Part shown: positions 1 through 64,000 of the stretch, piece by piece
How positions within the stretch are numbered: the stretch's first letter is position 1
Layout: every line of letters starts with the position of its first letter
NCBI GenBank assembly: GCA_043823825.1
Contig: JBDRTU010000026.1
Span: forward strand, 43-64,042
Reading direction: 5' to 3'
Length of the DNA stretch: 64,000 bases
From: Patescibacteria group bacterium
GTDB lineage: Bacteria > Patescibacteriota > Patescibacteriia > Veblenbacterales > UBA10138
Notes under the pieces: generated by a model
Told to the model about the DNA's origin: nothing
The model's database searches: none
The model's input: the letters and a program-made list of their open reading frames with translations, nothing else
Program-made: the position numbers and the translations under genes

Positions 1-122
1 ATAGTATCGTAGATTTTAAGCTTATCCAAATTTGTCCAAGGACCGTCCTTGGATTGGTCTTTGCGGTTTTCGCCTCGCAGAACGAGGCGACAATTTCAAG
101 TTTTTCTTTGGCGGCAAATTCA

Positions 123-623
123 TTATGAAATTTTTTTCAAGAGCAGAGGGGACAAAAGCGGTTTTAACTTTAGCTTTTCTGCTTTCGTTAAATATTTAAA
201 ACCTTTAATATGACCAAAACAATTTTTCGAACCACAGATACATTTAAAATCACTGCCCCATCTTTTCATATCCCATTCTGTGGTGAGATAGTTAAAAGTT
301 ATTTCCTCATTTTTCGAAATATCTTTTATCGCAATAAACCATCTTTTAACTATATCCAGTTTTGTATTAGGAGAGCAACTATGATTGATAAAATCCTCTG
401 GAACAAGATATTTCGTATCAATAAATTTCTTGTCGGTCATCTGCACCGCTTCAGGCGTAGAATCAGCGGCATTAACCAGATTTCCTTTCAAATAAATTAT
501 TTTTTCTCCTTTCTTGAATTTTTTATTTGCAAAGAGCGAAAGTCCCTTGCCCCACGCATAAACAACTTTCAGGTTTTTGGGAATTTTCAGGTCAAAAAGG
601 CGATTATGTTGTTTGATAAGCAT
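123..623 (-). CDS. SET-domain protein (putative protein-lysine methyltransferase)
   Basis: 166-aa ORF with the SET core motifs NHSCSPN and EITFNY, followed by a Cys-rich post-SET-like segment CICGSKNC. Confidence 0.6.
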   Translation of the reverse strand: MLIKQHNRLFDLKIPKNLKVVYAWGKGLSLFANKKFKKGEKIIYLKGNLVNAADSTPEAVQMTDKKFIDTKYLVPEDFINHSCSPNTKLDIVKRWFIAIKDISKNEEITFNYLTTEWDMKRWGSDFKCICGSKNCFGHIKGFKYLTKAEKLKLKPLLSPLLLKKIS

Positions 624-922
624 AGCGTTATAAAATTCGCAAGAGCAAGAATTAAAAAATTTTCTTCCCCCAAAATTAAAATATGGTTCGAGCCGATGTT
701 TTTCTACGGGTTCTTTTGCGGTTTTGAGCGGTGCGGCTTCGCCGCCTTTCCGAATTTTCGCGGGGGGAATTCCTCGCCGCCGCAGGCGGCGAAATGCGTT
801 CGGACTAATTCAAGAATACTGCTCCACGTAAAACTAGTTATGTCGCCACGCAGCGCCGCCATTTTTTCGCCGACATAGCTTCCATCCAAAGCAGAGTAGG
901 CCTGCCTGTCAGTCGCTCACGC

Positions 923-951
923 GCCGACCTATCTCAATTGTTAGAGCAACG
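923..951 (+). repeat. Degenerate copy of the tRNA 5' half (acceptor plus D-arm) lying inside a GC-rich segment
   Basis: gccgacctatctcaattgttagagcaacg is about 85% identical to the first 29 nt of the intact tRNA at 971, then diverges. The local GC content is far above the window background. Confidence 0.4.
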
Positions 952-970
952 GTATCGCCCGCCTGCCTTA

Positions 971-1043
971 GCCACCTTAGCTCAATTGGTAGAGCAACGC
1001 ATTCGTAACGCGTAGGTTCCCGGTTCGATCCCGGGAGGTGGCT
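971..1043 (+). tRNA. tRNA-Thr (anticodon CGU)
   Basis: Manual fold gives a 7-bp acceptor stem GCCACCT/AGGTGGC, D-stem GCTC/GAGC, anticodon loop TTCGTAA with CGT at positions 34-36, T-arm CCCGG-TTCGATC-CCGGG. CCA is not encoded. Confidence 0.85.
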
Positions 1044-1102
1044 GTGGCAGGTAGGTAAACCACAGGTCAGTCTAATATCTGTCGAGCCCTTTGCCTCAGA
1101 TT

Positions 1103-2200
1103 TTAAATATGTAAAAACACAAATACTTTACTTTGCTTGCGCTCCTGCTCTAACCACTGATCAAAGTTGAAAATTTCAAATAGAATATGACTAGCTGCTA
1201 CCTGATTATTATATTGCTCGGCTGACGGTACCTCTTCACGCTTAATAAGGTGCCAACCAAAACTAGTTCTCACAGGCTCGCTCACCTCGCCTACTTCTAA
1301 CTGTTCTAGGCTGTCTTCAAATTCTGGTACCATGGTACCCCAACTAAAAACTCCCAAATAGCCCCCGGCCGAGGCGTTACTTATGTCTTGAGAATATTTA
1401 CTAGCTGCTTCGGCAAAAGAAAGTTCACCCTTAGTAATTTCAGTTAAAGCTTGCTTAGCTTTTTCCCGCGTTGTGGTATTGGCTGATTCATTTTGAGTAA
1501 ACCAATTAGTTACTTGCTGGCGAAGTAAATAAGGCACAATTATCTTTTGCTGAAATTGATTTATATCCAAATTATAATTTTCACGTAAAAAAGATGATAA
1601 CTCTTCTTTAGAACCAAATTCCTGAATTAATGAATTAACTTCAGCTGTTATAACCTCATTGCTAATCATTACCTGATTACGCTTGGTAAAATTTTTTACA
1701 ATCTCTTTATGAATCATTTGTTCTAACACTAATCTTTCTACCGAAGGACGATCAAATACACTCTCGGCATTATTTTCCTGTTGTTCCTTAAGATAAAACA
1801 ATTTTAAGGTTTCTACATCGGTGGTAAAATCTTTTATGGAAAGTAATCTACCGTCAACATAAGCAACTGGCCAAGGAAAAATATTTACCAAACTGGGATT
1901 TTTAAGATCTAATCTAAAACGATAAAAAGAAAAAACAAACGACAAAAACATTAGTATTAACACTAATACTAATAGTAATATCTTTTGTCCTAAAAATCTC
2001 CCAGGCGTCTTTGCTGCTGGTACTATTGATTTAGGTACAGGCTTAACTGGTGTTTCGGTTGCAGATGATTTAGGATCTTCCCAAATAAACCTTTTAACAT
2101 TTTTAGCTTTAAAAAGGTTATTAAATTTATATTTACCAATTTCCTCTAAAATAGTGGCGCGCAATTCTGGTTTGTCTTTTTTTTGTTTATCGGCTTTCAT
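1103..2200 (-). CDS. Membrane-anchored PrsA/SurA-like foldase with a parvulin-type PPIase domain
   Basis: N-terminal TM helix, a SurA-N-like region, then parvulin motifs GGYLGVFSWGTMVPEFE and FGWHLIK, with ASHILF located C-terminal to them. Confidence 0.6.
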   Translation of the reverse strand: MKADKQKKDKPELRATILEEIGKYKFNNLFKAKNVKRFIWEDPKSSATETPVKPVPKSIVPAAKTPGRFLGQKILLLVLVLILMFLSFVFSFYRFRLDLKNPSLVNIFPWPVAYVDGRLLSIKDFTTDVETLKLFYLKEQQENNAESVFDRPSVERLVLEQMIHKEIVKNFTKRNQVMISNEVITAEVNSLIQEFGSKEELSSFLRENYNLDINQFQQKIIVPYLLRQQVTNWFTQNESANTTTREKAKQALTEITKGELSFAEAASKYSQDISNASAGGYLGVFSWGTMVPEFEDSLEQLEVGEVSEPVRTSFGWHLIKREEVPSAEQYNNQVAASHILFEIFNFDQWLEQERKQSKVFVFLHI

Positions 2201-2217
2201 AGCTAACTATAAATTTT

Positions 2218-2607
2218 TTATAATTTAAAAAAGTGATTCCACCATTTTTGCCAGTTATTGGCCTGATAACCAGCCCCTCCTGATGTTTGCTCGCCTAAAA
2301 CACTGCTCTCGCCGTTTTGTGGGATAATCACAACTTGCTCTCCTGGTTTTTGTAAATTCAAACGCAAACGAGCCTCTCGTTCCCTAAATTCATTAGTTTG
2401 GAAATAAGAGATTAAATTACTTAACTCTTTATTCTTTTGCTCAAAACTATTAATTTTGGCTTGCAAACTATTTATCTCCTGCGTTAACTCAACTTTGCGC
2501 ATTTGATTTTTAACTATAGCCACTACAATAATAATCATGGCGACTATGGCTATAATTTGAAACAATCTGGACGTGATGATAGTCCAAAAACGGGCTTGGG
2601 AATGCAT
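2218..2607 (-). CDS. FtsB/DivIC-family septum formation initiator
   Basis: Single TM helix, coiled coil, and the motif REARLRLNLQKPGEQVV that resembles the FtsB ARERLG.VKPGE signature. Confidence 0.5.
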   Translation of the reverse strand: MHSQARFWTIITSRLFQIIAIVAMIIIVVAIVKNQMRKVELTQEINSLQAKINSFEQKNKELSNLISYFQTNEFREREARLRLNLQKPGEQVVIIPQNGESSVLGEQTSGGAGYQANNWQKWWNHFFKL

Positions 2608-2786
2608 AATGCTCTTAGTATAACATGTTTTTTAATAATTACATTTACCACATACCTGTGAGGGAGCAGTGGTTTACTTTAATAAATAAGGAATCTATAG
2701 TATACTTACCATGGCTATGCGAAGTAAAACACGACGAATAATTTGGATTATCTTCTCAATCATTATAGTATTAAGCCTAATACTTT

Positions 2787-4601
2787 TTACTGTAGCGCCT
2801 TAGTTCGGCTACTAGTGGGACGACTTAGTAAACTAAGATAAGCTTCGGTTGGTATTTGCACACTTCCTTGGGCACGCATTCGTTTCTTGCCCTTTTTTTG
2901 TTTTTCCAATAATTTGCGTTTACGCGTAACATCACCACCATAAAGTTTCGCTGTTACATCTTTTCTCATTGCCGATAATCGTTCAGCCGCAATTATCTTT
3001 CCGCCTAAAGCCGCCTGAATTTTCACTTCAAACATTTGACGCGGTATAATCTCCTTTAACTTAGTAACAATGCTACGCGCTTTGTGGTAAGCCTCACTGG
3101 TATATACAATAGTAGCTAATGATTCAACAATTTCTTCTGCCACTAAGATATCTAGCCGTTTAATCTGGCAGGGCCGGTATTCTAAAAAATCGTAATTAAG
3201 CGAGGCATAACCCTGACTAACGCTTTTTAAACGATCATAAAAATCAAAAAGAATTGAAGACAATGGTATTTGATAATGCAAAATTGCTCTTTCTGGCACG
3301 CCGCCAGGACCCAATAAATAATCAGTTGCTTTCCACTCAGCATGAGATTCTTGAGCTAGTGTCATTACTTTACCCAAATATTGATTAGGAGCCACAATAT
3401 CTAAGAGCATAATTGGTTCAGTTACTTGGCTGATAGTTGATTCATTTGGTAATTCTAATGCGCTTTTTATTATTTTCTCTACGCCACTTGATGTCTGTAC
3501 ACGATAAGCTACTGAGGGCGAGGTAATTACCAATTCTAATTCATATTCCCTCTCTAACCGCTCTTTAGTAATTTCCAAATGTAAAAGACCTAAAAAACCC
3601 ACACGAAAACCAAAACCTAAAGCTGGTGAATGCTCTGGTTCAAACGACAAACTAGCATCATTTAATTTTAATTTGTCTAAGCCCTCTCTTAACTCGGTAG
3701 CCTCATCGCCTTCCCTGGGATAAAACCCGGCAAAAACCATAGGTTTAACTTGTTGATAACCAGAAAGTGGCATATCTTGTTCGCTGGACACAAAGGTGTC
3801 ACCCACCCGAACCTTATTAATATTTTTTAAACCAGTTATCAGATAGCCAATTTGCCCAGCCACTAGAGTTGATTGGGGCTTTAATTGCGGCTGATAAATA
3901 CCGACCTCTAATACTTCTCCATTAATCTTTCCGCCCGGCAGCCAATAGCGGTCTCCTTTTTTTATTTCACCAGCTACTAATCTTATAGATGCAACTACTC
4001 CGCGCCATTCATCGTAACGCGAATCAAAAATTAAGGCCTGTAATTTATTACTGCTTGGTTTAGGCGCAGGAATGTCGCGCACCAAACGATTAAGCAACTC
4101 CGGCACAATTTTTCCGCTTTTTGCCGAAATTGAAAGAATCTCCTTATCTGATATTTTTAATAATGATGCTAATTCCTGCTTAGTTGCTTCAATATTAGCA
4201 TTAGGTAAATCAATTTTATTAATCACTGGAATAATCACTAAATTCTGACTTTGCGCTAAGTGCAAATTGGCGACTGTTTGAGCCTGAATACCCTGGGAAG
4301 CGTCTACTAGTAAAATAACGCCTTCAACGCAGGCCAATGAACGCGATACCTCATAGGAAAAATCTACATGACCAGGAGTATCAATTAAATTTAATAAATA
4401 ACCATTGTAACTCATAGTTACAGGCGCCAGTTTAATAGTAATACCCCGCTCCCGCTCTAACTCCATTTGGTCTAGTACTTGCTCCCTCATTGCACGCTGG
4501 GGAACAGTCTTAGTTAACTCTAATAAACGATCGGCTAAAGTTGACTTACCATGATCAATATGCGCAATAATGCAGAAGTTACGAATTTTTGATAGTTCCA
4601 T
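2787..4601 (-). CDS. lepA: Elongation factor 4 (LepA)
   Basis: G-domain motifs AHIDHGKST and DTPGHVDF, with LepA-specific C-terminal region. Confidence 0.95.
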   Translation of the reverse strand: MELSKIRNFCIIAHIDHGKSTLADRLLELTKTVPQRAMREQVLDQMELERERGITIKLAPVTMSYNGYLLNLIDTPGHVDFSYEVSRSLACVEGVILLVDASQGIQAQTVANLHLAQSQNLVIIPVINKIDLPNANIEATKQELASLLKISDKEILSISAKSGKIVPELLNRLVRDIPAPKPSSNKLQALIFDSRYDEWRGVVASIRLVAGEIKKGDRYWLPGGKINGEVLEVGIYQPQLKPQSTLVAGQIGYLITGLKNINKVRVGDTFVSSEQDMPLSGYQQVKPMVFAGFYPREGDEATELREGLDKLKLNDASLSFEPEHSPALGFGFRVGFLGLLHLEITKERLEREYELELVITSPSVAYRVQTSSGVEKIIKSALELPNESTISQVTEPIMLLDIVAPNQYLGKVMTLAQESHAEWKATDYLLGPGGVPERAILHYQIPLSSILFDFYDRLKSVSQGYASLNYDFLEYRPCQIKRLDILVAEEIVESLATIVYTSEAYHKARSIVTKLKEIIPRQMFEVKIQAALGGKIIAAERLSAMRKDVTAKLYGGDVTRKRKLLEKQKKGKKRMRAQGSVQIPTEAYLSLLSRPTSSRTKALQ

Positions 4602-4695
4602 AAATTAACTTGATAATTCATGTCTCGCCCCGTAGTATCCCGCAATAGCGGGTCTACTACTGGGGTAATTAATATGCACGATGATGCAAAAATTT

Positions 4696-6297
4696 CTAAT
4701 TTTGGCTAAATCCATATTGTTTAATTTTAGCCCAGGCCAGATGAAGCCACTGGTTAACAAAAACGACTTCTGGCAACTTTAATACCCAAGCAAACAACCA
4801 ATAGGTTAGCACGCCTAGCATACCAGCTCCTACCCCTTGAATAAAAATGCCTAAGAAAGTGTACATATCAACTAATGGCGCTATTACTTGTAAAGCTCCA
4901 TAAGTGATCAAACCTGCTGGTACTGCCGCTAACAATATTCTCATACTGGCCTGAATAACACTTTTGGACTGTAGACTTCCTAAACGCTCTCCCAAAATAA
5001 AAATCAGAACTGAGAAATTAATAATACCAGCGACCACATAAGCTAGAGCTAGACCTAACAAACCAAAAGGTTTAATTAAAATTATTGAAAGAATAATATT
5101 TATTACTAAAGCGACGCTACTGACAATTACTGGCGTCCTGGTGTCTTGAAGTGCATAAAAAGCACGAGCAATTAGAGGAAGTAAACTTTCAGCAATTAAA
5201 GATAAAGCTAAAAATCCAAGCACTTGAGCTGTCATAAAAGTATCGTGCCAGTCAAAAGCGCCTGCCCCCAACACTACCCGAACAATCTGCGCTCGCAATA
5301 TTAAAAATAAAATACTTAAAGGAATAACAAAAAATAATACCCGGCGAATACTATCACTTAGATGACTGACTAATTCGCTGGGTTTGTTATTAGCCCAAGC
5401 TTCACTAAATAAAGGAAAAGCAGCAATGGCCAGCGACACACCAAAAACATTAATGGGAAAACTTTGTAAATTTAAGGCTAGGGTAAACGACGCCAAACTA
5501 CCAGCCACCAAAGTAGAGGCAAAAATAGTTAGCACAATTTGATTAAAAGAATGAACGGCCAACCCAAAAGTGCGGGGCAAAATTAGTTTAACTATTTTTT
5601 TTACTGACTGATGAAAAATATTAAATTTTAAATGCCAGCGCCAACCTAGTTTTAAAACAGTTGGTAACTGTATAAGCATGTGCATGATACTTCCTAGAAA
5701 AACACCAAAACCCAGTCCCACAGCACCAGCTGAAGGAACGATTAGAATTATCCCCAAAATAATTCCCAAATTGTACATCACTGGAGCTAAGCTATAAAAC
5801 AGGAATCTTCTAAATGATTGTAAAATTCCGCTGAGCACATTACTAGCGCCGAAAAACACTATTGCCAACATCATGATGCGGCTCAGTTTAATAGTAAGCT
5901 CAAGCTTGTCACCACTAAAACCAGGGGCAATCATCGGCACTAAGCTAGAAGCAAAAATTATTCCCAGTACTGCTAAAATCAAAAGTAACACCACTAAGGC
6001 ATTAAATACTGTAGTAGCCACTTTCCAGGCTTCTTCTAAACTTTTTTTGTTTTTCAATTCAATAAAAACAGGAATAAAAGCTGAAGCTAAACCCCCTAAT
6101 ACTAAAATATTAAAAATAAAATCTGGAATCTTGAAGGCGGCAAAATAGGCATCTAGAGTATCCCCTGCCCCAAAAGTAGTAGCTAATAAACGATCACGAA
6201 CTAAACCTAATACACGTGAGCCAATAGCAAAAATAGCGATGACTAAAGCACCGCTAGTTACCTTTGCACTTAAACTAAAGTTTTTCTCGTCAGACAT
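4696..6297 (-). CDS. murJ: MurJ/MviN-family lipid II (or polysaccharide) flippase
   Basis: N-terminal MviN signature GSRVLGLVRDRLLATTFGAGDTLDAYFAAFKIPDF and about 14 TM helices. It is adjacent to a polysaccharide cluster, so a Wzx-like role cannot be excluded. Confidence 0.85.
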   Translation of the reverse strand: MSDEKNFSLSAKVTSGALVIAIFAIGSRVLGLVRDRLLATTFGAGDTLDAYFAAFKIPDFIFNILVLGGLASAFIPVFIELKNKKSLEEAWKVATTVFNALVVLLLILAVLGIIFASSLVPMIAPGFSGDKLELTIKLSRIMMLAIVFFGASNVLSGILQSFRRFLFYSLAPVMYNLGIILGIILIVPSAGAVGLGFGVFLGSIMHMLIQLPTVLKLGWRWHLKFNIFHQSVKKIVKLILPRTFGLAVHSFNQIVLTIFASTLVAGSLASFTLALNLQSFPINVFGVSLAIAAFPLFSEAWANNKPSELVSHLSDSIRRVLFFVIPLSILFLILRAQIVRVVLGAGAFDWHDTFMTAQVLGFLALSLIAESLLPLIARAFYALQDTRTPVIVSSVALVINIILSIILIKPFGLLGLALAYVVAGIINFSVLIFILGERLGSLQSKSVIQASMRILLAAVPAGLITYGALQVIAPLVDMYTFLGIFIQGVGAGMLGVLTYWLFAWVLKLPEVVFVNQWLHLAWAKIKQYGFSQN

Positions 6298-6764
6298 ACA
6301 ATAAAGTTATTATACTTTTTTTTCTAAGATTTGTCAGCACCAGATGGTACTGTTTGTTGATATTGTAATCTAAAAAAACAGCAGGCTACTGTCAAGCGGA
6401 TTAACTCGTCGAAATAAGTTCATTTCCTGTTTGTTCACTTAAGGTGAACTTGAGAAGAGAGTTATTACTCACTCATTGTCGAGCGAGCCCCTATTTGCTA
6501 GGGAAAAACTTTAATCAACTTATTATTTGAGTAATCGCTTGGCCAGTAGCCTGCTGCTGACTTTGCCTTTTTAAGGAAGTGGTTGGAGGTTGAGAAAGGC
6601 TTGAATTGACCTACAGTAAAGTGGTGTCCAAGCAAGAGAAGTGTACAATTTACACGAAAGGTGCAAACCGTAGCCTCTTCACAAACATTCCCCAAGTATC
6701 CTCCACCCAACTCCTTAAAAAAAAGAAAGTCCACCCTTCAGACTAAGGTAAAACAGTGATTTTG

Positions 6765-9290
6765 TCAAGGTCTACTAGGCCGTTCTAATATTAAACCGTA
6801 AAACTGATCCTGTTGCCAATCACTAAACAAACTTAAACCAACAGGCGTCAATTTTAACTCGGCTGAGGCTTCTTGCCAACGCAAACGCCAACCCTCTGGT
6901 AATTCAAAAGTACTAGTAAAATCTATAGGCTTAGTGCCAGACTGTCTTTGAAACAATACATCGTACTGCCGCAAATCTTGCCATTTAGCTATAGTAGCTA
7001 ACCCAAAGGGTAATTCATATATTATTGATACAGTCTTAGTTTCGCCTGGTTCTAGCACTAACCAGTTAGTAAAAACTGTCTTATTAAATTCTTCGCTAAT
7101 CTCGGTACCCGAGCTTTTGTCGACAGCAATCAGTTTGTGGCTTTTCTTAAAATCATCATCGGGCACTGTTTGGCTTGGCGATGAACGAAACTGCTCTTCT
7201 GGTATGTGACTAAATCCCTCTGCTTGGATTAGCTTACTTCCCAATGGTACATAAAATTTTAGCCAACTAACATTTCGTCGACGATAAAAAATATCATCAG
7301 GATCACCTTGGTGACTGCGTGTAAAATCAACCCGTACTTGCAGATCACCGTTATCAAATAGCTTAACCAGATGCTGTGCCCGTTCATTAATTACCAAATC
7401 TGTTTTACCGCCTCCTATGTTTGCTCTAACAATAGCCAGATAGTCAGCAATAGTGGACTTAATTTCTCCACCCCAACCCGCTTCTATAATCCTCTGCTGA
7501 ATATTTGGGTCATTAAAGTAAAGTTGAATGCTTTTTTGCATCAAGCCTTGATTAATTAAAGTTAGCGCTGTGATCTGATCTGTTGGTTTAAGGTTGATAA
7601 TTCTCTCTAATAATATTGGAGCTAAATCTGCAATAAATTGTTTAGGGCGATTAGTCACACGATCAAACTCTAAATCCACCGCTTCCTGAGTTTCTCTAAT
7701 AAAGTTTTCAGCAGTAATGTGTTTATTATAAGCTGGCAGATCAATCGGCCCAACTAATTTTAATAAGTTAATTATCACATCAGGGTTAATGGCGATCACG
7801 CCGTCAACTGTTGGTCCACCACTCTCTGTAACAAACCATGCAACTTTTTGCGCAGAAGTAGGAAAATCAAAAAACCAATTAGCATCTTGAAGTTGCCATA
7901 AAGGATTCACTAATTTAAGAGGTTGTGGTGGTTCTAATAAAACTGCCAGTTGTCCTTGAAAATCATAAGGACCACCACCAGGGATATCAATTTTATTAAT
8001 TTTACCATTGGTCGTCTCAATAAACGCCAGGCTTCCTAAAAATCCCCCGGCTGGCCTTAATTCTGAATAATTTTGAAACAACAAAAGATAATTTTTATTG
8101 CCACTAGTAGGAATAATTTGGCTAACAATATTTGGTAGCGACAACACCTGCGTTAATCCCCCTTCTAATTTTTGCAAACTGCTGGCTAAACTAACCACTT
8201 CAACATCTACTCCCTGTGGTAACTCTAGCTCACTAACTGATTTTAATAAATTTAACGCTTGTCTAATTTTGGGCTGAATTTCAGCTATTCCGCGCTGAAG
8301 TATTAATATTTTTATATTTAAATCCATCTCCAGAATATTTTCCACGGGACTCGAATCTAATTCGGACATGGTTCTACTAATAATAGAGCCGCTTTCGGCT
8401 AATTCCTTACCAGCCTGTAGTAATTGTTGTGCAGCTACTAGTTGTTGTGATCGACCAGGTAAACGAGTTAATAGTGCCGCTAGACCGGCATTAATATTTC
8501 CTAAAGCTTCTTGGGCATTAATAACTAAGTTAGTTACTTCCTTAAAATCATCTTCAGCTTGATCAAATTCACCTTCAATTAATTTGGAGCTGGCCTGACT
8601 AAATTGATTAAGAGCGGCTGAAGCAAATGTTAATAGTTGAGATTTCCTAAAAGAAAAATCTTGTTGCCAAGTAATCCATTTTAAAGGCAGAATCAATAAA
8701 ATGGCGATTAGTAAAAAAATCACCATTTGCCGCAGACGCGGAACTGTAAAAAAAACGCCAAGTGGCTCTGATTCCCTAAACCACTGCCAAGGCTTAAATA
8801 GTCTACTAATAACTCTATAATTCAACTCAAAATAATAAACTAAATCCTCGGCTATACTTTTACCAATACCCTTCAAACGAACATAAAGAAAATAATAAAA
8901 AAGCGCAACTGCTCTAAAAATCAGATAAATAAAAAAGTATACCAGCTCTAATAAAAAAAGTGCGGTGAGTTCTTGTAATAGAGGGAAACGTAACTCCAAC
9001 CGCCTCCAAGGCACAATGATATAATTCTTTCCTGGTTTTAAGAAATTTATTGCCCAACTCTCACGCTGTTCGAATTTTGATACAGTTTCATTAGTAGGTG
9101 TAGTCTGTTTTAATGGTACCAGGCCCGGCCTTAAATTAAGAACATGTTTGGATAAATCAGGAGTAAATGCCTGCTGACGCCCGAATTTGCCGCCGCGCTG
9201 ATATTTTAAACTCCACCAATTCACATTACTTGATAAAGAGGATTTGTTGGGATTATTATTCTTACCCTTCTTAATAGAAGAAATTGTCAT
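6765..9290 (-). CDS. Large membrane-anchored extracytoplasmic protein, DUF4012-like
   Basis: N-terminal TM segments, then a long exported domain containing NYLLLFQNYSELRPAGGFLGS, reminiscent of the DUF4012 signature. It heads a glycosyltransferase cluster. Confidence 0.45.
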   Translation of the reverse strand: MTISSIKKGKNNNPNKSSLSSNVNWWSLKYQRGGKFGRQQAFTPDLSKHVLNLRPGLVPLKQTTPTNETVSKFEQRESWAINFLKPGKNYIIVPWRRLELRFPLLQELTALFLLELVYFFIYLIFRAVALFYYFLYVRLKGIGKSIAEDLVYYFELNYRVISRLFKPWQWFRESEPLGVFFTVPRLRQMVIFLLIAILLILPLKWITWQQDFSFRKSQLLTFASAALNQFSQASSKLIEGEFDQAEDDFKEVTNLVINAQEALGNINAGLAALLTRLPGRSQQLVAAQQLLQAGKELAESGSIISRTMSELDSSPVENILEMDLNIKILILQRGIAEIQPKIRQALNLLKSVSELELPQGVDVEVVSLASSLQKLEGGLTQVLSLPNIVSQIIPTSGNKNYLLLFQNYSELRPAGGFLGSLAFIETTNGKINKIDIPGGGPYDFQGQLAVLLEPPQPLKLVNPLWQLQDANWFFDFPTSAQKVAWFVTESGGPTVDGVIAINPDVIINLLKLVGPIDLPAYNKHITAENFIRETQEAVDLEFDRVTNRPKQFIADLAPILLERIINLKPTDQITALTLINQGLMQKSIQLYFNDPNIQQRIIEAGWGGEIKSTIADYLAIVRANIGGGKTDLVINERAQHLVKLFDNGDLQVRVDFTRSHQGDPDDIFYRRRNVSWLKFYVPLGSKLIQAEGFSHIPEEQFRSSPSQTVPDDDFKKSHKLIAVDKSSGTEISEEFNKTVFTNWLVLEPGETKTVSIIYELPFGLATIAKWQDLRQYDVLFQRQSGTKPIDFTSTFELPEGWRLRWQEASAELKLTPVGLSLFSDWQQDQFYGLILERPSRP

Positions 9291-9309
9291 ACAACTATAT
9301 TATACGATG

Positions 9310-10425
9310 TTACCCTATTTGACTCAAGGCAGATTCGTAGCAATTCAAGGTTTGCCGGGCTACCTGCTGCCAACTGTAACGACTTAATACGCGAGGAATT
9401 TCTTTTAAAAAACTAAAATCAGTTTTTTCCCCTGCTAATACTGTTTTTAGCACATTAAATAATGAATCTGACGAATTATAATTAAAATAAGCCACTGCTG
9501 AATCCAATATCTCACGATGGATGTTGATATCACTCGCCACCACCGGCAAATTAAAAGACAGTGCTTCTACTGCTCCTAAATTAAATCCTTCGGCTAAGGA
9601 TGGGGTGATATAAACTTTGGCTTGCCTAAATAAAGTAGTTAAGGTAAGGTCGTCAGCCTCGCCCCAGAAAACCACCTGTTTATTTTTATTTTGATTTATT
9701 AACTGCTGCTCTAACCTTTGGTAAAAATAATCACGACGGCCGACTAAAATTAATTTAAGATTTGGATAATCCCGAAGCAGTTGTTGATGAGCGTCAATCA
9801 ACAATTCTAAATTTTTATGAGGATAAGCAGCACCTACATTTAATAAATAAGGTTGGGCCACTAATCTGTTGCCAGGCGACTGACCATCCATATGTCCGTC
9901 TATTGTCGGAGCTTCATAAATCACCTCTATCTTATTTTTTACTTCTGGATAATAAGAGGCTAAATCATTGGCTGTAGTTTGGCTGACAGTGATGATTTTT
10001 TGAGCGCCCGCAACAGCTCTTTTAAAAGTTAAATAAGAAAGTGCTAGTTTAAATTTATAAATCGGAAGTGGTAAGGTAGTGGCTCGCTCACTTGGAAAAT
10101 GGTGCAAGATTAAATCGTGAATTGTTACGACATAGGGCCGGCGATATCTTAAGGGCACATTCCAATGTGGAAAGTGTACAAGATCAAGGTTGGCTTGCCG
10201 AAATAGTCGAGGTAGCCTTAGCTGCTCATTAATTGAATATACTCGCGGACGAGCGTTAATTATTCGCCAATTATTTGGCAAGTCGTCAATAATCTTTGGA
10301 TCTCCAAATAATGAATAACAATTTTTAGTATCAAGTCGTTGCAGCTCTTTAATTAAATTAAAGGTATACCGCCCAATGCCTCGATGATGAGTACCATAAA
10401 GTCTAGCGTCAATGCCGATTTTCAT
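9310..10425 (-). CDS. Glycosyltransferase family 1 (GT4-type)
   Basis: C-terminal EGFNLGAVEALSFNLPVVASDI motif typical of GT1/GT4 enzymes. Confidence 0.8.
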   Translation of the reverse strand: MKIGIDARLYGTHHRGIGRYTFNLIKELQRLDTKNCYSLFGDPKIIDDLPNNWRIINARPRVYSINEQLRLPRLFRQANLDLVHFPHWNVPLRYRRPYVVTIHDLILHHFPSERATTLPLPIYKFKLALSYLTFKRAVAGAQKIITVSQTTANDLASYYPEVKNKIEVIYEAPTIDGHMDGQSPGNRLVAQPYLLNVGAAYPHKNLELLIDAHQQLLRDYPNLKLILVGRRDYFYQRLEQQLINQNKNKQVVFWGEADDLTLTTLFRQAKVYITPSLAEGFNLGAVEALSFNLPVVASDINIHREILDSAVAYFNYNSSDSLFNVLKTVLAGEKTDFSFLKEIPRVLSRYSWQQVARQTLNCYESALSQIG

Positions 10426-11573
10426 ATAGCTTTAAATAAATCATTTAGTTGTTGGGCTGAAGTTTGCCAAGAAAATTTGAGGGCCTGTGTTTTTCCGGAT
10501 TTTCTCAAACTGTCTTTTAACTTCTGGTTAAACAATATTAAGTTTATACCATTCTGCCATTCTGACACTACCCAAGGATCTAAGAGTAAGGCCGCCTCCC
10601 CTACCACCTCAGGTAACGAACTTGTGTTTGAGACCAAACAAGGAGTGCCGCTGGCTATGGCTTCTAAAACAGGGAAACCAAATCCTTCGTAAAACGACGG
10701 ATAAAGAAATAATGAAGCTTTTTGATAAAGCGCAGGCTGTAATTCCCTAGGCACATAACCAATAAAATGTACACGATTTTTGCTTTTCATCTGCTGCCAA
10801 TATTTTAGAGTATGACCGAAACTCCAGCCAAAAGCTCCAGCGATCACTAAGTCGTATCGAAAGCTGTTATTTTGATTAATCAGCTCTTGATAAGCTTTAA
10901 GCAATAATAAATGATTTTTTCGCGGCTCAACTGTGCCAACTGACAACAAATATTTTTCCGGTAAATCGTACTGCTGGTTTATCGCATGAATATGGTGCTC
11001 ACTGGCTTGTTTAAAAAAAATCGGATCAACAGCCGGATGAATTACTTTAATACGACCCTCAAGCTGTGGCTTGAGCTCCAGAATATCATTTTTGGTATGT
11101 TCTGACACAGCGACCACTGCGTCAAAATCTTTGACAGTCTGCAGCATTTTTTTCATGGAAGATAAATACCACCACCTTTTTTTAGCAGAAAAAAATTGAG
11201 GGAAATGAATAAAAGACAAATCGTGAATGGTTAAAACTTTCTTAACTACCTTGGATAACTGAAAAAAATGCAGGTTGGGCAACCAGAATAAATCTACAGA
11301 TGAACTGCGACTACTTATTATTTGATCTAGCTTCGGCCAATAACCAAGACGCAGACCCAAATCTTGTAGTTTATTAGGGTAGTGAGTAGCCACTAAATGA
11401 CCCCACTGTTGCAACTCTTTGGGTAAATTATTCCTTTGCCAACCGTTGGCATAGAAAAATAAAGTCGGAGGTTGAGGTAGATTAACTAACTCCTCGATTA
11501 AATGCCAAGTATTTTCTGCTACTCCAGTCCAATACTTATCTTGTAAACACCTAACATCTATCGCCACCTTCAT
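10422..11573 (-). CDS. Glycosyltransferase family 1
   Basis: SFYEGFGFPVLEAIASGTPCLVS motif. The 4-nt overlap with its neighbours indicates an operon. Confidence 0.8.
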   Translation of the reverse strand: MKVAIDVRCLQDKYWTGVAENTWHLIEELVNLPQPPTLFFYANGWQRNNLPKELQQWGHLVATHYPNKLQDLGLRLGYWPKLDQIISSRSSSVDLFWLPNLHFFQLSKVVKKVLTIHDLSFIHFPQFFSAKKRWWYLSSMKKMLQTVKDFDAVVAVSEHTKNDILELKPQLEGRIKVIHPAVDPIFFKQASEHHIHAINQQYDLPEKYLLSVGTVEPRKNHLLLLKAYQELINQNNSFRYDLVIAGAFGWSFGHTLKYWQQMKSKNRVHFIGYVPRELQPALYQKASLFLYPSFYEGFGFPVLEAIASGTPCLVSNTSSLPEVVGEAALLLDPWVVSEWQNGINLILFNQKLKDSLRKSGKTQALKFSWQTSAQQLNDLFKAI

Positions 11574-12670
11574 CTTTTTTGTACTTTAACTACAAACTCG
11601 TTTAATCTTTCCTTAAACACCGTGCTGTCAAACTTTTCGGCTACTCGTCTTAATTTCACAGGATCATATTTTTTTTGATCAAAACGAACTACAGCATCGG
11701 CTAATGCCTCCCAACTCTGCTCATTAAAAAATACTCCCGTGGAGCCCGGTTGAATAATCTCTAAAGCACCACCTTTACCATAGGCGATAACTGGTCGACC
11801 CGAAGATAATGCTTCCACTGCGGTAATACCAAAATCCTCCTCTTGCGGGAAAATTAACGCTTTACAGCGCGATAAATAATAAACTTTTTCCGATTCTGTG
11901 GCTTGGCCAAGAAATTCAATATTGTCACGAGCAATTTTTTTTAGATCATTATATTGCTCTCCAACCCCAATTATTTTTAATGGAATACCCAGCTTGTTAA
12001 ATGCCTTCACAGCTAAATCAACGCGCTTGTAAGGGCGCAAGCGGGAGATCACTAAAAAATAATCTTCAATTTTATCACTAATAGTAAACTGCTTAACATC
12101 TACTGGAGGGTAAATTACTGTGGCAGGACGCCGATAATAGCGTTTTATCCTGTGGGCCACAAACTGGGAATTAGCAATAAAATGATCCACTCGTTGAGCC
12201 GCTAACTGATCCCACACTCTTAGTTTGGTCAACACCATGGGTAAGAGCTTTTTTATTAAACGCGGCTGTTCTAACTCTTCTTTATATTGATGAGTATCAC
12301 TCCATAAATAGCGAGTAGGGCTATGGCAATAACAAAGATGGATAGACTCTGGCTTTAACACTAAACCTTTAATTAAAGCTGAACAGGAGCTAATCACTAA
12401 ACCATATTCAGACAAATCTAAATCCTCAACTGCTGCTGGCATCAACCCTAAATACCACTTAAACAACTTGGGTGAACCAGGAAGTTTTTGAATAAAAGAA
12501 GTTCTAATATCCCAACAGTCAAACATCTTACCAACAGTGTCTTGATTAAAAATTAAAGTAAAAACCGGCGCTTCGGGATAAATAATGTGAAACTCGGCTA
12601 ACACTTTTTCTGCACCGCCAAACTGATTTAGGTGATCATGAGCTAGGGCTACTTTTGAATTAGACGGCAT
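11570..12670 (-). CDS. Glycosyltransferase family 1
   Basis: EEDFGITAVEALSSGRPVIAYGKGGALEII motif. Confidence 0.8.
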   Translation of the reverse strand: MPSNSKVALAHDHLNQFGGAEKVLAEFHIIYPEAPVFTLIFNQDTVGKMFDCWDIRTSFIQKLPGSPKLFKWYLGLMPAAVEDLDLSEYGLVISSCSALIKGLVLKPESIHLCYCHSPTRYLWSDTHQYKEELEQPRLIKKLLPMVLTKLRVWDQLAAQRVDHFIANSQFVAHRIKRYYRRPATVIYPPVDVKQFTISDKIEDYFLVISRLRPYKRVDLAVKAFNKLGIPLKIIGVGEQYNDLKKIARDNIEFLGQATESEKVYYLSRCKALIFPQEEDFGITAVEALSSGRPVIAYGKGGALEIIQPGSTGVFFNEQSWEALADAVVRFDQKKYDPVKLRRVAEKFDSTVFKERLNEFVVKVQKR

Positions 12671-14036
12671 ATTTCTTTTGTAAGACTATAATTACTGTCT
12701 TAATTAAAATTAACAAATCGTGCCCCAGAGACCAATTCTCAATATAAAAACTGTCTAACTTTACTTCATCTTCAAAAGACAAACTAGAACGGCCGGAAAT
12801 TTGCGCCAAACCGGTAATTCCGGGCTTTATATTTAGCAACCGATGATGATGTTGTTGATAACGCGCTACCTCCTGCGGCTCATGCGGACGCGGGCCTACC
12901 AAACTCATATTACCTTTTAGAACATCCCATAATTGTGCAAGCTCATCTAAACTCCATGTTCTTAAAAAACGTCCAAAAGGAGTTATTCGTGGATCGTTCT
13001 GTAATTTAAAGAGCGGACCATCAGTTCGTTCATTTAAAGACATAAGTTTTTCTTTCATTTGATGAGCACCTACTACCATTGAACGAAACTTATGTAAAGT
13101 AAAAGGCCTGCCTCTCTCACCTACCCTTTCTAACTGTACTATTACTGGAGAGCCATAGCCAAAATAAATTACTAAAATCACAACTAACAACAAAGGCGAC
13201 AAAGCAATCATTAAAATAATAGATAAAATAATATCAAATAACCGCTTAACAATTTTCCCCCAGCCGTCTAATGGTGTTCTTTTAATTTCCAATACTGGTA
13301 CACCAGCATAAGTATGCATTACCACATTGTGCAATTGGGCGTTAAATATATCAGCCACATATTTAAACCCAAGATGGTTATTTAAACAATATTCCCAAAT
13401 ATCTACCCGCTCGGTAGGTGATAAATTAGTATCGGATACTATTATTTCATCTAATGTTTTTAAATCATCCTGACTAAGCTCGGGGCTGAATCTGTCTCGA
13501 TTATTTATCACCCGATAACCTAAGGAAGGCGAACTGCGAAATAATTCAACTAACGCCTTGGTATTTTGATCAGCACCTATTACTAACACATTAGATAAAG
13601 CCCAACCTTTGCGGTAGAAAATATTTCTCAATAATTTTAACAAACCGCGCCCTAAACTCACAAATATTACAGCAAATACCCAAAAGGCCAAAACAATAAA
13701 CCTAGATGAAAATAAAGCTTGATTAAAAAAGAATGCAATAATAATGAGCGCTAAACCCGTAGAACAAGCTAAAAAGACTCGGCGAATTTCTTCGTAAAAT
13801 TTTAATCTGGTAGAAATCTGATAAAGACCAGCCAGAGAAAAAAACACAATCCAGACTAAAGAAGCTATTAGAACCAGAGGTAAATATTCATTAAGGGGAA
13901 GATAAAAAAGGATTGGGCGAATATCAGTAACAAAAGTTTCAAAACGCAAAAAATAAGCCAGCAGCCCCGCCAATACTAGTGCAATATAATCAAGAGGAAG
14001 CGCTAGAACAGCTAAGATCAACTGTGACTTCTTCAT
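12660..14036 (-). CDS. Polyprenyl-phosphate glycosyl-1-phosphate transferase (WbaP/CpsE-like priming sugar transferase)
   Basis: Multiple N-terminal TM helices plus the C-terminal bacterial sugar transferase motifs RPFTLHKFRSM and LKGNMSLVGPRP. Confidence 0.85.
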   Translation of the reverse strand: MKKSQLILAVLALPLDYIALVLAGLLAYFLRFETFVTDIRPILFYLPLNEYLPLVLIASLVWIVFFSLAGLYQISTRLKFYEEIRRVFLACSTGLALIIIAFFFNQALFSSRFIVLAFWVFAVIFVSLGRGLLKLLRNIFYRKGWALSNVLVIGADQNTKALVELFRSSPSLGYRVINNRDRFSPELSQDDLKTLDEIIVSDTNLSPTERVDIWEYCLNNHLGFKYVADIFNAQLHNVVMHTYAGVPVLEIKRTPLDGWGKIVKRLFDIILSIILMIALSPLLLVVILVIYFGYGSPVIVQLERVGERGRPFTLHKFRSMVVGAHQMKEKLMSLNERTDGPLFKLQNDPRITPFGRFLRTWSLDELAQLWDVLKGNMSLVGPRPHEPQEVARYQQHHHRLLNIKPGITGLAQISGRSSLSFEDEVKLDSFYIENWSLGHDLLILIKTVIIVLQKKYAV

Positions 14037-14115
14037 AAGTTACATTATACCATTTATGGTCATTATTTCTAATCAATTAACCTTAGTCTGATTTGTAATT
14101 TTGAGTACAAAAAAA

Positions 14116-14565
14116 GCTAAGTAGACCAATAAGCCGAATTCTGTCTGACCCCGCCGTGTGGCGGGGGAAGCGATTATCTATCTGGGCCGCCTCTCACGAG
14201 GCGAGCTCTAGCTACCAACCCGTCCGTCTCGCCAATTTCTTGGCGGACGAGACCTACTTGGTATTGCACCGGGTAGAGTTTGCCTAGCCCCCGACGTCAC
14301 CGTCGGGGCTGGTGGGCTCTTACATTTTACGCTGAAGCGTTTTATTCCGCCCGTGGCGGACCCACCGTTTCACCTCTTACCTCGCTCTGCCAGATGGCTG
14401 AGCGGGCGAGTCTATTTTCTGTTGCACTTGTCCTACGACCCACTTACGCGGATCAGCGGCTGCTGTTAGCAGTTACCCTCCGCCTATGCGGCGGACACAT
14501 GGTGTTCGGACTTTCCTCCCCCATCTAATAATTAGATGAGAGCAATCGCATAAGTCTACTTAGCT
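14116..14565 (-). ncRNA. rnpB: RNase P RNA (bacterial type A)
   Basis: The reverse complement contains GGGAGGAAAGTCCGAACAC (P4 5' strand) and ACAGAATTCGGCTTAT (P4 3' strand, matching ACAGAACCCGGCTTAT), plus GGTAAGAGGTGAAACGGTGGG and GTGCAACAGAAA. The P1 stem is agctaagtagac/gtctacttagct at the two ends. This GC-rich island overlaps a spurious 82-aa plus-strand ORF in the track. Confidence 0.8.
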
Positions 14566-14744
14566 ATGACATTATACAACACTGAATAATTTTGTCAACG
14601 TTAAAAATCAACTAATAACTATGGGTATTATTCGCGTGAATAATACCTAAGTGCGTAAAACAGCTACTCATTTGTCTTTATACCTATACTAGTACAGTAG
14701 TATAGCTGACAAAAAAGCCTGATTAAGATTATATTAATCTATTA

Positions 14745-15146
14745 TTACTGATCTAAAACTTGGTTCAATAGAATATCAGCTCTTTTGTTCTGCCCACGCA
14801 AAACATGGTGATAGCTAATCTTTTTAAAACTCTGGCTTAAATTCCAAACCTTCACAAACAAACTGGCTAGAGCTTTATCCTTAACTTTATATTCCCTGTT
14901 CAGCTGTCGCGCGACTAGCTCGCTGTCTAAATAACACTTTACTTCTTCGGCGCCTAATTTCTTCACCTCTTCTAAACCAGTAATTAAGGCTAGATACTCT
15001 GCCTCGTTGTTGGTTTTTTCACCTAAATATCTGCCTTGCTCTTTTATAACTTTGCCAGTTTGATCTTCAATCACATAACCAATGGCTGCTGGCCCAGGAT
15101 TCCCCCGCGACCCACCATCAGTTCTTAAAATTACTGATTTACTCAT
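14745..15146 (-). CDS. rnhA: Ribonuclease HI-like protein
   Basis: RNase H fold motifs DGGSRGNPGP and TNNEAEYLAL with a C-terminal Asp. It overlaps recJ by 8 nt. Confidence 0.75.
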   Translation of the reverse strand: MSKSVILRTDGGSRGNPGPAAIGYVIEDQTGKVIKEQGRYLGEKTNNEAEYLALITGLEEVKKLGAEEVKCYLDSELVARQLNREYKVKDKALASLFVKVWNLSQSFKKISYHHVLRGQNKRADILLNQVLDQ

Positions 15147-16890
15147 GATGTTTAAAATCCATAATTTTTAATTGCAACTCGCGATTGCCGTTCCACTCAT
15201 TAACGCCTACCTCAAAAGCCACATCTATTTTATCTCCCACTTTTAAATCTACTCCTTTTTGCAAAGCATTAAAAGTAATAAACTTTTTTTCTACTTCCCC
15301 TTGTCTGAGTTGCAAACGCCAGTGCTGTCCCTCGCTTCCAACTGGATTAATAGCTACTACTTCTAAATCAAATAAAGCAAATAGAGGTATAGGGTTAGTT
15401 TGCCCTGTTGGTTCTAATTTTTGTACAGCTTCGTAAACGAGCCAATCTGTCTTTGCTAATTCTAGTTCAGCATCTAATTCAAGTACTGGTGTTAAGTCTT
15501 TATCCTTCAGATGCTGTCTCGCTACCTTATTAAAAGCTTTAATAAACTTTTCATAATTTGCCTTTGTCATTTTATAACCAGCTGCTTGTTTATGCCCACC
15601 ATATTTAATTAAATGCTGATCGGTTTCTTTTAACACCTGCATTAAATCTAACGCCGGAATACTCCTGGCAGAACCAACAATATTATCCCCCTCGGCACAC
15701 ATTACGAGCGCTGGTCGATTATATTTCTGTACTAATTTACCTGCCACCAAACCAACTACTCCTAATGGCCATTCGGGCATAAAAGTAAACACTGCGTAAT
15801 CACTGCGTTTTAATTTACCAACTTGCTCTAAGGCCTGTTGTAACATTTCTTCAGACACGCGCTGACGTTCAGTATTAGTAAGGTTTAAGGAGCGCGCTAA
15901 TTCTTCAGCCTCACAAGAATCCTCTGACATTAGTAGTTGATATCCAGCATTGGCATGATCCATGCGTCCCGCTGCATTAATACGAGGTGCTATTTGCCAA
16001 CCTATAGTATTAGTAGTAATTAACTCTGGATTAACACCTGCCACTTCTATTAATTTTTGCAAACCTAACCGTCTGTTTTTTTGCAATACCACCAAGCCGT
16101 ACTTAACTAGTGTTCTAGCTTCACCAAGTAATGGCACCATATCAGCCACTAATGAAATTGCAACCAAATCCAGCAACCATTTTTCCCAAACCTCTTTTTC
16201 TTTTTCGCCTAATTCACAGTCCCCACCACTTAACAATCCCTGCACTAATTTATAAGCAGTAGCGCCACCGGAAAGGTTTTTGCCCGGATAATTTTCGCGA
16301 GGTAAACTTGGGTGAATAATCGCCACTGCTGGCGGCAAAGTTTCTTTAGCTTGGTGATGATCGGTTATTATGGTATCTATACCCAAACTAGCAGCTAGAG
16401 TGATCTCCTCCACATTAGCAACACCACAGTCGCAGGTGATTATTAGCTTAACTTGCTTATCAGCTAAATATCGAACAGCTGCTTGGTTAATGCCATACCC
16501 CTCGCGTTCGCGATGGGGTAAATAAACCTGCACTTCTGCACCTAATTTTCTCAAACTGCTAACCAAAATTACTGCGCCGGTAACACCATCGGCATCATAA
16601 TCGGCATAAACACATATCAATTCATTCATCTTAATGGCACGATAAATTCTATCAACCGCCATGGCCATATCCTTAAACAAATAAGGATCGTGCACATCTT
16701 CACCCCAATCAGGATTTAAAAACTCGTCAATAGCTTCCTGTTGCATTAAGCTCCGATTGACTAGCAGTTGTAATAAAACCAGCTCGATTTCTGAAAATTG
16801 AGCTTTGATCTGATTAGTAATCGGTTCAGCTATTTTCCATTTTTTTAGAATCATTAATATTATTTTACTGGAAATTGACATTTTTAACAA
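15139..16890 (-). CDS. recJ: Single-stranded-DNA-specific exonuclease RecJ
   Basis: DHH-family motifs (YADYDADGVTG, TDHH) followed by a DHHA1 region. Confidence 0.9.
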   Translation of the reverse strand: MLKMSISSKIILMILKKWKIAEPITNQIKAQFSEIELVLLQLLVNRSLMQQEAIDEFLNPDWGEDVHDPYLFKDMAMAVDRIYRAIKMNELICVYADYDADGVTGAVILVSSLRKLGAEVQVYLPHREREGYGINQAAVRYLADKQVKLIITCDCGVANVEEITLAASLGIDTIITDHHQAKETLPPAVAIIHPSLPRENYPGKNLSGGATAYKLVQGLLSGGDCELGEKEKEVWEKWLLDLVAISLVADMVPLLGEARTLVKYGLVVLQKNRRLGLQKLIEVAGVNPELITTNTIGWQIAPRINAAGRMDHANAGYQLLMSEDSCEAEELARSLNLTNTERQRVSEEMLQQALEQVGKLKRSDYAVFTFMPEWPLGVVGLVAGKLVQKYNRPALVMCAEGDNIVGSARSIPALDLMQVLKETDQHLIKYGGHKQAAGYKMTKANYEKFIKAFNKVARQHLKDKDLTPVLELDAELELAKTDWLVYEAVQKLEPTGQTNPIPLFALFDLEVVAINPVGSEGQHWRLQLRQGEVEKKFITFNALQKGVDLKVGDKIDVAFEVGVNEWNGNRELQLKIMDFKHHE

Positions 16891-16956
16891 GAAACATTAC
16901 TCTTATCTTAAAGTAAATAAAAAAACAAATACATAAATTAACTTCCTGGAGAAACA

Positions 16957-17310
16957 ATGCAACTTTTAGATGTGGTGAATTTGTGGGTAATACCCTTAAT
17001 TATTTTAACATTTGCCTTTTCTTGGCTAATACAAAGTGGGAGTAAAGTGCTCTCTAGATTCTTTTTCTCACTTTCCACAACAATCGTGGGCCTTGTATTT
17101 TATGTACTTTTTGAAAAGGGTTTAGTTGAAATTATTAGCATATGCCATTTAAATTTATCAGCCGAAATATTATGGCTAATAAATTTAATGATAATAATTA
17201 TGGCGTGTGGGCTGTCTTTTCTTTTATTATCCATGACAATAAACTTACCAGCCCCGCCAACCTTAAAAGACAAGCTTGGATATCTAGACTCCTTAAAAAA
17301 TAAGCAATAG
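16957..17310 (+). CDS. Hypothetical small membrane protein
   Basis: 117-aa ORF with three predicted TM helices in an AT-rich region. No recognisable family. Confidence 0.4.
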   Translation: MQLLDVVNLWVIPLIILTFAFSWLIQSGSKVLSRFFFSLSTTIVGLVFYVLFEKGLVEIISICHLNLSAEILWLINLMIIIMACGLSFLLLSMTINLPAPPTLKDKLGYLDSLKNKQ

Positions 17311-17419
17311 CTTTTTAAAGGGTGTAATAAAATTACACCCTTTATATTTAATTAAAGGCTGTACAAAATTATATAAATAGGATACATTGATCTGAAACAT
17401 AAAAATAAGGATATAAAAA

Positions 17420-17665
17420 ATGAACATACACATAGCATACATATTCGCGGCTATTACCATGGCTACATTCGCGCTTGTATTATTATATACGCGCCAGCGT
17501 TGGTACTTAATTTTACCAGCGACACTAATAAATGCGGCTATTGGAGCGCAACAAAATGAACACATTATTATTAGAATATTAATTGCGCTATTAGTTTTGT
17601 TTTGCTCTAGCCTGATAATGATGATGAAAACTAATTTTTTTTATAAAAAAACAAAAGAGAGCTGA
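17420..17665 (+). CDS. Hypothetical small membrane protein
   Basis: 81 aa with two TM helices. Chosen over the overlapping minus-strand ORF because the terminator hairpin lies immediately 3' of it. Confidence 0.35.
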   Translation: MNIHIAYIFAAITMATFALVLLYTRQRWYLILPATLINAAIGAQQNEHIIIRILIALLVLFCSSLIMMMKTNFFYKKTKES

Positions 17666-17695
17666 TATGATTCATAAATACCATCAGCTCTTTTT
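17657..17695. terminator. Bidirectional rho-independent terminator
   Basis: Stem gagagctgat ... atcagctc, followed by TTTTT and preceded by an A-tract. It lies between convergent genes. Confidence 0.6.
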
Positions 17696-17696
17696 A

Positions 17697-18401
17697 TTAA
17701 CTCAATTTTCTTATTAATTCACCAATATAAATATTACCTATCGAATGATCAACTAAAGACTTATCGTTTAATTTCGGGGATTGATTCCAGTATGGTTCTT
17801 TATCTTCTTTACAAAATAAACTATGTTTTTTAAAATTTTCCAACACTTCTTTTTGATCAGTTAATTTTTTTTGAATCTGCCTAAATCTTTCAATCATCTT
17901 TATGGTAAAATCTATTTTTGGATCCAATTCTTTAAATTCTTTATTATTACGCGCATTGAAAAATCCATCTCTAGAAGCAAGTGAATTTAATGAAGTCAAT
18001 AATTTACCAAGATAAAATTTACTAGATTGAGGTTCAATATATTTCAAATATTTTTCCTCTAATTGCTCATCCGGATCATTTTCTGATCCATTAAAACTAC
18101 CATAAAATTCTTCTATATTATTACTAGCTTGCGTCCAGGCCGGATCTCTTTGCTCTATGCCTTTTTCCACCTCTTCTTTTCCGTCACGACTTAACTCTGA
18201 AAATACTTCTGTTCCAGATTTCATCGCCTTGAAATAATCCTCTGTAACTGTTGCTGGTTTATTTTCTTGATCAGTCTCATTCATTAGTCCCTCCTTAATT
18301 TCATCTTGAGAAAATTTACATTGTTCACAATTATCAGGAAAATTAGCATGATTACATAAATCTGAAGATTGATCCATTTTGCTTTTTTCTTCATCTGGCA
18401 T
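17697..18401 (-). CDS. Hypothetical acidic protein with an N-terminal Cys cluster
   Basis: 234 aa, highly acidic, containing CNHANFPDNCEQCKF. No family recognised. Confidence 0.45.
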   Translation of the reverse strand: MPDEEKSKMDQSSDLCNHANFPDNCEQCKFSQDEIKEGLMNETDQENKPATVTEDYFKAMKSGTEVFSELSRDGKEEVEKGIEQRDPAWTQASNNIEEFYGSFNGSENDPDEQLEEKYLKYIEPQSSKFYLGKLLTSLNSLASRDGFFNARNNKEFKELDPKIDFTIKMIERFRQIQKKLTDQKEVLENFKKHSLFCKEDKEPYWNQSPKLNDKSLVDHSIGNIYIGELIRKLS

Positions 18402-18474
18402 AAATATAAATAATCAATAATTAAAAAATAACTAAATTATACTACTTAAACCACTGTCGTTAATAAACATAATA

Positions 18475-19398
18475 TCAAATATAAACTCTAGAATTAAATT
18501 TATGATTCTGCGTGCCGTACTTTTCAACTGCTCGTGAAGCTATAGCAGCTGCTTGACGACTAGATCTTGTCAGCGGCCATCCGCGTAACAAACCATCAAC
18601 TAAACCAGCGCGATAAGCATCACCCGCGCCAGTTGGATCCACCACTTTTTTCGCTTTAACAGCGGGAATCCGAATCCTTTTGCCTTGATACCATATTTCC
18701 GAACCTTTTGAGCCCAAAGTACGTATTAATATTTTGCATTTATTGATTAAAGATTTTTCCGATAACCCTAATTTCTTGGCAGTTAAACTAATTTCATAAT
18801 CATTCCCAATAAAAACATGAGAACCAGTTACTCCTAAGGCAAGATCGGTAGAAGATAAAATAGGAATTTGTTGCGCTGGATCATAAATATAAGGAGTTCT
18901 AGTTCTTTTACACAACTTTACCAGTCTTTTCATATCACTTACATTACCTGGTGCGATAATCATCATAGATTTATTAAAAACCTTAACAGGAAAAGTTCTG
19001 TAAGGTATTTGCATGGCACCAAAATAAAAGCCAGTTATCTGATTATCATCTTTATCAGTAATAATATAGGCTGATGCTGTGGTAGTATTCCTAACAAGAT
19101 TCAAATACAGAGTATTCACTCCCCTACTCTGTAACCATTTTTTGTATTTAGAAAAATCATTACCAACCGAAGAAAGAATAATGGGCTTATATTTTAACAA
19201 ACAAAGGTTGTAACTAATATTGCCGGCTGTTCCTCCGAAACTTTCTTTTAAAGTGGGCACTGCAAACGACACGTTAATATTATGCAGCTTGTTGGCGATA
19301 AAATTATCTTTAAATCGGCCAGGAAAATCCATCACCCGGTCATAAGCCAACGAGCCGTAGACTACAATCTTATTTAAATTAGGAAATTTCATACTCAA
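18475..19398 (-). CDS. PfkB-family carbohydrate/nucleoside kinase
   Basis: C-terminal PfkB signature DPTGAGDAYRAGLVDGLL. Confidence 0.75.
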   Translation of the reverse strand: MSMKFPNLNKIVVYGSLAYDRVMDFPGRFKDNFIANKLHNINVSFAVPTLKESFGGTAGNISYNLCLLKYKPIILSSVGNDFSKYKKWLQSRGVNTLYLNLVRNTTTASAYIITDKDDNQITGFYFGAMQIPYRTFPVKVFNKSMMIIAPGNVSDMKRLVKLCKRTRTPYIYDPAQQIPILSSTDLALGVTGSHVFIGNDYEISLTAKKLGLSEKSLINKCKILIRTLGSKGSEIWYQGKRIRIPAVKAKKVVDPTGAGDAYRAGLVDGLLRGWPLTRSSRQAAAIASRAVEKYGTQNHKFNSRVYI

Positions 19399-20564
19399 CG
19401 TACTATCTGTCTTGCAATAGCTAATTCCTCGTTTGTAGGAATAATGAGCTCAGGAATATCTTTAAGTTTAGGCAGACCCCTTATAATTAGTGTGCGAATA
19501 GTTTCATTGCGTTCACCAATATTACCAGTAAACACAATAGCATCTACTCTTCCTAAAATCGCGGCATAAGCGCCAATATACTTTTGCACTCTATAAATAT
19601 ACATTTTAAGCGCCAACCTTGCTCCCTCCTTTGCTTCTGCTGAAATTTTGCCCTGTGTCTTATATCCTAAAATTTCATATCCAGCTCGCACCATTAACTC
19701 CCGCATATCCTTAACTCCCGCAACTCCTAACCAGCCTGCTGAGTCATTAAGTAGCGCTCTGACGGCAACCGGCTTCATTTTCAGTTTATCTATTAAATGC
19801 AATACTAATCCAGGATCAAGATCGCCGCTTTGAGTAGCGCCCATTAATCCCTCTAGTGGTGTAAAGCCTGCTGAAGTATCAATTACCCTGCCGTACCTAA
19901 GAGCGGTAATGCTTGATCTTCCACCTAAGTAACAGGTAATTAAATTTAGCTTTGTTAAATCTTTATTCAAATTATTGGCTGTTTTTTCCGCAACATACTG
20001 ATGGGAAATACCATGCAAGCCAAAACGCTGCAATTTTTTTTTCTTTTGTATATCAATGGGTAGGGCGTAATATTTTGAGTAGTCTGGTAAATCACAATAC
20101 CAGGTAGTATCAAAAACCGCCCAATGATCAGCTTTGTTTAAAAATTTTAGACCGGCCTGAATCGTTATTATTTCCACTGTCCGGTGGGACAATGCCCCTA
20201 CTGTATTTTTAGTTAATACCGACAAATTTTTTAAGTTTAATTTAACTGGTTTGTCAAAATCAGTACTACCAAAAGCCACCCGGTGACCAACTTTTTTGAT
20301 CTGCTTTAATGGAAGTCCATGCCAAGCAATCAGCTTTAAAACATATGCCAGGGCCTGTTGATGACCACTTATTTTACTTTTAGCAACCACCAATTTACCT
20401 AATAAACGCCCCTCAGTAAAAGAATTAGACAAACCAATGCGCTCTACAGCCCCGCGTCCAATTTCTTCTAAATCAGGAGCAGTATAAAGCGCCCAGTTCA
20501 AAGAATCACCGCTGGTATTTAGTACCAAAAGATATGATGATTTGCTAGATAACTTAACCACCAT
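19395..20564 (-). CDS. ackA: Acetate kinase
   Basis: Acetate/propionate kinase motifs HRVAFGS, DTSAGFTPLEGLMGATQSGDLDPG and DAIVFTGNIGERN. Confidence 0.85.
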   Translation of the reverse strand: MVVKLSSKSSYLLVLNTSGDSLNWALYTAPDLEEIGRGAVERIGLSNSFTEGRLLGKLVVAKSKISGHQQALAYVLKLIAWHGLPLKQIKKVGHRVAFGSTDFDKPVKLNLKNLSVLTKNTVGALSHRTVEIITIQAGLKFLNKADHWAVFDTTWYCDLPDYSKYYALPIDIQKKKKLQRFGLHGISHQYVAEKTANNLNKDLTKLNLITCYLGGRSSITALRYGRVIDTSAGFTPLEGLMGATQSGDLDPGLVLHLIDKLKMKPVAVRALLNDSAGWLGVAGVKDMRELMVRAGYEILGYKTQGKISAEAKEGARLALKMYIYRVQKYIGAYAAILGRVDAIVFTGNIGERNETIRTLIIRGLPKLKDIPELIIPTNEELAIARQIVR

Positions 20565-20580
20565 AATTCAAGCTTAAAAA

Positions 20581-21567
20581 TTATTTATGGTGCTGAAGAA
20601 GAAACTTTTTGATTTCTCCTCGGCGTAATAAACCTCGCTGAGCCCCCATTTTCAGAATCACTGAATTACTATTACTCATACCCCACCGCATGGCTTCAAT
20701 TAACTTTCCTCTTGAGTGTATAAAACCAGCCAACCACCCTGAACCAAAAGCATCACCAGCACCAATGGTATTAACCGCTTTTAATTTGTATGACGGATAA
20801 TAAATAAAACTTTTACCATCAAAACAATAAGCCCCTTTGGCTCCACAGGTGATAAGCACTATTTCTGGGCCTAAGCTCCACAAAGTTTTAAGTATCTGAG
20901 CTTCGTTTTTTGCTTTTTTACCTAAGTCGCGAACGAGCTTTGTCGCCTCTTCTTTATTTAAGTCCAATACCGTAAGATACTTTAGCAAAGGCTTAAGCGC
21001 TTTAGCAGAAGCTAGTTGTCGGCTTCCAGGATTCCAAAAAATCTTCTTGCCCGCACGACTGCTGGCAGTAAAAAATTTCCTTAACATAGCTGGCCAATTT
21101 AGTGTTGTGATGGCAGTTAAATAAAACCAATTATAAGTCCCACTGGCTAATTTAGTTTTAAGCTGAAGTCCAGAACTAGCACCTCGATCAACAAAAGCTA
21201 TATGCTCACGTGCAGCCCCTGATGTCACTATTAAAGACATAGCTGAATGACGCTCGCGGTCAAAAGTAATACTTTTAACATCTACCCTTTCTGCTTTAAG
21301 GTGGTTGATGATTTCCCTGCCGCGCCAATCTCGTCCCAAATGAGTATAAACACTTGCGCTAATACCCAAACGGTTAAGGCCAACAGAAACATTAGAAGCG
21401 CCTCCGCCGAAAGTATAAATAGTGTCCGAAGCATCTATTTTAGCACCATAGCTAAAAGCCAGCATTGACTTAGTCTTTTGGCCGCTTTTCCCTTTGATCA
21501 GTTTTGCTTGATCAGTGGTCAAAAGTGCATCCCAAGTAGCACTGCCAATAACACAAACTTTACTCAT
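20581..21567 (-). CDS. PfkB-family sugar kinase (ribokinase/fructokinase-like)
   Basis: Signature NTIGAGDAFGSGWLAGF, plus an N-terminal GG motif. Confidence 0.75.
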   Translation of the reverse strand: MSKVCVIGSATWDALLTTDQAKLIKGKSGQKTKSMLAFSYGAKIDASDTIYTFGGGASNVSVGLNRLGISASVYTHLGRDWRGREIINHLKAERVDVKSITFDRERHSAMSLIVTSGAAREHIAFVDRGASSGLQLKTKLASGTYNWFYLTAITTLNWPAMLRKFFTASSRAGKKIFWNPGSRQLASAKALKPLLKYLTVLDLNKEEATKLVRDLGKKAKNEAQILKTLWSLGPEIVLITCGAKGAYCFDGKSFIYYPSYKLKAVNTIGAGDAFGSGWLAGFIHSRGKLIEAMRWGMSNSNSVILKMGAQRGLLRRGEIKKFLLQHHK

Positions 21568-21647
21568 AACAAGCTAAGTATAACATGATTTTTACTATCA
21601 ACCAATAAATATGGATCAAAAAGTCCTAGCAGTATATAATAATAAAT

Positions 21648-21992
21648 ATGAGGATCTACTTTGCCCGCCTAACGGGAATTATTCTAACCGCTGCTGGTTT
21701 CTTTGGCTTTTTTATTATCCAAATCAAGTATCTAATACAACTAGATTTATGGCAAAGTCTGGTTTATTTAGTTTTAGGAGTATTTGGCCTATATTACGGC
21801 TTCTTTAGTTCAAATCAAAAATATCTCAAAAGTTATCTTAATACTACTACTGCAGTAATGATGATCTTCCTGTTAATTGGGCTCACCTTTCCAAACTTAC
21901 TAGACCTGTTTCATTTAGAGGAAGAAGAGCACCTATTCCATGCTATACTTTTTCTTTATGGCGTAATTACTAATGGAGTGACAAAAACCTAA
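21648..21992 (+). CDS. Hypothetical membrane protein
   Basis: 114 aa with three TM helices. No family recognised. Confidence 0.4.
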   Translation: MRIYFARLTGIILTAAGFFGFFIIQIKYLIQLDLWQSLVYLVLGVFGLYYGFFSSNQKYLKSYLNTTTAVMMIFLLIGLTFPNLLDLFHLEEEEHLFHAILFLYGVITNGVTKT

Positions 21993-21993
21993 A

Positions 21994-22359
21994 CTACTTT
22001 TCTATGTTTAAAGCTTGCTGTAAACATTCTAAAGACAATAAGGCACACTTTAGTCTATTGGGGCCAACCTCTATATTAAGGAACATAAGCATTTTCTGCT
22101 TATCCCATTTTTTTAATTCCTCAACAGATTTTTCAATTACTTGTTCAAGTAAAATAGAGGCTCCAGCTTGAGACAAAACACATCCCTCGCCCACAAAACC
22201 AGCCTCAACAACTTTACCTTTTTCTACCACCAGTTCAATTTCTAAACCATCCCCACACAAGGGATTAACGTGCTCTGATCTTGCAGTAGGGTTTTTTAAT
22301 TTCCCTTGCTGACGTGGATGTTTGTAATGATCTAATATATTAGCTTGGTATAAATCCAT
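21994..22359 (-). CDS. sufU: Fe-S cluster scaffold SufU/IscU-like
   Basis: NPLCGD and GEGCVLSQAGAS motifs plus a C-terminal Cys. It is the last gene of the suf operon. Confidence 0.8.
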   Translation of the reverse strand: MDLYQANILDHYKHPRQQGKLKNPTARSEHVNPLCGDGLEIELVVEKGKVVEAGFVGEGCVLSQAGASILLEQVIEKSVEELKKWDKQKMLMFLNIEVGPNRLKCALLSLECLQQALNIEK

Positions 22360-22395
22360 GATGTAATATCAAAATGTAAAAATCAAAAATTAAAA

Positions 22396-23616
22396 TTAGG
22401 CTAACATTTTTTTTGCTTTTTCTAACGCCTCTACTAACCTATCAATATCCTCAGCGGTATTATAAATACTACAACTGGCACGGGTAGTGGCCACCAAGCC
22501 AAATTTTTTGTGCAAAGGCGCGTTGCAGTGATGCCCAACGCGCACTGCTACACCAGACTCATTTAAAATTCCTGCTACGTCATGGGCATGAACTTTTTCT
22601 AAAGTAAAAGAAAATAACGAACCGCGACTAGAAATTTCGCTGGGGCCGAATAATTTTAATCCCTTAACTATCTTCAGTTTAGCCAAACCGTATTCAGTGA
22701 GCGATCGCTCATGTTCAATAATATTAGACCAACCCAACTTGTAAATAAATTTTACAGCCTCACCTAAGCCAATCACCTCGGAAATAGGCGGAGTGCCAGC
22801 TTCAAATTTTGCTGGCAACTCAGCCCAAGTAGCGCGATCATACCAAACATCTTCGATCATGTGCCCACCAGTTAAAAAAGGCGGAATTTTTTTCAAAATA
22901 TCCTTTTTACCATAAAGCACACCAACCCCACTGGGGCCAAATATTTTATGGCCAGAAAAAGCTAAAAATTCACAATCCAACTCCTTAACATTAATTGGAT
23001 AATGCGCTGCTGCTTGCGCAGCATCAATTAAGACCCAAGCCCCGAGTTTATGTGCTATATGAATAATCAATTTTATATCGTTCACTGTACCTAACGCATT
23101 AGACATTGCTGTTACGGCAACAATTTTAGTTTTACTATTTATCAACTCGTCTAATTTACTTATATCTAATCTAAAATCATGGCCAACCGGTATTAGCCTT
23201 AACTTTGCTCCAGCGCGTGCTGCTGCTTGCTGCCAAGGAATTAAGTTAGCATGATGCTCCATTTCTGTAACCAAAATTTCATCGCCAGGCTTTAGCATAC
23301 TAGATACTGAATAAGCTACCAGGTTTATAGATTCAGTAGTGTTTTTGGTAAAAATTATTTCTGTAGGTTCTTGTGCGCCTATAAATTTTGCTATCTCTAT
23401 GCGAGCCTCTTCATACTGCCTGGTTGCCTCCTCTGCCAAATCGTAAATTCCCCTATGTATATTGGCATAGGTGGTTTTATACACTGCGTCCATCGCATCT
23501 AAAACCGACTGCGGTTTTTGCGCTGAAGCAGCACTATCTAAAAACGCCCAAGACTTCCCTGCTTTCGTTTGAGAAAAAATTGGGAATTGCTTTTTAATTG
23601 AATTTGGATCCAACAT
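22396..23616 (-). CDS. sufS: Cysteine desulfurase SufS
   Basis: Class V aminotransferase; N-terminal motif YLDSAAS...VLDAM, and PLP-lysine context SGHKIFGPSG. Confidence 0.9.
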   Translation of the reverse strand: MLDPNSIKKQFPIFSQTKAGKSWAFLDSAASAQKPQSVLDAMDAVYKTTYANIHRGIYDLAEEATRQYEEARIEIAKFIGAQEPTEIIFTKNTTESINLVAYSVSSMLKPGDEILVTEMEHHANLIPWQQAAARAGAKLRLIPVGHDFRLDISKLDELINSKTKIVAVTAMSNALGTVNDIKLIIHIAHKLGAWVLIDAAQAAAHYPINVKELDCEFLAFSGHKIFGPSGVGVLYGKKDILKKIPPFLTGGHMIEDVWYDRATWAELPAKFEAGTPPISEVIGLGEAVKFIYKLGWSNIIEHERSLTEYGLAKLKIVKGLKLFGPSEISSRGSLFSFTLEKVHAHDVAGILNESGVAVRVGHHCNAPLHKKFGLVATTRASCSIYNTAEDIDRLVEALEKAKKMLA

Positions 23617-23646
23617 AATTGCTACTAGTCTACACTAAATTAACTA

Positions 23647-24396
23647 TCAAATCAAGTCCCCCTGCAGTTTAGGGTCTACCCCAACTAGTGCCGGTTTTAA
23701 AAAGGCTTTAAGTAATAATAATAAGGCTTGCTCCTCCCAAATTCCCCGCGAGCGTAAATAAAAAAATTCTTCAGGAGAAAGTTGACCAATAGTAACGCCG
23801 TGCGAGGCTTTAACATTATTAGTTAAAATTTCCATACGAGGATCGGAGGTTGCCTTACTCTTCTCCCCAACTAGCACGGCTTTATCAGAAAGATAAGTGT
23901 CTGTACCGTGCGCCTCCCTTCCTACTTTTAGGGTACACGCAAAAGCTCCAGTTGCTTCTTGTTGTAAAATGCGACGCGAAATAATACGGCCAACCGTATT
24001 AACTGCCTGGTGATTTATTAAACACTCAACTTTGCCGTGTCCATTATTTTGATCCACTAGCGCTAGTTGCAAATGGCAGTCAGACCTCTCGCCAATTAAA
24101 TCAACATTAAATTTAATAGTATAATTTTTCTGCTGCCTGCCAAGTAAAGTTATAGTTAAACGCGCATTCTTTTCCACCCGACAATTTATTTTGGAACTTG
24201 GGCAAACACCATGCAAAATTAGATGAACTCCCGCGCCAGCTTGAAGTTGTAATTCCAACTTCTGTAGCCCTGTCTGCTTGGGCACCAGAATTTCGGCCAC
24301 TGAATTCTTTTCCACTAACAAATTGCGGCTCTGATTCCCCGGCGCCAACTGGACCACTGTTCGCCCACTAATCTTTCCCAACCTTTCCATGTTCAT
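23647..24396 (-). CDS. sufD: Fe-S assembly protein SufD (short form)
   Basis: C-terminal SufB/D signature SHGVTIGQLSPEEFFYLRSRGI. Confidence 0.75.
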   Translation of the reverse strand: MNMERLGKISGRTVVQLAPGNQSRNLLVEKNSVAEILVPKQTGLQKLELQLQAGAGVHLILHGVCPSSKINCRVEKNARLTITLLGRQQKNYTIKFNVDLIGERSDCHLQLALVDQNNGHGKVECLINHQAVNTVGRIISRRILQQEATGAFACTLKVGREAHGTDTYLSDKAVLVGEKSKATSDPRMEILTNNVKASHGVTIGQLSPEEFFYLRSRGIWEEQALLLLLKAFLKPALVGVDPKLQGDLI

Positions 24397-24457
24397 AATA
24401 TTAACTAGTTCTTATTTGTTAATTTAGTTAAATAGTTAAATAGCAACAAACACCAAA

Positions 24458-25870
24458 TTAGCCAACTGATCCTTCCATCTCTAACTGAATTAAACGATTT
24501 AGCTCAAGTGCGTATTCCATAGGCAATTCTTTAGCGATTGGCTCAATAAAACCAGAAACAATCAAGGAAGTAGCTTCTAATTCTGATAAACCACGCGAGC
24601 GCAAATAAAATAATTGTTCATCCCCTACTTTTGAAACTGTGGCCTCGTGCTCAATTTTTGCATCTCGAGTTTTAATGTCATTAGTGGGATAAGTATCAGA
24701 TCGTGATTCTGCGTCCATAAGCAAAGCATCGCATCTTACTTTAGCTTGAGAATTTTTTGCTTGTGGCGCTACGTGCAATAAACCGCGATAACTAGTGCGT
24801 CCTCCCCCACGGGCTATTGATTTAGAAACAATATTGGAGCTGGTATTAGGGGCTAAATGTATAGCCTTTGCGCCAGAATCTTGATGCTGGCGTTGCCCGG
24901 CATAAGATAGACTTAAAATATCAGCCTTGGAGCCAGCGCCCTTCATAAATACTGATGGATACTTCATAGTGACCTTACTACCAAAATTACCATCTACCCA
25001 TTCCACTATGGCTCCCTCTTCAGCAACTACTCGTTTGGTAACCAGATTATAAACATCGTTAGACCAATTCTGTATAGTAGTGTAGCGTACGCGAGAATAT
25101 GGTTTGGCGATAATCTCCACTACAGCGCAGTGAAGTGAATCAACAGAATAAACCGGTGCTGTGCATCCCTCAACATAATTCACATAACTCCCTTCTTCAG
25201 CCACAATTAAAGTCCTTTCAAACTGACCCATATTTTGGGCATTGAGCCTAAAGTATGCTTGTAAAGGAACCGTTACCTGCACCCCGGCTGGCACATAAAC
25301 AAAACTGCCGCCCGACCACGCTGCCGTGTTAAGCGCCGCAAACTTATTGTCGTTTAAAGGAATTACGGTGCCAAAATATTTTTTTACAATCTCTGGATGC
25401 TCTCGTAATCCTGAATCCATATCCATAAATATTACGCCTTGTTTTTTCCACTCTTCTTTTAGATTGTGATAAACAGCTTCGGAATCGTACTGCGCCCCCA
25501 CACCTGATAAAAATTTAGCCTCGGCCTGGCGAATACCTAGTTTTTCAAATGTTTTTTTAATGGTGTCAGGCACTTTGTCCCAAGACGCTGCTTGCCTTTC
25601 TGACGACTTTAAATAATAAGTAATTGCTTGATAATTAATTTGCGATATGCGAGCGCCCCAAGTTGGCACCTGTCGCTTATCAAACGCTTGCAATGCTTTA
25701 AGCCGCAGCTCTCTCATCCAAGCAGATTCCCCCTTAATTGATGATATTTCCTCAACTACTTTTTTGGAAAGGCCTGGTGGAATAGAATAAACCGGCTTGA
25801 TATCATCATAAAAACCAAACCGATAAGAATTCCCTGATTTCAGCTGTGTATCTTGTAATAATTTTGCCAT
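24458..25870 (-). CDS. sufB: Fe-S assembly protein SufB
   Basis: Full-length SufB with the C-terminal motif EHEATVSKVGDEQLFYLRSRGL. Confidence 0.95.
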   Translation of the reverse strand: MAKLLQDTQLKSGNSYRFGFYDDIKPVYSIPPGLSKKVVEEISSIKGESAWMRELRLKALQAFDKRQVPTWGARISQINYQAITYYLKSSERQAASWDKVPDTIKKTFEKLGIRQAEAKFLSGVGAQYDSEAVYHNLKEEWKKQGVIFMDMDSGLREHPEIVKKYFGTVIPLNDNKFAALNTAAWSGGSFVYVPAGVQVTVPLQAYFRLNAQNMGQFERTLIVAEEGSYVNYVEGCTAPVYSVDSLHCAVVEIIAKPYSRVRYTTIQNWSNDVYNLVTKRVVAEEGAIVEWVDGNFGSKVTMKYPSVFMKGAGSKADILSLSYAGQRQHQDSGAKAIHLAPNTSSNIVSKSIARGGGRTSYRGLLHVAPQAKNSQAKVRCDALLMDAESRSDTYPTNDIKTRDAKIEHEATVSKVGDEQLFYLRSRGLSELEATSLIVSGFIEPIAKELPMEYALELNRLIQLEMEGSVG

Positions 25871-25873
25871 CTT

Positions 25874-25890
25874 CTTATTCGCGCGAATTA
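25874..25890. repeat. Palindrome ttattcgcgcgaattag in the sufC-sufB intergenic spacer
   Basis: Core 12-bp perfect palindrome ATTCGCGCGAAT, identical to the copy at 63686-63697. Confidence 0.55.
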
Positions 25891-25918
25891 GAAAGTAGTT
25901 CTATAGTTAAATTAAGGG

Positions 25919-26668
25919 CTACGCGACTAATTGCTTATAACCTGTCCGTTCAACGAGATCAACTAGTTCCTCCCCTGCTGACTTAACTATTTTCCCGTTT
26001 ACTAAAACATGAACGTGAGTCGGCTTTAGATAATACAACAACCGCTGGTAATGTGTTATTACTAATACACTAGTCTTCGGACCCACAAACTCTTTGACTG
26101 TCTTAGCCACTAATTTTAAAGCATCAATGTCTAAGCCAGAGTCAGTTTCGTCTAAAATTGCTACTTTCGGCTTTAGGATTAGGAGTTGTAAAATTTCTAA
26201 GCGCTTCTTTTCTCCACCAGAAAAACTATCATTAACACTACGGCTGAAAAAATCTGGATTGAGTTTTAGACGTTTCCCTGCTTGGTTGAGTAGTATTTCA
26301 ACATCGGATGCGGATAACGGTTTTAGTTTTTCTGCAGTACGCCTAGCGTTTAAAGTACTTAATAAAAAATCTCTGACACTTAAACCCGGAATCGCCACTG
26401 GATACTGAAATGCCAAAAACAAACCTCGCTGCGCCCGCTCCTCTGCCTTAAGCACTAACACATCCCTCCCCGCTAATAAAGCCTGCCCACCTGCAATTTC
26501 ATAGTTCGGATGTCCAGCTAAAGCCGCGGCTAAAGTAGATTTACCGCTGCCATTTGGCCCCATCAGCGCATGCACTTCTCCAGCACCTATTGATAAAGAT
26601 AGGTCGCGGATTATAACCTTGCCTTCAACTTTTATTTGCAAATTTTTTATCTCTAATAAATTTGACAT
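25919..26668 (-). CDS. sufC: Fe-S assembly ATPase SufC
   Basis: ABC ATPase with Walker A GPNGSGKST, the signature LSGGEKKR and Walker B ILDETDSGLD. Confidence 0.95.
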   Translation of the reverse strand: MSNLLEIKNLQIKVEGKVIIRDLSLSIGAGEVHALMGPNGSGKSTLAAALAGHPNYEIAGGQALLAGRDVLVLKAEERAQRGLFLAFQYPVAIPGLSVRDFLLSTLNARRTAEKLKPLSASDVEILLNQAGKRLKLNPDFFSRSVNDSFSGGEKKRLEILQLLILKPKVAILDETDSGLDIDALKLVAKTVKEFVGPKTSVLVITHYQRLLYYLKPTHVHVLVNGKIVKSAGEELVDLVERTGYKQLVA

Positions 26669-26676
26669 TGGGCAAT

Positions 26677-27282
26677 TTATTTTAACCTACTAGCCACCTC
26701 ATCCCAGTTAACAACATTCCACCAAGCCTTAATATAATCAGGTCTCTTATTCTGATATTTTAAATAATAAGCGTGTTCCCAAACATCTAGTACTAAGAGT
26801 GGGGTTAAACCCTGCGTAATAGGGCTATCTTGATTAGGTGTAGTGATAACGCTAAGTTTCTTTGAACTATCGCTAACGACCCAGACCCAGCCACTACCAA
26901 AAAGTTTAGTAGCTGCGTCGGTAAAATTATCACGCAACTTTTTAAACTCTCCAAAATTTTTATTTAGCATATCTGCTAGCTCGCCGCTTGGCTCCACTCC
27001 TCCACCAGCCGGCGGATTCATACTAGTCCAAAAGAGTGAATGATTATAATGACCACCGCCATTATTTATTACGGCGCCTCGCACTGCTTCAGGAACTTGA
27101 GCTAAATTACCCAACAGCTCTTCTAGAGACTTGTCTTTAAGTTCTGGTACTTTCTCAAGAGCTTCATTTAATTTATTAACATAAGTTTGATGGTGTTTAG
27201 AATGGTGAATTTCCATAGTTCCTTTATCAATAAACGGCTCTAAAGCATCATAACTGTATAGTAGTTTTGGTAAAGAAAACAT
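26677..27282 (-). CDS. sodA: Fe/Mn superoxide dismutase
   Basis: [25 protein letters not shown] and the C-terminal DVWEHAYY motif. Confidence 0.9.
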
Positions 27283-27292
27283 AATTTTTAAA

Positions 27293-27715
27293 TTAAGGAT
27301 TAGTAGTTAGATTAGATTTTTTATAAAGATCAGCTAAGCTGTAACTGTCCAAGATAGAATAAATTTTATGATGAATAGCGCACCATCCTTGTTTCATTAA
27401 ACATAATTTTTCACGAATACAATTTGCCCGGTCACTAGTGCACTTAGTGGGCGCTAAATCGCCTTCCAAAATTGTTAGCACTTCGACTAATTTAATTTGG
27501 TAGGCTGGACGAGCTAAAATGTAACCACCACCAGCACCCTCTTTACTAACGATAATATTTGCCCGCTTTAAAGTGGCGGCCAGCCGTTCAATGTATTTAA
27601 GCGGCAATTTTTTTTGACGCGATATTTCCTTAAGTGAAATTAATCGTTTTGGCCGCTGGACCAGGGCTTCTAAGAAACTAAGTCCATAATCGCCTTTTGT
27701 TGATAATCCAAACAT
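27293..27715 (-). CDS. Rrf2-family transcriptional regulator (IscR/SufR-like)
   Basis: N-terminal wHTH motif [13 protein letters not shown] and three Cys in [14 protein letters not shown], typical of Fe-S-binding Rrf2 proteins. It is the first gene of the sod-suf operon. Confidence 0.85.
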
Positions 27716-27725
27716 ATAAATAAAT

Positions 27726-27777
27726 TACTCCTACCCTCTAAGTAGGAGTATAAACAACATCAAAAATCGTGTCAAGT
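27726..27777 (-). promoter_or_regulatory. Sigma70-like promoter with an overlapping operator palindrome for the Rrf2-sodA-suf operon
   Basis: On the minus strand, TTGACA (27775-27770), a 17-nt spacer and TATACT (27752-27747). The perfect inverted repeat tactcctac-N7-gtaggagta (27726-27750) overlaps the -10 box and the predicted TSS. An AGGAG lies 12 nt before the ATG. Confidence 0.55.
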
Positions 27778-27959
27778 TCTAAAAGTATACTCCAATTCCA
27801 AGTATCGGAGTTTGCTGTTCTTTCTGACACACCGTTATGCTCATCTCGCACGCCGTAGCGCCTTGAGTTTTCTGGGGGAGAATCACCTACTAGCATCTGA
27901 TCTGATTCGCTAATGCTAAGTATTGGGGCCTGGCACAAAGGCGTGTCAAGTAACCGCTG

Positions 27960-28658
27960 TTATTTTTTCTTTTTCTGATGTTTTCTTTGTTTAGCTATTT
28001 GTAGTAAAAAAGTAACTGCAACAAAAACGATGGCCGACACTAAACCAATTAATACCATACTACCTGATTTATTAACCTTTATAGTAGATGCTGTTTTAGT
28101 TGTTGCTAAATCATCTAGTTTGGGCGTGCTGCTAAGTAATTGATTGTCTTCAGTAAGGGTGATGTCTTCCACTAAATCTAGAATCGTAAAGGTGGCGGCC
28201 TCTAAGGCACCAATCAAATTGGTTTCATGACTATTAGTTGCCTTAACATAACCCTCACTCACTTGCACTATCGCCTTCCCTAAAGAGATGGTTTTAAAAG
28301 TAATACTAACTAGACTAGTCTCGTCACCAACATACCCTCCCTCTTTGATTATTCCTACAAAAGTAACTTTACCTTTACTATTGGCAAATGTTGGTTCCAC
28401 AGGCCAATCAGAAATAATACTGTCACTAGTTTCTAATTTAGTTACTCTCAACTTGCTTTTATCAAAACTAATAGTAGAGCCAACTTCATTCACTAAATAC
28501 TCACCAGTCGCTAATTTAACTTCCACAGTTATTAAACTACCCTTAGTATAAAGACCGCTGGTGGGCAATAAAAAAATGGTACTAGCAGACGAAGCTGGTA
28601 GCACCCAAATCAGATTAACTAATATTCCTAAAGCAAGTATTTTACAGCTACTCCACAT
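27960..28658 (-). CDS. Hypothetical cell-surface protein (signal peptide, C-terminal TM anchor, poly-Lys tail)
   Basis: N-terminal signal peptide, Ser/Thr-rich beta-type domain, and a C-terminal hydrophobic helix followed by KQRKHQKKKK. Confidence 0.5.
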   Translation of the reverse strand: MWSSCKILALGILVNLIWVLPASSASTIFLLPTSGLYTKGSLITVEVKLATGEYLVNEVGSTISFDKSKLRVTKLETSDSIISDWPVEPTFANSKGKVTFVGIIKEGGYVGDETSLVSITFKTISLGKAIVQVSEGYVKATNSHETNLIGALEAATFTILDLVEDITLTEDNQLLSSTPKLDDLATTKTASTIKVNKSGSMVLIGLVSAIVFVAVTFLLQIAKQRKHQKKKK

Positions 28659-28692
28659 GTTTATTTTACTTAAGGAAATTATGAAAAGATTT

Positions 28693-29589
28693 TTAATGTC
28701 GGTCTGTAAGCTTGTACCATTCTACTAACAAAGGAGAAGCAATAAAAATAGATGAATAAGTACCTATAGCAATACCCACAATTAAAGCTAAAGCAAAATA
28801 GTGAATGGTTGAACCGCCATAAAAAAATAAAGCTGCCAACACCAGTAAAGTTGTTAAAGAAGTATTAATTGAGCGAGTTAAAGTATCGTTGATGCTTTTG
28901 TTAACAACTTGATCAAAACTACCAATTATTCCTCTAAATAAATTTTCGCGAGTTCTGTCAAACACCACGATAGTATCATGCACCGAAAAACCTAACACAG
29001 TTAGTATTGCCGAAACAAATAAACTATCAACTTCAACATTTAGATAATGCCCCAATACAGAAAAAATTCCAACTGTAATTAAAACATCATGCGCTAAAGC
29101 GGCAATAGCTGATAAACCATACTTCCACGATGCAACTGGTTTCGCCACTTTACGAAAGGCCCAAGCAATATACAAAATAATGAAAATCAAAGCAAAACCA
29201 ATTACCCACAAGGCGCGTTTGCCTAATTCGGCGCCTAAGGTTGGGCCAATAGACTCAAAGCGTTTACTTTGAATATCACCATGGTTTTCTCTGAGTAAGC
29301 TCAAAATACTTTGATGCTCATCTTCGGAAACATCGCGAAAACGAAATATCACGTCCTGCTCCCCAGTTGGCTGAATTACTACTCCACCCAGGTTAAAAGG
29401 TTCTAAGGTTTGATGTAATTGATCGTTAGTTGGTCGCTCGTTAATAAAAGCAACCTCTAGTAAAGATCCACCAGTAAAATCAATGCCAAGATTTAGACCC
29501 CAAAAAGATAAACTGACAACGCTGGCAACAATCAGTAGTGTTGAAAAAATATAGCCTATTTTACGATTAGCAATAAAATTTATTTTCAT
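28693..29589 (-). CDS. secF: Protein translocase subunit SecF
   Basis: SecF motifs LGIDFTGGSLLEV and a six-TM core. Overlaps secD by 4 nt. Confidence 0.9.
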   Translation of the reverse strand: MKINFIANRKIGYIFSTLLIVASVVSLSFWGLNLGIDFTGGSLLEVAFINERPTNDQLHQTLEPFNLGGVVIQPTGEQDVIFRFRDVSEDEHQSILSLLRENHGDIQSKRFESIGPTLGAELGKRALWVIGFALIFIILYIAWAFRKVAKPVASWKYGLSAIAALAHDVLITVGIFSVLGHYLNVEVDSLFVSAILTVLGFSVHDTIVVFDRTRENLFRGIIGSFDQVVNKSINDTLTRSINTSLTTLLVLAALFFYGGSTIHYFALALIVGIAIGTYSSIFIASPLLVEWYKLTDRH

Positions 29590-31370
29590 AGTTGCCTTGT
29601 TATATTTTTTTTACTCACACCAAACAAGAAAATCGCGCGTGAAAATTTGTTGCCAGCTACTAAACGTAAAAAAGTTCTAGTAACCGTAATGGCCGAAAAC
29701 ATGCTAATTAAAATACCAATAGATAAGGTAATAGCAAAACCCTTAATCAGAGAGGTTCCAAACCAAATTAAAATTATCGCGGTAATCAAGCTGGAAATGT
29801 TTGAATCACGAATAGAGGTCCAGGCTCGCTTAAAACCCTCTTCAATCGCTTGAGTTAAAGGCTTGCCCATGCGTAATTCCTCTTTTAATCGCTCAAAAAT
29901 AAGAATATTGGCGTCTACAGCCATTCCTACTGATAAGATAAATCCAGCAATACCAGCCAAAGTTAGGGTTACCGACCATAGTTTAAAAATAGCAAAGGTA
30001 ATCAAAGCATAGATAACTAAAGCAACTATTGATAATAAACCAGGCAGCCGGTAATAAAACAACATAAAGAGTGCAACTACAATCAAACCAACAATACCAG
30101 CGAATAAACTTTTTTCTACTGAGACCTTACCTAAAGTCGCATCTACAGTTTGTTGATTAATTAAATGTATTGGTACTGGAAGTGCCCCAGCGTTTAAACG
30201 CTGTGCCAGCTCTTTAGCCTCGACTAAGGTAAATTCACCAGTAATCACTGCTTGCCCGCCAGTAATTTCTTGTTGAACAGTAGGGACACTAATCGGCACA
30301 CCATCTAAGAAAATAGCAACCGGCTTACCGACATTACGACCAGTAATCTCAGCAAATAAATCAGATCCCTCATCATTAAAAGTTAACTGCACTTCAGGAA
30401 TTCCAGTATTGGGATCAAACTGCACTTGGGACCGTTTTAATTGTTTACCAGAAAGACCTGTGCTAATCCATGGATCAACTTGATCAAAAGCAGTACCTCT
30501 TACTAAAATATGGCTAGCCCTGAGCTCTAATACATTTTGCCCGTTTTCTTCAACCTGCCGTTCCCCTGTTTTCTTAATAATATGATAACCAAATTGAGTT
30601 TCTGATAACTCTTTACTTACTTCATCTACTGCTAGCGCTTTCACTGCTTGTTCAAATTCAGGCACCATTACACCCTCTCGAAACCAATCAAGATCACCGC
30701 CTAACGGGGCAGAACCATCTTCGGAAAATTCTTTTGCTAGAGCAGCAAAATCGGCACCCACCACCAAAGCTTTTTGCAATATCTCCTCGGCTAGCTCTTT
30801 AACATTTATTTTTTCTGCCTCATTATCTTGCAATAACTTCCCTTCGTCAGACTCTTTAAATTCTAAAATCGGCGTTTCGCCAATTAGTTGTATGGCCTGA
30901 TTAACATCTTTAATACCAGCGAGCTCCACAATTACACGCCAATTATCGCCCGACTTATTTGTTTGCACAACTGGTTCTGATACACCAAAAAAATTAATAC
31001 GCCGCTCCACCACATCTTTAACACCTTCTACCGCAGCAGCTTCTTCACCAGCCTGAATCTCACTAAGATCGGCTTGGTACACTAGGTGACTACCACCTTG
31101 TAAATCTAAGCCTAATTGCACCTGCCATTTATTCCAAAATGAAGTTCCGGGAATCCAAGCTGGTGCTTTAGGAAAATCCACCAAACCTGTAAAAATAGTA
31201 ATCACCAAAATAACAAACACTAGCCACCATGATTTTTTTCGTGGCGTCATCTTGCCAAACAATACCTTACCTAACCAGAGAAAAGGTTTGCCTAGCCAAA
31301 CTAAAAAACTGGAACCCGAGTCAGTCTCTAACGGGCGATTATTCCTTAAGTTGTCATTACTAGAATTCAT
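29586..31370 (-). CDS. secD: Protein translocase subunit SecD with an inserted parvulin-type PPIase domain
   Basis: SecD P1-base motif LGLDLQGGSHLVY, P1-head motif PVAIFLDGVPISVPTVQQEITGGQAVITG, and TM core GMAVDANILIFERLKEELRMGK. Between base and head lies GADFAALAKEFSEDGSAPLGGDLDWFREGVMVPEFEQAV...FGYHIIKK...LRASHILV, a parvulin domain. Confidence 0.9.
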   Translation of the reverse strand: MNSSNDNLRNNRPLETDSGSSFLVWLGKPFLWLGKVLFGKMTPRKKSWWLVFVILVITIFTGLVDFPKAPAWIPGTSFWNKWQVQLGLDLQGGSHLVYQADLSEIQAGEEAAAVEGVKDVVERRINFFGVSEPVVQTNKSGDNWRVIVELAGIKDVNQAIQLIGETPILEFKESDEGKLLQDNEAEKINVKELAEEILQKALVVGADFAALAKEFSEDGSAPLGGDLDWFREGVMVPEFEQAVKALAVDEVSKELSETQFGYHIIKKTGERQVEENGQNVLELRASHILVRGTAFDQVDPWISTGLSGKQLKRSQVQFDPNTGIPEVQLTFNDEGSDLFAEITGRNVGKPVAIFLDGVPISVPTVQQEITGGQAVITGEFTLVEAKELAQRLNAGALPVPIHLINQQTVDATLGKVSVEKSLFAGIVGLIVVALFMLFYYRLPGLLSIVALVIYALITFAIFKLWSVTLTLAGIAGFILSVGMAVDANILIFERLKEELRMGKPLTQAIEEGFKRAWTSIRDSNISSLITAIILIWFGTSLIKGFAITLSIGILISMFSAITVTRTFLRLVAGNKFSRAIFLFGVSKKNITRQL

Positions 31371-31477
31371 GTTTCAGAAAAAACCAAGGTTAAAACCGAG
31401 GTAACGTTATCACGGTAACATATAAATAACTACCTGACAAGCTGTAATTTAGATAGCATTATTTATTTTTTTTGTTA

Positions 31478-33244
31478 TTAAGCGATAAAACCTCCGGCTT
31501 GTAATTGCCACAGAGTATGGTACACACCGCCGGATTTTTTAAGTAATTCTTGATGAGTGCCTGTTTCTTGAATCTCTCCGTGGCGCATCACAATAATTCT
31601 ATCCATTTTCATTATAGTGGAAAGCCGGTGTGCAATTACCAAGGTAGTTTTACCCTTCATTAAATTGACTAAGGCATCTTGAATAATTCCCTCGGTGTGA
31701 GAATCAAGACTACTGGTGGCTTCGTCCAAAACTAGAATCGGAGCATTTTTTAGAATAGCTCGAGCAATGGCAACTCGTTGCCGTTCTCCACCCGATAACT
31801 TAACTCCTCTTTCACCCACATAAGTTTGATAACCATTAGGTAGTCGATCAATAAATTCGTCACAGTGTGCTAGTTTGGCAGCCGCTATTACTTCCTGATT
31901 AGTGGCGCTTGTCTTGCCATATCTAATATTTTCCATCAGTGTGCGGTGAAAAAGAACTGGATCCTGTGGTACTAAACTTACTTGTCGACGTAAAGAATTT
32001 TGAGTTACTTCTGTTATATTCTGATTATCAATATAAATAGCGCCGTCGGGTACATCGTAAAATCTAAACATCAACGAAACTAAAGTTGATTTACCGGCCC
32101 CCGATGGCCCAACTAACCCTACCTTTTCACCTGCTAACACTTTTAAATTAAAATTCTTAATTACCTCTAATTCTTTAGTATAGGTAAAATTAATATTTTT
32201 AAATTCTACCTCTCCTTTAATTACCTGTAATTTAGTTGCGCCATGCACATCTTTCACTTGGTGAGGTGTATTTAATATTTCCACCATTTCCTCGGCATCA
32301 GCCAAGTGTCGATAAATACGGCGGATCACGCGTCCAAAATCCCACAAACGCATAAAAACCTGAATAATGTAACTCTGAATTAAAACAAAGCCACCAATAG
32401 TTAATAAGCCGCGCTGCCAAAGCGAAATTGCAGCATAAAAAATTGCGAATTCTAAGATAGCCATAAAGGCGCCCTGAATCGTCTCAATATTAGAATCATA
32501 ATCCCAACTCTTCTTCGTTAATCTATATTGCTCCGCAGTCAATTCACCAAAACCCGCTTGCTCCACTGCTAAACCCGTAAACACTTTAACGTTGGCGCTA
32601 TTAGTGATGGTATCTGCCAAATAAGCAGTCACTCTGCTATCTTGAGTAGCGGCTGCCTCATTTAATCTTAACAAACGTAAAGTCAAAAAATAATTGATAG
32701 TCAAATAAAGCAAGGTCCAGGCCAGTAAAATAAAGCCCAGGGTAGGATACAACCAAAACAACACCAACGTCACCGACAGCACCCTAATGGCTGTCGGCAT
32801 TAAATTCCAATAAAGCGAATCGGCTATATCCTCAAATCCTCGCACTAATCTACCAATTTTTCTAACTAAAGCGCCCACAAAACGATTGGTAAAGAAACCA
32901 AACGAATGATTATGTAAATATTCAAAACTGGTATTATTTAGATCGGCAATGACTTTGGGTTGAAAATAGTTGTTAGTGTAAGTAGCGATTCGATAAAATA
33001 ACCATTCAATAGCATTTAATAACAAAATAAACCAAATTATTCCTTTTAATTGCACAACTACCTCGGCTATATTTGAAGCTTGCGAAAACACTAACTCATC
33101 AATAAATTTTTTATAATAAAAAGGAACTATAATCGGCACCACCGACGCTAAAGCAATTGATATTAAGATTATCCAAAAAAACAGCTGATAACGACGGACA
33201 TGCTGCCAAAAAACTACATAAGTTTGTTTAGTGATTTTTTTCAT
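31478..33244 (-). CDS. ABC exporter, fused permease/ATPase (MsbA-like)
   Basis: Six-TM N-domain; Walker A GPSGAGKST, signature LSGGERQRVAIARA and Walker B LVLDEATSSLD. Confidence 0.9.
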   Translation of the reverse strand: MKKITKQTYVVFWQHVRRYQLFFWIILISIALASVVPIIVPFYYKKFIDELVFSQASNIAEVVVQLKGIIWFILLLNAIEWLFYRIATYTNNYFQPKVIADLNNTSFEYLHNHSFGFFTNRFVGALVRKIGRLVRGFEDIADSLYWNLMPTAIRVLSVTLVLFWLYPTLGFILLAWTLLYLTINYFLTLRLLRLNEAAATQDSRVTAYLADTITNSANVKVFTGLAVEQAGFGELTAEQYRLTKKSWDYDSNIETIQGAFMAILEFAIFYAAISLWQRGLLTIGGFVLIQSYIIQVFMRLWDFGRVIRRIYRHLADAEEMVEILNTPHQVKDVHGATKLQVIKGEVEFKNINFTYTKELEVIKNFNLKVLAGEKVGLVGPSGAGKSTLVSLMFRFYDVPDGAIYIDNQNITEVTQNSLRRQVSLVPQDPVLFHRTLMENIRYGKTSATNQEVIAAAKLAHCDEFIDRLPNGYQTYVGERGVKLSGGERQRVAIARAILKNAPILVLDEATSSLDSHTEGIIQDALVNLMKGKTTLVIAHRLSTIMKMDRIIVMRHGEIQETGTHQELLKKSGGVYHTLWQLQAGGFIA

Positions 33245-33332
33245 TAAATAAAAAAATTAAAGCTGAGCGAATTAAAATAGTATCATAATATTCGCCAACT
33301 GACAAGAATAACCCTCTACTACTTACCAACAT

Positions 33333-33839
33333 CTACTTACTAGCAGCTAATTTAGCTGCCTGACGTTTACGGTAATCCCAAATATACCAAATAATATAAA
33401 CAACACCCAACACTGCATAATTACTAAGCAAGAATGAAGAGTGTCCCCAGGCATAACCATCAACAGTATAATTGGAAAACGGCCATAACCAAGGGGTGGG
33501 GAAAAAGTCAGCTTCGTGAAGCGGTACATCAATAGCAATATGTAAAAACGCTGCTGCTAAAGGCCACCATGGTTTGCGACGGATCAACCAAACAATTACA
33601 AAAATAGCTAACCAGGTAAACAAGCTATGCCAAATGTTGTAGAGGGTTAAAATATAGGCCGGAACTACCAAAGCCTGGGGCGACCCAAAGCTCCCACTAT
33701 TAAAAAGGTTTAAAACAAATAAAATGCCAAAGGAAAAAATATCCGGCGCTACTCCAAAAAAGACTGCCATCCAGCGCGCTTCAGATTTAGCTTTTGCGTA
33801 CACTACCGCGACCCACAAGCCGTGGGAAAAAATATCCAT
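33333..33839 (-). CDS. Hypothetical membrane protein, possibly a DUF457/YdjM-like membrane-bound metal-dependent hydrolase
   Basis: 168 aa with four TM helices and conserved His positions (FSHGLW, DVPLHE, WGHS). Weak family recall. Confidence 0.35.
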   Translation of the reverse strand: MDIFSHGLWVAVVYAKAKSEARWMAVFFGVAPDIFSFGILFVLNLFNSGSFGSPQALVVPAYILTLYNIWHSLFTWLAIFVIVWLIRRKPWWPLAAAFLHIAIDVPLHEADFFPTPWLWPFSNYTVDGYAWGHSSFLLSNYAVLGVVYIIWYIWDYRKRQAAKLAASK

Positions 33840-33863
33840 CTTAAAAAATAATAATAAAACTCT

Positions 33864-34667
33864 TTAACCAAATAAATCTATTAAAATAAAAATAATGTCC
33901 ACAACAAATAGAAAAACGATCGCTGCTTCTAATACATTAGCTATACGATTTTGTAATTGATCAATAATGAACTTACTGGAGTTTGAGATAATTTCCAGTT
34001 TTCTGCTGATAATTTGTGAACGGCGTTGAATGGCATATTGAGAAGAAAGGTGCTGATATAGCTGCTGCATTTCTTCTCCCCGTTCCCACACAACCTCAGG
34101 ATCATCTAATAAAGATAAATTATAAGCCAATTCATGTTGAATTGCATTAGCTAAGCCAACTTGTTTTATTAACTCTCGCCGACTAACAATAAAACGGCCT
34201 TCTCGCGACAAGGTATCAACTGATTCTTCCAGTTTTTCTAAATTGCGGTCTATTAGATCTTCATAATATTCCAATGCAACTGAACGAGAAAGTATTATGG
34301 CTACCAACTTAACAATGTCTAAAAAAAATTTATTTACTGATAGCTCGTTTGTAGATACTCTGCTTTTGCGATCGCCTATGTTTAAAGTGAAATTATCAGA
34401 AAAAACTCGGCGGTTGGCGCGGATAGAAAATTGTTTTAATCGAGCCAGCCATTGCTTTTCTTCATTTAACGCAAAATTGAAAAAAACCACTGAGCCATAA
34501 TCAAATACCACCAAATACTTAGTTGCTGCTAATTCTACAATAATTGGATCATGATCCCGAAGTTTTCCCAAGTCCTTTACTTTTGTCTGTAATTTTGACA
34601 AATCAAAGCTAGTAGCTATATCATAAGCTGATACTGAAATAGTTTTATTTTTTCTGATTGGAGTCAT
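33864..34667 (-). CDS. DUF155/RMD1-family protein with a C-terminal TM helix
   Basis: 267 aa with a soluble domain followed by a single C-terminal TM helix (AIVFLFVVDIIFILIDLF). The architecture and length match the YagE/RMD1 family. Confidence 0.45.
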   Translation of the reverse strand: MTPIRKNKTISVSAYDIATSFDLSKLQTKVKDLGKLRDHDPIIVELAATKYLVVFDYGSVVFFNFALNEEKQWLARLKQFSIRANRRVFSDNFTLNIGDRKSRVSTNELSVNKFFLDIVKLVAIILSRSVALEYYEDLIDRNLEKLEESVDTLSREGRFIVSRRELIKQVGLANAIQHELAYNLSLLDDPEVVWERGEEMQQLYQHLSSQYAIQRRSQIISRKLEIISNSSKFIIDQLQNRIANVLEAAIVFLFVVDIIFILIDLFG

Positions 34668-34867
34668 AAGTTAAAGGAGATTACTTTATGTCTGATCAAC
34701 TGTCCTGCCTATAAATTCATTAATAAATTTGCTTAAATTTTAACATTTTTTAACGCACATAGCAAGCGTGATGATAGTAATTTGACAAATAAATAATCAT
34801 GCAATAAAGTGTATGTAATAAACAATGAACTGAATTAAAAAAACACACAAATAAAAGGAGAAGTGTA

Positions 34868-35482
34868 ATGAAAACTGTAATTTTAACAATATTGATAATC
34901 ATCTCGCTCACCCAATTTGCTGCGGCACAGTCTCAACTATTATTACCTAATTTTATTGAACATCAGGTGATTGATATTCATCTTTTAAAATCAATTTACC
35001 ATGATCTAGGAAACTATAAAGCGGAAATATCAACAGGCATAATCTGCTGGGGCACTGGAATCTATTATAGATCTAACTCAACAGATCAAGAAATTTATTG
35101 GACATTGGATGTTGTTGAAGGTAAAATAAATTTTGTTTTTAATTATCAACTAGAAATGGCTGATGCTAAATATTTCGCTACTGTCAAAAAAAGTCCCTGG
35201 CAACTCAGAGTCGAGAACGGAGAAACTACTATTCATTTTGAAGTTAATGAAGTGTTAACAAAAAAAGGGACAATTGGAGACTTTAAAAAAATCTTCGAAA
35301 AATCATTCAAAGAATTATCAACTCTAAGATTTCTAAAAAATCTTAAACTCAAATCATTTTTTGATGAGGAAAAACCAAAACATGATCTACATCTTAAAAA
35401 AACCCGCTGGTTTCAAAAAGCGGGTTTATTTATTTTAATAAATTCTAGGAACGTTGATGATAATCTTGCTTGTTGTTTTTGA
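34868..35482 (+). CDS. Hypothetical secreted protein
   Basis: Clear signal peptide MKTVILTILIIISLTQFAAAQS. A terminator-like hairpin is encoded within the last 80 nt. Confidence 0.5.
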   Translation: MKTVILTILIIISLTQFAAAQSQLLLPNFIEHQVIDIHLLKSIYHDLGNYKAEISTGIICWGTGIYYRSNSTDQEIYWTLDVVEGKINFVFNYQLEMADAKYFATVKKSPWQLRVENGETTIHFEVNEVLTKKGTIGDFKKIFEKSFKELSTLRFLKNLKLKSFFDEEKPKHDLHLKKTRWFQKAGLFILINSRNVDDNLACCF

Positions 35483-35647
35483 TAAATTAGTTGAATTCCA
35501 CAGATTTAATATTCTTATCTTTTTATTAATTATTTACCATGGCAATGTTTATCCCAGTAGTATAAGCTTCGCTTCACTACGGGACTACGCTAGATTTATT
35601 TCATTAAATAACAGTTGTGGCATATTGAACTCTAATGATTAAAATAA

Positions 35648-38368
35648 TTACCTACCGTGACACCGCTTGTATTTTTTCCCACTGCCGCAAGGGCAGGGAT
35701 CGTTGCGGCCGACTTTTTTTCCTGCCGCGTCTTTTACCTTAGCCTGCTGTACTGGAGCTGTAGATGAGGTGGAGCCAAACATTGTACTGCCAGTTGAACT
35801 GGTTTTAGCCGGCCCAAGCTCTTGCATTGGCCTTACCGGAGCTTCGGTAACGCCGGCGGCTCGTTGCGTCAACTCTGTTTTAAAAATTGAATAAACTACG
35901 GAGTTTCGTATAGTAGCCAGAAGATCAGTGTACATTTTATAACTTTCACGCTTATATTCTACTAATGGCTCGCGCTGACCATAACCACGAAGTCCTATAC
36001 CAGCTCGTAAATGATCAATTGTAGTTAAATGCTTAACCCAATAAGAATCAATTGACCTAAGCAAAATAGTCCGTTCCACATTGCGCATAATATCTCGGGG
36101 CTCTTTCTGCTCTAATTTTTCTGCCTGCTTGATTAAATTTTCCTCGTGCTGATTATAAGCTATGACTGCTAACTTATAAAGATAGCCAACCAGCTTGCTG
36201 CGCGCTTTGGCATCAGCAGAAGCGTCACCAGCTTCCTCTTCTATATCTTTTAATTTTTTTCTAACATCTGATGGCACATGGAAAACTGTATTTACAACTT
36301 CATATATTTCTTGCAAATTCCATTTACTCTCATCATCCAAGGCGGTGTGAAATGATACTACTGAAGCAATTTCATCATGAATCAACTCTAATACTTCTTG
36401 TTTTAATGCAGTTGGCTCATTCTTGGCCTGGTTTAATATATTCTGGCGTCGAGTGTAGATTGCTTCGCGTTGTTTGTTTAATACATCATCATATTCAACT
36501 AAGTGTTTTCTAATATCAAAGTTGTTACCCTCTACCTTTTTTTGCGCCGTGGCAATAGACTTAGACACGATCGCATTTTCAATTGGCATATCGTCGGGTA
36601 AACCTAACCGCTCCATCATCATCTTTACTTTCTCACCACCGAAGATCCTCATTAAGTCATCTTCTAGGCTCACAAAAAATTGTGAAGAGCCAGTGTCTCC
36701 TTGGCGTCCAGATCTTCCGCGTAATTGATTATCAATACGCCGTGATTCATGCCGCTCAGTACCAATCACATGTAAACCACCTGCTTCTTTGACAAATTTA
36801 GCTTGGTTTTCGTCAACCGGAGTACCTCCCAAAATAATATCAACACCGCGGCCCGCCATATTAGTAGCAATGGTAACTGCTCCACGGCGACCAGCTTGGG
36901 CAATAATCGCTGCTTCGCGCGCGTGGTTTTTAGCATTCAATACTTCGTGCGGAATTCCTTCGCGAGTTAAGAGCTCGTCTAGAATTTCATTTTTAGCAAT
37001 TGAAATTGTGCCAACTAACACTGGTTGGCCTGCTTCGTGTTTGGCTCTAATTGCTTTTACTGCGGCGGCATACTTAGCTGATTCAGTTTTGTAAATACTA
37101 TCGGTGGCATCTTTCCTAATCATTGGTTTGTTCGTAGGAACTACCACCACTTCTAAGTTATAAATCTTGGAAAATTCTTCGGCTTCGGTAGCAGCCGTAC
37201 CAGTCATACCGGAAAGTTTTTGATACATTCTAAAATAGTTTTGAAACGTAACTGTTGCCATGGTCATACTTTCTCGCTGTATCTGCACATTTTCCTTTGC
37301 TTCAATTGCCTGATGCAACCCTTCGGAATAACGGCGACCAGGCATTAAGCGGCCTGTAAACTCATCTACAATTATCACTTCGCCGTCGCGTACTACATAA
37401 TCTTTATCCCTTTTAAACAAAGCTTTGGCCTTCAAGCCAGCTTCTAACAAATGCACTATTTCTACCTCGGCACCGGTATATAAATTATCTACCCCCAACC
37501 ATTTTTCCGCTTTGGCTATGCCCTCGTTAGAAAAGGTGGCGGCGCGCATTTTTTCATCTACATTATAATCAGTATTTTCTTGCAAGGTCGCAATAAAACG
37601 CGCTACATCGTAATACTTATCTACTGCTTCTTCAGCTGGCGCGGAAATAATTAACGGCGTTCGAGCTTCGTCAATTAAAATTGAATCTACCTCATCAACA
37701 ATAGTGTAATATAATTCACGCTGCACCATCTGTTCTTTTTGCCAAACCATATTATCGCGCAAATAATCAAAACCAAATTCATTATTGGTGCCATAAGTGA
37801 TGTCAGCTCCGTAAGCTTCACGGCGCGCCACTTCGCGTAAATTATTGTAAGTTTCATCCTCATGTTTAGTTCCTGATTCGTAAACAAAAGCGCGTTCATG
37901 ATTAATACAACCCGCTACCAAGCCTAAAGCATTATAAATTTGTCCCATCCAAATAGCATCACGCCGGGATAAATAATCGTTAACCGTAACCACATGAACA
38001 CCCTTACCTGCTAAAGCATTTAAATACACTGCCAAAGTCGATGTTAGAGTTTTACCTTCACCAGTCCTCATTTCCGCAATTTGGCCGCGGTGCAGTACAA
38101 TACCTCCAATTAATTGCACATCAAAATGCCGCTGGCCTAAAGTGCGCTTGGACGCTTCCCGGACACATGCAAAAGCCTCGGGTAATAAATCATCTAAAGA
38201 CTCACCCCGAGCGATACGATGTTTGAATTCTTGAGTTTTGCCTTTTAACTGATCCGGCGAAAGTTTTTCTAATTCTGCTTCTAAGGCATTGATTTTTTCG
38301 ACGGTTGGCTGCAGAGACTTAACTACCCGCGCATTAGGATCACCAAATAGTTTAGTTAAAAATGACAT
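35648..38368 (-). CDS. secA: Protein translocase ATPase SecA
   Basis: Full-length SecA (906 aa) with DEAD-like motor motifs and the C-terminal zinc finger [14 protein letters not shown]. Confidence 0.95.
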
Positions 38369-38489
38369 AAGTTATAGAGTACGATTTACTGTACTACTTT
38401 TTTCAGTATTTGACAAGATAATCAAGTTAGATTAATGTGAATTAAATAAAATTGAAAATTAGAATCAATAAAAATAAAAGGAGTTAATA

Positions 38490-39023
38490 ATGAACTTTAT
38501 CATAGTAACTTTAAATAAAGGGAGTATTCAACTATTAAAAAAACCTCAAGACAAACACCACATCCAAATAGTACAAAGCTGTGAAAAAGCTATTGAAATT
38601 CTGGACCGAATTGTCAAAAAAAATAAAGCAGATGACCCTGGAATAAGAGATTATATATTACTTACTGAATATTCAATTCCCCACGACCAAGGACAACTAC
38701 CTGATCCTTACAATAGTATTACTCTAGCAATGTCTGCTGCACATCGGCATATCGGTAATGTAATAATTGGTTTAGAGAAACCCAGTCTCCCTTATATAAA
38801 TCTAAAAATAGAACACTTAGATAAAACATCTAATAAAAAGGGAGAAAGTTGGTATGTTACCAAGCAAATTATCAAGACAAATGATAGTGAACTGGAAACT
38901 AATATATATTATGTACAACTACCAACTACCACAAAAGGTGTTGATGAAATATTACTTAAACCTGTGGCATACGACTGGCCGGCCATTATCGCATTGCTAG
39001 AGAAAAAACTAAAAATAGGTTGA
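38490..39023 (+). CDS. Hypothetical protein
   Basis: 177-aa ORF opposite in orientation to flanking secA and speB. No family recognised. Confidence 0.45.
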   Translation: MNFIIVTLNKGSIQLLKKPQDKHHIQIVQSCEKAIEILDRIVKKNKADDPGIRDYILLTEYSIPHDQGQLPDPYNSITLAMSAAHRHIGNVIIGLEKPSLPYINLKIEHLDKTSNKKGESWYVTKQIIKTNDSELETNIYYVQLPTTTKGVDEILLKPVAYDWPAIIALLEKKLKIG

Positions 39024-39027
39024 AAAT

Positions 39028-39243
39028 ATGAAATCTGTTAAGATTGAATTAACTATACCAAGCGATCTAGATGGATTAAAAGCTTGTAAAATAATATGCA
39101 AAATTGTCAACAGAAAAATATGTATTGAAGAAAGAGCTGGTTCAAAATTAATCGTGACATCTGTGAAAAGTGTTAAAACAATTCTTAAAAGTAATCGTGT
39201 GCTAGACAGACTAACGCAACATAATATAAAGCCGCGCCCTTAG
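39028..39243 (+). CDS. Hypothetical small protein
   Basis: 71 aa, 4 nt downstream of the previous ORF, followed by a terminator hairpin. Confidence 0.4.
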   Translation: MKSVKIELTIPSDLDGLKACKIICKIVNRKICIEERAGSKLIVTSVKSVKTILKSNRVLDRLTQHNIKPRP

Positions 39244-39265
39244 TATGATCGCGGCTTATTTATTT
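39229..39265 (+). terminator. Rho-independent terminator
   Basis: Stem aagccgcg ... cgcggctt followed by atttattt. Confidence 0.6.
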
Positions 39266-39276
39266 CATTACTAGCA

Positions 39277-40143
39277 TTAGCCAAAAAAAGAATAACCAAT
39301 GATCTTGTACCCCAACTTTGCTGCTAAAAAATCACCAGCGGGCTGGCCAGGAATTGGTGCCAGTTCCACAATATCAGCGCCTACTATTTTTTTCTGCTTA
39401 CCAACAGAGCGTAATAAATCAATAACTTGATACCAAGTCAATCCGCCTGGTTCTGGAGTGCCAGTTCCAGGCACAATACTAGGATCAAAAGCATCAACAT
39501 CAACAGTTACATACACTTGATCACTTAAACACTTGAGTACTTTAGCAACTGATATGTTTGGTGCTTCAAAAATACGATTGATTAGCCCTGTTTTTTTAAT
39601 AAACTTAACTTCTTCTTCGCACATAGAGCGAATACCAACTGCCACGGCAGGAACCCTTAAATCATAAACTCGCCTCATAGAACAGGCGTGGCTATATTTT
39701 GAACCTTGATATTCATCGCGCAAATCAGTATGTGCATCAATTTGCAATACTGATAATTTTTTATATTTTACTTTCAGCGCCGCAACCACTCCGGGAGTGA
39801 TTGAATGTTCACCACCTAAAACTAACGGCCATTTTTTGTTTTTTAATATTTTACCAACCGCTTGCTCAAGATTATTAATTACCTGCTCTGGTTTTGACGC
39901 GCCGAGTTTTAACTCAGGTAAAGTATAAAAACCAAGCGTGGAAATATCCCGCTCTAACTCTAAATCCCACAATTCCATATTACGAGAGGCATCAATTATG
40001 GCATTGGGTCCCTTATTAGTTCCGCCACCATAAGTAGTGGTAGCCTCATATGGAATTGGCAAAACAGCGACCCGCGCTTTTTTACGGTTCACTTTATCCA
40101 AACCGCCAAAATTAAATGGCTCAATGTAAAATTTCGGCTTCAT
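39277..40143 (-). CDS. speB: Agmatinase (arginase family)
   Basis: Metal-binding motifs of the ureohydrolase family: GGEHSIT, DAHTDL and VDVDAFDP. Confidence 0.85.
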   Translation of the reverse strand: MKPKFYIEPFNFGGLDKVNRKKARVAVLPIPYEATTTYGGGTNKGPNAIIDASRNMELWDLELERDISTLGFYTLPELKLGASKPEQVINNLEQAVGKILKNKKWPLVLGGEHSITPGVVAALKVKYKKLSVLQIDAHTDLRDEYQGSKYSHACSMRRVYDLRVPAVAVGIRSMCEEEVKFIKKTGLINRIFEAPNISVAKVLKCLSDQVYVTVDVDAFDPSIVPGTGTPEPGGLTWYQVIDLLRSVGKQKKIVGADIVELAPIPGQPAGDFLAAKLGYKIIGYSFFG

Positions 40144-40150
40144 ATTCTAT

Positions 40151-40699
40151 TTATTCACCAGAAACAAACACGGCCGCGGCCAACACTGTAGTCCACAAAC
40201 CATCCTTATTACCAATGGCTGATTGAGTGGTATTGGTGGTTCTAATAATTTTTCCGCTGGCTTTATAAAATTGTTCTCTCTCATCCCAGGCAGCGTTAGG
40301 GTCAAATTCTAACCCCAAGGTAGTTGCTAACATGCTGGCTGCTAAATCCTCGGCATAGTCTCCTGCTTTCTCCTCGGTTTCACCAAATGATTTATGTTCA
40401 GATAAATAGCCATACTGATTAGCATCGGCAGGTAGTGCTAACCCTACCGAGGCTGCCATTAAACGGTTTGGTTCATTTGATCTGTTTTGGTACATCACAC
40501 AAAATACTATCTGGCCAGGATTAAGCATAGTTAACCCTTGAGTGCGATTTACAATCTTACAGCCTGGTGGATAAATTGACGAAACCCCAACCAAGTTGAA
40601 TTTTTCTATACCGGCGTCTCGAAGCGCCATCTCAAATGAGCCAAGCTCTTCCTTGTGCCGACCCACTCCTTTAGTAAAAAAAACGTACTTTGGTACCAT
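40151..40699 (-). CDS. pdaD: Pyruvoyl-dependent arginine decarboxylase
   Basis: N-terminal [31 protein letters not shown]...VSSIYPP matches the PdaD family, including the self-cleavage Ser-Ser site. Confidence 0.85.
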
Positions 40700-40912
40700 T
40701 TTTGTTTATCGATTAATGATTAATCAGTTTCACTGTTTCCTTCTGTGGAAAAGTTTAACTATTTCTAATTTTAAGTAATATACAGCGAGTTGTAAACGGT
40801 TTTTCCAGCTTGTCAAGTCTTTATTTGACGCCACATTTCTTAAATGGTAAAGTGATAAACTCAAATAAGAACAAATAAATATACTTGTAAACCAAATTAA
40901 CAGGAGTAAAAA

Positions 40913-41929
40913 ATGAACTCTAACAAGACAGACGGTTTTATTCTTTTTTCCGGTAGCGCTAACCGCCCGTTGGCTGAAAAAATGCAACAGTATCTTAATC
41001 GACCTGATGGTCGGTTGGTCAGCCGTCCACTAGGTGATGTGGCGCTTGAACGTTTCCAGGACGGAGAGATCTGGGTGAAATATAACGAAAATCTGCGCGG
41101 TAAGGTTATCGGTATTGTGCAACCAACTGTGGCTCCGGCTGAAAATCTACTGGAGTTACTTATAATGATTGACACTGCCCAACGCGCTTCAGCTGCTAAA
41201 GTTATCGCCATAATTCCCTACTTTGGATATGCACGGCAAGACCGAAAGAACACCAACCGTGAAGCGTTAACTGCTAAGTTAATTGCCAACCTAATCACCA
41301 AGGCGGGAGCTGATCGGGTTATCACGATGGACTTGCATTCAGCGCAAATTCAGGGATTCTTTGATATCCCATTGGATCACATCTACGCTTCAAAAAATCT
41401 GGTTCCCTACTGGACTAACAAGAAAATTCCTAATTTGGCAATACAATCTACTGATTTAGGTGATGCACCAATGGCTCGAGCATGGAGACGACGATTACCT
41501 CAAGACACAGGGTTAATTCTCTTTGATAAGGAAAGAGACCAACATGACAATGTCAGAATTGTTGGTATGTTAACTGAGCCAGAGAGTTTTAAGTTTGATG
41601 GCGCAAATATTCTGGCTGTAGATGACATTATTGACACGTCAAATACTTTTTTAGCAGAAGTAAATAAACTAGACGAACTGCGTGTTAATGATATATACGG
41701 TTCATTTAATCATGCTGTATTCGCTGGTTCAAACTACGAAGCAGTGTATGAAAGAATCACCAACTCATCTGTTAAAGAAATCACAGTAACCGACAGCTTA
41801 GTATTAAAAGGAAAACCGCCTGATAAGATAAAGGTGATTTCAGTCGCAGATCTTTTAGCCGAAGCTACAGAAAGGGCATTTCTAAACTTGTCCATCTCAA
41901 CACTATATCAAGAAAAAATTTCTCGCTGA
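40913..41929 (+). CDS. prs: Ribose-phosphate pyrophosphokinase
   Basis: N-terminal Prs motifs (LFSGSANRPLAEK, RFQDGEIWVKYNENLRGK) and the PRPP-binding loop DDIIDTSNT. Confidence 0.9.
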   Translation: MNSNKTDGFILFSGSANRPLAEKMQQYLNRPDGRLVSRPLGDVALERFQDGEIWVKYNENLRGKVIGIVQPTVAPAENLLELLIMIDTAQRASAAKVIAIIPYFGYARQDRKNTNREALTAKLIANLITKAGADRVITMDLHSAQIQGFFDIPLDHIYASKNLVPYWTNKKIPNLAIQSTDLGDAPMARAWRRRLPQDTGLILFDKERDQHDNVRIVGMLTEPESFKFDGANILAVDDIIDTSNTFLAEVNKLDELRVNDIYGSFNHAVFAGSNYEAVYERITNSSVKEITVTDSLVLKGKPPDKIKVISVADLLAEATERAFLNLSISTLYQEKISR

Positions 41930-41946
41930 ATAAGTGGAAAGCTAAA

Positions 41947-41983
41947 CAAGGGCGGACACGAATTATCCGCCCTTATTTTTAAT
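41947..41983 (+). terminator. Rho-independent terminator
   Basis: Stem aagggcgga ... tccgccctt followed by TTTTTAAT. Confidence 0.65.
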
Positions 41984-42110
41984 AATATAACATACTTGTC
42001 ACATCATTTAGTATGATAGTCCCTACTATCAAACTATATGATAGAGATTCATTTTAAACAACCCATTAATCACCTTATCTCACTCCATCTCACCCCACCA
42101 ACTATTAATA

Positions 42111-43091
42111 TTAAAACCCAATATATTGCACTTCTTCGCGTAACTCGATACCAAACTTATCGCGGACTTGTTGTTTAATATAAGAAATAAGCATTACTAC
42201 TTCTTCAGCGGTGCCACCACCCATATTCACAATGTAATTAGCATGATCGTCTGACACCTGCACCTTGCCCATCTTTTTGCCCTTCAACTCTGCCTGATCA
42301 ATTAGCCAACTAGCCGGCAATTGTCCCTTGGCTAAAAACTCATCTAATTTTGGCCGATCATCAAGCTTTTGCTTAATCTCTTTAGTTTGTTTTCTGCTCG
42401 TAACTTCAACATTAGTAAAAATACATCCTGAAGATGGATAATGATAAGGCTGACCCTTACGCTGCGCCACATATTTTTTAATCAAGGCTCGGCTAGTTTC
42501 TTTGTCGCCAGCTACCAGTTCTAAAGTTACGTCTAAAATTACATCTTTAGTTTGTTTAAAAATAGAATTGCGATAGCTAAACTGACATTGCTGACGATTC
42601 AGTTTAATAATTTTATCACGCGCTAAAGCTGTTACTTCACAAACCCAATCACCAATACAACCTTTGGTAATTTGCGGAAGTCCCGCATTGCCATAAACCG
42701 CTCCTCCCACTGTTGAAGGCACCGCCACCATCGGCTCCATTCCCCAAAGACCAGCTTCCACAGTTTTAGTTACTAAAAAACCAAGATTAACTCCTGCCTC
42801 GGCCCAAACTGTAGTGCCAGTTATTTTCCATTGCATGTTTTTTGCTATCACCACCAAACCCGAAAAACCTTGATCAGAAACTAAAACATTACAGCCATTG
42901 CCTAAAATCTGCAAAGGAAGATTTAGTTCGTGAGCTACCTGAACCGCTTTAGCTAACTCATCACTTGTTTTGGCTTCTAACAAATATTTAGCTGGACCGC
43001 CAATTTTAAAATTAGTATAAGCCGCCATCGGCTCACTAAGCTTAAGACTTGAACCTAGATTTTTTTCCAATTCATTAGAAACCTTTGCCAT
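42111..43091 (-). CDS. murB: UDP-N-acetylenolpyruvoylglucosamine reductase
   Basis: FAD-binding N-terminal motif YTNFKIGGPAKY and the MurB C-terminal domain. Start placed at the internal ATG (MAKVSN...); the track's upstream extension does not look MurB-like. Confidence 0.85.
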   Translation of the reverse strand: MAKVSNELEKNLGSSLKLSEPMAAYTNFKIGGPAKYLLEAKTSDELAKAVQVAHELNLPLQILGNGCNVLVSDQGFSGLVVIAKNMQWKITGTTVWAEAGVNLGFLVTKTVEAGLWGMEPMVAVPSTVGGAVYGNAGLPQITKGCIGDWVCEVTALARDKIIKLNRQQCQFSYRNSIFKQTKDVILDVTLELVAGDKETSRALIKKYVAQRKGQPYHYPSSGCIFTNVEVTSRKQTKEIKQKLDDRPKLDEFLAKGQLPASWLIDQAELKGKKMGKVQVSDDHANYIVNMGGGTAEEVVMLISYIKQQVRDKFGIELREEVQYIGF

Positions 43092-43299
43092 ATAGTTATT
43101 TAAGACTATTTTTAGACTACGGTAAACGTGTAGAACAAGCAAACGCCATAGATTAATGTTTTATGCCTATTTTGGCCAGAAACTGTAACTTTCAGGTATT
43201 TTTCTTAGCTAAAATTAGCCAAAAAATAACTTTTTTTGTTCCATAATGCTTGACAAAATTAACCCCTTAACCTATACTGAAATGTTAAATTGAATAATT

Positions 43300-43870
43300 T
43301 AAAAATTAAAAAGAGCCCCCGCGGTGCTTGCGGGTAAAGTAAACATAAGGTGTTTACCCAGGTATCAGATTTTTCCTGACAAGCACAACCGATTGCAGTC
43401 GAATCCCGCAAGAGATACAAATAAGGTAGTCACTCTGGATTAGGAGTGGCTGACTATCGCAGTAGAATAAGCGGTAAAACAAGTATCAACGGGACAAGTA
43501 AGCAGAAACGGATGTTATGGACGGATGACTGATATCTAGGTAAACACCTTTTTAAATAAAAATGTGTCATTAACTCTCCTACATCCCGATTAAAATCGGG
43601 ACTACGGAAGGCGCGACGAGCTACTAAGCAAATTATCTAGTAATCAGATACAACTTAATCTAAATAAAAACTGTAAAGTTGACAAAATTTCTTTCCCACC
43701 AACATGGAGGAGAGAGTTAGTCCGCCGACTAGGCGGATAAAGATGGTGGACTTGGTAAGTTTGGTGCGAACTAAACTAACCATGGGAAACCATTTCACCC
43801 TGGATACGTCTCCCTTCGGGAGATATAAATCCAAGGTACTTCCTCCAGATTAGTGTGAAAGAATAAATAT
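43300..43870. other. Long GC-enriched intergenic segment with multiple stable hairpins, a candidate unannotated structured RNA
   Basis: About 570 nt with no convincing ORF and GC content well above the background. Contains a UUCG-tetraloop hairpin (tctccc-ttcg-gggaga), tccgcc-gacta-ggcgga, cccgat-taaaa-atcggg, and long-range complementarity cttgcggg ... cccgcaag. Confidence 0.3.
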
Positions 43871-43883
43871 AAGGAGTAAAAAG

Positions 43884-44339
43884 ATGAAAGGTTTAGTTGT
43901 TATATTGCTAGCACTAGTGGGGCTAAGCTGCTCCACATTTGATATGTTACCGAAAATCTTGGTGACATACACAATGGATAATCGCGACACTGCTTATGCA
44001 GATTTCGCAATTGAGTCTGTTGAAGCAACACGCACCTACACGGTTTATCCTGGATACCCTGTCCAGGATCAACAGGAGTTAGTTAGTAATGTCAGTAATT
44101 ATAATTACCGTCACAGCGACCGCGTTCAGCTAAATATACGTGTTCGCACGCATGATTTGCGTACTTTTTCTACGCAAGCATGGTTCTATCATCTAAAAGT
44201 AAATGACATTGTTTTCGATGGTAGGAGAATTATTGTGAGGGCGCCTCGCTGGTACAAAGAAGTGGCCCAATACGATACGCTCGCCATATCTTATGGCGAC
44301 TTAATAAAAACTCCCCCTAACAACAAGGGGGATTACTGA
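43884..44339 (+). CDS. Hypothetical lipoprotein
   Basis: Lipoprotein signal LALVGLSC. The gene is compositionally GC-richer than its neighbours. Confidence 0.5.
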   Translation: MKGLVVILLALVGLSCSTFDMLPKILVTYTMDNRDTAYADFAIESVEATRTYTVYPGYPVQDQQELVSNVSNYNYRHSDRVQLNIRVRTHDLRTFSTQAWFYHLKVNDIVFDGRRIIVRAPRWYKEVAQYDTLAISYGDLIKTPPNNKGDY

Positions 44340-44567
44340 CTTTCAAAAAATAAGGAGTAATTATGCCCTTCTATTGAATACACACAGTGTAGGAGGTCAC
44401 CTGCAAGCCCTCCTAAAGCAAGCGGGTAGCGCCTTGGCAACCGGCGTTATAATAAAATTTGGGCTGGGAGAGACTATCAACACTCTCCCTAATTTTTTTA
44501 AGCTCGCAATCAGTTTGTGATTTTAAAAAAGTTTAACAATCTCTCCAAAATAAATAGGAAAAATAAA

Positions 44568-44708
44568 ATGTTATTAAATATAATTGACCAAAGCCGTTTG
44601 AGTATGGGAAAACAAATTCTTATACTGCTGATTATTGCACTACTGGCATTAGTAATTGTGTGGTTGACTGGTGCGGACTATATAATACCAGATTCTCCAC
44701 GACCGTAA
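44568..44708 (+). CDS. Hypothetical small single-TM protein
   Basis: 47 aa from the internal ATG, which has an AGGAAA RBS-like sequence upstream. One TM helix and a terminator immediately 3'. Confidence 0.35.
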   Translation: MLLNIIDQSRLSMGKQILILLIIALLALVIVWLTGADYIIPDSPRP

Positions 44709-44712
44709 AAAG

Positions 44713-44751
44713 CAGCCGATCACGAGCAATCATTGATCGGCTTTTTCTTTT
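44713..44751 (+). terminator. Rho-independent terminator
   Basis: Stem agccgatca ... tgatcggct followed by TTTTTCTTTTT. Confidence 0.65.
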
Positions 44752-44828
44752 TAAATAACGCACTTTGCGCACTACTTTCTCCAATCCCACAGAATATTCT
44801 GGACACAGTATTCCACTAGAAATCAAGA

Positions 44829-44864
44829 TTAGGGATTATTGTCCGATCGGACAAAAATCCCTAA
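44829..44864. repeat. 36-nt near-perfect palindrome (nested 9-bp and 8-bp arms)
   Basis: ttagggatt-a-ttgtccga|tcggacaa-aa-aatccctaa, located downstream of murC between two other terminators. Confidence 0.6.
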
Positions 44865-44936
44865 TATTATTTTATCTTATACCGCTACTGCGACTGTTAT
44901 CTAACACTGCGGCCTTAGTCTAGAAATGAAATAAGA

Positions 44937-46340
44937 TTAATTATTATCCTGCACTAAACCTAATCTGTTAATCAACTCCTCTCCTACTTTCCAAACATCG
45001 CCAGCGCCCATAGTGATCACTAAGTCGCTGCGGCCTAAGTTTGACGATAGATAATCAGTTGCTTCTTTAATGGTTGGTTTATGGATTACATTTGAGTGGT
45101 GCTTTTTAATCTCCTCCACTAATTTGATAGAGTTTATTTCACCTTTGGTTTCTCGTGCTGAACTGTAAATATCTAGCACTACGACCTCGTCCGCTTCAGT
45201 AAAGCTGATGCCAAAATCGTCTAATAATGCTTTAGTGCGTGAAAAAGTATGGGGATGAAACACTACTCTGATATTTTTATAAGGGTAAAAATTACGAGCT
45301 GCTTTTAAAGTAGCGATAATCTCAGCTGGATGGTGCGCATAATCATCAATGATCAAGGCATTATTAGTTAAACGACCTTTTAATTCAAACCTGCGAGCAG
45401 TTCCCTCAAAATCAGCTAATGCCTTGCGAACTACTTCTAACTCTACTCCCAAGCAGCGACTAGTAGCTAACACTGCCAAGGCATTAGCCACATTATGGCT
45501 ACCTACCAACTTTAACCAAAAATCACCTAAAAATTCTCCTCCCGCGCTAGCGGAAAAATGCCAACGCCCCTCATCCAACCACATTCGTTCTAAACGCCAA
45601 TAACCTTGGGTTAGGCCATAGCTAATAATCTGTTCAGACGACAACCCGGCGGCGATTATTGCTTTACGTACTTGTTCACTGTCATAATTTGCCACAACAA
45701 GACCATCAGCCGGTATTTTTTTAAGAAACTCCACAAAGGTTTGGTAATAACTCTCAGCTGTCGCAAAAAAATCAGGATGATCCCAATCAATGCTTGTTAA
45801 AACAACTGCCCAAGGATTAAAGTAAGAAAATTTATTTTGATATTCATCTGCTTCAAAAACCAACAATTCGCCTGCTCCCACTAAAGCATTACCATTAAAC
45901 TGGGGCACGGCTGACCCTACAACAGCGCTCGGTGACAAACCAGCAGTTTGTAACACATAAGCCAGCATAGCGGTAATAGTGGTTTTGCCATGGCTACCAG
46001 CTATGGCAATGGCTTTAAACTCTTTAATTAATTCGCCTAATGCTTCGGCATAGGTTATTAAGGTTATACCCTTTTCTTTTGCTGATTTAATTTCAGGATT
46101 ATCTAAACTATAGGCTGTTGAATAAATTACCAAATCAATATCGTTCCTTAGTTGACTGGCTTTAAAACCTTCATAATATTCCAGACCGGCCTGCTTTAAA
46201 ACTTGATCAGTAAAAAACTTTTCTGAAGTATCAGAGCCGGAAATCTGCTTGCCTTGCTGTTTTAAAATCTGGGCCAAAGCAGTCATCCCCACTCCTTTGA
46301 TACCAATAAAATATACTTTCTTAGCTTGTGCTAAATTCAT
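44937..46340 (-). CDS. murC: UDP-N-acetylmuramate--L-alanine ligase
   Basis: N-terminal motif FIGIKGVGMTALAQIL and the Mur ligase central P-loop GSHGKTT. Confidence 0.95.
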   Translation of the reverse strand: MNLAQAKKVYFIGIKGVGMTALAQILKQQGKQISGSDTSEKFFTDQVLKQAGLEYYEGFKASQLRNDIDLVIYSTAYSLDNPEIKSAKEKGITLITYAEALGELIKEFKAIAIAGSHGKTTITAMLAYVLQTAGLSPSAVVGSAVPQFNGNALVGAGELLVFEADEYQNKFSYFNPWAVVLTSIDWDHPDFFATAESYYQTFVEFLKKIPADGLVVANYDSEQVRKAIIAAGLSSEQIISYGLTQGYWRLERMWLDEGRWHFSASAGGEFLGDFWLKLVGSHNVANALAVLATSRCLGVELEVVRKALADFEGTARRFELKGRLTNNALIIDDYAHHPAEIIATLKAARNFYPYKNIRVVFHPHTFSRTKALLDDFGISFTEADEVVVLDIYSSARETKGEINSIKLVEEIKKHHSNVIHKPTIKEATDYLSSNLGRSDLVITMGAGDVWKVGEELINRLGLVQDNN

Positions 46341-47407
46341 ACTTTTTTTATCTCTTGAATAATAATATTAGCTAAAGCTTTGCTCGCTCCACTAGGAAAC
46401 AATTTATGCAAGTTGTCTGCCAACTTTAATTGCCGCTCTTGATCTTCTAGTAAATCTTTTAATTGGTTAACTAAGTAATCGGGATTTAGGTCAGACTGAG
46501 CCATTACTAAAGCGGCTTGGTGTTTAGACAAATAAGCAGCATTTTGCTCTTGGTGGCTCTTGGGAATGGGCACAATCACTGAAGGTTTTGATAAATAAGC
46601 CAGTTCTGAAATAAACCCCATACCAGCACGTGAAACAATTAAATCAACCGCTTGCATTAAAGCGGGCAATTCAGTGGTTACTAAATCCTTAACTACCAAA
46701 CCAGCACTTGGTTCAACCTTAACGTTCTTATTTTTACCAGTAATTAAAATTATTTGGCAAAAGGCTAACAGTGACGGCCAAGATTCTGCTACTAATTTAT
46801 TAATAAAGTCCGCGCCAGTGCCCCCACCCACCACTAAAATAGTGGCACGTTTTGGGTTTAACCCTAAGTCACTCAAAACTTGGTCTTGCTTAAATTGTTG
46901 TTGATATATTGAGCGGATTGGATTACCAATAAAACTAACTTTATTTTTAGGAAAATCTTTCACTGACTCCTCTGACGCAACAGTAATTTTATTAGCACAC
47001 CAACTTAACAAACGATTTGATAAACTATGCTCAATATCTTGTTGATGAATTACCAAGGGGATGCGCCATAACCAAGCTGCCCAACCAACTGGAACACTAA
47101 CAAAACCACCGGCTGCTACCACCCCCTGAACTTTTAACCGTTTTAACCAATATAACGACAAAATAAAACCAGCTAAGATACGAAAAAGATCAATTATGTT
47201 TTGCCAACTAAAATAACGCCGCCATTTACCAGAGGGAATTGCTTTAAACTGAATTCCTGCTTGCTCTACTAACAAACGCTCAGGGCCCTCGGTAGTGCCT
47301 AACCAAACAAATTTAAAACTGCGGTATTGATGAGTTAATTCATCAACTACAGCTAAAAGTGGCGTAACTGAACCTAAGGTCCCTCCACCGGTTAGTAAAA
47401 TATTCAT
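46337..47407 (-). CDS. murG: Undecaprenyldiphospho-muramoylpentapeptide beta-N-acetylglucosaminyltransferase
   Basis: N-terminal motif ILLTGGGTLGSVTPLLAV and GT28 C-terminal domain. 4-nt overlaps with both neighbours. Confidence 0.9.
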   Translation of the reverse strand: MNILLTGGGTLGSVTPLLAVVDELTHQYRSFKFVWLGTTEGPERLLVEQAGIQFKAIPSGKWRRYFSWQNIIDLFRILAGFILSLYWLKRLKVQGVVAAGGFVSVPVGWAAWLWRIPLVIHQQDIEHSLSNRLLSWCANKITVASEESVKDFPKNKVSFIGNPIRSIYQQQFKQDQVLSDLGLNPKRATILVVGGGTGADFINKLVAESWPSLLAFCQIILITGKNKNVKVEPSAGLVVKDLVTTELPALMQAVDLIVSRAGMGFISELAYLSKPSVIVPIPKSHQEQNAAYLSKHQAALVMAQSDLNPDYLVNQLKDLLEDQERQLKLADNLHKLFPSGASKALANIIIQEIKKV

Positions 47408-48528
47408 CGCCTTGTCTCCACTGCTCGAGCTTGTCTCGAGATATTAACCATTATTCCTAAGCCTCCCAAGGCCATTGCTAAAGCGGTTCCGCCATGTGAA
47501 ATAAAAGGTAATGGTATGCCAGTTAATGGTAATAAATTCAGCATCGCCGCTATATTAACAAAAAATTGCAATCCTAGCCAGACCATGATACTTAAACCAA
47601 GTAATCTACCCAAAGTATCTGGAGCTCGGACAGCAATTTTAATACCGCGCCAAATCAAAGCAGCAAACAGAACAATCAAGATACTGGTAAGTAAAAAACC
47701 AAGTTCTTCGGCAATAACAGCAAAAATAGAATCGCCAGTGACCTCGGGCAAGTATTGATATTTTTGACGAGAGTGCCCTAAACCTAACCCCCAAAAACCA
47801 CCAGAACCAACTGCTAATAACGCTTGATTAATGTGGTAACCAATGCCCTGAGAATCATATTCTGGATTTAAAAAAACTGTTAATCTGTTCAAACGATAAG
47901 GCGCAATTTTAACTAACAAATACATTAATCCGCTACCTGCCAAAATAAATCCAATAATCGTACTCCAACGAGCGCCTGCTAAAAAGTAGATAATAACAGC
48001 GCTAACAGCAATTACTATCATGGTTCCCATATCAGGTTGTAACATCAGAAGCACCATAACAATAGATAGCAAAATAATAAAAGGCATAATGCCGCCCTTC
48101 CAAGTTCTAATCTCATCAAAACCTTTTTGCTCAAACCAATAAACTAAATATATTAGAAAAGTTAGTTTGGTAATTTCTGACGGTTGGAAGCTAAAAAGCT
48201 TTAAATCTAACCAGCGGCTAGCTCCCCCATAGCCAACACCTAATTGAGGAATTAATACGGCCACCAATGCCAACAAAGTAACTAGTAAAGCTGGTACTGA
48301 CCATTTAACTAAACGATGATAATCAAATCTACTTAAAACAAAAAAAATCATCAACCCTGGCAGCAAACCGTAAATTAATTGCCGATGCACATAATAATAG
48401 CTGGAGCCGAATTTTTGAAAAGAAACCACCGAAGAAGCTGACGAAAGCAATAATATTCCCAAACCAACAATCAAAATAGCCAAACCAATAAACAGATAGT
48501 CAATTTTTTGTTGCCCGGAACGAAGCAT
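47404..48528 (-). CDS. ftsW: SEDS-family peptidoglycan glycosyltransferase FtsW/RodA
   Basis: Ten-TM SEDS protein positioned between murD and murG, as in dcw clusters. Confidence 0.85.
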   Translation of the reverse strand: MLRSGQQKIDYLFIGLAILIVGLGILLLSSASSVVSFQKFGSSYYYVHRQLIYGLLPGLMIFFVLSRFDYHRLVKWSVPALLVTLLALVAVLIPQLGVGYGGASRWLDLKLFSFQPSEITKLTFLIYLVYWFEQKGFDEIRTWKGGIMPFIILLSIVMVLLMLQPDMGTMIVIAVSAVIIYFLAGARWSTIIGFILAGSGLMYLLVKIAPYRLNRLTVFLNPEYDSQGIGYHINQALLAVGSGGFWGLGLGHSRQKYQYLPEVTGDSIFAVIAEELGFLLTSILIVLFAALIWRGIKIAVRAPDTLGRLLGLSIMVWLGLQFFVNIAAMLNLLPLTGIPLPFISHGGTALAMALGGLGIMVNISRQARAVETRR

Positions 48529-48533
48529 AAAAT

Positions 48534-49904
48534 TTATTTTAGGGCACGAACCACCTTAACAAATTGTTCACCGCGATCCCATTCATTAATGAAAAGTCCA
48601 AAGCTTGAAGCGGCTGGTGACAGTAAGACTATACCATCCTGTAGTGTTAATTGATCAGCCTTTTTGACCGCTTGTAACATCGAGCAAACTTGCCAAACTT
48701 GATAACTAGTGGGCAAACTGGCTAATAATTTATCTGTGGCAGTACCAGGTAATAAAATCAGGTGTTGAACTCGCTGTTTTATTAACTGTGCTAACTTTCT
48801 GTAGGATAATTTTTTATCATTGCCACCAGCAATCAAAGTCACAACTTTACCGCGGAACGCTTCAAGAGCTGCTACACAAGCATCGGGTATAGTGGCAGTA
48901 GTGTCATTAAAATACTTTACACCTTTCACAGTTTTAACTAATTGCAAGCGAGAATGCAAACCAGTAAAACTTTTAATTGCCTGCCTAATTTTTGATGCTG
49001 CCAAACCGACAGCATAGGCTACCGTGGCAGCTGCTAGGGCGTTGACTAAATTATGCTGGCCCTGTAACTGAATATCTTTTATTTTAAATAATTCCACCAC
49101 TCTCTTTCCCTGACGAAACCAAGCGCTGCCCTGTTTCAAATAACCACCAATCTTAACTGGGTGCTTGGTACTAAACCAAATTAATTTACTGACTGTTTGT
49201 GGCCCAAGCTTGCGTGTTAATTTATTATCATAATTCAGTACTACAATATCCCGCGGTTTTTGCCAATAGAAAATATTAGCCTTAGCTTTGGTATATTGAA
49301 TTAGCGACTGATAACGATCAAGATGGTCAGATAAAATATTAGTTACCAGCGCCACTTGGGGACTCAAACACCAACGGGCCAAACCCTCTAGTTGCCAGGA
49401 AGAAAGCTCTAAAATTACTTTAGTGCTAGGTTTTATTTTTGGCAACACTTCCATCATAACCTGATCGCGAATATTGCCTGCTACTACTGTTTGAGGATTT
49501 ACTAATTTAAACATTACTCCTAACCAAGAGGCAATAGTAGATTTCCCCTTACTACCTGTTACGCCAATAATTGGAGCGGGAGATAGCTTAAAAAAGAGAC
49601 TTGCTTCGTTCTCGATCGGTATTTTCTTTTTCAACGCCAATTTTATAAGAGGAGAATTATTTGGAACGGCTGGATTTTGCACCAACAAATCCTGCCCTTT
49701 AAGTAACGAGGGTGGATTTTTTCCTAAGACATAACTAACCCTATAACCTCGAAGCTTACGAAGACTAATTCTTAATTGTTGGCTGGTTTTTAGATCAGTA
49801 ACAGTAACTTTGGCACCTGCACGAACTAACCACTTAACTGTAGCTACTCCACCGCCTTGCAGGCCTAAACCAACCATTAAAACCTTTTTGCCCTTAAATT
49901 TCAT
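48534..49904 (-). CDS. murD: UDP-N-acetylmuramoylalanine--D-glutamate ligase
   Basis: N-terminal Rossmann motif VLMVGLGLQGGGVATVKWL and Mur ligase P-loop GSKGKST. Confidence 0.9.
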   Translation of the reverse strand: MKFKGKKVLMVGLGLQGGGVATVKWLVRAGAKVTVTDLKTSQQLRISLRKLRGYRVSYVLGKNPPSLLKGQDLLVQNPAVPNNSPLIKLALKKKIPIENEASLFFKLSPAPIIGVTGSKGKSTIASWLGVMFKLVNPQTVVAGNIRDQVMMEVLPKIKPSTKVILELSSWQLEGLARWCLSPQVALVTNILSDHLDRYQSLIQYTKAKANIFYWQKPRDIVVLNYDNKLTRKLGPQTVSKLIWFSTKHPVKIGGYLKQGSAWFRQGKRVVELFKIKDIQLQGQHNLVNALAAATVAYAVGLAASKIRQAIKSFTGLHSRLQLVKTVKGVKYFNDTTATIPDACVAALEAFRGKVVTLIAGGNDKKLSYRKLAQLIKQRVQHLILLPGTATDKLLASLPTSYQVWQVCSMLQAVKKADQLTLQDGIVLLSPAASSFGLFINEWDRGEQFVKVVRALK

Positions 49905-49909
49905 ATTAT

Positions 49910-50950
49910 TTAAATAACCCGTTCAACTAAGAACAAAATTACGCCAATTACCGACATCACCGCTGCAATTACCCAAAAACGCATAACAATTTTAGGTTCG
50001 GGCCAACCAATCGCTTCTAAATGATGGTGTAAGGGGGTAGAGAGAAAAACTTTTTTACCCCTTATTTTCCTGGACAAAACCTGAATAATCACTGACAAAG
50101 CTTCTAAAACAAATAGCAAACCAATAACTGGCAACAACCAAACGGCATTCGTCAGCATGGCTACCACTCCTAAAGTAACTCCTAGCGACATCGCACCAGT
50201 ATCGCCCATAAAAAAACGAGCTGGATTAATATTAAACCAAAGGAACGCTAATAAAGCGCCGGCGATAACGCCACAAAAAGCAGCTAGATCAACTTTACCT
50301 AAACTAAAAGCAATAGCGCCATATGCGGCAAAAGCAGCTAGTAGTGTACCACCCGCTAAACCATCTAAACCGTCTATCTCATTTACGGAAAAAGAAGTAG
50401 CTACAATGATAAAAATAAAAAGCGGTACATACCACCAACCAATATCAATATTGCCGACCAATGGTAAATACAAACTAGTCCAATCCAACTTATAGTAAAA
50501 CCACCAGGCGCCTACTACCGCTATCAAAGTATAAATAATCAGCTTGTAACGCATCCGTATGCCTCCGCCTTTCGGCCCAATTCCTTTAACATTGAACCAA
50601 TCATCAATTAAGCCAACAATAGCTGAGGCAACTAAAGCACCAAGAGGGAGTAGTGTTTCACTCCGGCTAAAAAAATTAAGCATGGATGGCAGAAAACCTA
50701 ATTCAGTTAAATAAAAAAATAGTAAAGCCAATACTAAAGTGGTTAACCACACTAAAATACCACCCATAGTTGGTGTGCCTTGCTTGGATTGGTGTAAACG
50801 CGACATTATAGGCGCAGAACCCTCATCACGAATCTTTTTACCCAAATGGTATTTATAAAGCCAATGCGTTAATAAAGGCGTTGCTATAAAAGCCACCACA
50901 AACGAGGTAGTAGTTAAGACTAGTATTTTTACCACTGATATAATATCCAT
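49910..50950 (-). CDS. mraY: Phospho-N-acetylmuramoyl-pentapeptide transferase
   Basis: Ten-TM MraY with the conserved DD and NxxNxxDGxDGL motifs (NEIDGLDGLAGG). Confidence 0.95.
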   Translation of the reverse strand: MDIISVVKILVLTTTSFVVAFIATPLLTHWLYKYHLGKKIRDEGSAPIMSRLHQSKQGTPTMGGILVWLTTLVLALLFFYLTELGFLPSMLNFFSRSETLLPLGALVASAIVGLIDDWFNVKGIGPKGGGIRMRYKLIIYTLIAVVGAWWFYYKLDWTSLYLPLVGNIDIGWWYVPLFIFIIVATSFSVNEIDGLDGLAGGTLLAAFAAYGAIAFSLGKVDLAAFCGVIAGALLAFLWFNINPARFFMGDTGAMSLGVTLGVVAMLTNAVWLLPVIGLLFVLEALSVIIQVLSRKIRGKKVFLSTPLHHHLEAIGWPEPKIVMRFWVIAAVMSVIGVILFLVERVI

Positions 50951-50973
50951 AAATTATTTTATCAAACCAATCA

Positions 50974-51351
50974 CTAGCTATTAAAAACAACTAATAAAAA
51001 AATTAACCAAGCTAAAGCTAAATTAGCCATTACGGCCAACCAAAGAAAAGTAAAGCGCATAGTTATACTATATCTACCAACCAGGTAACCCAAAATAATA
51101 TTTACTATAAGTATAAGTAACCCCGTCAATGGAGGCAAGAAAATATAATACCAGGGGGCAACCCAATTAGCTCCCACATAAATTGAATACCTAATTGTTA
51201 AAAAATTATCACCCAACTCTAATTGCCAGTAAGGCAACCACCAACTTACTAGGTTAAGAATAAGACTTACCACTATCAGTGCTAAGGTATTGGGCGAACG
51301 ACAAAATGATCGCCATGCAAAACTAGTAGATGCTCCTAAAGTTGTAATCAT
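50974..51351 (-). CDS. Hypothetical small membrane protein
   Basis: 125 aa with three or four TM helices, located between mraY and the divergent pil operon. Confidence 0.4.
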   Translation of the reverse strand: MITTLGASTSFAWRSFCRSPNTLALIVVSLILNLVSWWLPYWQLELGDNFLTIRYSIYVGANWVAPWYYIFLPPLTGLLILIVNIILGYLVGRYSITMRFTFLWLAVMANLALAWLIFLLVVFNS

Positions 51352-51434
51352 ACTGCCCTTTGATTTTAATCTGTCAAGCGCTCAATGGCAAACTTTAAGG
51401 AAAGATAAGTAACTTCTATCAATGTATCAGATTA

Positions 51435-51498
51435 TTGAGCCAAGCTTAAAGCAGTGTTATACTAAACTTGACAGCCAACCAAGATTTACCATTAAAAT
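51435..51498 (+). promoter_or_regulatory. Tandem sigma70-like promoters upstream of pilB
   Basis: TTGAGC-17 nt-TATACT (51435-51463), followed by TTGACA (51468-51473) with a downstream TAAAAT-like -10 box. Both lie upstream of the ATG at 51552, which argues against the track's TTG start at 51468. Confidence 0.45.
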
Positions 51499-51551
51499 AT
51501 ACTACCCGAACACTGCCAGATACTAAAATTTTAAACCAAAGCGGACCAGAT

Positions 51552-53279
51552 ATGATCAAACAAGACAAAATCATTAAAGCGCTGGTAGTAAGTAACACTA
51601 TCAAGCCAGACCAACTTAAAAAAATCCAAATGCAGGCTAAAACAAAAAAGCTATCGTTGGAAGAGTATTTGGTTAATCAAAAAATAATTAGCGAGAGTAA
51701 ATTGTATGAGCTGGTTGCCAAAGAGCTAGGTCTGCCTTTTGTTGATCTTAAAAACACAGTAATTCGCAAAGATATATTACTAACTATTCCCGAGCCAATT
51801 GCTCAAACCCATAACATTATTGCTTTTAATAAAGATAAAGAAAGTATAAAAGTTGCGACCCTTGACCCAGAGGATCTACAAACTTTTGAGTTTATTGAAA
51901 AAAAATTCGGTACTAAAATTATAATTCATCTCACAACGCCTTCTGCTATTAAAGACGTTATTAAACAATACCATAAAAGTCTACAAGCGGAATTTGAAGC
52001 CTTAACTAAAGAAGAGATAGCTAAAGAAGAATCAACAGGCGAAAAGCTGCAACGATTAGCTGAAGACATTCCTGTTGTCAGAATGGTTGATACTTTGCTT
52101 GAATATGCAATTTTTGAACGAGCTTCTGATATTCATATTGAACCAACTGACACTGATGTAATCGTGCGTTATCGGATTGATGGCCTACTACGCGACGTTA
52201 TGACTTTACCCAAGAACGTCCAGTCTGGCTTGGTAGCCCGTATAAAAATATTATCCAGCCTTAAGTTAGATGAACACCGCTTACCGCAAGACGGGCGCTT
52301 TAAAATCAAAACCAAAGATTATGAAGTCTCTTTTCGTGTTTCTATTATTCCTGTGTTCAATGGTGAAAAAATTGTTATGCGCTTACTGCAGGAGTCAGGG
52401 CAGATTTTAACTTTGGAGCAATTAGGTTTGGATGAGCAACCTCTGCAAGTGGTAAAACGAAATATTGATAAACCTCACGGCATGATCCTAGTTACTGGGC
52501 CCACTGGGTCTGGTAAAACTACTACTCTTTATTCAATAATGCATATTCTTAATAAGCCAGAGGTTAATATTTCCACTATTGAGGACCCTATTGAATACCG
52601 TATGCCTCGCATTAATCAAAGTCAAGTTAACCCCCGTATTGGTTTTACTTTTGCCAACGGGCTTCGTTCGCTCTTAAGACAGGACCCTGATATTATTATG
52701 GTTGGCGAAATTCGTGATACAGAAACCGCTGAAATCGCCATTCATTCTGCCATGACCGGCCATTTAGTACTATCAACTTTACACACTAATGATGCAGTTG
52801 GTACTTTACCAAGATTATCACAAATGGGTATCCCCTCTTTCTTAATATCTTCCACCGTCAATGTTGTAGTCGCTCAACGATTAATGCGCAAACTTTGTCA
52901 GGAGTGTAAAGTATCTTACCATCTATCAAAAAGTAATGTTAACGAATTATCGCAGAAAATAGACATTGATTCAATCAACAAAAGTCTATCTTCTTTAAAG
53001 GTGCTTAAAGGTAACGAAAAACTGGAGCAGCTATCTTTTTATCACTCGCAAGGCTGCAAACAATGCAATAATCAAGGTTATAAAGGTCGGGTGGGAATTT
53101 ATGAAGTATTGGAAGTAACGCCAGCCATAGCCGAGTTAATTCTAAGTAATAGTGCCGTAGAAAAACTGCAGAGCAAAGCGATTGAGCAAGGCATGATACC
53201 ATTGCTGATTGACGGTTTTTATAAAGCTATTAAAGGACTAACTAGTATAGAAGAAATACTACGAGTAACCAAAGAGTAA
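51552..53279 (+). CDS. pilB: Type IV pilus assembly ATPase PilB (GspE family)
   Basis: GspE N-domain, Walker A GPTGSGKTT, Asp and His boxes, and a C-terminal tetra-Cys motif (CQECK ... CKQCNNQGYKGR). Start moved to the internal ATG. Confidence 0.9.
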   Translation: MIKQDKIIKALVVSNTIKPDQLKKIQMQAKTKKLSLEEYLVNQKIISESKLYELVAKELGLPFVDLKNTVIRKDILLTIPEPIAQTHNIIAFNKDKESIKVATLDPEDLQTFEFIEKKFGTKIIIHLTTPSAIKDVIKQYHKSLQAEFEALTKEEIAKEESTGEKLQRLAEDIPVVRMVDTLLEYAIFERASDIHIEPTDTDVIVRYRIDGLLRDVMTLPKNVQSGLVARIKILSSLKLDEHRLPQDGRFKIKTKDYEVSFRVSIIPVFNGEKIVMRLLQESGQILTLEQLGLDEQPLQVVKRNIDKPHGMILVTGPTGSGKTTTLYSIMHILNKPEVNISTIEDPIEYRMPRINQSQVNPRIGFTFANGLRSLLRQDPDIIMVGEIRDTETAEIAIHSAMTGHLVLSTLHTNDAVGTLPRLSQMGIPSFLISSTVNVVVAQRLMRKLCQECKVSYHLSKSNVNELSQKIDIDSINKSLSSLKVLKGNEKLEQLSFYHSQGCKQCNNQGYKGRVGIYEVLEVTPAIAELILSNSAVEKLQSKAIEQGMIPLLIDGFYKAIKGLTSIEEILRVTKE

Positions 53280-53286
53280 TCATCTT

Positions 53287-54501
53287 ATGAAATTTTCCTA
53301 CAGCGCAAGAACTAAGACTGGAGAAATTAAACAAGGAGAAGTAGACCTTGCTTCCGAGTCTCAACTAGCTGACTACTTGCGTAATCGGGATTTACTATTA
53401 ACTAAAGCTACAGCGCAAACTGAGGAGGCTAAACATAAAACTTTGAAAGCTATTTTAAATTGGCAGCGGATTAGAGCGATTGATAAGATTTTCTTTACTC
53501 AAAACCTACACGTAATGCTTAAGGCTGGTTTAACTGTTACAGCTTCTCTTAAAACCTTAGCAGAGCAAACTTCCAACAAACGCTTTAAAAATATTCTTGA
53601 AGAAATAAGGCTTAATGTGGAAAAAGGTCTTACTTTATCCGACGCCTTAAGCTCATATCCGAAAGTTTTTTCTGAGCTCTTTATTAATATGGTACGCGCG
53701 GGCGAAAAAAGTGGTAAACTAGAAGAAGTACTTGTGCAAATTACCAACCAGCTCCGTAAAAGTCATAGTTTGATTAGTAAAGTGCGTGGCGCCTTAACCT
53801 ATCCCACTATTGTCATTATTGCTATGGTAGGAATCGGCATCACTATGATTGTCTTTGTCATCCCTCAAATCACTGCGATTTTTAAAGAGGTTGATGCTGC
53901 CCTACCATTGCCTACGCGTGTATTAATCAAAACCAGTGAAATTGTAGTAACTCAAGGACTTTGGTTAATTTTAGCAGCGATTCTCTTGATTGTCGGGTTC
54001 ATTTACGCGATTCACACTGTTCGAGGTAAAAAAGTTTGGCACACCCTACTACTTAAACTTCCCTTAGTTAATAATATCTTTAAACAAATCAATCTTGCAA
54101 AATTTTCACGAACCTTTTCCTCGCTTTTAAAAACAGATATACCAATTGTTCAAACCTTTCAAATTACTGCCACCACCCTAGGTAATGTTCGCTACCGCCA
54201 ACTGGTGCTAGAGGCTGCTAATCAAGTAAAAAGCGGTACTGCTGTGTCCCAGGCCATTGGAACTAATCACCAACTCTTTCCTCCTTTAGTTATCCAAATG
54301 GTTTCAGTGGGCGAAGAAACCGGTACTTTAGACTCGGTGCTAGACGAATTAGCAAACTTCTACGAGGAGGAAGTTGACCGCATAATGAATAACCTTTCCA
54401 CTATTATTGAGCCGGTCCTAATGTTAATTCTTGGTACCGCTGTTGGTTTCTTCGCTGTTTCAATTATTTTGCCAATGTACAGCCTAACTGAACAAATATA
54501 A
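53287..54501 (+). CDS. pilC: Type IV pilus platform protein PilC (GspF family)
   Basis: Two GspF repeats with three TM helices in the typical arrangement. Confidence 0.9.
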   Translation: MKFSYSARTKTGEIKQGEVDLASESQLADYLRNRDLLLTKATAQTEEAKHKTLKAILNWQRIRAIDKIFFTQNLHVMLKAGLTVTASLKTLAEQTSNKRFKNILEEIRLNVEKGLTLSDALSSYPKVFSELFINMVRAGEKSGKLEEVLVQITNQLRKSHSLISKVRGALTYPTIVIIAMVGIGITMIVFVIPQITAIFKEVDAALPLPTRVLIKTSEIVVTQGLWLILAAILLIVGFIYAIHTVRGKKVWHTLLLKLPLVNNIFKQINLAKFSRTFSSLLKTDIPIVQTFQITATTLGNVRYRQLVLEAANQVKSGTAVSQAIGTNHQLFPPLVIQMVSVGEETGTLDSVLDELANFYEEEVDRIMNNLSTIIEPVLMLILGTAVGFFAVSIILPMYSLTEQI

Positions 54502-54504
54502 TTT

Positions 54505-55572
54505 ATGTTGTTTAATTCCCAACTCAATATTATTGGCCTTGATATTAGTGAGCGATCATTGAAAGCTTTCCAGTTTAGTAAGGGTTTCCAGGGCCGTTGT
54601 AAATTACAAGCGGCTAGTGATGTGGAGCTTGTAAGTGGAATTATTAAAGATGGACAAATTGTAGAACCTGAAAATATGGTACAGGCAATAAAACAATTAT
54701 TAGCATACCCCAAAAAAGGGAACTTCATCGGTCATCATGTTGTTGCCTGTTTACCGGAAACCAAAACCTTTATTAAAATGATTGATATCCCACCAATGTC
54801 TCGCGAAGAAATTGCCGAAGCGATAAAATGGGAAGCTGAACATCATATACCTATACCGATCGCAGAAACATATTGGGATTGGGAGTTGGTAAAAAAAAGA
54901 GCTGACGAAAAACGTTTACCAATCTTATTAGGAGTAGCGCCAAAAGAACTAGTTGATAATTATACCCAAGTACTTAATGATGCAAATCTGGTAACAGTGG
55001 CTTTAGAAATAGAGGCTATGTCACTAGTTCGCTCCTTGATAAATAATGCTAACGAGCAAAGAAATGAAGCAACGATGATTATAGATCTAGGTTATAGCAG
55101 AACTAGTTTATGTGTTTACGATCGTGACACCATCCAGTTTACCGTTAACGTACCAATCTCAGGTAGCAAAATGACTCAAGAAATATCTAAAACTTTAAGC
55201 TTAACTGAAGTAGAGGCAGAAAAGGCTAAAATAATTTGCGGTTTTGATCCTAAAAAATGCCGTGGCGCTATGCAACAAATACTCAACCGCGAAATTGATC
55301 ATTTGATTAAGAGAATTAAGGAAACATTTAGTTTTTACCATGAACACTTTCCTCAAAGTGACCCAATAAAAAAAATTACCCTTTGTGGGGGAGGCGCCAA
55401 CTTTAAATTGATTGATTCTTACTTAGCTCAAGCTTTAGATATGAAAGTGGTACGTGGCAATCCTTGGTGTAATATCTTGGGCCTCGCTCCGCCTTTTAGT
55501 TCATCTATTATGCTGTCTTATACTACTGCCATTGGCCTAGCTTTAAGGCCGGTAGCGATTACTTATGCTTAA
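54505..55572 (+). CDS. pilM: Type IV pilus assembly protein PilM (actin-like)
   Basis: N-terminal motif IGLDISERSLKA and an actin-like ATPase fold. Immediately follows pilC. Confidence 0.85.
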   Translation: MLFNSQLNIIGLDISERSLKAFQFSKGFQGRCKLQAASDVELVSGIIKDGQIVEPENMVQAIKQLLAYPKKGNFIGHHVVACLPETKTFIKMIDIPPMSREEIAEAIKWEAEHHIPIPIAETYWDWELVKKRADEKRLPILLGVAPKELVDNYTQVLNDANLVTVALEIEAMSLVRSLINNANEQRNEATMIIDLGYSRTSLCVYDRDTIQFTVNVPISGSKMTQEISKTLSLTEVEAEKAKIICGFDPKKCRGAMQQILNREIDHLIKRIKETFSFYHEHFPQSDPIKKITLCGGGANFKLIDSYLAQALDMKVVRGNPWCNILGLAPPFSSSIMLSYTTAIGLALRPVAITYA

Positions 55573-56101
55573 ATTAAATCTAATCAGTCCTGAACAAAAA
55601 AAATACCTGCGTATGGAGCTTATTTATCTATCGCTACGGGCTGTAATTTGGTTAGTTTTAATCTTTACTCTAGTTATGGCGGCTACCTTTTTATCAGCTC
55701 GTATCATGTTAGAGGAAAATAATGCTACTTTGATTACCGAATCTACTTTGGTTACTCAACGAAATTTAAGTATTGACCGAGAGGTAGCAACTATTAATTC
55801 TTCTTTAAAAGAGATTGCCTCTATCCAAAAAGATTTTGTTAAGTGGTCGGCATTTTTAGTCAACTTTACCGCTATTATCCCTCCAAACGTTACCATTAAT
55901 TCATTAGCTCTCGAAAAGGGAGCTCAGTCTTTAACTTTGCAGGGCACGGCCGCCACCAGAGACGAATTTCTCTTACTGAAAAATAACTTAGAGCAACTCC
56001 CTTATTTAAGTGAGGTTAATAGTCCAATTACTAATTTGCTTCTTAAACAAAATTTAGATTTTCAATTTACTGCCAAAATTAATTTTGATCTTCTACCCTA
56101 G
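55565..56101 (+). CDS. pilN: PilN-like type IV pilus assembly protein
   Basis: Short cytoplasmic N-terminus, one TM helix and a periplasmic domain. Overlaps pilM by 8 nt. Confidence 0.65.
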   Translation: MLKLNLISPEQKKYLRMELIYLSLRAVIWLVLIFTLVMAATFLSARIMLEENNATLITESTLVTQRNLSIDREVATINSSLKEIASIQKDFVKWSAFLVNFTAIIPPNVTINSLALEKGAQSLTLQGTAATRDEFLLLKNNLEQLPYLSEVNSPITNLLLKQNLDFQFTAKINFDLLP

Positions 56102-56675
56102 GATTAATATGCTTTCTCACACCAGCAAACCTCAGCATAAAATAACAGCTAGTTTGGTAACCACTCTAGTAATAGTTATTGCTTTAGTTGCTTTTATCAT
56201 TTGGCCCAGCTTTACCCGAATCAAAGAGTTGCGCGGCAATATTATGGATCAGCGCGTTGAATTAGAAAGAATTTATCTACAAGGACAAAGTTTAAAAAAA
56301 ACTGTTGAGCAGTATCAAGAAATTAAATCAACTATTTCTCTGCTTAATAGTGTCTATATTAAAGAGGGGAAAGAACTAGCATTAATCGAATCCTTAGAAC
56401 AATTAGCTGAACAACAATCTATTGATCAAGATATCAAACTGGCCACTATTGATCCTAATAAAAATCAGGGTAAGCTTCTACCATTACAATTAACAATCAC
56501 TGGCAATTTTAATGATTTAATAACTTATCTGGCTGGCTTAGAAAGTCTGAGTTATTACTTAAATATTACCACTCTAAGAATCTCGGCTGGATCTTCTTTA
56601 GGTACCCAATTTAATAACACTAACAATACTTCCATCACCGCTTTACTAGTGGCTAATTCTTATTACGAACCATGA
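56085..56675 (+). CDS. pilO: PilO-like type IV pilus assembly protein
   Basis: TM helix followed by a coiled coil (LRGNIMDQRVELERIYLQGQSLKK) and an alpha/beta domain, at the usual operon position. Confidence 0.55.
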   Translation: MIFYPRINMLSHTSKPQHKITASLVTTLVIVIALVAFIIWPSFTRIKELRGNIMDQRVELERIYLQGQSLKKTVEQYQEIKSTISLLNSVYIKEGKELALIESLEQLAEQQSIDQDIKLATIDPNKNQGKLLPLQLTITGNFNDLITYLAGLESLSYYLNITTLRISAGSSLGTQFNNTNNTSITALLVANSYYEP

Positions 56676-57004
56676 TGTTTAAATTTTTCGCTACCATTAA
56701 AAAAATCCCTCCAACACTACTTTATAAACTGGTGCCAATAGTTATTATTCTAGCTATCCTTGTTGCATTAGGCTGGTCTGTTATTTTTTTATACTTAAAC
56801 TTTTACCAAACGCTTACCCAAGCTGAAGAGGTTTCAATATTGCGTAGCCAAGTATCTTTAAGGACAATAAATCTGAAACTTTATGATCAAGTTTTCTCTG
56901 CATTAGCGCATAAAAAGGAATTTGATGCTGAAAAACTAAAAAATCTTAACAACCCTTTTGCTCGTAAAAGCACTCGGGCCTCAACGCCACTAACAGATCA
57001 TTAA
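56672..57004 (+). CDS. Hypothetical single-TM protein, last gene of the pil operon (PilP-position)
   Basis: 110 aa with one TM helix. Overlaps pilO by 4 nt. Confidence 0.4.
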   Translation: MMFKFFATIKKIPPTLLYKLVPIVIILAILVALGWSVIFLYLNFYQTLTQAEEVSILRSQVSLRTINLKLYDQVFSALAHKKEFDAEKLKNLNNPFARKSTRASTPLTDH

Positions 57005-57038
57005 GAGAGATGAATCATTAATCTAAACTATAATTTTA

Positions 57039-57073
57039 AAAACAAACCAATTTTTAAAGGTTTGTTTTTTTTA
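57039..57073. terminator. Bidirectional rho-independent terminator
   Basis: Stem aaaacaaacc ... ggtttgtttt flanked by A- and T-tracts, between the convergent pil operon and nfu. Confidence 0.65.
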
Positions 57074-57088
57074 ATAATTAACATTTAT

Positions 57089-57328
57089 TTAAACCGGCTC
57101 AACTTGTTTTACTTGCGGCAGTTCTTTTTTTAATGCCTCTTCCAAACCATATTTTAAAGTTATTTGAGAAATACTGCAGGTGGCACAAGCGCCCTGTAAA
57201 CTAACTTTTACCACGCCAGTCTTTGTATCCCAGTTAACAAATGTAATATGACCGCCGTGCCCAGCTATATAAGGCTCGGACTGCGCCAATACTGATTTAA
57301 TTTTATTAACAATCGCTTGCTTAGTCAT
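57089..57328 (-). CDS. Nfu/NifU-C-terminal-domain Fe-S cluster carrier
   Basis: 79 aa with the CxxC motif in GACATCSISQITL, typical of Nfu-type proteins. Confidence 0.75.
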   Translation of the reverse strand: MTKQAIVNKIKSVLAQSEPYIAGHGGHITFVNWDTKTGVVKVSLQGACATCSISQITLKYGLEEALKKELPQVKQVEPV

Positions 57329-57380
57329 AATATAATAATATCACATGGCTATCCACTACTTACAACTTAGATTAAATACC

Positions 57381-57971
57381 TTATTCACTATACGGAATAC
57401 TCCCCCGATCCCCTAGCTTAAAAACAATATCATCGCAATCATAGGCATTAATCCCAACTTTATTAGGCCCAAAAGAAATAATGGCTACAATAGCCTTTTC
57501 TTCTGTTTTTCCCGGACAACCATGAAAGCGGTAATAATCAGGATCAAACAAATAAGGCATGCCCCATGGATCTTTAGTAAATGATAAATAAGGCCCATTC
57601 CAGGCTGCGACATCACTATTGGTCCAAGTACATTCCCCGCCCGACCTACCGTCGCCGTCGTCTGTTTCAGGCCTAGGTGCCTGGGCACTAACCAGTCCTG
57701 ACTGCCTTTCATTAATACTTACTTCAGGATCAAATACTTCACCTGGCAAACAACCATTAGGCCATTTGCCAGTGTCGTTTTCTAATAAATAAATGGCAGT
57801 AGAAATCTGCTTCATATCAGCTCGAGTTAGTATTTCATAAACCCGACTACGCACTTCTTGCAAACCCCCCATTTGAATAGTTGCTAAAATTGCGATGATT
57901 CCCAGCACTACCAGCAGTTCCACTATTGAAAAACCCTTAATCTGGGTTACTTTATTATGCTTACCTAGCAT
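57381..57971 (-). CDS. Type IV pilin (prepilin with class III signal peptide)
   Basis: Leader MLGKHNKVTQIKG, then FSIVELLVVLGIIAILA (the G|F(S/T)xxE prepilin cleavage/methylation motif) and a Cys-containing C-terminal domain. Start placed at the internal ATG. Confidence 0.75.
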   Translation of the reverse strand: MLGKHNKVTQIKGFSIVELLVVLGIIAILATIQMGGLQEVRSRVYEILTRADMKQISTAIYLLENDTGKWPNGCLPGEVFDPEVSINERQSGLVSAQAPRPETDDGDGRSGGECTWTNSDVAAWNGPYLSFTKDPWGMPYLFDPDYYRFHGCPGKTEEKAIVAIISFGPNKVGINAYDCDDIVFKLGDRGSIPYSE

Positions 57972-58058
57972 AACTCTATTGTAACTCAATTTGATGTTAA
58001 AAAAAATCATGACTGCTAGCAGACAAATCAAGAATAATGTTATAATTCACTTAAGTCT

Positions 58059-59354
58059 ATGGAAAATCTTCAGCGCTGGTCCAAATACTACCTAAAGATA
58101 AGTTATCTCTTTATAATATTGGCGGTTTTGATTTTTGGTATTGCGGCTGGTTTTAGCTATGGTTTAAAAATTCAATCACCTCCCGGTAGCGATCCTCATC
58201 AAACTTTCTTACTGGAAATCTATGATCAGGTTAAGGCAAACTATTGGGGCGATTTAACAGACGAGCAACTGACCAATTCCTTTAGATTAGCTGCTGAGAA
58301 ATTAACCGGTAAAAAACAAACCTTAAAAACCCCTAATCGCCGTGGGTTGCAAAGCATGCTTGAGGATATTATTGCTCCCCTGCCGCCTGATCAGAAAAAA
58401 GAAATTGCCATTAACATCGGCGACATCGTCTTGGCTAATTTAACACCCTTTGGCCGCAGCCGCTTATACACTTCAAAAAAAGAACAGGCCTTACAAGATA
58501 CTATTAGCAATGTGGATCAGAATACTGATTTATATCAGGTGTTGGGTGTTTCAACTTCGGCTGATCAAAATGAGATAACCCGGGCGTATGAGGAAAAAAA
58601 GTCAGAATACGCCGCTAATGACTCGTCCGAAGCCAAAGAAAAGATGGCTACCCTCTCTCGCGCTTATGAGGCTTTGGGTAATGAATTTTCCAAACAACGT
58701 TATGATCAAGTAAAAGCAGAGCCAACCGTGGTGTCTCGCCTGCTAACGCCCGATATTATATATTTACAAATTAAAAAAATTGCTCCGGCAACGCCAGCTG
58801 AATTCAAAAAATGGGCTGATGATTTAAATAATAAACCGCCGCCAACCTCCCTAATTATTGATTTACGAAATAATCTGGGTGGAGACCTAGATACCCTGCC
58901 GATATTCACTGGCTTTTGGCTGGGCCAAAACCAATACGCTTTTGAATTGTTTAAACAAGGCGAAGCTAAACCCATCAAAACTACTACTGCATCGCTCCCT
59001 GCTTTATTGGATTTCAAAAAAAATGTAGTTTTAATTAACAATGAAACAAAATCTTCAGCCGAGGTGTTGGCAGCCATGCTAAAAAAATATAATCTGGCAG
59101 TAATAGTGGGAGACAAAACTAAAGGTTGGGGCACGGTAGAAAGCTTTTATCAGCTTAAAACCCAATTTAATCAAGATGAAACTTACAGCATATTAATGGT
59201 GCATAGCGTTACTCTCCGAGATGATGGTCAGCCAATTGAAAGCCGCGGTGTAGAGCCAGACATTAAAATAACCGACACTAACTGGGAGAAAAAACTGCTA
59301 GAATATTACAACTACCAACCATTAATAGACGCTGTAAAGCAAGTAATAAATTAA
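58059..59354 (+). CDS. Membrane-anchored protein with a degenerate J-domain fused to an S41 (C-terminal processing) peptidase-like domain
   Basis: N-terminal TM helix. DLYQVLGV ... AYEALGNEFSKQRYD aligns to a DnaJ J-domain but lacks the HPD motif. The C-terminal half carries S41 motifs LIIDLRNNLGGDL, SSAEVLA and GDKTKGWG. No PDZ domain is evident. Confidence 0.6.
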   Translation: MENLQRWSKYYLKISYLFIILAVLIFGIAAGFSYGLKIQSPPGSDPHQTFLLEIYDQVKANYWGDLTDEQLTNSFRLAAEKLTGKKQTLKTPNRRGLQSMLEDIIAPLPPDQKKEIAINIGDIVLANLTPFGRSRLYTSKKEQALQDTISNVDQNTDLYQVLGVSTSADQNEITRAYEEKKSEYAANDSSEAKEKMATLSRAYEALGNEFSKQRYDQVKAEPTVVSRLLTPDIIYLQIKKIAPATPAEFKKWADDLNNKPPPTSLIIDLRNNLGGDLDTLPIFTGFWLGQNQYAFELFKQGEAKPIKTTTASLPALLDFKKNVVLINNETKSSAEVLAAMLKKYNLAVIVGDKTKGWGTVESFYQLKTQFNQDETYSILMVHSVTLRDDGQPIESRGVEPDIKITDTNWEKKLLEYYNYQPLIDAVKQVIN

Positions 59355-59502
59355 CCAGCGTACGCTCATTAGCCCTTTCTTTATATTATATAAAGGGTCA
59401 TTTGTTTTGCTCGGATTGACAAATTACCCTATTTAAGATAAAAGTAAAGTAATTAAAAAAACAAAAAAAGCACTTTTACATCAATTTATAAGAGGTGATT
59501 TT

Positions 59503-60672
59503 ATGTCAACCAACACGATTCATGTAGGTATTACCGGCATTGGCCATGAAGTTGGCGAGATTATTGTTACCAACGACGACGTAACTAAAATAGTTGAAAA
59601 CGCTATCTGCTCCAAAAAAGAACGAGTGCTGGGTACTAGAGAATTAACCAAAGAGGAGAAAGGTAAATATTTATGCGACCCTGAGTGGTTAGTGAATCAC
59701 GAATTTTTCGGCAGAGTGCACACGGCTCACACAACCGTCGATCTGGGCGTGGCAGCAGCCAAAAAAGCCATTGAGATGTCGGGCTGTCGCAAACAAAATA
59801 TTCAGGCTTTGCTTTTTGGCACAGTGTCACCAAATAGAAACTATTCACCAACCTGCGCACAGTTGGCTACTGGTGAGCTCGGTTTGCAAGTCAGAAATGA
59901 GCTGGGGTTAAAAAACTTCCTTCCTAGCGATATGCAAAATACTTGTACTACTATTGGCTCGGTTATTACTTTAGGTTGGTGCCTGATTAAGGCAGGATTT
60001 GTTAAACACCTGCTGGTGATCGGCGCTGACAAAATGAGTATAACTGTTGATCCAGCCGACCGTAACTTCTATCCCCTGATGGGAGATGCCGGAACAGCCA
60101 TTATTATGGAAGCAGTAACAGAAAGCAGTGATTCATTCCCCTGGCAGGAAAAATCTTTCTTTAGCGTTGTAGAACCCTCTGGTGTCAATAATATCATTGC
60201 AAAGGCTGGAGGATCAGCCATGCCCTTGACACCAGAAATGATTATTGGGTCGCCGGAAAATCCTTTAGCCCTTAGACCTGACAAATTATGGCAAGACGGT
60301 AAAAAAGTTCACGGGCACATGATTAGATTTTTGTCCGATCCTACAGTGCCGCCGCGTCAAACTGTTTTTGGTGCCGCTCTTCACCAGGTCGGCTTAACTC
60401 TTCAGAAAATTGACGCCATTTACCCTCATCAGGCTAGTGTAAGAATGAACAAAGAGGCGCTCATTAATCTCAAACAAAAGGGATTTAAAGGCAGAATGTC
60501 AGATAATGGCAAAAGATATGGCAATACCACCTCTGCCGCGGTGCTCTTAGGCGCCTCCCTAGACTCTGAACAAGGTATATTACAAACCGGCCAAACTATT
60601 GCCTTGGCGCCTTTTGGTGCCGGTTACACTGCTTGTATTATATTTGTCAACTGGACCGCCAATATTCCATAA
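59503..60672 (+). CDS. FabH-like (KAS III family) condensing enzyme
   Basis: Thiolase-fold protein with the FabH-type triad context: Cys in NTCTTIGS, His in YPHQASVRMN and Asn in YGNTTSAAV. Confidence 0.7.
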   Translation: MSTNTIHVGITGIGHEVGEIIVTNDDVTKIVENAICSKKERVLGTRELTKEEKGKYLCDPEWLVNHEFFGRVHTAHTTVDLGVAAAKKAIEMSGCRKQNIQALLFGTVSPNRNYSPTCAQLATGELGLQVRNELGLKNFLPSDMQNTCTTIGSVITLGWCLIKAGFVKHLLVIGADKMSITVDPADRNFYPLMGDAGTAIIMEAVTESSDSFPWQEKSFFSVVEPSGVNNIIAKAGGSAMPLTPEMIIGSPENPLALRPDKLWQDGKKVHGHMIRFLSDPTVPPRQTVFGAALHQVGLTLQKIDAIYPHQASVRMNKEALINLKQKGFKGRMSDNGKRYGNTTSAAVLLGASLDSEQGILQTGQTIALAPFGAGYTACIIFVNWTANIP

Positions 60673-60807
60673 GGTAAATAACCTTACCTCAAACTAAAAC
60701 CAAGCCCTAGCTCGCTTTACTCAGCCTGGGCTTTTTTATTTGATGTAATTATAAACACAAATCCGAACCTATTTTGAACAGAACTGATATCTCTCCTCTG
60801 TTAATTT

Positions 60808-62064
60808 TTAGATCGTTGGATTAACAACTCTGCCCAAAAATAGGATATTTCCCGTGTCTTTTTCTTGAATTATAAATATAAATGGATGGTCTGCCCTAAA
60901 GACATTTCTCGGCATAGCACTTCTTACCATCCCCACAGCAGTTGCAGCAGCTGCCTCTGTTCCTTTCTCATCAACTTTAATATATGCTTGATGAATTACA
61001 AAATCAATCCAAATTTTTTCTGCTGTAGTCATTCCAGAAAAATCAGCATTTGCTGAAAAAGCTGTTGGCATTCCTAACGCACCCAAAGTTTCATTCATGA
61101 AATATTTAGTATCAAAATCAAATTTAGGAAGTGATATTGAATCCAATTTGGTTTCTTTCATCTGAGACTTGTATTCATTAAGTTTTTCTGCTGTGAGATT
61201 AGACCCTATTGTATCAAGATTATTAGTTGGTAATAATACCAGCATTGAAATTTCATCACCTTTGTATGGTAATTCCAAAATTTGTAAATCTTCTGTATCG
61301 GAATAGTTAAACCTCGCCTTATCTGGATTCATATTCATCATGGCGGTTTTTACAATATTATCAGGAGTTATCTTAAAATCTCCTTCGCGAGTATCAGCCT
61401 TATCAAATTCCCATTCCCAAATCCCTTTAAAATAAATTGCATTAGTTAAAACAAGTCTTGTCATCGCATTAAGAAATCCTGCAGGAATTAAATCTTTAAT
61501 CTTATTATTTGTTTGTTCTCCTATGAAGCTATTGATAGTCTGCCTTGATTTTTCAGTTTCTTTAACATAATCCAAATTTGCTGCTTTTCCACCATAATAT
61601 TTTTCAACCCTGCTTGTATAACCTTCGAGGAAAGGATAATCTTGTTGAACCCATAAAGCATTCCCGGTTCTAAATTCGTAATCCTTAGCTCCCTTGTTAA
61701 TTTTATTATAAATTGCAGCAAAATTTGATCTTAAAATATCACTTTCTGGGAAATGATAAACTGATTTCATTTCATCCGCTGTTTGTCCTTTTGCACCTTC
61801 ATAAGTCATTGCTAGAGCAGCAGAAATGCTATATGGAGAATAAAAAACATTTCCATTTTCAGACTTATTTAGTTCGGAATATAAATCAAAAGCAAATTTG
61901 TTATTTGCATTAGCTACGTCTTGTATTCCTTGCTGTGTCGAACCAGTATCATTTGCTGGAGGGGGTTGATTCGGCTGATATGGGAAAAGAAACAATACTG
62001 CTGCAGTTGCTACGCCTGCGAACAGAATAATCATCAACGAAATTAATAAAAATTTTTTGGTCAT
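60808..62064 (-). CDS. Serpin-family serine protease inhibitor with an N-terminal membrane anchor or signal
   Basis: N-terminal hydrophobic helix. Serpin core motifs NVFYSPYSISAALAMTYEGAKG, and the C-terminal FRADHPFIFIIQEKDTGNILFLGRVVNP, which includes the reactive-centre-loop hinge and s5B signature. Confidence 0.85.
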   Translation of the reverse strand: MTKKFLLISLMIILFAGVATAAVLFLFPYQPNQPPPANDTGSTQQGIQDVANANNKFAFDLYSELNKSENGNVFYSPYSISAALAMTYEGAKGQTADEMKSVYHFPESDILRSNFAAIYNKINKGAKDYEFRTGNALWVQQDYPFLEGYTSRVEKYYGGKAANLDYVKETEKSRQTINSFIGEQTNNKIKDLIPAGFLNAMTRLVLTNAIYFKGIWEWEFDKADTREGDFKITPDNIVKTAMMNMNPDKARFNYSDTEDLQILELPYKGDEISMLVLLPTNNLDTIGSNLTAEKLNEYKSQMKETKLDSISLPKFDFDTKYFMNETLGALGMPTAFSANADFSGMTTAEKIWIDFVIHQAYIKVDEKGTEAAAATAVGMVRSAMPRNVFRADHPFIFIIQEKDTGNILFLGRVVNPTI

Positions 62065-62297
62065 ATTTTTTGTTCTTAATAAATTAGTTAATTTTTTTAT
62101 ACTAACTTACTTATAGTCTACCACCCAGATACTTTTTGCAAAACTATCTCATTCAACTAATCAACGCTAACCTCAAAAACTTATGCGATTTTCTCTTTTT
62201 CCTGATATTCTTTTGATAATTCTTGATTATTATATTGTTCAGGATTTTCAAGCATAATATTAAAATTAAATTAGTAAAATTTAAATATCATCATTCT

Positions 62298-62315
62298 CTC
62301 ATTCGCTCGAATGAG
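62298..62315. repeat. Palindrome ctcattcg-ct-cgaatgag immediately downstream of the arsR-like gene
   Basis: Perfect 8-bp arms. The reverse-complement variant occurs at 62617-62632, and related palindromes at 25874 and 63684. Confidence 0.6.
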
Positions 62316-62322
62316 GTCTAAA

Positions 62323-62589
62323 TCAAATATAACTGATAACAGATTTAGATACTCGCGACAGCTCCGAAGATAAGGAATAAAATACTAGTTTACTTTTTTG
62401 CTCTGATTCTAAAATATCAGCACCTTTTAAGACAGTAAGATGTTTAGAGGTGGCTTTAAATGATAGTTTGATGGCGTCAGCTATATCACCTACTGGTGCT
62501 GGCTGATGAGATTTTAGATATTTGATAATAGCCAGACGGCGTTTATTAGCTAAAGCTTTTAGATTTCTTTCTAACTCCTTCATAAACAT
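62323..62589 (-). CDS. ArsR/SmtB-family transcriptional regulator
   Basis: 88 aa with a wHTH motif: LKALANKRRLAIIKYL ... VGDIADAIKLSFKATSKHLTVLKGADIL. Confidence 0.75.
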   Translation of the reverse strand: MFMKELERNLKALANKRRLAIIKYLKSHQPAPVGDIADAIKLSFKATSKHLTVLKGADILESEQKSKLVFYSLSSELSRVSKSVISYI

Positions 62590-62616
62590 ATTATAGCACC
62601 ATTATTATCATTCAAA

Positions 62617-62632
62617 CATTCGAGCGAATGAG
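62617..62632. promoter_or_regulatory. Palindromic candidate operator cattcg-ag-cgaatg upstream of the arsR-like gene
   Basis: Located 28 nt upstream of the arsR start codon. It is an inverted copy of the palindrome at 62298-62315. Confidence 0.4.
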
Positions 62633-62759
62633 GGCAAGATAAGGGGGAGGTGGGAGTATGGAGTATGATGGGGAAAGATGATCTGCTGCAAAGATGATTT
62701 TTTTGTTTAGGCAGCCAAAATTACTGAATTTATTAAGTAATAAATTCATGAATTAATTT

Positions 62760-62798
62760 ATGCCTGCCCGCCTTGGGCGGGAATTAATTACTGAATTT
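62760..62798. repeat. 39-nt direct repeat, copy A
   Basis: atgcctgcccgccttgggcgggaattaattactgaattt. The last 19 nt are identical to copy B at 63733-63771. It overlaps the 3' end of a minus-strand ORF. Confidence 0.55.
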
Positions 62799-62809
62799 CC
62801 TTGATAATT

Positions 62810-63045
62810 TCATTTTAGCGCAAAACCACCCAGCAACACTAGGTAGCTGGTGGAAATGAAGCTCCATAGCCTTATGGCCATGGTATCCTTCATTTCTTCG
62901 GCGGAATCCGCCGTAGCACCCTCCTTTACTTTTCGAGCTACGGAGGATCCACCCCGCATTCATCCACGGGCTTACGTCCGTGGTCTTCATGCGAAGGCGG
63001 ATAAAAAAGACCCGCCAGAGGTCCTTGGGACATAGCGGGTTAGGT
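62810..63045. other. GC-rich, hairpin-dense segment that is a candidate structured RNA. The overlapping short ORFs on both strands are probably artefacts.
   Basis: Consecutive stems: ccagc/gctgg, gaaatgaag/cttcatttc (9 bp), cggcgg-att-ccgccg and ccacgg-N8-ccgtgg. The two overlapping ORFs (68 and 61 aa) have RNA-like odd composition. Confidence 0.3.
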
Positions 63046-63533
63046 TAACGAGGGGGATTTAGCGTGTTGGCTATTGGCTTTTCGAGATTTACCTCGAAGG
63101 CTTCTGCAAGAGCTAACAAGTCTCTTCCCCACGGATTAGTCTTCCTGGGTGGATAAAGATGAGGAGACAACCCAGGACGATAAATCTGTTTACTCTGAGC
63201 CACTAATTCGGCTTCTATCTCTCTGCGTTGCCTTATAATTTCCTCTATAATAAACTTAATGGCTTCCCTCTGAAAGAGGTCGCAATTCTTGGCCAGTTGT
63301 TTGTATATAGTCAGACAATCTTCAAATGAAGAAGAGTTATCAATCGGTGCTTTATCTCCATAATCAAAACCAGTCGCATAGGGAATAAGATAATTAGTAA
63401 CCGACGTAAGGTGATCTAGAAACTCTCCCATGGGACCCATGCCGCCTAACGGTGGACAGGGAATTCTACGTAGAGCATATACAGTCATGGCTATGGCCTT
63501 ATCTATGTATAAAGATAAAAAATTCATCCTCAC
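63045..63533 (-). CDS. Hypothetical protein
   Basis: 162-aa ORF with no recognised family. It lies between the two 39-nt direct repeats. Confidence 0.4.
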   Translation of the reverse strand: MRMNFLSLYIDKAIAMTVYALRRIPCPPLGGMGPMGEFLDHLTSVTNYLIPYATGFDYGDKAPIDNSSSFEDCLTIYKQLAKNCDLFQREAIKFIIEEIIRQRREIEAELVAQSKQIYRPGLSPHLYPPRKTNPWGRDLLALAEAFEVNLEKPIANTLNPPR

Positions 63534-63683
63534 TCCTTTTATTAGTTGTCAAGGTAATTATTTTATTTTCATTTCATCTTAGATTAAAAAAGATATATTT
63601 GTCAATACTTATAAATAAAAACTCGCTCCTCTAGCCAAATTCGCCAGCGGAGTTATTTTATTTTTTAATCTTCAACTATTCTC

Positions 63684-63700
63684 CTATTCGCGCGAATTAG
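63684..63700. repeat. Palindrome ctattcgcgcgaattag upstream of ORF 63045..63533
   Basis: Same 17-nt sequence as at 25874-25890. Confidence 0.55.
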
Positions 63701-63732
63701 AGCCGGGTTAGTTATGCATAATACTTAGAATT

Positions 63733-63771
63733 GATGCCCGTCCGTCTCTGGAGGGAATTAATTACTGAATT
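63733..63771. repeat. 39-nt direct repeat, copy B
   Basis: atgcccgtccgtctctggagggaattaattactgaattt. It overlaps the 3' end of ORF 63762..63992. Confidence 0.55.
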
Positions 63772-63992
63772 TTTTCATTAACTGCTTTGATATACCTACA
63801 ATAATCACAATCCTCCCTTGACTTAGGCAACACCTCTGCCTCCAAACACTTTATGGCATCTCTTATAGCCCCCTCCACCCAACTATCATCCCCTTTATAA
63901 GGAATTATCTTAATATCAAACTCTAGCTTGCCATCAAAGGCCTCCTTATCAGTTTTGCCATTACAATACACAAAATAACCGATCTTGGACAC
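63762..63992 (-). CDS. Hypothetical small Cys-containing protein (may be truncated by the window edge)
   Basis: 76 aa with CDYC and other Cys. The start lies 8 nt from the window end. Confidence 0.3.
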   Translation of the reverse strand: MSKIGYFVYCNGKTDKEAFDGKLEFDIKIIPYKGDDSWVEGAIRDAIKCLEAEVLPKSREDCDYCRYIKAVNEKIQ

Positions 63993-64000
63993 TTTAAAGC

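Follow-up and report, generated by a model that had tools for sequence, protein, structure and literature searches.

SET enzymes are near-synonymous with protein, chiefly histone, lysine methylation, and a gene for a SET-domain protein of only 166 amino acids at one end of a 64,000-nucleotide stretch of a Patescibacteria MAG (hereafter the window) raises the question of which molecule such an enzyme would methylate. The ORF that a first-pass annotation had assigned to this protein is real and lies on the minus strand, and a 222-aa plus-strand ORF (210..878) was taken as spurious because homologues and the domain match were found only in the minus frame. The gene and its product have the following features:

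123..623, minus strand: SET/post-SET methyltransferase gene, ATG start, 166 aa, stop codon at 123-125 (ORF list and sequence)
288..545, minus strand: SET core, aa 27-112 (Pfam envelope)
directly upstream of the SET core, minus strand: GxG motif, G25-K26-G27 (read from the sequence)
375-386, minus strand: NHSC, aa 80-83, the first part of NHSC(SPN), aa 80-86 (read from the sequence)
288..305, minus strand: EITFNY, aa 107-112 (read from the sequence)
219..242, minus strand: post-SET CxCx4C, with C128, C130 and C135, aligning with the post-SET cysteines of BurB, MLL and SETD2
126..203, minus strand: family-specific C-terminal tail, aa 141-166, GFKYL..(Q/E)K.KLKP.LSP(F/L)LL.KI, with two predicted helices

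Searching the Pfam SET profile PF00856 against the 166-aa protein (19.2 kDa and pI 9.7, computed), the check that the first-pass annotation had proposed, gave 53.5 bits with E = 3.6e-14, above the gathering cutoff of 22.4, and the match spans positions 1-104 of the 105 in the profile. The NHSCSPN and EITFNY motifs and the Cys-rich post-SET tail that it had pointed out are all present, as are the expected residues N80 and Y112, and the motifs align with those of BurB and MLL. From residue mapping onto BurB and MLL, Y112 is the predicted catalytic Tyr and F110 is placed at the Phe/Tyr-switch position, and C83 is the expected fourth ligand of a predicted Zn(Cys)4 site with C128, C130 and C135. 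The AF2 model is confident (mean pLDDT 92.9, pTM 0.87) and has the SET beta-fold; residues 2-23 form beta strands of this fold, and the tail helices lie at 147-156 and 159-165. Because the SAM-binding and catalytic motifs are intact and followed by the Cys-rich post-SET tail, the protein is very probably an active methyltransferase. No NCBIfam model matched it, and an exact-sequence look-up returned no record.

Homologues of the protein, 190 at 50-91% identity, make up a conserved family of about 165 aa from environmental Patescibacteria, Omnitrophota and Elusimicrobia. In an alignment of 33 homologues every motif residue is conserved in at least 90% of the sequences, if not invariant; the invariant columns include K26, H81, E107, Y112, the three post-SET cysteines C128, C130 and C135, and the tail residues G141, L145, P159 and L161, and C83 is at least 90% conserved. 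The C-terminal tail is kept even in the fused relatives P0220, P0229 and P0255. The earlier remark that bacterial SET proteins are uncommon was overstated, given 3,895 representatives of 50%-identity clusters at E <= 1e-3, of which 762 reach E <= 1e-10.

The first-pass annotation had suggested a secreted host-interaction effector, that is, an enzyme that would methylate host proteins or histones by analogy with Chlamydia trachomatis NUE, Legionella RomA/LegAS4 and Burkholderia BtSET. Such a role has some attraction in a probably host-dependent ultra-small bacterium whose window encodes Sec components and a PilB ATPase, and with a SET gene that sits in a mobile-looking cassette, as is common for effector genes. 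Against it, the N-terminus (MLIKQHNRLFDLKIPK...), in which a secretion signal was to be looked for, has no hydrophobic signal: with 11-residue windows the Kyte-Doolittle score peaks at 0.92 within the first 35 residues and does not exceed 1.21 in the whole protein. This segment is also conserved and part of the fold. The SET catalytic core is held in common with NUE, RomA/LegAS4 and BtSET, but these are far larger, multi-domain proteins with type III or IV secretion signals from pathogens of eukaryotes, whereas the protein from the Patescibacteria MAG has no hydrophobic signal sequence and its 166 aa leave no space for targeting domains. Moreover, the hosts known for Patescibacteria are prokaryotic and have no canonical nucleosomes, homologues are encoded in cytoplasmic polyamine biosynthetic operons, and not one relative was found among 2.9 million viral contigs, a result on which a phage origin of the gene was rejected as well. 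We consider a secreted effector very improbable.

The genomic context of the homologues points elsewhere. Polyamine genes occur within 2.5 kb of homologues at 50-70% identity in about 10 distinct contexts, most of the homologues being directly downstream of them, and in many family members SET closes an operon for cytoplasmic polyamine biosynthesis. These operon-linked members (P0040/L016, P0050, P0052, P0081/L033, P0106, P0107/L042, L031, L035 and L040), 50-70% identical to the window protein, have in common with it all the invariant columns and the C-terminal tail; the polyamine context comes from members in this identity range and not from the window copy. A neighborhood scan of 52 non-redundant loci covered 138 ORFs lying no more than 2.5 kb from SET, and the commonest neighbor family was the saccharopine-dehydrogenase fold (8 ORFs), with pyruvoyl arginine decarboxylase (PvlArgDC) ranking fourth (3 ORFs). 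All-against-all clustering gave no universal neighbor, and a single fixed operon partner was rejected; a signal emerged only when neighbors were compared by pathway and Pfam family. As a rough measure of enrichment, a polyamine neighbor is present in no fewer than 10 of 53 loci, which corresponds to a binomial p of about 4e-5 at an assumed background of 4% and to p = 0.009 if the background is 8%, the background being assumed and the contexts phylogenetically non-independent.

Among these contexts, homospermidine synthase (HSS; E about 1e-98 to HSS structures) precedes SET on the same strand, with a gap of 17-29 bp in four complete Omnitrophota loci (L018, L026, L091 and L092). Estimates by tblastn gave a gap of about 23 bp in L027, where HSS is cut by the contig end, and gaps of about 100 bp in L037 and about 560 bp in L033, from an 'Elusimicrobia' MAG, in both of which HSS is partial. 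In L040 the order is HPF, PvlArgDC, a deoxyhypusine-synthase homologue (NF002006 score 444.5, cutoff 434) and SET, and in P0106 it is AdoMetDC, DS, agmatinase and SET, with SET overlapping the end of the agmatinase-family gene by 4 nt. A carboxyspermidine-dehydrogenase-like gene follows PvlArgDC and precedes SET by 9 bp in L031, is separated from SET by 14 bp in L035, and is divergent from SET and accompanied by a PurD-like ATP-grasp gene in L016 and L024. PvlArgDC is convergent with SET in L042, and a spermidine-synthase-family gene lies 1.8 kb downstream of SET in L019 and L089. At about 40% identity there are fused relatives with the family tail, in which SET is joined to ATP-grasp ligases (P0229 and P0202) or, in P0220, which lies on a short contig, to a PLP decarboxylase of the Orn/DAP/Arg type. 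Homospermidine is made by two mutually exclusive routes with non-homologous enzymes, ADC-SpeY-ureohydrolase and putrescine-HSS (PMC13625781); since SET is found downstream of both, of HSS as well as of arginine decarboxylase-SpeY/DHS-agmatinase genes, homospermidine or its aminobutyl moiety is their common denominator.

The window itself carries two genes of polyamine synthesis:

40151..40699, minus strand: pyruvoyl-dependent arginine decarboxylase (Pfam PvlArgDC 208 bits; NF009064 218.7 bits, cutoff 207)
39277..40143, minus strand: agmatinase-family ureohydrolase, 8 nt downstream of the PvlArgDC gene (Pfam Arginase 231 bits)

The decarboxylase is 73% identical to the PvlArgDC of the SET operons in L040 and L031, and the ureohydrolase scores 259.7 bits with the agmatinase model TIGR01230 (cutoff 174.3). 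Judging from this pair (39277-40699), the genome can make agmatine and putrescine, and we infer that both enzymes are pathway partners of SET, with PvlArgDC as the source of agmatine. They lie 39 kb from the SET gene, whose own neighbors are a tRNA-Thr gene and a recombinase remnant. The order MurB..agmatinase..SecA in the window parallels the P0106 contig, where SET comes after agmatinase. No homospermidine-forming enzyme (HSS, SpeY, CASDH-like or SpeE) was found within the 64-kb window.

Because relatives are embedded in homospermidine and other polyamine operons, a small polyamine-type amine is the more likely substrate. We tentatively propose, at not quite even chances, that the SET protein N-methylates an aminobutyl polyamine, for example homospermidine or putrescine, the substrate being suggested by guilt by association and by analogy. 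The product of the gene would be a small cytoplasmic SAM-dependent SET/post-SET methyltransferase acting on an amine of the polyamine pathway and not on a protein or a host target. SAM would be held by the G25-K26-G27 loop, by N80-H81 and by the Zn(Cys)4 post-SET lid, with K26 as the counterpart of BurB Arg42 in contact with the amino/carboxyl end of SAM. The terminal 4-aminobutyl group of homospermidine or putrescine is chemically identical to the side chain of lysine and would enter the narrow channel that F110 and Y112 line, where the amine nitrogen would be methylated, and Phe at the Phe/Tyr-switch position may permit more than one methyl group. The family-specific acidic or polar residues E58, E76, E116, D118 and Q61 would hold the remaining ammonium groups. 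As with the substrate class, we infer the methylated position and what E58 and D118 do. Not every family member has E58, which is Leu in the polyamine-linked P0106, and in BurB the equivalent residue contacts SAM and not the substrate. The Phe/Tyr-switch and catalytic-Tyr features, in turn, fit a polyamine or a protein substrate alike.

We know of no report of N-methylated homospermidine in bacteria, and a literature search found neither this compound in bacteria nor a SET-fold polyamine methyltransferase. Plant putrescine/spermidine N-methyltransferases have an unrelated, spermidine-synthase-like Rossmann fold. The reaction type that would be carried out by the SET protein is the same as theirs, SAM-dependent N-methylation of polyamines (PMC9894180).

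The nearest characterized relatives of the protein are the SET-domain methionine S-methyltransferases BurB (PDB 9l4t/9l4v) and its homologue MSMT, BurB being the best match by sequence, profile and fold at an identity of only 24-25%. BurB, from Burkholderia thailandensis, methylates free methionine (PMC12542666), a recent demonstration that the SET fold can act on a free metabolite. Both it and the window protein are stand-alone SET plus post-SET proteins of about 170 aa with an insert region about 11 residues shorter than that of MLL; they also have in common the Gln of an (A/T)(V/L)Q strand (Q61 here, Q75 in BurB), a Y-x-[ST]-T-E loop, and a CxCx4C cluster followed by an I.G.K.L tail, and both BurB and the relatives of the window gene are encoded inside small-molecule amine or amino-acid pathways. 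On the other hand, BurB has LHSC where the family has NHSC, His72 in place of Glu58 and Met in place of the switch residue Phe110; it works with BurI, BurD and BurE towards DMSP, whereas the family adjoins homospermidine and other polyamine genes; and it methylates sulfur, whereas nitrogen is predicted for the SET protein. Two SAM-contact residues of BurB are kept (R42 as K26 and H93 as H81), whereas others are changed (H72 to E58, H138 to I129 and L92 to N80), and R133 corresponds to R121 at a variable position.

This likeness raises the alternative that the protein is a BurB-like methyltransferase of a free amino acid, either forming S-methylmethionine (SMM) from Met or N-methylating Lys, Orn or Arg, and so feeding a decarboxylase. 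The top rank of BurB in sequence, profile and fold would fit, as would the SET-PLP decarboxylase fusion of P0220, which recalls the logic of the bur pathway (BurB, then SMM decarboxylase), and the AdoMet decarboxylase in one SET operon. The identity to BurB is, however, no closer than that to histone methyltransferases, and the SAM-contacting side chains H72, L92 and H138 are not conserved. Nor is there a recurrent partner of the burI/burD/burE type: the trio of SMM decarboxylase, aminotransferase and dehydrogenase was not found in the window or in the 52 related loci. Patescibacteria, moreover, are not known to produce DMSP. BurB binds Met through main-chain atoms, so that sequence cannot decide the question of a free amino acid, and we regard this alternative as improbable.

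A stronger competitor is an endogenous protein-lysine methyltransferase acting on a lysine of one of the cell's own proteins, for instance a nucleoid-associated or ribosomal one or a translation factor. Most characterized SET enzymes are protein-lysine methyltransferases; all the canonical motifs of that class are present here (GxG, NHSC, ELxFxY with its catalytic Tyr, the Phe/Tyr switch and post-SET); and NCBI names close relatives 'SET domain-containing protein-lysine N-methyltransferase'. There are also small prokaryotic precedents, Methanosarcina Go1-SET acting on MC1-alpha and Chlamydia cpnSET on Hc1, both substrates being nucleoid proteins (PMC3980110); these enzymes, like the window protein, are single-domain SET proteins thought to be intracellular. 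A pI of 9.7 would suit nucleic-acid-associated or acidic partners, one context has EF-P and an EpmA-like gene at a distance of 1 kb from SET, and the closest relatives are stand-alone, without a metabolic partner: none of those at 77-91% identity (L001, L005, L008, L010 and L096) adjoins a polyamine gene. But no candidate substrate gene, MC1- or Hc1-like genes included, recurs beside SET in the 52 loci, and the neighbors that do recur are polyamine enzymes of several unrelated folds, for which a protein substrate offers no explanation; relatives are also fused to amino-acid and amine enzymes. Compared with the catalytic domains of SET2, NSD, ASH1L and MLL, the window protein lacks AWS, N-SET and partner-binding regions and has an extra conserved two-helix C-terminal tail. 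Its insert, a region that bounds the peptide groove on one side, is like that of BurB shorter by about 11 residues. Of the aromatic residues of the lysine channel, F110 and Y112 are present, and the one before the MFRI/YFM strand of these domains is replaced by Glu58 here (in the sequence-profile alignment, the Tyr position of the MLL 'CY-MFRI' segment is His in BurB and Tyr in P0220), and the setting is prokaryotic, without a histone context and with relatives in polyamine operons. A protein substrate appears unlikely, though far from negligible; proteins, put forward as a substrate in the first-pass annotation, are no longer the best-supported substrate class.

If a polyamine is the substrate, a mini-SET family tied to both homospermidine pathways would bring polyamines within the reach of the SET fold, with a new class of methylated polyamines to be expected in ultra-small bacteria, themselves poorly understood, and with consequences for views of lysine-channel evolution; the 'protein-lysine N-methyltransferase' label and the host-effector view would then be tempting mis-annotations. 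If this prediction fails, the gene is one more uncharacterized bacterial SET protein. The homospermidine/polyamine-operon-linked mini-SET methyltransferases are put forward as a proposed group and not as a described family. The fuller proposal is a shade more tentative than the polyamine assignment: that this is a first SET-fold polyamine enzyme, a homospermidine/putrescine N-methyltransferase using the lysine channel, that ultra-small bacteria may make N-methylated, possibly quaternary, polyamines, and that the gene may travel as a serine-recombinase-linked cassette in one Patescibacteria clade. An E. coli co-expression and LC-MS system is already in use for SpeY and HSS (PMC13625781).

The cassette is seen in the immediate surroundings of the window gene:

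1..121, minus strand: 5'-truncated remnant of a large serine recombinase gene, beginning 2 nt past the SET stop codon and reaching the end of the window and of the contig
624..969, no strand: intergenic region upstream of SET, 50.6% GC (55% for 700-960; about 38% for the window)
624-690, within the intergenic region: leader common to relatives (blastn of flanks)
727-822, upstream of SET: element whose L010 counterpart is a 97-nt, 93% inverted repeat flanking SET
923-951, within the intergenic region: partial copy of the 5' half of tRNA-Thr
970..1044, plus strand: tRNA-Thr(CGT), divergent from SET (ARAGORN; Rfam 64.2 bits), context only

The translated recombinase remnant reads EFAAKEKLEIVASFCEAKTAK... 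and lacks about 30 N-terminal residues, those bearing the catalytic Ser; it is 62.5% identical to aa 29-60 of the L010 recombinase (tblastn, E = 1.5e-5), and the SET-recombinase junction recurs in L010 and L096. The window SET copy is a relocated stand-alone cassette beside this remnant. That the recombinase adjoins the 97-nt inverted repeat around SET in L010 gave the idea of a phase-variable inversion switch, and no contig with the same SET flanks in the opposite orientation was found.

Several other readings of this region were dropped. In many family members SET has a tRNA gene of varying identity no more than 100 bp away, but at this distance the frequency (7/39) did not differ significantly from that for other genes in the same loci (29/237, p = 0.23), nor did it at 400 bp (p = 0.06). 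The idea that the GC-rich region upstream of SET contains a riboswitch or other structured RNA was rejected, as Rfam matched the tRNA alone even at E <= 1 and folding energies were not better than those of shuffles (z = +0.9 and +1.05); a promoter and terminator scan of window positions 1-1200 likewise gave nothing exceeding shuffles. Recent transfer was not upheld by composition: the SET gene has 33.1% GC against 39.1 +/- 2.3%, but its GC3 is 0.323 against 0.320, and because its low GC follows from a Lys-rich protein, composition was not used as evidence. The gene content of the window (MurJ, a Mur ligase, Suf, SecA/SecDF, PilB, acetate kinase and DUF4012) fits Patescibacteria.

The SET gene of the window, taken from the ORF list and the sequence, is located as follows.

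123..623, minus strand: SET/post-SET gene, ATG start, 166 aa

Its minus-strand translation carries G25-K26-G27, FINHSCSPN (aa 78-86), EEITFNY (aa 106-112) and C128-x-C130-x4-C135, which confirmed the SET motifs (NHSCSPN, EITFNY) and the Cys-rich post-SET tail reported in the first-pass annotation. The protein matched near the whole Pfam SET model (PF00856), scoring 53.5 bits (gathering cutoff, 22.4; E = 3.6e-14), and NCBIfam held no model for it. When 33 homologues were aligned, K26, F36, G39, H81, D90, I102, E107, Y112, F126, G141, L145, P159, L161 and all three cysteines (C128, C130 and C135) were invariant, and N80 and C83 were conserved in at least 90%, so that the catalytic Tyr and Asn singled out earlier are both retained. 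The AlphaFold2 model built from this alignment reached a mean pLDDT of 92.9 and a pTM of 0.87. Because of this profile match, the motifs, their conservation and the confidence of the model, the window protein is a bona fide SET and post-SET domain in which all catalytic motifs are intact, and its predicted fold and its SAM-binding and catalytic residues are established.

The protein falls into a tight family of stand-alone, roughly 165-aa SET proteins, in which 190 clusters are 50-91% identical to it. Members with a named source come from Parcubacteria-type Patescibacteria (Paceibacter, 79%; Giovannoni-, Wolfe-, Specht- and Liptonbacteria), Omnitrophota (61-63%), one Elusimicrobia MAG (55%) and one MAG labelled Woesearchaeota (74%). 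A search scoring every representative sequence found 3,895 with E <= 1e-3, and 762 remained at E <= 1e-10; therefore, bacterial SET proteins are not rare, contrary to what had been supposed, and a review describes SET genes as widespread in free-living bacteria and archaea (PMC3980110). Among more unusual relatives, four giant proteins of 960-1479 aa (P0121, P0122, P0123 and P0125) contain 5-8 tandem SET copies 34-38% identical to the window SET, several of those in P0121 being confirmed by Pfam. The 27-residue N-terminal extension of the related protein P0018 is a translated tRNA-Ser gene (locus L001, 7948-8040) and thus an annotation artefact, the true start being the conserved MLIKQ. In soil metagenomes (loci L073-L083, SET relatives of 33-40% identity), six loci have a large membrane protein (about 740-1050 aa) adjoining SET, which suggests a separate SET subfamily with its own partner.

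To compare gene contexts, 96 related loci were gathered. All-against-all clustering of the SET neighbours revealed no universal partner. In a Pfam census of 138 ORFs within 2.5 kb of SET, from 52 non-redundant loci with a SET sharing at least 45% identity with that of the window, the saccharopine-dehydrogenase fold ranked top (8 ORFs) and pyruvoyl-dependent arginine decarboxylase (PvlArgDC) fourth (3 ORFs). The arrangements found (L, related loci; P, related proteins or contigs) were the following.

L018, L026, L091, L092 (four complete Omnitrophota loci): full-length homospermidine synthase (HSS) upstream of SET, same strand, gap 17-29 bp
L027 (~23 bp), L037 (~100 bp), Elusimicrobia-labelled L033 (~560 bp): partial HSS upstream of SET, spacing estimated by tblastn
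L040: HPF-PvlArgDC-deoxyhypusine-synthase homologue-SET, the homologue with an NF002006 score of 444.5 (cutoff, 434)
P0106 contig: AdoMetDC-DS-agmatinase-SET, 4-nt overlap, with agmatine deiminase 3 kb beyond
L031: HPF-PvlArgDC, 388-aa carboxy(nor)spermidine dehydrogenase relative, SET, 9-bp gap
L035: PurD-like ATP-grasp gene, same dehydrogenase relative as in L031, SET, 14-bp gap
L016, L024: pair of ATP-grasp and dehydrogenase genes, divergent from SET at a distance of 138-197 bp
L042, L041: PvlArgDC convergent with SET
L019, L089: 515-aa spermidine-synthase-family protein, 1.8 kb downstream of SET

The HSS neighbours matched HSS structures at E ~1e-98 and are 68-96% identical to each other. 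Bacterial homospermidine is made by two mutually exclusive routes with non-homologous enzymes, one running from arginine decarboxylase through SpeY, a deoxyhypusine-synthase homologue, to a ureohydrolase, and the other from putrescine through HSS (PMC13625781, a 2026 paper that mentions no methyltransferase). In the relatives, operons of either route end with SET. A polyamine neighbour is present in at least 10 of 53 loci, for which a rough binomial estimate gives p ~4e-5 at an assumed background of 4% and 0.009 at 8%; the count is conservative because the neighbours of SET lie outside many of the shorter loci, an effect counteracted by the shared ancestry of the contexts. A linkage of the family to genes of homospermidine and other polyamines is established by these arrangements. 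In the SET of L040 (7916-8440), a run of A8 contains a 1-nt frameshift, which probably reflects misassembly, otherwise a pseudogene or slippage. The PurD-like ATP-grasp proteins have 464-480 aa, and the dehydrogenase relatives that recur with them (388-399 aa) are diverged, reaching only 75-82 bits on NF043000; these genes (regions L016, 5236-7863; L024, 1-2243; L035, 1-1271; L031, 1716-2879) may represent a polyamine-type pathway so far undescribed, in organisms that would not be expected to synthesize purines.

In the window itself no polyamine gene flanks SET, and neither HSS, SpeY, a carboxyspermidine dehydrogenase-like gene nor SpeE was found within its 64 kb. Two polyamine genes, both passing the NCBIfam equivalog cutoff, lie further away.

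39277-40143: agmatinase
40151-40699: PvlArgDC

The order MurB..PvlArgDC-agmatinase..SecA parallels that of the P0106 contig, where agmatinase precedes SET.

Fused relatives of about 40% identity retain the C-terminal tail of the family (GF.YL..E.K..L.P.L.PYL). In P0220, SET is fused to an Orn/DAP/Arg-type PLP decarboxylase (lysA-like, 224 bits, under its cutoff), in P0229 and P0202 to D-Ala-D-Ala-ligase-like ATP-grasp domains, and in P0255 to a CxxCxxCC domain. The partners in these fusions point to chemistry of amino acids or amines and away from chromatin.

We propose, at somewhat less than an even chance, that the window SET N-methylates an aminobutyl polyamine, homospermidine or putrescine. 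The 4-aminobutyl arm, chemically identical to the lysine side chain, would enter the lysine channel (F110, Y112) and be methylated at its terminal nitrogen, the Phe at the switch position would permit several methyl groups, and the family-specific conserved acidic or polar residues E58, Q61, E76, E116 and D118 may bind the remaining ammonium groups. For E58 caution is due, since it is Leu in P0106 and its counterpart in BurB, the Burkholderia thailandensis SET-domain methionine S-methyltransferase, contacts SAM, not the substrate. The SET-domain identity is of a known kind and already annotated automatically, and the family tie to polyamine biosynthesis appears to be undescribed; our literature search found no paper that connects SET domains with homospermidine, and none on polyamine N-methyltransferases from bacteria. 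If the tie holds, this would be a SET enzyme working on polyamines, and the proposal is worth an experiment because a test system already exists.

An endogenous protein-lysine methyltransferase, as near relatives are named by NCBI ('SET domain-containing protein-lysine N-methyltransferase'), is less likely and the main rival reading. The few small prokaryotic SET proteins studied methylate nucleoid proteins of their own cell (PMC3980110), and the P0106 contig carries, on the opposite strand 1 kb downstream of AdoMetDC-DS-agmatinase-SET, genes for EF-P and an EpmA-like class II tRNA-synthetase paralogue, a placement relevant to a protein substrate though perhaps coincidental; the recurrent polyamine neighbours and the fusions to amino-acid and amine enzymes speak against it. 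An amino-acid methyltransferase like BurB is improbable. BurB is the nearest relative that has been characterised, and in the profile alignment the two proteins share features absent from MLL and SETD2, namely an insert about 11 residues shorter, a Gln in the (A/T)(V/L)Q strand (Q61/Q75) and a Y-x-(S/T)-T-E loop past the catalytic Tyr, and BurB R42, H72, H93 and Y124 correspond to K26, E58, H81 and Y112. Their identity, however, is only 24-25%, the lead of BurB over histone methyltransferases as a match is small (G9a, 12.6; MLL1, 12.0), and BurB has LHSC instead of NHSC and Met122 instead of the switch residue Phe110. Judged by these differences, the window SET is no BurB orthologue; sequence comparison places both in the same compact prokaryotic branch, which includes a small-molecule enzyme.

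A secreted host effector, as the first-pass annotation had envisaged, is the least probable of these readings. The genes of the window (PpiC/SurA-like, DivIC, MurJ, DUF4012, glycosyltransferases, RecJ, acetate kinase, SufS/SufB, SecDF, SecA, Mur ligase and PilB), which also encodes RNase P RNA and a single tRNA, fit Patescibacteria, and thus the description of a reduced, possibly host-associated genome was reasonable. The effector role itself found no such backing: the N-terminus is hydrophilic (maximum Kyte-Doolittle value 0.92 in 11-residue windows over the first 35 residues), its strongly conserved sequence MLIKQxNRLFxLKxPK forms beta strands of the fold in the model, and no SET-family relative was found in the viral contigs searched.

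The SET region looks like a rearranged, mobile or invertible cassette, with a truncated gene next to SET.

1-121, minus strand: serine recombinase remnant, beginning 2 nt past the SET stop and reading EFAAKEKLEIVASFCEAKTAK...

This remnant (EFAAKEKLEIVASFCEAKTAK...) aligns with positions 29-60 of a large serine recombinase and, being 5'-truncated, lacks the catalytic N-terminus. Locus L010 (region 1-2300; SET 87% identical) carries an intact, divergent copy of that recombinase upstream of SET, with a 27-nt leader common to both genes, a 97-nt inverted repeat (93%) flanking SET, and 33 nt of recombinase coding sequence recurring as an inverted repeat just past the SET stop. In L096 (8300-10015; SET 85% identical) the same leader and downstream remnants surround SET in a different neighbourhood, with a GIY-YIG gene, tRNA fragments and a toxin-antitoxin pair, and L002-L004, L028 and L017 likewise have related recombinases close to SET. 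SET matches reach 85-91% identity, against 75% for the best non-self match of the core gene lepA (2787-4601). On these grounds, the cassette likely moves horizontally between Patescibacteria lineages. Base composition was uninformative in this respect, the GC3 of SET equalling the genome value. SET often abuts tRNAs of varied identity, an enrichment non-significant against genes of the same loci (p = 0.23 at 100 bp). The intergenic stretch 700-960 has 55% GC (window, 38%), without an Rfam match or an unusually stable fold, and positions 923-951 partially copy the tRNA-Thr beside it, in the 5' half (83% over 29 nt). Elsewhere in the window (29586-31370, minus strand), a SecD/SecF-type protein carries a PpiC-type rotamase domain, inserted after the SecD first domain and before the P1 head, an unusual fusion.

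Follow-up and report, generated by a model that had tools for sequence, protein, structure and literature searches.

A Conserved Two-Domain RNA Upstream of murJ in a Patescibacteria Clade, Probably a Stand-Alone Small RNA with a Modular 3' Domain

Introduction

The long gap between a DUF4012 gene and murJ in a Patescibacteria genome carries what folding and alignment mark, with good support, as a conserved and covarying non-coding RNA on the murJ strand. Promoter-like and terminator-like signals belonging to this RNA are likewise well supported by sequence patterns shared among relatives. A 13-bp inverted repeat, around which an initial annotation had drawn a single element, is probably the closing stem of a domain that forms the 3' half of a non-coding RNA that stands alone, measures about 360 nt and has a promoter and a terminator of its own. 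The stand-alone reading is preferred because the RNA has promoter and terminator signals of its own, because murJ has a separate promoter box, and because the structure covaries. We call the annotated element domain A and the upstream (5') domain B. The annotated element is indeed a structured RNA, but it is the 3' half of a two-domain B-A transcript and not the whole feature. Among the identities that had been offered for it, namely a cis-regulatory RNA, a small RNA or a miniature inverted-repeat element (MITE), the small RNA was borne out by the conserved, covarying RNA domain found on the minus strand.

The genomes of Patescibacteria (CPR) are about 1 Mb in size and contain very little non-coding DNA. 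To our knowledge, few non-coding RNAs have been annotated in them besides tRNA, rRNA, RNase P, tmRNA and SRP RNA. A search of the literature on 6S or other structured RNAs in Patescibacteria, or on a murJ-associated motif, returned nothing relevant. In our view the RNA is a new family within a familiar kind, the structured small RNAs of bacteria, and its modular 3' domain is unusual. The window referred to throughout is the whole stretch of DNA that was analysed, 64,000 nucleotides of a Patescibacteria contig with 38% GC, and positions are counted from its first letter.

The Locus and Its Inverted Repeat

On the minus strand, the genes run in the order GT4 glycosyltransferase, DUF4012 (9290-6765), a gap of 467 nt (6764-6298), MurJ (6297-4696) and LepA. 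Pfam agrees with the names first given to both flanking genes, and the length of the gap is as first reported. The perfect 13-bp inverted repeat exists with its right arm in the place assigned to it (6544-6556), but the left arm had been put at 6381-6393 and lies in fact at 6379-6391. The two arms, CAGCAGGCTACTG (6379-6391) and CAGTAGCCTGCTG (6544-6556), are perfect reverse complements. Imperfect pairing had been said to continue inward, and a repeat finder recovered it as 25-nt arms with 80% complementarity; in the folds, the closing stem of A reaches about 40 bp with bulges. Both of the interior hairpins named earlier are present, ttcacttaaggtgaa at about 6435-6449 and cccta..taggg at 6489-6503, and a third one, at 6467-6488, had been overlooked.

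At the scale of the 64-kb window, the significance of a lone 13-bp repeat is marginal. RNA folding, suggested at the outset as a check, gave z = -9.7 on the minus strand and z = -6.9 on the plus strand for a 188-nt segment, and none of 200 shuffles folded as well. The fold of the whole gap on the minus strand has a z of -8.6 against shuffles. The folds additionally reveal an adjacent second domain with a long stem, at about 6731-6559, which lies outside the coordinates first annotated. The features of the locus are collected in Table 1.

Table 1. Predicted features of the RNA, its signals and the murJ promoter, in window positions.
Feature	Position	Strand	Description and evidence
-35 box of small-RNA promoter	6763-6768	minus	TTGACA; overlaps the DUF4012 stop codon
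-10 box of small-RNA promoter	6740-6745	minus	TAGTCT; 17 nt downstream of the -35 box
TTGACAAAAT sites	6759-6768, 14589-14598, 43250-43259, 43679-43688		all upstream of known or candidate RNA genes
Domain B	6559-6731	minus	three-way-junction RNA; fold and covariance model R1
P1/P2 of B		minus	long closing stem; fold
P3a of B		minus	purine/pyrimidine helix, continues into P3; fold, covariation
P3 of B	6673-6643	minus	variable hairpin; fold
P4 of B	6633-6599	minus	near-invariant hairpin, GCUUGGAYACCA...GGUCNNUUCAAGC; fold
Domain A	6379-6556	minus	178 nt; closing stem of about 40 bp, multiloop with H1-H3; fold and model R2
Hairpin H1 of A	6503-6489	minus	fold
Hairpin H2 of A	6488-6467	minus	fold
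Pyrimidine motif AACUCUCUUCUC	6452-6463	minus	single-stranded between H2 and H3; identical in 6 of 7 A sequences
Hairpin H3 of A	6449-6433	minus	fold
U7 tract	6372-6378	minus	directly 3' of the A closing stem; intrinsic-terminator-like end
murJ promoter	6309-6337	minus	CTGACA-17-TATAAT; promoter scan, 11/12 matches

Structure and Covariation of the Two Domains

Domain B is recognized in the window by covariance model R1 at 6718-6569, with a score of 106.5 bits. Across 15 distinct B sequences, standard pairs fill 94.9% of the pair cells, against 32-53% when the partners are slid, and both sides change in 22 of 41 pairs; 0 of 500 shuffles reach any of these measures. As read from the aligned sequences, helix P3a appears as GAAGG/CCUUC, UAGGG/CCCUA, GGGGA/UCCCC and GGAGA/UCUCC. 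Because P3a covaries, the junction of B is a tight one, and with P3a counted its strands measure about 5-8, 2 and 1 nt in the same alignment.

Domain A combines constant and changeable parts. The outer 12-13 bp of its closing stem are nearly invariant (CAGCAGGCUACC/GGUAGCCUGYUG), and the sequences of H1-H3 are unrelated between genomes. The single-stranded AACUCUCUUCU between H2 and H3 is invariant in the A sequences, and AACUCUCU is common to all seven of them, with hairpins on either side that are unrelated in sequence. The 3' UUCU of the pyrimidine motif can pair with a downstream AGAA or AGGA. The same architecture was obtained in each of six homologues folded alone; the seventh A sequence, that of L106, was aligned with model R2. 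In the model-guided alignment of the seven sequences, 92.2% of cells are paired, versus 28-42% in slid controls, and both sides change in 39 of 60 pairs, counts that lean towards the window's structure because the model that guided the alignment was derived from the fold of the window itself. The initial annotation had pointed to retention of the pairing in related genomes as informative, and six other genomes do keep the pairing, with compensatory changes.

The two domains also agree on the strand. G.U pairs exceed A.C pairs by 27:7 in A and by 48:9 in B, and homologues of B score 17-33 bits with R1 on the reverse strand versus 90-143 bits on the forward strand. From the G.U excess in both domains and the low reverse-strand scores of the B homologues, the RNA is judged to be read from the minus strand. 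The idea that A and B are diverged duplicates gained nothing from blastn of one against the other, which found no similarity. A pairing of the A motif with the 5' strand of P3a in B is possible in most genomes; it was dropped because it shows no covariation and is lost in L082. Within the window, matches to the complement of the A motif are not enriched (8 versus 4.4 expected).

Conservation among Relatives

A metagenome pattern scan on the invariant hairpin of B yielded 13 more loci, and further contigs with MurJ homologues were added. In all, 18 loci, with about 16 distinct sequences, carry B, and in each it lies upstream of murJ on the same strand. Of the two domains, B is the better conserved. 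Domain A is limited to the subclade of the window, with seven sequences (the window, L082, L086, L087, L090, L091 and L106). Conservation of the region upstream of murJ had been put forward as a check, and the contigs with the closest MurJ homologues (57-73% identity) do keep the DUF4012-murJ-lepA synteny; all of them, L092 excepted, hold B and A between DUF4012 and murJ. The intergenic sequence has about 73% nucleotide identity where MurJ itself is 69-73% identical. Where MurJ is 45-58% identical, B occurs without A, on the murJ strand and 25-100 nt before the murJ ATG.

The neighbours of the RNA are not fixed in place. In L082, about 1 kb that includes a 215-aa open reading frame lies between A and murJ, and in L086, L092 and L099 DUF4012 and B are parted by about 1 kb or more. 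Since such insertions separate the RNA from murJ in the one case and from DUF4012 in the others, the module, judged by gene order, moves as a unit and is independent of both neighbours. The inserted reading frame of L082 (4251-4898, 215 aa), between small RNA and murJ, has no Pfam match. L092 and L108 have 2-3 extra genes between DUF4012 and the RNA, one with a weak Pfam match to the aminoglycoside-phosphotransferase family (APH).

Beyond these relatives, 80 MurJ loci of more distant lineages (32-55% identity) were searched with model R1 and none yielded B, so the RNA family appears to be restricted to one clade. The distribution of the two domains points to B as the ancestral core and to A as a lineage-specific 3' module.

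Transcription Signals of the RNA

A promoter of the form TTGACA-N17-TAnnnT stands upstream of B in 18 of 18 loci, 35-75 nt before the closing stem, and the -10 box of the relatives reads TAGCAT, TATCAT, TATTAT and similar. In the window, transcription is predicted to start at about 6734-6732. The -35 box is part of a 10-mer, TTGACAAAAT (6768-6759), for which 0.39 occurrences are expected in the window and 4 are found, one of them ahead of the RNase P RNA gene. Because every site precedes a known or candidate RNA gene, TTGACAAAAT may mark the promoters of stable RNA genes.

The 3' end follows the arrangement of the domains. In loci with B only, a U-run comes directly after the long, GC-containing closing stem of B, and in the relatives that carry A, a U-rich run comes after A. 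Within the window's clade, B mostly has no full U-run, with a partial one retained in L091 and L106, and the spacing from B to A is between 2 and about 40 nt. Read-through past the terminator into murJ-lepA is possible.

Database and Coding Tests

A comparison of the gap with Rfam had been proposed, and it gave no match, either with the whole window at gathering thresholds or with short inputs of 216, 386 and 1501 nt at E <= 10; the only Rfam matches in the window are the RNase P RNA (14114-14562, minus) and a tRNA-Thr. A GC-richer homologue had no Rfam match either, and ARAGORN found no tmRNA in the window. A coding function was also considered. The 78-aa open reading frame at 6498-6734 has no Pfam match and its frame is not kept open in the homologues, among which no conserved reading frame was found.

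Likenesses of B to tRNA, tmRNA, SRP RNA, 5S RNA and the hammerhead were rejected from sequence motifs, and Rfam gave no matches to them. The supposed T-loop of B is a helix strand, and B contains no GNRA tetraloop, no SRP helix-8 motif and no hammerhead core.

Proposed Mechanism and Role

We propose that transcription would start at the conserved sigma-70-type promoter, TTGACA-17-TAGTCT (6768-6740), pass through domain B (6731-6559) and then domain A (6556-6379), and stop at the long stem of A and its U7 tract, just before the promoter of murJ. In the more distant relatives, B alone would make an RNA of about 150-170 nt, with its closing stem and U-run serving as the terminator. Domain A, lodged between the closing stem of B and the U-run, would take over termination. 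The predicted transcript is accordingly about 360 nt in the clade of the window and about 160 nt in loci that lack A.

Four features, namely long stems at the ends, conserved junctions, a P4 that hardly varies and a promoter resembling that of RNase P RNA, together suggest that the RNA is stable, is transcribed abundantly and acts in trans. By its P4 and junction, B has the look of a scaffold to which a protein or a ligand binds. The AACUCUCUUCU of A is a candidate contact site, either for base pairing with purine-rich RNA of the Shine-Dalgarno type or for a protein, and the long stems could be processing stalks for RNase III. A further reading, which we hold tentatively as possible and well short of probable, is that B with an optional A constitutes an undescribed class of stable RNA in this Patescibacteria lineage, either a housekeeping ribonucleoprotein or a ligand-sensing RNA. 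Such a class could stand in functionally for 6S RNA, or it could act as a regulator linked to the synthesis of the cell envelope; the latter role is considered because the RNA lies between DUF4012 and murJ and because two candidates with the same promoter motif adjoin murB. If this reading is true, TTGACAAAAT would mark a small set of unannotated RNA genes.

The B-A RNA likely does something important, since a covarying, separately promoted RNA of 360 nt has been kept at one locus while MurJ has diverged down to about 45% identity. It offers a well-bounded RNA for experiment, with predictions for both its 5' and its 3' end and with two covariance models. The putative gain of A would show how a small RNA acquires a 3' domain by way of the terminator position, and the sharing of TTGACAAAAT with RNase P RNA may be a cheap route to other unannotated RNA genes. 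These points would carry greater weight if the RNA proves to be a Patescibacteria-specific housekeeping RNA.

Comparison with Orphan Structured RNAs

Weinberg and colleagues reportedly described in 2017, from comparative genomics, orphan structured small RNAs such as the raiA motif RNA. As is proposed for B-A, RNAs of the raiA type are stand-alone genes of 150-360 nt with their own promoter and intrinsic terminator. They share with it a multi-stem architecture in which the junction nucleotides are conserved and the peripheral stems covary, as well as a conserved gene neighbourhood. However, B-A has no match to raiA or any other Rfam family, as compared by Rfam scan only, and unlike raiA it is found in one Patescibacteria clade only and is modular, with B as a core and A as an optional 3' domain.

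The Relation to murJ

The leader of murJ was among the identities first offered, and its present form would be a cis-regulatory leader or attenuator of murJ-lepA, similar to a riboswitch, in which B would be the sensor and the stem with its U-run a conditional terminator. The expression of murJ would then need read-through from the promoter of B, and A would be an enlarged expression platform. We consider this unlikely, although it is the main alternative to the stand-alone reading. In every locus whose flank is long enough to tell, B lies directly upstream of murJ in the same orientation, as a cis-acting element would, and the linkage persists where the adjacency to DUF4012 is broken (L092, L099). 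Like a riboswitch with a terminator platform, B-A presents a promoter, a structured core, a stem with a U-run and a gene on the same strand, and the conservation of B is of the aptamer type, with conserved junctions, an invariant P4 and variable distal stems.

However, the closing stem has at least 20 bp and is very stable, and no conserved anti-terminator pairing is apparent in the folds and alignments. Unlike the case in a riboswitch, the terminator stem is the long closing stem itself, with no alternative pairing evident. The murJ gene downstream also has signals of its own. In the window, its -10 box ends 11 nt before the ATG (6297), without a Shine-Dalgarno sequence. A TATAAT or TATACT box is found 7-15 nt before the murJ ATG, again without a Shine-Dalgarno sequence, in about 15 of 18 loci, and it is present even in GC-rich contexts, which argues for a separate promoter. 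In several loci with B only, the -35 box of murJ (TTGAAT or TTGATT) overlaps the U-run of the small RNA. The nearness of the box to the ATG and the lack of a Shine-Dalgarno sequence suggest that the murJ mRNA is leaderless or nearly so, and a conserved -10 box ahead of an essentially leaderless gene sets the locus apart from a riboswitch. Additionally, the insertion in L082 places about 1 kb and a reading frame between A and murJ, and Rfam gives no match to any riboswitch family, so that no known class fits. With the stem and U7 (6378-6372) followed by the own promoter of murJ (6337-6309), the leader option is not favoured, and the RNA is probably not the murJ leader.

Comparison with 6S RNA

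A second alternative is that the RNA is a divergent member of the 6S type, which binds RNA polymerase by mimicking an open promoter, and which the Rfam 6S model may lack the sensitivity to find in this phylum. This we regard as improbable. B resembles 6S RNA (Rfam RF00013) in its size, about 150-175 nt, and in the pairing of its 5' and 3' ends into a long closing stem. It further resembles 6S RNA in having a strong stable-RNA-type promoter and a terminator of its own, and in carrying a hairpin, P4, that lies 3' of the central junction. However, at E <= 10 none of the Rfam 6S models matches. The center of the molecule differs as well: P3a closes a tight three-way junction that leaves about 5-8 nt unpaired on the 5' side, in place of the large central bubble of 6S RNA. 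Additionally, the sequence of P4 is nearly invariant, which is unusual for 6S RNAs.

Terminator and Mobile-Element Readings

The stem and U7 lie downstream of DUF4012 on the same strand, and they might be taken for an oversized intrinsic terminator of the DUF4012 operon, or for a chance hairpin. This is very improbable: a conserved promoter stands between DUF4012 and the RNA, the covarying internal architecture of both domains exceeds what a terminator needs, and the RNA stays with murJ when inserted genes part DUF4012 from it.

A MITE was the remaining identity first offered, and is taken here as an element, whole or relic, that had inserted itself between B and the U-run. A does resemble MITE or REP-type elements in being an intergenic sequence of about 180 nt with perfect inverted repeats at its ends, of which 12-13 bp are conserved. 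Its presence in one subclade only, exactly between the closing stem of B and the U-tract, is likewise insertion-like. The copy search that had been advised found no second arm within 2 mismatches, and no blastn match of the gap, in the 64 kb of the window. The flanks, ctaaaaaaa/CAGCAGG and CCTGCTG/ctgactttg, with the slash at the boundary, carry no target-site duplication. Distant blastn against phage and plasmid records found no similarity, and the 17 matches of viral contigs to the 3' arm pattern of A are taken as chance because model R2 confirms none of them. The mobile-element reading is the least probable of all and is rejected on these grounds: A is single-copy in the window, lacks a target-site duplication, resembles no phage or plasmid and sits at the same orthologous position in 7 genomes, while the covariation of its interior hairpins and the invariance of its internal motif indicate selection at the RNA level. 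The MITE and the plain terminator are both essentially excluded.

Other Candidate Elements in the Window

Two further sites of TTGACAAAAT lead into structured sequence on the plus strand. At 43250-43560, in a 741-nt gap adjoining murB, a promoter of the form TTGACAAAAT...TATACT precedes an element of about 205 nt; a 22-bp inverted repeat (43347-43368/43529-43550) closes the element, which ends in a U5 run. Its fold has a z of -6.1 and it has no Rfam match; this element is a candidate for another unannotated small RNA. At 43679-43883, the fourth TTGACAAAAT site, which shares the gap at 43.1-43.9 kb with the third, leads into a fold of about 145 nt with a four-way junction; GGAGGAG/CUUCCUCC closes this fold, and its z is -5.6. 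Since a 151-aa open reading frame without a Pfam match has its Shine-Dalgarno sequence and ATG just downstream, the fold could be a leader or a small RNA.

The RNase P RNA (14114-14562, minus) is of bacterial class A and scores 198 bits. It spans 449 nt against a model of 367 positions and therefore probably carries insertions. Two palindromic features were also noted. The palindrome core TTATTCGCGCGAATTAGA occurs twice, at 25872-25893 and 63681-63702, and could be the binding site of a regulator. The longest palindromic inverted repeat of the window lies at 44820-44873, with overlapping 31-nt arms of 87% complementarity around CCGATCGG.

Follow-up and report, generated by a model that had tools for sequence, protein, structure and literature searches.

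What fills the long gap beside murB in this Patescibacteria bacterium? In the window, the 64,000-nt stretch of one contig analysed here, a segment without a sizeable ORF separates murB from a gene for a small lipoprotein, and murC lies further on. The original prediction, read from the letters, offered a large unannotated structured RNA or a horizontally acquired module on a GC-rich island. Extent, composition, fold, conservation and gene context are considered in turn, and the features are collected in Table 1.

The gap beside murB

No ORF of 60 aa or more interrupts positions 43143-43883; at 741 nt, no other gap of this kind in the 64 kb of the window is as long, which bears out the predicted record length and the spacing of about 720 nt to the next gene. 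The ORFs within this stretch are all at most 59 aa, and the short ORFs inside the RNA region have no Pfam match at threshold. The predicted fold of the gap reaches -182.8 kcal/mol against -133.5 +/- 6.6 for shuffled sequences (z = -7.4), a degree of structure far beyond chance, as had been proposed. The elements picked out by eye are all present: the tccgcc-gacta-ggcgga hairpin (43720-43738), the cccgat-taaaa-atcggg hairpin (43584-43601), the UUCG tetraloop stem (43802-43832) and the cttgcggg/cccgcaag complementarity (43327-43334 with 43405-43412). The structured segment had been delimited correctly as far as the gap goes, but structure resumes beyond the lipoprotein gene and reaches about 44567.

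The compositional part of the original prediction did not survive. GC is 0.399 in the RNA and 0.401 across 43150-44510 (73rd percentile among 600-nt windows), compared with 0.400 in murB, 0.397 in murC and 0.381 in the whole window; only against the AT-rich promoter spacer adjoining murB (0.30) does the region stand out as GC-richer. The lipoprotein gene has a GC of 0.425.

Homologous sequence occupies the same murB-adjacent place in 13 further lineages (14 with the window), and a clade in which MurB identity is no higher than 54-68% has the order murB, RNA, small envelope genes, murC in common. This synteny implies that the RNA region was not recently acquired and, together with a composition like that of the flanking genes, speaks against the horizontally acquired module. 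All homologues were found via MurB, so that their fixed place beside murB is partly an ascertainment effect. A metagenome scan with a MurB alignment returned at least five loci of the clade, two of them too short; a MurB scan of genome contigs returned only distant MurB proteins (31-34% identity, other phyla) and no relatives.

It is scarcely credible that the gap holds no RNA gene at all and represents a decayed pseudogene, a MITE or mobile-element remnant with inverted repeats, or a horizontally acquired island. A 20-25-bp inverted repeat does bound each domain at the DNA level, and the raised GC named in the original prediction would suit such an origin. Yet the paired positions change in compensatory fashion, the conserved G-U pairs would be mismatches in DNA, GC is that of the neighbouring genes, and ORFs of any frame lack a protein-family match. 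Where a MITE would have many dispersed copies, we find a single copy in the window and in the homologous loci, at the same place in 14 lineages, with G-U pairs conserved in its inverted repeats, and pattern scans of viral contigs for domains A and B gave chance matches only, at 16 bits or less. The segment is conserved, covarying and without protein homology, the reverse of the unconserved, non-covarying, decayed pseudogene that the original prediction had named as its own counter-case. Its large unannotated structured RNA, in turn, is upheld by 13 further lineages, strong covariation, a conserved promoter and the lack of an Rfam match. The reading that we prefer, with a probability of about 0.5, is that the murB-murC gap would hold a previously undescribed non-coding RNA gene of one Patescibacteria clade.

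Table 1. Sequence features between murB and murC, in positions of the window.
Feature	Position	Strand	Remarks
Predicted sigma-70-type promoter, TTGACA-17 nt-TATACT	43250-43278	+	11 of 12 consensus matches; divergent from murB
Domain A	43318-43553	+	self-contained; 20-bp closing helix, then U5 run
Domain A hairpin P1, CCCGC/GCGGG	43318-43334	+	loop GUGCUU(G); stem covaries between lineages
Domain A core	43346-43553	+	closing helix P2, 43349-43368 with 43529-43548; U5 directly after, 43549-43553
Domain A T-loop-like hairpin	43457-43474	+	in branched interior; loop AGUAGAAUAA
Variable spacer A-B	43554-43670	+	conserved hairpin 43584-43601, UCCCGAUUAAAAUCGGGA
Domain B	43671-43868	+	three- or four-way junction on basal helix of about 25 bp
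Domain B unpaired UUGACAA	43679-43685	+	
Domain B basal helix P1	43688-43713 with 43839-43863	+	contains GGAGGAG/CUUCCUCC
GGAGGAG paired with CUUCCUCC	43706-43712 with 43839-43846		invariant; core of domain B P1
Domain B hairpin P2	43720-43738	+	optional
Domain B long stem P3	43742-43796	+	apical UGGU-GCGA-ACU hairpin, 43758-43777
Domain B P4	43802-43832	+	UUCG loop, A-rich 3' bulge
151-aa lipoprotein gene	43884-44339	+	SD AAGGAG, 43871-43876; orphan, clade-restricted family
Third structured non-coding stretch	44340-44567	+	fold z = -3.45
Hairpin AGGAGG/CCCUCCU	44390-44415	+	third stretch
Terminator-like GGGAGAG...CUCUCCC, then U run	44466-44499	+	third stretch
Hairpin	44500-44531	+	third stretch
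UUUAACAA	44532-44539	+	third stretch
46-aa single-pass membrane ORF	44568-44708	+	C-terminus PDSPRP; homologous 46-aa PDSPRP ORF in L016
Hairpin and U run after 46-aa ORF	44714-44752	+	faces murC

Two structured domains on one strand

TTGACA, a 17-nt spacer and TAtRnT recur in each of the 12 lineages compared, with L106 and L107 as further cases. Transcription would start at about 43284-43286, and the region appears to be a transcription unit of the + strand, in which transcription itself and the transcript ends are predicted. The strand follows from this promoter, conserved throughout the lineages, from conserved G-U pairs in both domains and from covariance-model scores. Model R1, built on domain B, gives 122.8 bits on the + strand vs 38.4 on the - strand; model R2, which describes the core of domain A and not the whole domain, gives 76.4 vs 45.5. 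Promoter-like and terminator-like matches on the - strand of the window are not conserved among relatives. Two further promoter candidates were rejected: an internal one at the conserved TTGACAA before domain B, with a spacer of only 15 nt and an unconserved -10, and an antisense one from the reverse complement of that motif, its -10 likewise unconserved.

Domain A is clamped by a closing helix of 20-22 bp whose length is kept in all lineages. Its pairs are formed in 97.9% of cases, 8 of the 20 show compensatory change, one G-U pair is invariant, and none of 500 shuffles did as well. The stem of the preceding hairpin P1 reads CCCGC/GCGGG, CCCA/UGGG, CUUG/CAAG, CCUG/CAGG or GGG/CCC depending on lineage, and its loop is GUGCUU[GA] in 11 of 12. 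This loop is complementary to CAAGCAC at 43380-43386; by reading the sequences, CAAGCAC was found in 6 of 12 lineages and CAGGCAC in 3 of 12, which makes a pseudoknot between loop and inner complement a probable candidate in 9 of 12. A run of four to six U follows the closing helix at once in 12 of 12 lineages. The 3' end thus looks like an intrinsic terminator, a GC-containing 20-bp stem ending at 43548 and then U5 (43549-43553), but the enclosed segment, with 160 nt in this genome and between 60 and 160 nt among relatives, is not the 3-10 nt of a short terminator loop. An antiterminator hairpin sought within the 5' strand of the helix proved inconsistent between lineages and was discarded.

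Domain B rests on a basal helix of 23-25 bp (about 25 here). Its 41 pairs are 90.2% paired and 25 of them show compensatory changes, counts that, like those of domain A, rest on only 12-13 distinct sequences; no shuffle out of 500 was as good, and the covariation score of 0.49 falls to 0.16 or less once the partner strand is slid. G-U pairs are conserved, the P3/P4 architecture recurs in 13 separate folds, and the held-out sequences L106 and L107 reach 102 bits with model R1. The GGAGG/CCUCC pair stays invariant while neighbouring pairs covary. The spacer that joins the two domains, 117 nt here, extends to about 460 nt in L012 and contains a small ORF in L026 and L031.

Under the preferred reading of a non-coding RNA gene, a + strand transcript from the conserved, near-consensus promoter, divergent from murB, would carry two autonomous RNA domains as its constant parts, each clamped by an unusually long helix: domain A, whose fold is probably pseudoknotted and sits within a helix of 20-22 bp with a conserved U run at its end, and domain B, with an invariant Shine-Dalgarno-like/anti-Shine-Dalgarno-like pair at its core. 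The domains themselves would be the functional products, stable RNAs that bind a protein or a ligand, and their terminal helices may protect or define the RNA ends. The helix and U run of domain A could terminate transcription leakily. Downstream, the genes for small lipoproteins and membrane proteins would be variable passengers, expressed by read-through from the strong promoter; their products may also be partners of the RNA, in the way that OapA partners OLE RNA. The sequence comparison shows the conservation, the fold, the strand, the promoter, the single copy, the modularity and the survival of the RNA where no ORF lies downstream; a role in trans and a protein partner would be further properties, proposed on this reading.

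The long helices could also be explained by processing, an option that we consider unlikely, and one that would form a sub-mechanism compatible with either an RNA gene or a regulatory leader. RNase III requires a duplex of about 20 bp, and the 20-25-bp closing helices would be its double-strand cleavage sites, so that the A and B cores are excised as stable small RNAs and a polycistronic transcript is cut into mRNAs with new ends. Both helices are near-perfect, span at least about two helical turns, are far longer than a usual riboswitch P1 and keep their length in all lineages, and in L026 and L031 the modules lie between cistrons. They resemble the RNase III stems of rRNA operon flanks and of phage T7 early mRNA, long near-perfect duplexes that flank folded RNA or stand between cistrons. 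Here, however, the enclosed RNAs are neither rRNA nor tRNA, and cleavage is suggested purely by helix length, with no cleavage-site motif in support. The helix sequences are themselves conserved, an invariance beyond what duplex length requires.

Variable neighbours of a constant RNA

The 151-aa ORF after domain B encodes a lipoprotein, with a signal peptide and a lipobox (LVGLS followed by C; MKGLVVILLALVGLS followed by C, as read from the sequence). Alignment with P0002 and P0125 shows the lipobox cysteine unchanged in all three, and homologues carry AGC, VGC or WGC lipoboxes. The protein has no Pfam match, and deep homology searches gave two matches among 5.8 billion clusters and four among 1.84 billion representatives. 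AlphaFold2 predicts an all-beta protein of ten strands (pLDDT 72), a generic beta-sandwich fold for which there was no PDB match at E <= 0.001. Homologous lipoproteins come after domain B in L012, L016, L017 and L019. Within the third structured stretch, positions 44484-44570 are 91% identical to positions 4372-4458 of L017, and L107 has an element similar to this stretch before a 33-aa membrane ORF. The hairpin and U run that follow the 46-aa ORF likely mark the end of the transcription unit.

The gene after domain B varies by lineage, being a lipoprotein of family 1 or a membrane protein of about 110 aa, 68 aa or 124 aa, and the domains themselves are modular, with A found without B in L023 and B without A in L022 and L107. 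Models R1 and R2 find one copy per locus; elsewhere in the 64 kb of the window they detect none, nor do they in some 30 murB loci that are unrelated. Behind A and B in L024 and L106 comes an intrinsic terminator, and the gap there lacks any ORF preceded by a ribosome-binding site. The domain B sequences of these two loci differ at 40% of positions, with seven compensatory and three wobble-compatible pair changes, which implies that the fold is under selection even where no gene lies downstream. As L024 and L106 are related to each other, they represent a single loss event.

The main rival explanation, to which we give some tentative credence, is that A and B are cis-regulatory leader modules, either an orphan riboswitch or protein-binding attenuators. 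Domain A would be the sensor, its closing helix and U run a transcription terminator gating read-through, and domain B a translational or stability element for the next small envelope-protein gene, whose SD the CUCCUCC strand of B could sequester once the basal helix opens. In most lineages each module does stand immediately before an ORF of its own strand: in 11 of 13, a start codon with its ribosome-binding site follows B within 44-66 nt on that strand, and a small ORF directly follows A in three. Like tandem riboswitch or attenuator leaders, the locus has folds that are conserved and covary, placed 5' of genes on the same strand, a helix and invariant U run, the one immediately after the other, at the 3' edge of A, and an SD-like/anti-SD-like pair in B. 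The putative pseudoknot and the T-loop-like hairpin are aptamer-like features. When the 5' strand of B is removed, the minimum-energy fold has CUCC paired to the SD downstream at 9 of 11 loci, and since GGAGG/CCUCC never covaries while its neighbours do, the sequence itself seems to matter. A riboswitch would, however, be expected 5' of functionally related genes, usually at several loci, whereas here a single copy keeps to a fixed locus and there is no regulon, the supposed target genes are unconserved and differ by lineage while the RNA stays constant, and both domains survive, their pairs changing in compensatory fashion, in lineages that lack a following ORF. The closing helices have 20-25 bp, compared with 4-8 bp in riboswitches, and the gene context suggests no ligand. 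The 23-25-bp helix of B is far more stable than the 4-6-bp SD alternative (-3 to -15 kcal/mol), which makes a switch hard to picture, and a terminator 'loop' of 60-160 nt in A is atypical.

Small hydrophobic ORFs raise the further idea of a locus like type I toxin-antitoxin systems, in which the folded mRNA would keep a small hydrophobic peptide untranslated through anti-SD hairpins. Small single-pass ORFs of this kind recur in the unit (46 aa here, 33-57 aa elsewhere), as do GGAGG/CCUCC-type hairpins (43706/43839, 44390-44415 and 44466-44490), and the predicted promoter is strong. We nevertheless judge the idea very improbable. Comparison of the relatives' sequences found no conserved antisense promoter, terminator or antisense RNA; the locus occurs once and is syntenic throughout a deep clade; the unit includes, besides, lipoproteins of 117-172 aa and multi-pass proteins of about 110 aa; and A and B persist without any ORF.

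Known RNA families and the place of this RNA

Rfam 15 gave no match at the gathering score in this part of the window or in 11 homologous loci, and at E <= 10 with lax filters nothing above chance appeared in 43050-44600 or in one homologous locus. At the same limit, the OLE, ROOL, GOLLD, HEARO and raiA models had no match in 43050-44600. ARAGORN found only a tRNA-Thr in the window, none in the RNA region, and there was no Rfam match to tmRNA; SRP RNA, RNase P RNA and group I intron models had none in the region, and 6S RNA none in the window, where the folds are branched and not a rod with a central bubble. In L020, a Bacteroidales-1 6S-type match at 17.9 bits (E = 2.5), absent from the window, is at the level of chance. 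The idea that a group I intron interrupts a tRNA gene here was considered and rejected, there being no T-arm, no acceptor stem and no intron-model match. We found no description of this RNA in the literature.

That a divergent member of one of these families (6S, SRP, tmRNA, RNase P, OLE, ROOL, GOLLD, HEARO, raiA or group I intron) was missed by Rfam is highly improbable. Patescibacteria RNAs are often divergent, the closing stem of domain A is long, as in 6S RNA, and group I introns in Patescibacteria tRNA genes are reported to have escaped standard tools (PMC13011429). Yet the same Rfam scan finds RNase P RNA at 14114-14562 with 198 bits, which indicates that divergence alone does not blind the models. 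Even E <= 10 brought up no match to them in the window or a homologue, nor did the gathering score at 11 loci; ARAGORN sees no tmRNA; and two separable junction domains fit none of the families.

Comparison with well-studied RNAs nonetheless helps to place the locus. 6S RNA (ssrS-ygfA in Escherichia coli) shares a long closing stem, a strong promoter, a transcript that continues into a protein gene (predicted here) and one copy per genome (here per locus), but the RNA in the window matches no 6S model, and 6S RNA has a rod with a central bubble in place of the branched, probably pseudoknotted interior of A. OLE RNA with its membrane partner OapA in Bacillota is also similar in its established features: like the RNA here, OLE is large (about 600 nt), multi-domain, single-copy and restricted to one bacterial clade, and it lies just upstream of, and in the same direction as, small membrane-protein genes of unassigned function. 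The murB-associated RNA differs in belonging to another phylum, in not matching the Rfam OLE model, in consisting of two separable domains able to occur singly, and in having downstream proteins that vary by lineage and are absent in two; any partner role for them is suggested here by analogy.

It is conceivable, if rather doubtful, that A and B together with the third stretch constitute a class of 'ornate' RNA not seen before, large, modular and specific to a Patescibacteria clade, which would lie within a division/cell-wall gene cluster and work in its own right as a machine or scaffold. Such an RNA might form a membrane-associated ribonucleoprotein with the small lipoproteins or membrane proteins, as OLE does, or assemble with itself into a homo-oligomer, as ROOL and GOLLD do. 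If true, this would link RNA to the envelope biology of ultra-small, host-dependent bacteria. Few large structured bacterial RNAs with unassigned function are known to us (OLE, ROOL, GOLLD, HEARO, raiA), and we know of none from the Patescibacteria phylum. Large bacterial RNAs have repeatedly yielded unexpected biology, such as RNA-only cages.

The two domains, each well defined at 110-200 nt, have clear helices and loops that do not vary, and lineages with only A or only B supply minimal natural variants. Domain A measures about 105-135 nt in L023 or L020, and domain B about 170 nt in L020 or L107. Structure probing, cryo-EM and binding screens could take up these domains as they are, and their place in a peptidoglycan/division cluster suggests where a phenotype may be sought. 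Patescibacteria genomes are very compact, and in such a genome a conserved, predicted non-coding transcript of at least 600 nt with a near-consensus promoter of its own would be costly and is presumably important to the cell.

A conserved plus-strand unit between murC and murB

The murB-murC locus, where a plus-strand unit sits between two minus-strand genes, is a real, previously undescribed and clade-specific structured RNA locus (table). It lies in a Patescibacteria (CPR) metagenome-assembled genome. Positions 43143-43883 contain no ORF of at least 60 aa, the longest such gap of the window, and the short ORFs inside it (≤59 aa) gave no Pfam match at threshold. The predicted fold of 43290-43885 reaches -182.8 kcal/mol, while dinucleotide-shuffled sequence gives -133.5 ± 6.6 (z = -7.4). 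The original prediction was right to describe a long, hairpin-rich, ORF-less segment, and every hairpin that it listed was found in place. Its compositionally distinct island did not hold up: the GC content of the RNA region is 0.399 (murB, 0.400; murC, 0.397; lipoprotein gene, 0.425), that of the whole island (0.401) falls at the 73rd percentile among 600-nt windows, and GC is lower solely in the AT-rich promoter spacer adjoining murB (0.30). At a cut-off of 100 aa, the longest gap is a different one, of 980 nt, with no gathering-score Rfam match.

Relatives were gathered via P0002 (a homologue of the window's lipoprotein), nine MurB relatives and one metagenome scan. The same arrangement occurs in at least 13 further lineages (L012, L016, L017, L019, L020, L022, L023, L024, L026, L028, L031, L106 and L107), some of which carry the names Veblenbacteria or Kerfeldbacteria and whose MurB proteins are 54-68% identical to that of the window. 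At L025 (MurB 50% identical), murC and murB are just 147 nt apart with no such RNA between them. The non-coding sequences of the relatives align in blocks of ~70-95% identity separated by variable segments. With synteny over so deep a clade and an unremarkable composition, a recent horizontal acquisition, offered beforehand as one origin of the segment, is excluded. Further ORF-less stretches, often rich in both GC and hairpins, lie in the murB-murC gap of five lineages, again with no Rfam match; in L012, a 360-nt insertion separates the two RNA domains.

Features of the locus and of its surroundings (window coordinates unless a related locus is named)
Feature	Position	Strand	Remark
tRNA-Thr (CGU)	970-1044	+	sole tRNA of the window
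RNase P RNA, class A	14114-14562	-	198 bits
murB	42111-43091	-	next after the cluster ending in murC
GTTCCAYAAYCC motif	43238-43249	+	directly 5' of -35 box
Domain A	43318-43553	+	first of two self-contained domains 3' of promoter
Helix P2 of A	43349-43368 with 43529-43548	+	closing helix
Domain B	43671-43868	+	second self-contained domain
UUGACAA/UUUAACAA motif	43679-43685; 44532-44539	+	unpaired
Lipoprotein gene	43884-44339	+	151 aa
Third structured stretch	44340-44567	+	z = -3.45; between lipoprotein gene and 46-aa membrane ORF
MPFY-stop mini-ORF	44352-44377	+	four codons
Leader of 46-aa membrane ORF	44484-44570	+	87 nt
mraY-murD-ftsW-murG-murC	ends 44937	-	division/cell-wall cluster
Gap without ORF ≥100 aa	62065-63044		980 nt
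Extra ORF-less stretches	L012 5210-5568; L022 4050-5134; L024 4882-5200; L106 4890-5190; L028 about 2600-3000		murB-murC gap

Architecture and covariation of domains A and B

Conserved G-U pairs and covariance-model scores place both domains on the plus strand (domain A, 76.4 bits against 45.5 on the minus strand; domain B, 122.8 against 38.4). A predicted promoter, TTGACA-17 nt-TA(T/G)RnT, precedes them in every lineage and is followed by UGUUA. The GTTCCAYAAYCC motif is kept in about 9 of 14 lineages and could act as a UP element or an operator shared with the divergent murB promoter region.

Closing helix P2 of domain A is 97.9% paired across 12 sequences, with compensatory change at 8 of its 20 pairs and one invariant G-U (values reached by none of 500 shuffles), and U4-6 follows it directly in all lineages. 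Hairpin P1 has a covarying stem and the loop GUGCUU[GA] in 11 of 12 lineages; its complement within A reads CAAGCAC in six lineages and CAGGCAC in three, and this co-conservation, with one U-A to U-G change, hints at a pseudoknot. Enclosed by P2, another hairpin joins a covarying 3-4-bp stem to a T-loop-like AGUYGAAUAR loop; an expansion of ~100 nt in the window, L012 and L017 contains repeated copies of this motif.

Domain B takes the same architecture from differing sequences in 13 separate minimum-energy folds. Unpaired UUGACAA/UUAACAA lies 5' of a basal helix of about 25 pairs, whose inner GGAGGRG/CYUCCUCC never covaries. Above it are an optional hairpin, the GUCCGCC/GGCGGAU stem of the original prediction (CUCCCCGG/CCGGGGAG in L012), a long stem capped by a UGGU-N4-ACU hairpin, and a hairpin that has a loop of the UUCG type and, on its 3' side, an A-rich bulge. 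In the model-based alignment, pairing over the 41 pairs reaches 90.2%, and compensatory changes occur at 25 of them. Their covariation score of 0.49 was matched by none of 500 shuffles (0.23) and drops to ≤0.16 once partners are slid by 1-3 columns. Two loci left out when the B model was built score 102 bits. The covariation in A and B across relatives bears out the structured-RNA reading. The UUGACAA/UUUAACAA motif recurs just past structured modules and just ahead of the next element, and is complementary to UGUUAA, the conserved 5' end of the predicted transcript.

Neither at gathering score nor with E ≤ 10 did any Rfam 15 family match the element, in the window or in homologues, consistent with an unannotated RNA; nor do the models simply fail in this phylum, since RNase P RNA scored 198 bits in the same scan (449 nt against a 367-position model, indicating insertions). 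ARAGORN found no tmRNA, and the element is not described in anything that full-text literature searches returned. Its closest functional analogues are OLE RNA, which has a membrane-protein gene downstream of it, and 6S RNA co-transcribed with an ORF, but the element belongs to neither. The compensatory changes, which include G-U pairs, contradict an origin from a MITE, a phage or a pseudogene, the last named beforehand as a refuting outcome, and so do synteny, single copy, the lack of any protein homology and viral matches at chance level.

Variable genes and possible modes of action

Genes 3' of domain B vary by lineage. In the window, L012, L016, L017 and L019 they encode a lipoprotein family that shares P-x-[IV]-x-VTY; in L020, L028 and L031, a multi-pass protein of ~110 aa and then a second lipoprotein family; and elsewhere, other small membrane proteins. 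The window's lipoprotein, annotated by NCBI as a hypothetical protein from a 'Patescibacteria group bacterium', is an orphan (2 matches in 5.8 billion clusters, 4 in 1.84 billion representatives); its AlphaFold2 model is all-beta (pLDDT 72), with no PDB match at E ≤ 0.001. Right after its stop codon, the mini-ORF, whose ribosome-binding site is strong (AAGGAG, 7 nt, ATG), could encode a leader peptide or be a remnant. Conservation within the unit peaks in the leader of the membrane ORF, whose 87 nt share 91% identity with L017 4372-4458 (MurB, 67%).

The domains themselves are separable. L023 has A without B, followed by a 40-aa membrane ORF; L022 and L107 have B without A; and in L026 and L031 the two are separated by a small ORF that has a ribosome-binding site. 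In L024 and L106, a canonical hairpin-U terminator follows A and B in a gap without any ORF bearing a ribosome-binding site. Of the aligned B positions, 40% differ between these two loci; B carries seven compensatory and three wobble-compatible changes, and the helix of A two compensatory ones. This indicates that the folds are under selection where no gene follows. Across the 64-kb window and some 30 unrelated murB loci, neither model finds a further copy of A or B.

We favour, at a probability of about one half, stable RNA domains acting in their own right. Single copy at one fixed position, a strong promoter that is conserved, RNA domains that stay constant while the ORFs vary, and folds kept without an ORF are all easier to reconcile with a non-coding RNA gene than with a riboswitch of the regulon type. 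The main rival reads A and B as cis-acting leaders and is a weaker but serious candidate: the helix and U run of A have terminator geometry, A lies directly 5' of ORFs in three lineages, and in folds predicted with its partner strand removed the CUCC strand of B pairs, at 9 of 11 loci, with the Shine-Dalgarno sequence that follows, yet this alternative is worth just -3 to -15 kcal/mol against a 25-bp helix. The closing helices (20-25 bp) far exceed the length required for closing a junction; they may serve to clamp the ends of A and B or to protect them, and that they are RNase III sites, a proposal compatible with the other readings, seems improbable. Transcription, transcript ends, ligands and partners are all matters that we infer from sequence. 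Natural minimal variants make A and B experimentally tractable. If the two domains act in their own right, the envelope genes 3' of them would be passengers on read-through transcripts, possibly partners.

Follow-up and report, generated by a model that had tools for sequence, protein, structure and literature searches.

The window, a 64,000-nucleotide stretch of a contig from a Patescibacteria group bacterium, encodes on its minus strand a small ArsR-like protein whose gene has a copy of a palindromic core on either side. Two further copies of the core lie upstream of an unannotated gene and within the sufC-sufB spacer. The window also contains a bacterial class A RNase P RNA, which agrees with the bacterial origin of the contig. 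The features used below are these:

62609..62638, minus strand: putative 5' operator of the arsR-like gene; core 62618-62629, an exact match; PWM score 25.7; in gene orientation CTTGCCCTC-ATTCG-CT-CGAAT-GTTTGAATG.
62590..62598, minus strand: extended -10 element TGcTATAAT, read from the sequence; ends 6 nt before the ATG at 62583.
62323..62583, minus strand: arsR-like gene of 86 aa (MKELERNLKALANKRR...), assigned from Pfam, NCBIfam, AF2, Foldseek and alignment.
62292..62321, minus strand: putative 3' operator; core 62301-62312, an exact match; PWM score 27.0; in gene orientation TTAGACCTC-ATTCG-AG-CGAAT-GAGAGAATG.
63677..63706, minus strand: putative distal operator copy; core 63686-63697; PWM score 36.1; in minus orientation CCGGCTCTA-ATTCG-CG-CGAAT-AGGAGAATA.
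25868..25897, minus strand: putative operator copy in the sufC-sufB spacer; core 25877-25888; PWM score 26.9.

Reading the minus strand towards the gene, the 5' core (62629-62618) is followed by GTTTGAATG, the TGcTATAAT box (62598-62590), 6 nt and the ATG at 62583. The mechanical ORF (62323-62589, minus strand) begins one ATG earlier, at 62589. This first ATG abuts the -10 box and so cannot lie on a transcript from this promoter, and the family alignment begins at the second ATG (62583; MKELE...), which gives the 86-aa protein. With this start, the distance from the 5' core to the ATG is 34 nt, the modal distance of the family, rather than the 28 nt given in the preliminary description. Because the -10 box stands 6 nt before the ATG, the mRNA is probably leaderless. 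A scan for TTGACA-N16-18-TATAAT is silent at 62590..62598 because there is no -35 match. At the other end of the gene, the 3' core (62312-62301) starts 10 nt past the TGA stop codon, and the next gene is a serpin whose start is 237 nt away. The copy at 63677..63706, which among those of the window best matches the family consensus, precedes the unannotated 160-aa gene (63045-63527) by 153 nt. A sigma-70-like promoter (TTGACA-18-TAAGAT, 63605-63576, minus strand) stands between the two, so simple promoter occlusion is not evident there. The remaining copy belongs to an Rrf2-sodA-sufC-sufB-sufD operon (genes identified by Pfam), where it lies in the 48 nt that separate sufC from sufB; its core (25877-25888) ends 6 nt before the sufB ATG.

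These four positions are the only exact matches to ATTCGNNCGAAT in the window: 25877-25888 and 63686-63697, with a CG centre, 62301-62312, with CT, and 62618-62629, with AG. The mean expectation by chance is 0.02 copies, and none of 100 dinucleotide-preserving shuffles of the window gave four or more. All four avoid the called ORFs in a window that is ~89% coding (P ~1.6e-4). A chance origin of the four copies is thus excluded, and the initial observation of palindromes recurring at four intergenic sites is borne out. The looser copies, with up to two mismatches, are not enriched in the window (22 against 25.6 expected). The sole near copy, ATTCGCGTGAAT at 14630, has one mismatch; we considered it as a family member and did not count it, since its arms are unrelated and its PWM score of 11.2 is below the threshold. 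The symmetry of the sites is more limited than first described: tattcgcgcgaatta is not a perfect 15-mer palindrome, because the flanking T/T is unpaired and the symmetry is that of the 12-bp core. The two sites that flank the gene have C...G next to the core and CT/AG centres, and the two distal ones have A/T and CG. The copies around the arsR-like gene also have flanking sequence in common in direct orientation (repeat D4). The window contains no further paralogue of the ArsR-like protein; its two distal sites with a CG centre (25877, 63686) may be those of this protein or of a paralogue that the genome encodes elsewhere.

The protein is recognised by the Pfam families HTH_5 (36.6 bits against a cut-off of 22, 4e-9) and HTH_20 (37 bits against 27, 3e-9). 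NCBIfam assigns it only to NF033788, a generic ArsR/SmtB subfamily model (66.2 bits, cut-off 55). Its AF2 monomer model (pLDDT 95) has the topology alpha1-alpha2-alpha3-alpha4(recognition)-beta1-beta2-alpha5, with helices at residues 2-13, 16-28, 33-39, 44-56 and 79-87 and strands at 60-65 and 68-73. The top Foldseek matches are CzrA, HlyU, NolR, SmtB, CadC and PagR (TM 0.75-0.85), and the closest solved relatives by sequence are HlyU (3jth, E = 8e-13), Lmo1102 and NolR. Domain profiles and predicted model thus concur on a bona fide ArsR/SmtB fold. The protein is presumably dimeric, and a symmetric operator is consistent with a dimer. An identical protein is recorded from a 'Patescibacteria group bacterium' MAG. 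More than 1000 relatives have 57-78% identity, and those with a name come almost entirely from Patescibacteria lineages. The recognition helix, LSFKATSKHL, is nearly invariant among them.

None of the described types of metal or thiol sensor fits this protein. Cysteine is absent from the protein of the window and from 68 of 77 relatives, the sole invariant histidine sits in the recognition helix (SKHL), and the family alignment has no metal-ligand cluster in alpha5; the last 16 residues contain on average 1.3 D, E, H or C. The conserved Cys/His/Asp/Glu ligand sets of the alpha3N, alpha5, alpha5c and BigR/SqrR subgroups are missing, and the protein scores below the cut-offs of the BigR, CmtR, SdpR and PagR models. 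As far as can be told from its residues, it has no recognisable metal or thiol sensor.

We analysed the surroundings of orthologous genes in a comparative sample of 80 loci from GTDB representative genomes, each encoding a relative of the 86-aa protein. There are 200 exact cores in the 1.18 Mb around these orthologues, for ~1-2 expected by chance from base composition. Allowing at most one mismatch in the core, the 76 genes with full flanks divide into 66 with the motif on both sides, 8 with only the 5' copy, 2 with only the 3' copy, and none lacking both. In several of the eight genes with only the 5' copy, the 3' site is split by an insert. GC-rich hairpin inserts occur in ~3% of operators, always at one junction of the core, CG^AAT. 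The expectation that the motif should be conserved at arsR orthologues is therefore confirmed at 76 of 76 genes. The conserved unit is longer than the 12-17 bp initially proposed: it spans ~30 bp, aTTCTCTA-ATTCG-yr-CGAAT-wrGnGAATA, and forms a directional, mildly asymmetric 14-2-14 inverted repeat. A 30-bp PWM of this unit identified 206 sites (score of at least 18) and none in reversed-sequence controls. The asymmetry is found in the 5' and in the 3' copies, the downstream-facing arm being the better conserved in both. Sites are densest close to the gene, with 334 per 100 kb in the nearest 150 bp, and thin out via 19, 14, 8 and 3 to ~1 per 100 kb beyond 3 kb. Several genomes encode more than one bracketed paralogous copy (L005, L007, L011, L059). 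In summary, across the sequences compared, a ~30-bp element flanks a tiny ArsR-type gene on both sides in dozens of Patescibacteria genomes.

The preliminary description had left room for a REP-like terminator family, i.e. for REP-like elements or terminator hairpins that act as RNA or single-stranded DNA. A short hairpin is possible at each site, a few lineages (L004, L011, L012, L023, L062, L070) have long and perfectly symmetric arms of their own, and the arms pair somewhat more often than column composition predicts. Yet the arms are conserved as specific letters and not merely as pairs (C in 80% at -4, C in 76% at -2, and GAATA), the elements are asymmetric and directional, and they are not numerous (roughly 10 distal sites per Mb). 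The sites are not followed by a T/U tract, and a terminator scan of 61900-63800 found nothing at the three sites in that range; the site at 25877 lay outside the scan. The 5' copy is upstream of the -10 box and thus outside the arsR transcript, which argues further against a terminator. Rfam 15 covariance models had no match at the sites, either in the whole window at gathering thresholds or in 62100-64000 at E <= 1. We thus reject this alternative as extremely improbable.

The position of the 5' copy is closely tied to a promoter. In 62 of 74 genes, a -10 box with five or six of its 6 positions matching stands between core and ATG. It has the form TGnTATAAT in most loci, and the modal spacings are 22 nt from core to box and 6 nt from box to ATG. 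The operator thus takes up roughly -26 to -55 of the promoter. A Shine-Dalgarno-like motif precedes only 4 of 77 genes. The sites have a direction: the 3' copy is oriented like the 5' copy in all 54 scorable cases, and of the 48 dispersed sites that lie between genes in tandem, 41 are oriented like those genes (p = 6e-7).

This geometry raises the question of whether the element is itself a promoter module of RNA polymerase, or the target of another factor, with the arsR-like gene merely its most conserved target and the downstream arm (TGgTAGAAT / GAGAAT) acting as an extended -10. The right-arm hexamers TAGAAT, GAGAAT and GCGAAT do resemble a -10 box, and in L037, L042 and L063 the ATG comes 6 nt after an arm hexamer TAGAAT, in a leaderless geometry. 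The orientation of the sites with transcription and the heterogeneous housekeeping genes that adjoin them would also fit. However, in most loci a TGnTATAAT box distinct from the arm stands 22 nt past the core, and a perfect ATTCG/CGAAT inverted core is no known polymerase element. Furthermore, the element is ~300-fold denser beside the arsR-like gene than far from it and occurs at every such gene with full flanks, and its centre and arms vary along with the recognition helix of the protein encoded beside it. We consider this alternative quite improbable.

This joint variation connects the protein with the sites. Proteins with a KATSK helix mostly have CG or CT/AG centres, those with RSTSK have TA, and those with KSTSR have TG/CA or the ATTCGTGAGAAT variant. 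Lineages with variant outer arms (GCCGAT and CCAGG types) show matching changes in the recognition helix. Of 66 genes with two sites, 40 have the same centre class at both (18.9 +/- 3.1 expected, at most 31 in 5000 shuffles), and the arms of the two sites are more alike (7.5 and 7.0 of 10) than those of different loci (5.8 and 5.1), a difference reached in 0 of 5000 permutations; since the sequences are related by descent, the co-variation and permutation tests treat them as more independent than they are. Part of the likeness between the flanking copies could also come from local duplication or gene conversion.

We therefore retain, with an adjusted unit, the earlier suggestion that the sites are operators of one regulator, possibly the ArsR protein: bracketing of the gene, fixed distance to the -10 box and co-variation with the recognition helix, all of them comparative evidence, together support it strongly. 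The reading we regard as probable is that the palindromes are the core of a ~30-bp 14-2-14 operator recognised by the ArsR/SmtB-family protein encoded between two of its copies, which would be an autorepressor with additional, dispersed targets. By analogy with the 12-2-12 sites of SmtB and CzrA, the winged helix-turn-helix protein would bind the operator as two dimers over four ATTC/GAAT half-sites. Bound to the 5' copy, at -26 to -55 of a leaderless extended -10 promoter, it would repress its own synthesis. The identically oriented second copy at or over the stop codon, and the directional copies in front of other genes, would place these under the control of the same protein, by promoter occlusion or by a roadblock within an operon. 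The predicted targets in the window are the sufC-sufB spacer and the region upstream of the 160-aa gene. We infer binding to the operator, its stoichiometry and the function of the 3' copy from the sequences, and the same holds for repression rather than activation: class II activation would also be compatible with a core whose centre is near -40.

The 3' copy is present in 68 of the 76 genes with full flanks. In 33 of these 68 its core shares bases with the stop codon or the codons just before it, and the end of the reading frame spells out the left arm (...ATT CTC TAA TTCG). The ORF that follows the 68 copies is co-directional and within 150 nt in 41 cases, co-directional and farther away in 11, and convergent in 13; in 3 there is nothing within 1.5 kb. 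In the 41 cases the distances from the site to the next start resemble those between the 5' copy and arsR. A clear -10 box follows the 3' copy in only 24 of 46 cases. Convergent neighbours are robustly established in L045, L074 and L073, which keep the 3' copy. Since the copy is kept when the next gene is convergent, and in the window when the serpin is 237 nt off, control of the neighbour is not its only role.

One could then suppose that the 3' copy is foremost a second auto-operator acting with the 5' copy, either by looping over ~300 bp or by blocking or terminating read-through, and that the dispersed copies are secondary. This would account for a site that is near-universal, that is fused to the stop codon whichever gene follows, that persists when the next gene is convergent (13) or more than 150 nt away (11), and that has a -10 box downstream in barely half of the cases. 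The copy between sufC and sufB shows the same gene-operator-gene layout inside an operon. Yet the many co-directional starts within 150 nt, at distances typical of the 5' copy, are not explained, and the centre-to-centre distance between the two operators (286-407 bp) has no 10-11-bp periodicity (p = 0.21; p = 1 when only unique distances are used), so phased looping is unsupported. We know of no precedent for looping in the ArsR family. We regard a mainly auto-regulatory 3' copy as rather unlikely, and favour a mixed role for it: neighbour control or roadblock where there is a next gene, with the site inherited along with the regulator gene. It may also cooperate with the 5' site.

Beyond the regulator gene, dispersed sites do exist, and the sites as a whole are intergenic. 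At most 16% of all sites are called coding, mostly through ORF-calling artefacts, in sequences that are 87% coding overall, which confirms the intergenic enrichment anticipated from the window. Our crude ORF caller put 58 sites in coding sequence, mostly in antisense ORFs over arsR or in ORFs with over-extended starts. In the arsR-centred sample, the genes behind the 3' and nearby operators are of many kinds; those that recur are MsrA (three times), MsrB, GIY-YIG (three times), Ser_hydrolase (three times) and NUDIX, with UvrA, UvrC, MPG, MgsA, NifU and SufB as further ones. We also scanned metagenome contigs for CTNATTCGNNCGAATNNNNGAAT, a selection that is independent of the regulator gene and gave at least 120 loci. 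Among the matches listed there are 162 PWM sites, 43 beside an arsR-like ORF and 119 away from one; 89 of these 119 are far enough from the contig ends to reveal an adjacent regulator gene. The neighbours of the metagenome sites, again among the matches listed, include Mur ligases, MiaA, PIF1, aminoacyl-tRNA synthetases, PGK, topoisomerase, TGT and MPG. An oxidative-damage and repair regulon, suggested in the arsR-centred sample by MsrA, MsrB, GIY-YIG, UvrA, UvrC, MPG, NUDIX, SufB and NifU, was not replicated in the pattern-selected metagenome sample, and such a theme is lineage-local at best. Judged by their neighbours, the dispersed sites thus have no coherent functional theme. The same applies to the small regulon including the Fe-S operon that the window had suggested: the dispersed neighbours are heterogeneous, and the sufB genes of L040 and L071 have no site, sufC and sufB being contiguous there. 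In the genomes compared, the Fe-S link is specific to this window.

Several of these observations could also be read as the traces of a mobile or recombining unit of which the palindromes are the boundaries, either a cassette that carries the arsR-like gene along or a miniature palindromic element that spreads between genes, and not primarily a regulatory one. The element brackets the gene, some genomes have several bracketed paralogues, and copies also form arrays (in L155, 10 of them lie within 4 kb in one orientation), some with longer duplicated flanks in common. The sufC-sufB copy fills a spacer that is absent from L040 and L071, and the GC hairpins insert at a fixed point of the core. 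On the other hand, an unsystematic look at the neighbours noticed no recombinase or transposase recurring beside the element, we saw no target-site duplications, and the element keeps fixed distances to -10 boxes and start codons and is oriented with transcription. An association with phages or mobile elements was considered and dropped: 2.9 million viral contigs gave only 9 single matches, about the chance level by a rough estimate. We hold a primarily mobile unit to be very improbable. A regulatory variant of the idea, which we put forward as unlikely, is that the bracketed arsR-like gene is a portable self-regulating cassette. Its directional operator module, with a -10-like arm, would spread into further spacers of the streamlined Patescibacteria genomes, some of them inside operons, and bring arbitrary genes under one sensor-less repressor; the hairpin inserts at CG^AAT would be a dedicated means of switching individual operators off.

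The proposed operator can be compared with those of known systems. The classic target of an ArsR/SmtB repressor is a 12-2-12 inverted repeat, single or in two copies, that overlaps the repressor's own promoter (PMC8790569). As in SmtB, CzrA and AztR, the element described here is an imperfect inverted repeat with a 2-bp centre and inner and outer half-sites, overlaps the -35 region, occurs in one or two copies and has the regulator gene as a target, here a predicted one (PMC8790569). The proteins also have the fold (Foldseek TM 0.8 to CzrA and SmtB), HTH_5 and NF033788 in common. In contrast, the arms are here of 14 nt, with ATTCG/GAATA in place of TGAACA/AATA. The Patescibacteria protein has only 86 aa, lacks alpha5 or alpha3N metal ligands and mostly lacks cysteine; its second operator is at the 3' end of the regulator gene, often over the stop codon, the mRNA is probably leaderless, and there is no linked metal-resistance gene.

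The closest solved relatives—HlyU of Vibrio, NolR of Sinorhizobium, PagR of B. anthracis and Lmo1102—have ~25-32% identity to the protein, and none is from Patescibacteria. They are small dimeric winged helix-turn-helix proteins without canonical metal sites that bind palindromic or AT-rich operators; that of NolR is (A/T)TTAG-N9-A(T/A), and HlyU is an activator or anti-silencer. To our knowledge, none of them has a conserved pair of operators bracketing its own gene. The lac (O1/O2) and gal (OE/OI) systems are similar in having a second cognate operator past the promoter, inside or behind the first gene and a few hundred bp from the primary operator. The proteins there are LacI and GalR, and they loop DNA with helical phasing, which is undetectable here; moreover, the downstream site of the arsR-like gene equals the upstream one in strength and in most cases stands before a further gene as well. 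REP and BIME elements are likewise short, recurring intergenic palindromes, and a few arrays (L155) add to the resemblance. However, the Patescibacteria element has a low copy number, is tightly linked to one transcription-factor gene, is base-specific and oriented with transcription, and an unsystematic look noticed no RAYT/Y1 transposase near the sites. The literature that could be searched contains no description of the motif string or of an ArsR regulon in the CPR, which is no proof of novelty.

Patescibacteria are almost all uncultured, their genomes are small and encode few regulators, and little is known of how they control transcription. The ArsR-like protein and its putative operator may thus provide one of the first testable pairs of transcription factor and operator for the uncultured Patescibacteria (candidate phyla radiation, CPR). 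The protein, of 86 aa, and the site, of ~30 bp, could be tested in vitro or in E. coli without culturing the organisms, and the helix variants, paired with variants of centre and arms, would serve as a natural specificity code. Promoter annotation in CPR genomes should also benefit from the leaderless geometry and from the direction of the operator. The conserved position of a second operator at the regulator's stop codon and the apparent lack of a sensor site are each unusual for bacterial autoregulators. The purpose of such a circuit might be homeostasis at a constant level, the insulation of tightly packed genes, or the response to a signal delivered by a partner.

About 3% of operators, the roughly 30-bp inverted repeats predicted to be bound by the ArsR-like protein, are interrupted by a GC-rich hairpin of 19–60 nt, which usually starts with CCTGyCC and finishes with GGrGG(G). 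The insertion point within the core is always the same, ATTCGnnCG^insert^AAT, whichever way the palindrome is oriented. The first two of the following entries form a filled/empty pair at orthologous comparison loci, with no target duplication.

L016:10267-10305, filled operator with the 19-nt insert CCTGTCCGCCTTTGGCGGA
L011:3997-4017, intact operator, orthologous to the L016 locus
L007, L056, L100, L117, L013, L022/L113, L179, L043, L077 and L158, other loci listed for the hairpin insert
Window 62763-62782 and 63737-63756, hairpins of the same type at non-operator positions

Both window hairpins are followed by AATTAATTACTGAATTT (repeat D2). The region upstream of the regulator gene also contains a GC-rich stretch (window 62780-63045), placed between an unannotated gene of 160 aa and the arsR promoter. 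Its predicted fold is highly stable on either strand, with z-scores of -6.3 (minus) and -5.8 (plus), and none of 200 shuffled sequences equalled the stability of the real fold. Rfam gave no match for this stretch, and the sole similarity among the comparison loci is a weak partial match in L007 (3377-3505, E = 3e-5). The stretch may encode a structured RNA not described so far.

Several genes lie near the regulator in the window or in other loci.

Window 63762-64000, continued in L001:1-480, minus strand, Cas4-like PD-(D/E)XK nuclease (PDDEXK_1, 4.5e-10)
Window 60808-62064, minus strand, full-length serpin gene (Pfam Serpin, 2e-115)
L046:9589-11392, L015:89-1850, and L039, L029 and L012, msrA/msrB loci near the regulator

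The nuclease is encoded on the regulator's strand, two genes further upstream, and scores below the cut-off of the cas4 model. Homologues occur within 10 kb of an arsR-like gene in five further loci (L010, L053, L062, L070 and L076). The serpin, whose N-terminus carries a hydrophobic segment, adjoins the regulator cassette on its downstream side. Elsewhere, msrA or msrB directly follows the 3' operator (L039, L029, L015 and L012), in L015 and L046 the regulator gene stands between the two, and 8 of the 80 loci encode MsrA at most 10 kb to either side of the regulator. This local association was not seen at dispersed operator sites, i.e., copies away from any arsR-like gene.

Two other regions of the window yielded side observations.

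Window 23647-27715, minus strand, suf cluster (gene order Rrf2 regulator–sodA–sufC–sufB–sufD)
Window 14114-14562, minus strand, class A RNase P RNA (198 bits)
Window 14624-14647, 24-nt palindrome GGTATTATTC-GCGT-GAATAATACC

The Fe/Mn superoxide dismutase gene (sodA) is embedded in the suf cluster of the window, whereas in L040 and L071 several kb separate sodA from sufB. The RNase P RNA is 449 nt long, against 367 positions in the model, which implies sizeable insertions. The palindrome, whose neighbours are the 5' end of this RNA (14562) and an RNase H-like gene (14745-15146, minus strand), includes a copy of the operator core with one mismatch. We rejected it as an operator: its arms are unrelated to operator arms and its weight-matrix score (11.2) is below the threshold.

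Operators can also be clustered.

L155:1990-5830, ten operators in one orientation within about 4 kb

Three operators of this array stand in tandem upstream of a possible structured RNA (about 2220-2385) that ends in a terminator-like hairpin. Others border a putative tRNA gene, judged as such by eye (about 2920-2995, minus strand), and small unannotated ORFs. Several copies share an identical longer upstream flank, taaCCCCTCATTTCTATTCTCTAATTCG, and are accompanied by apparent repeated fragments of gene 3' ends. The common flank and the fragments point to local duplication.
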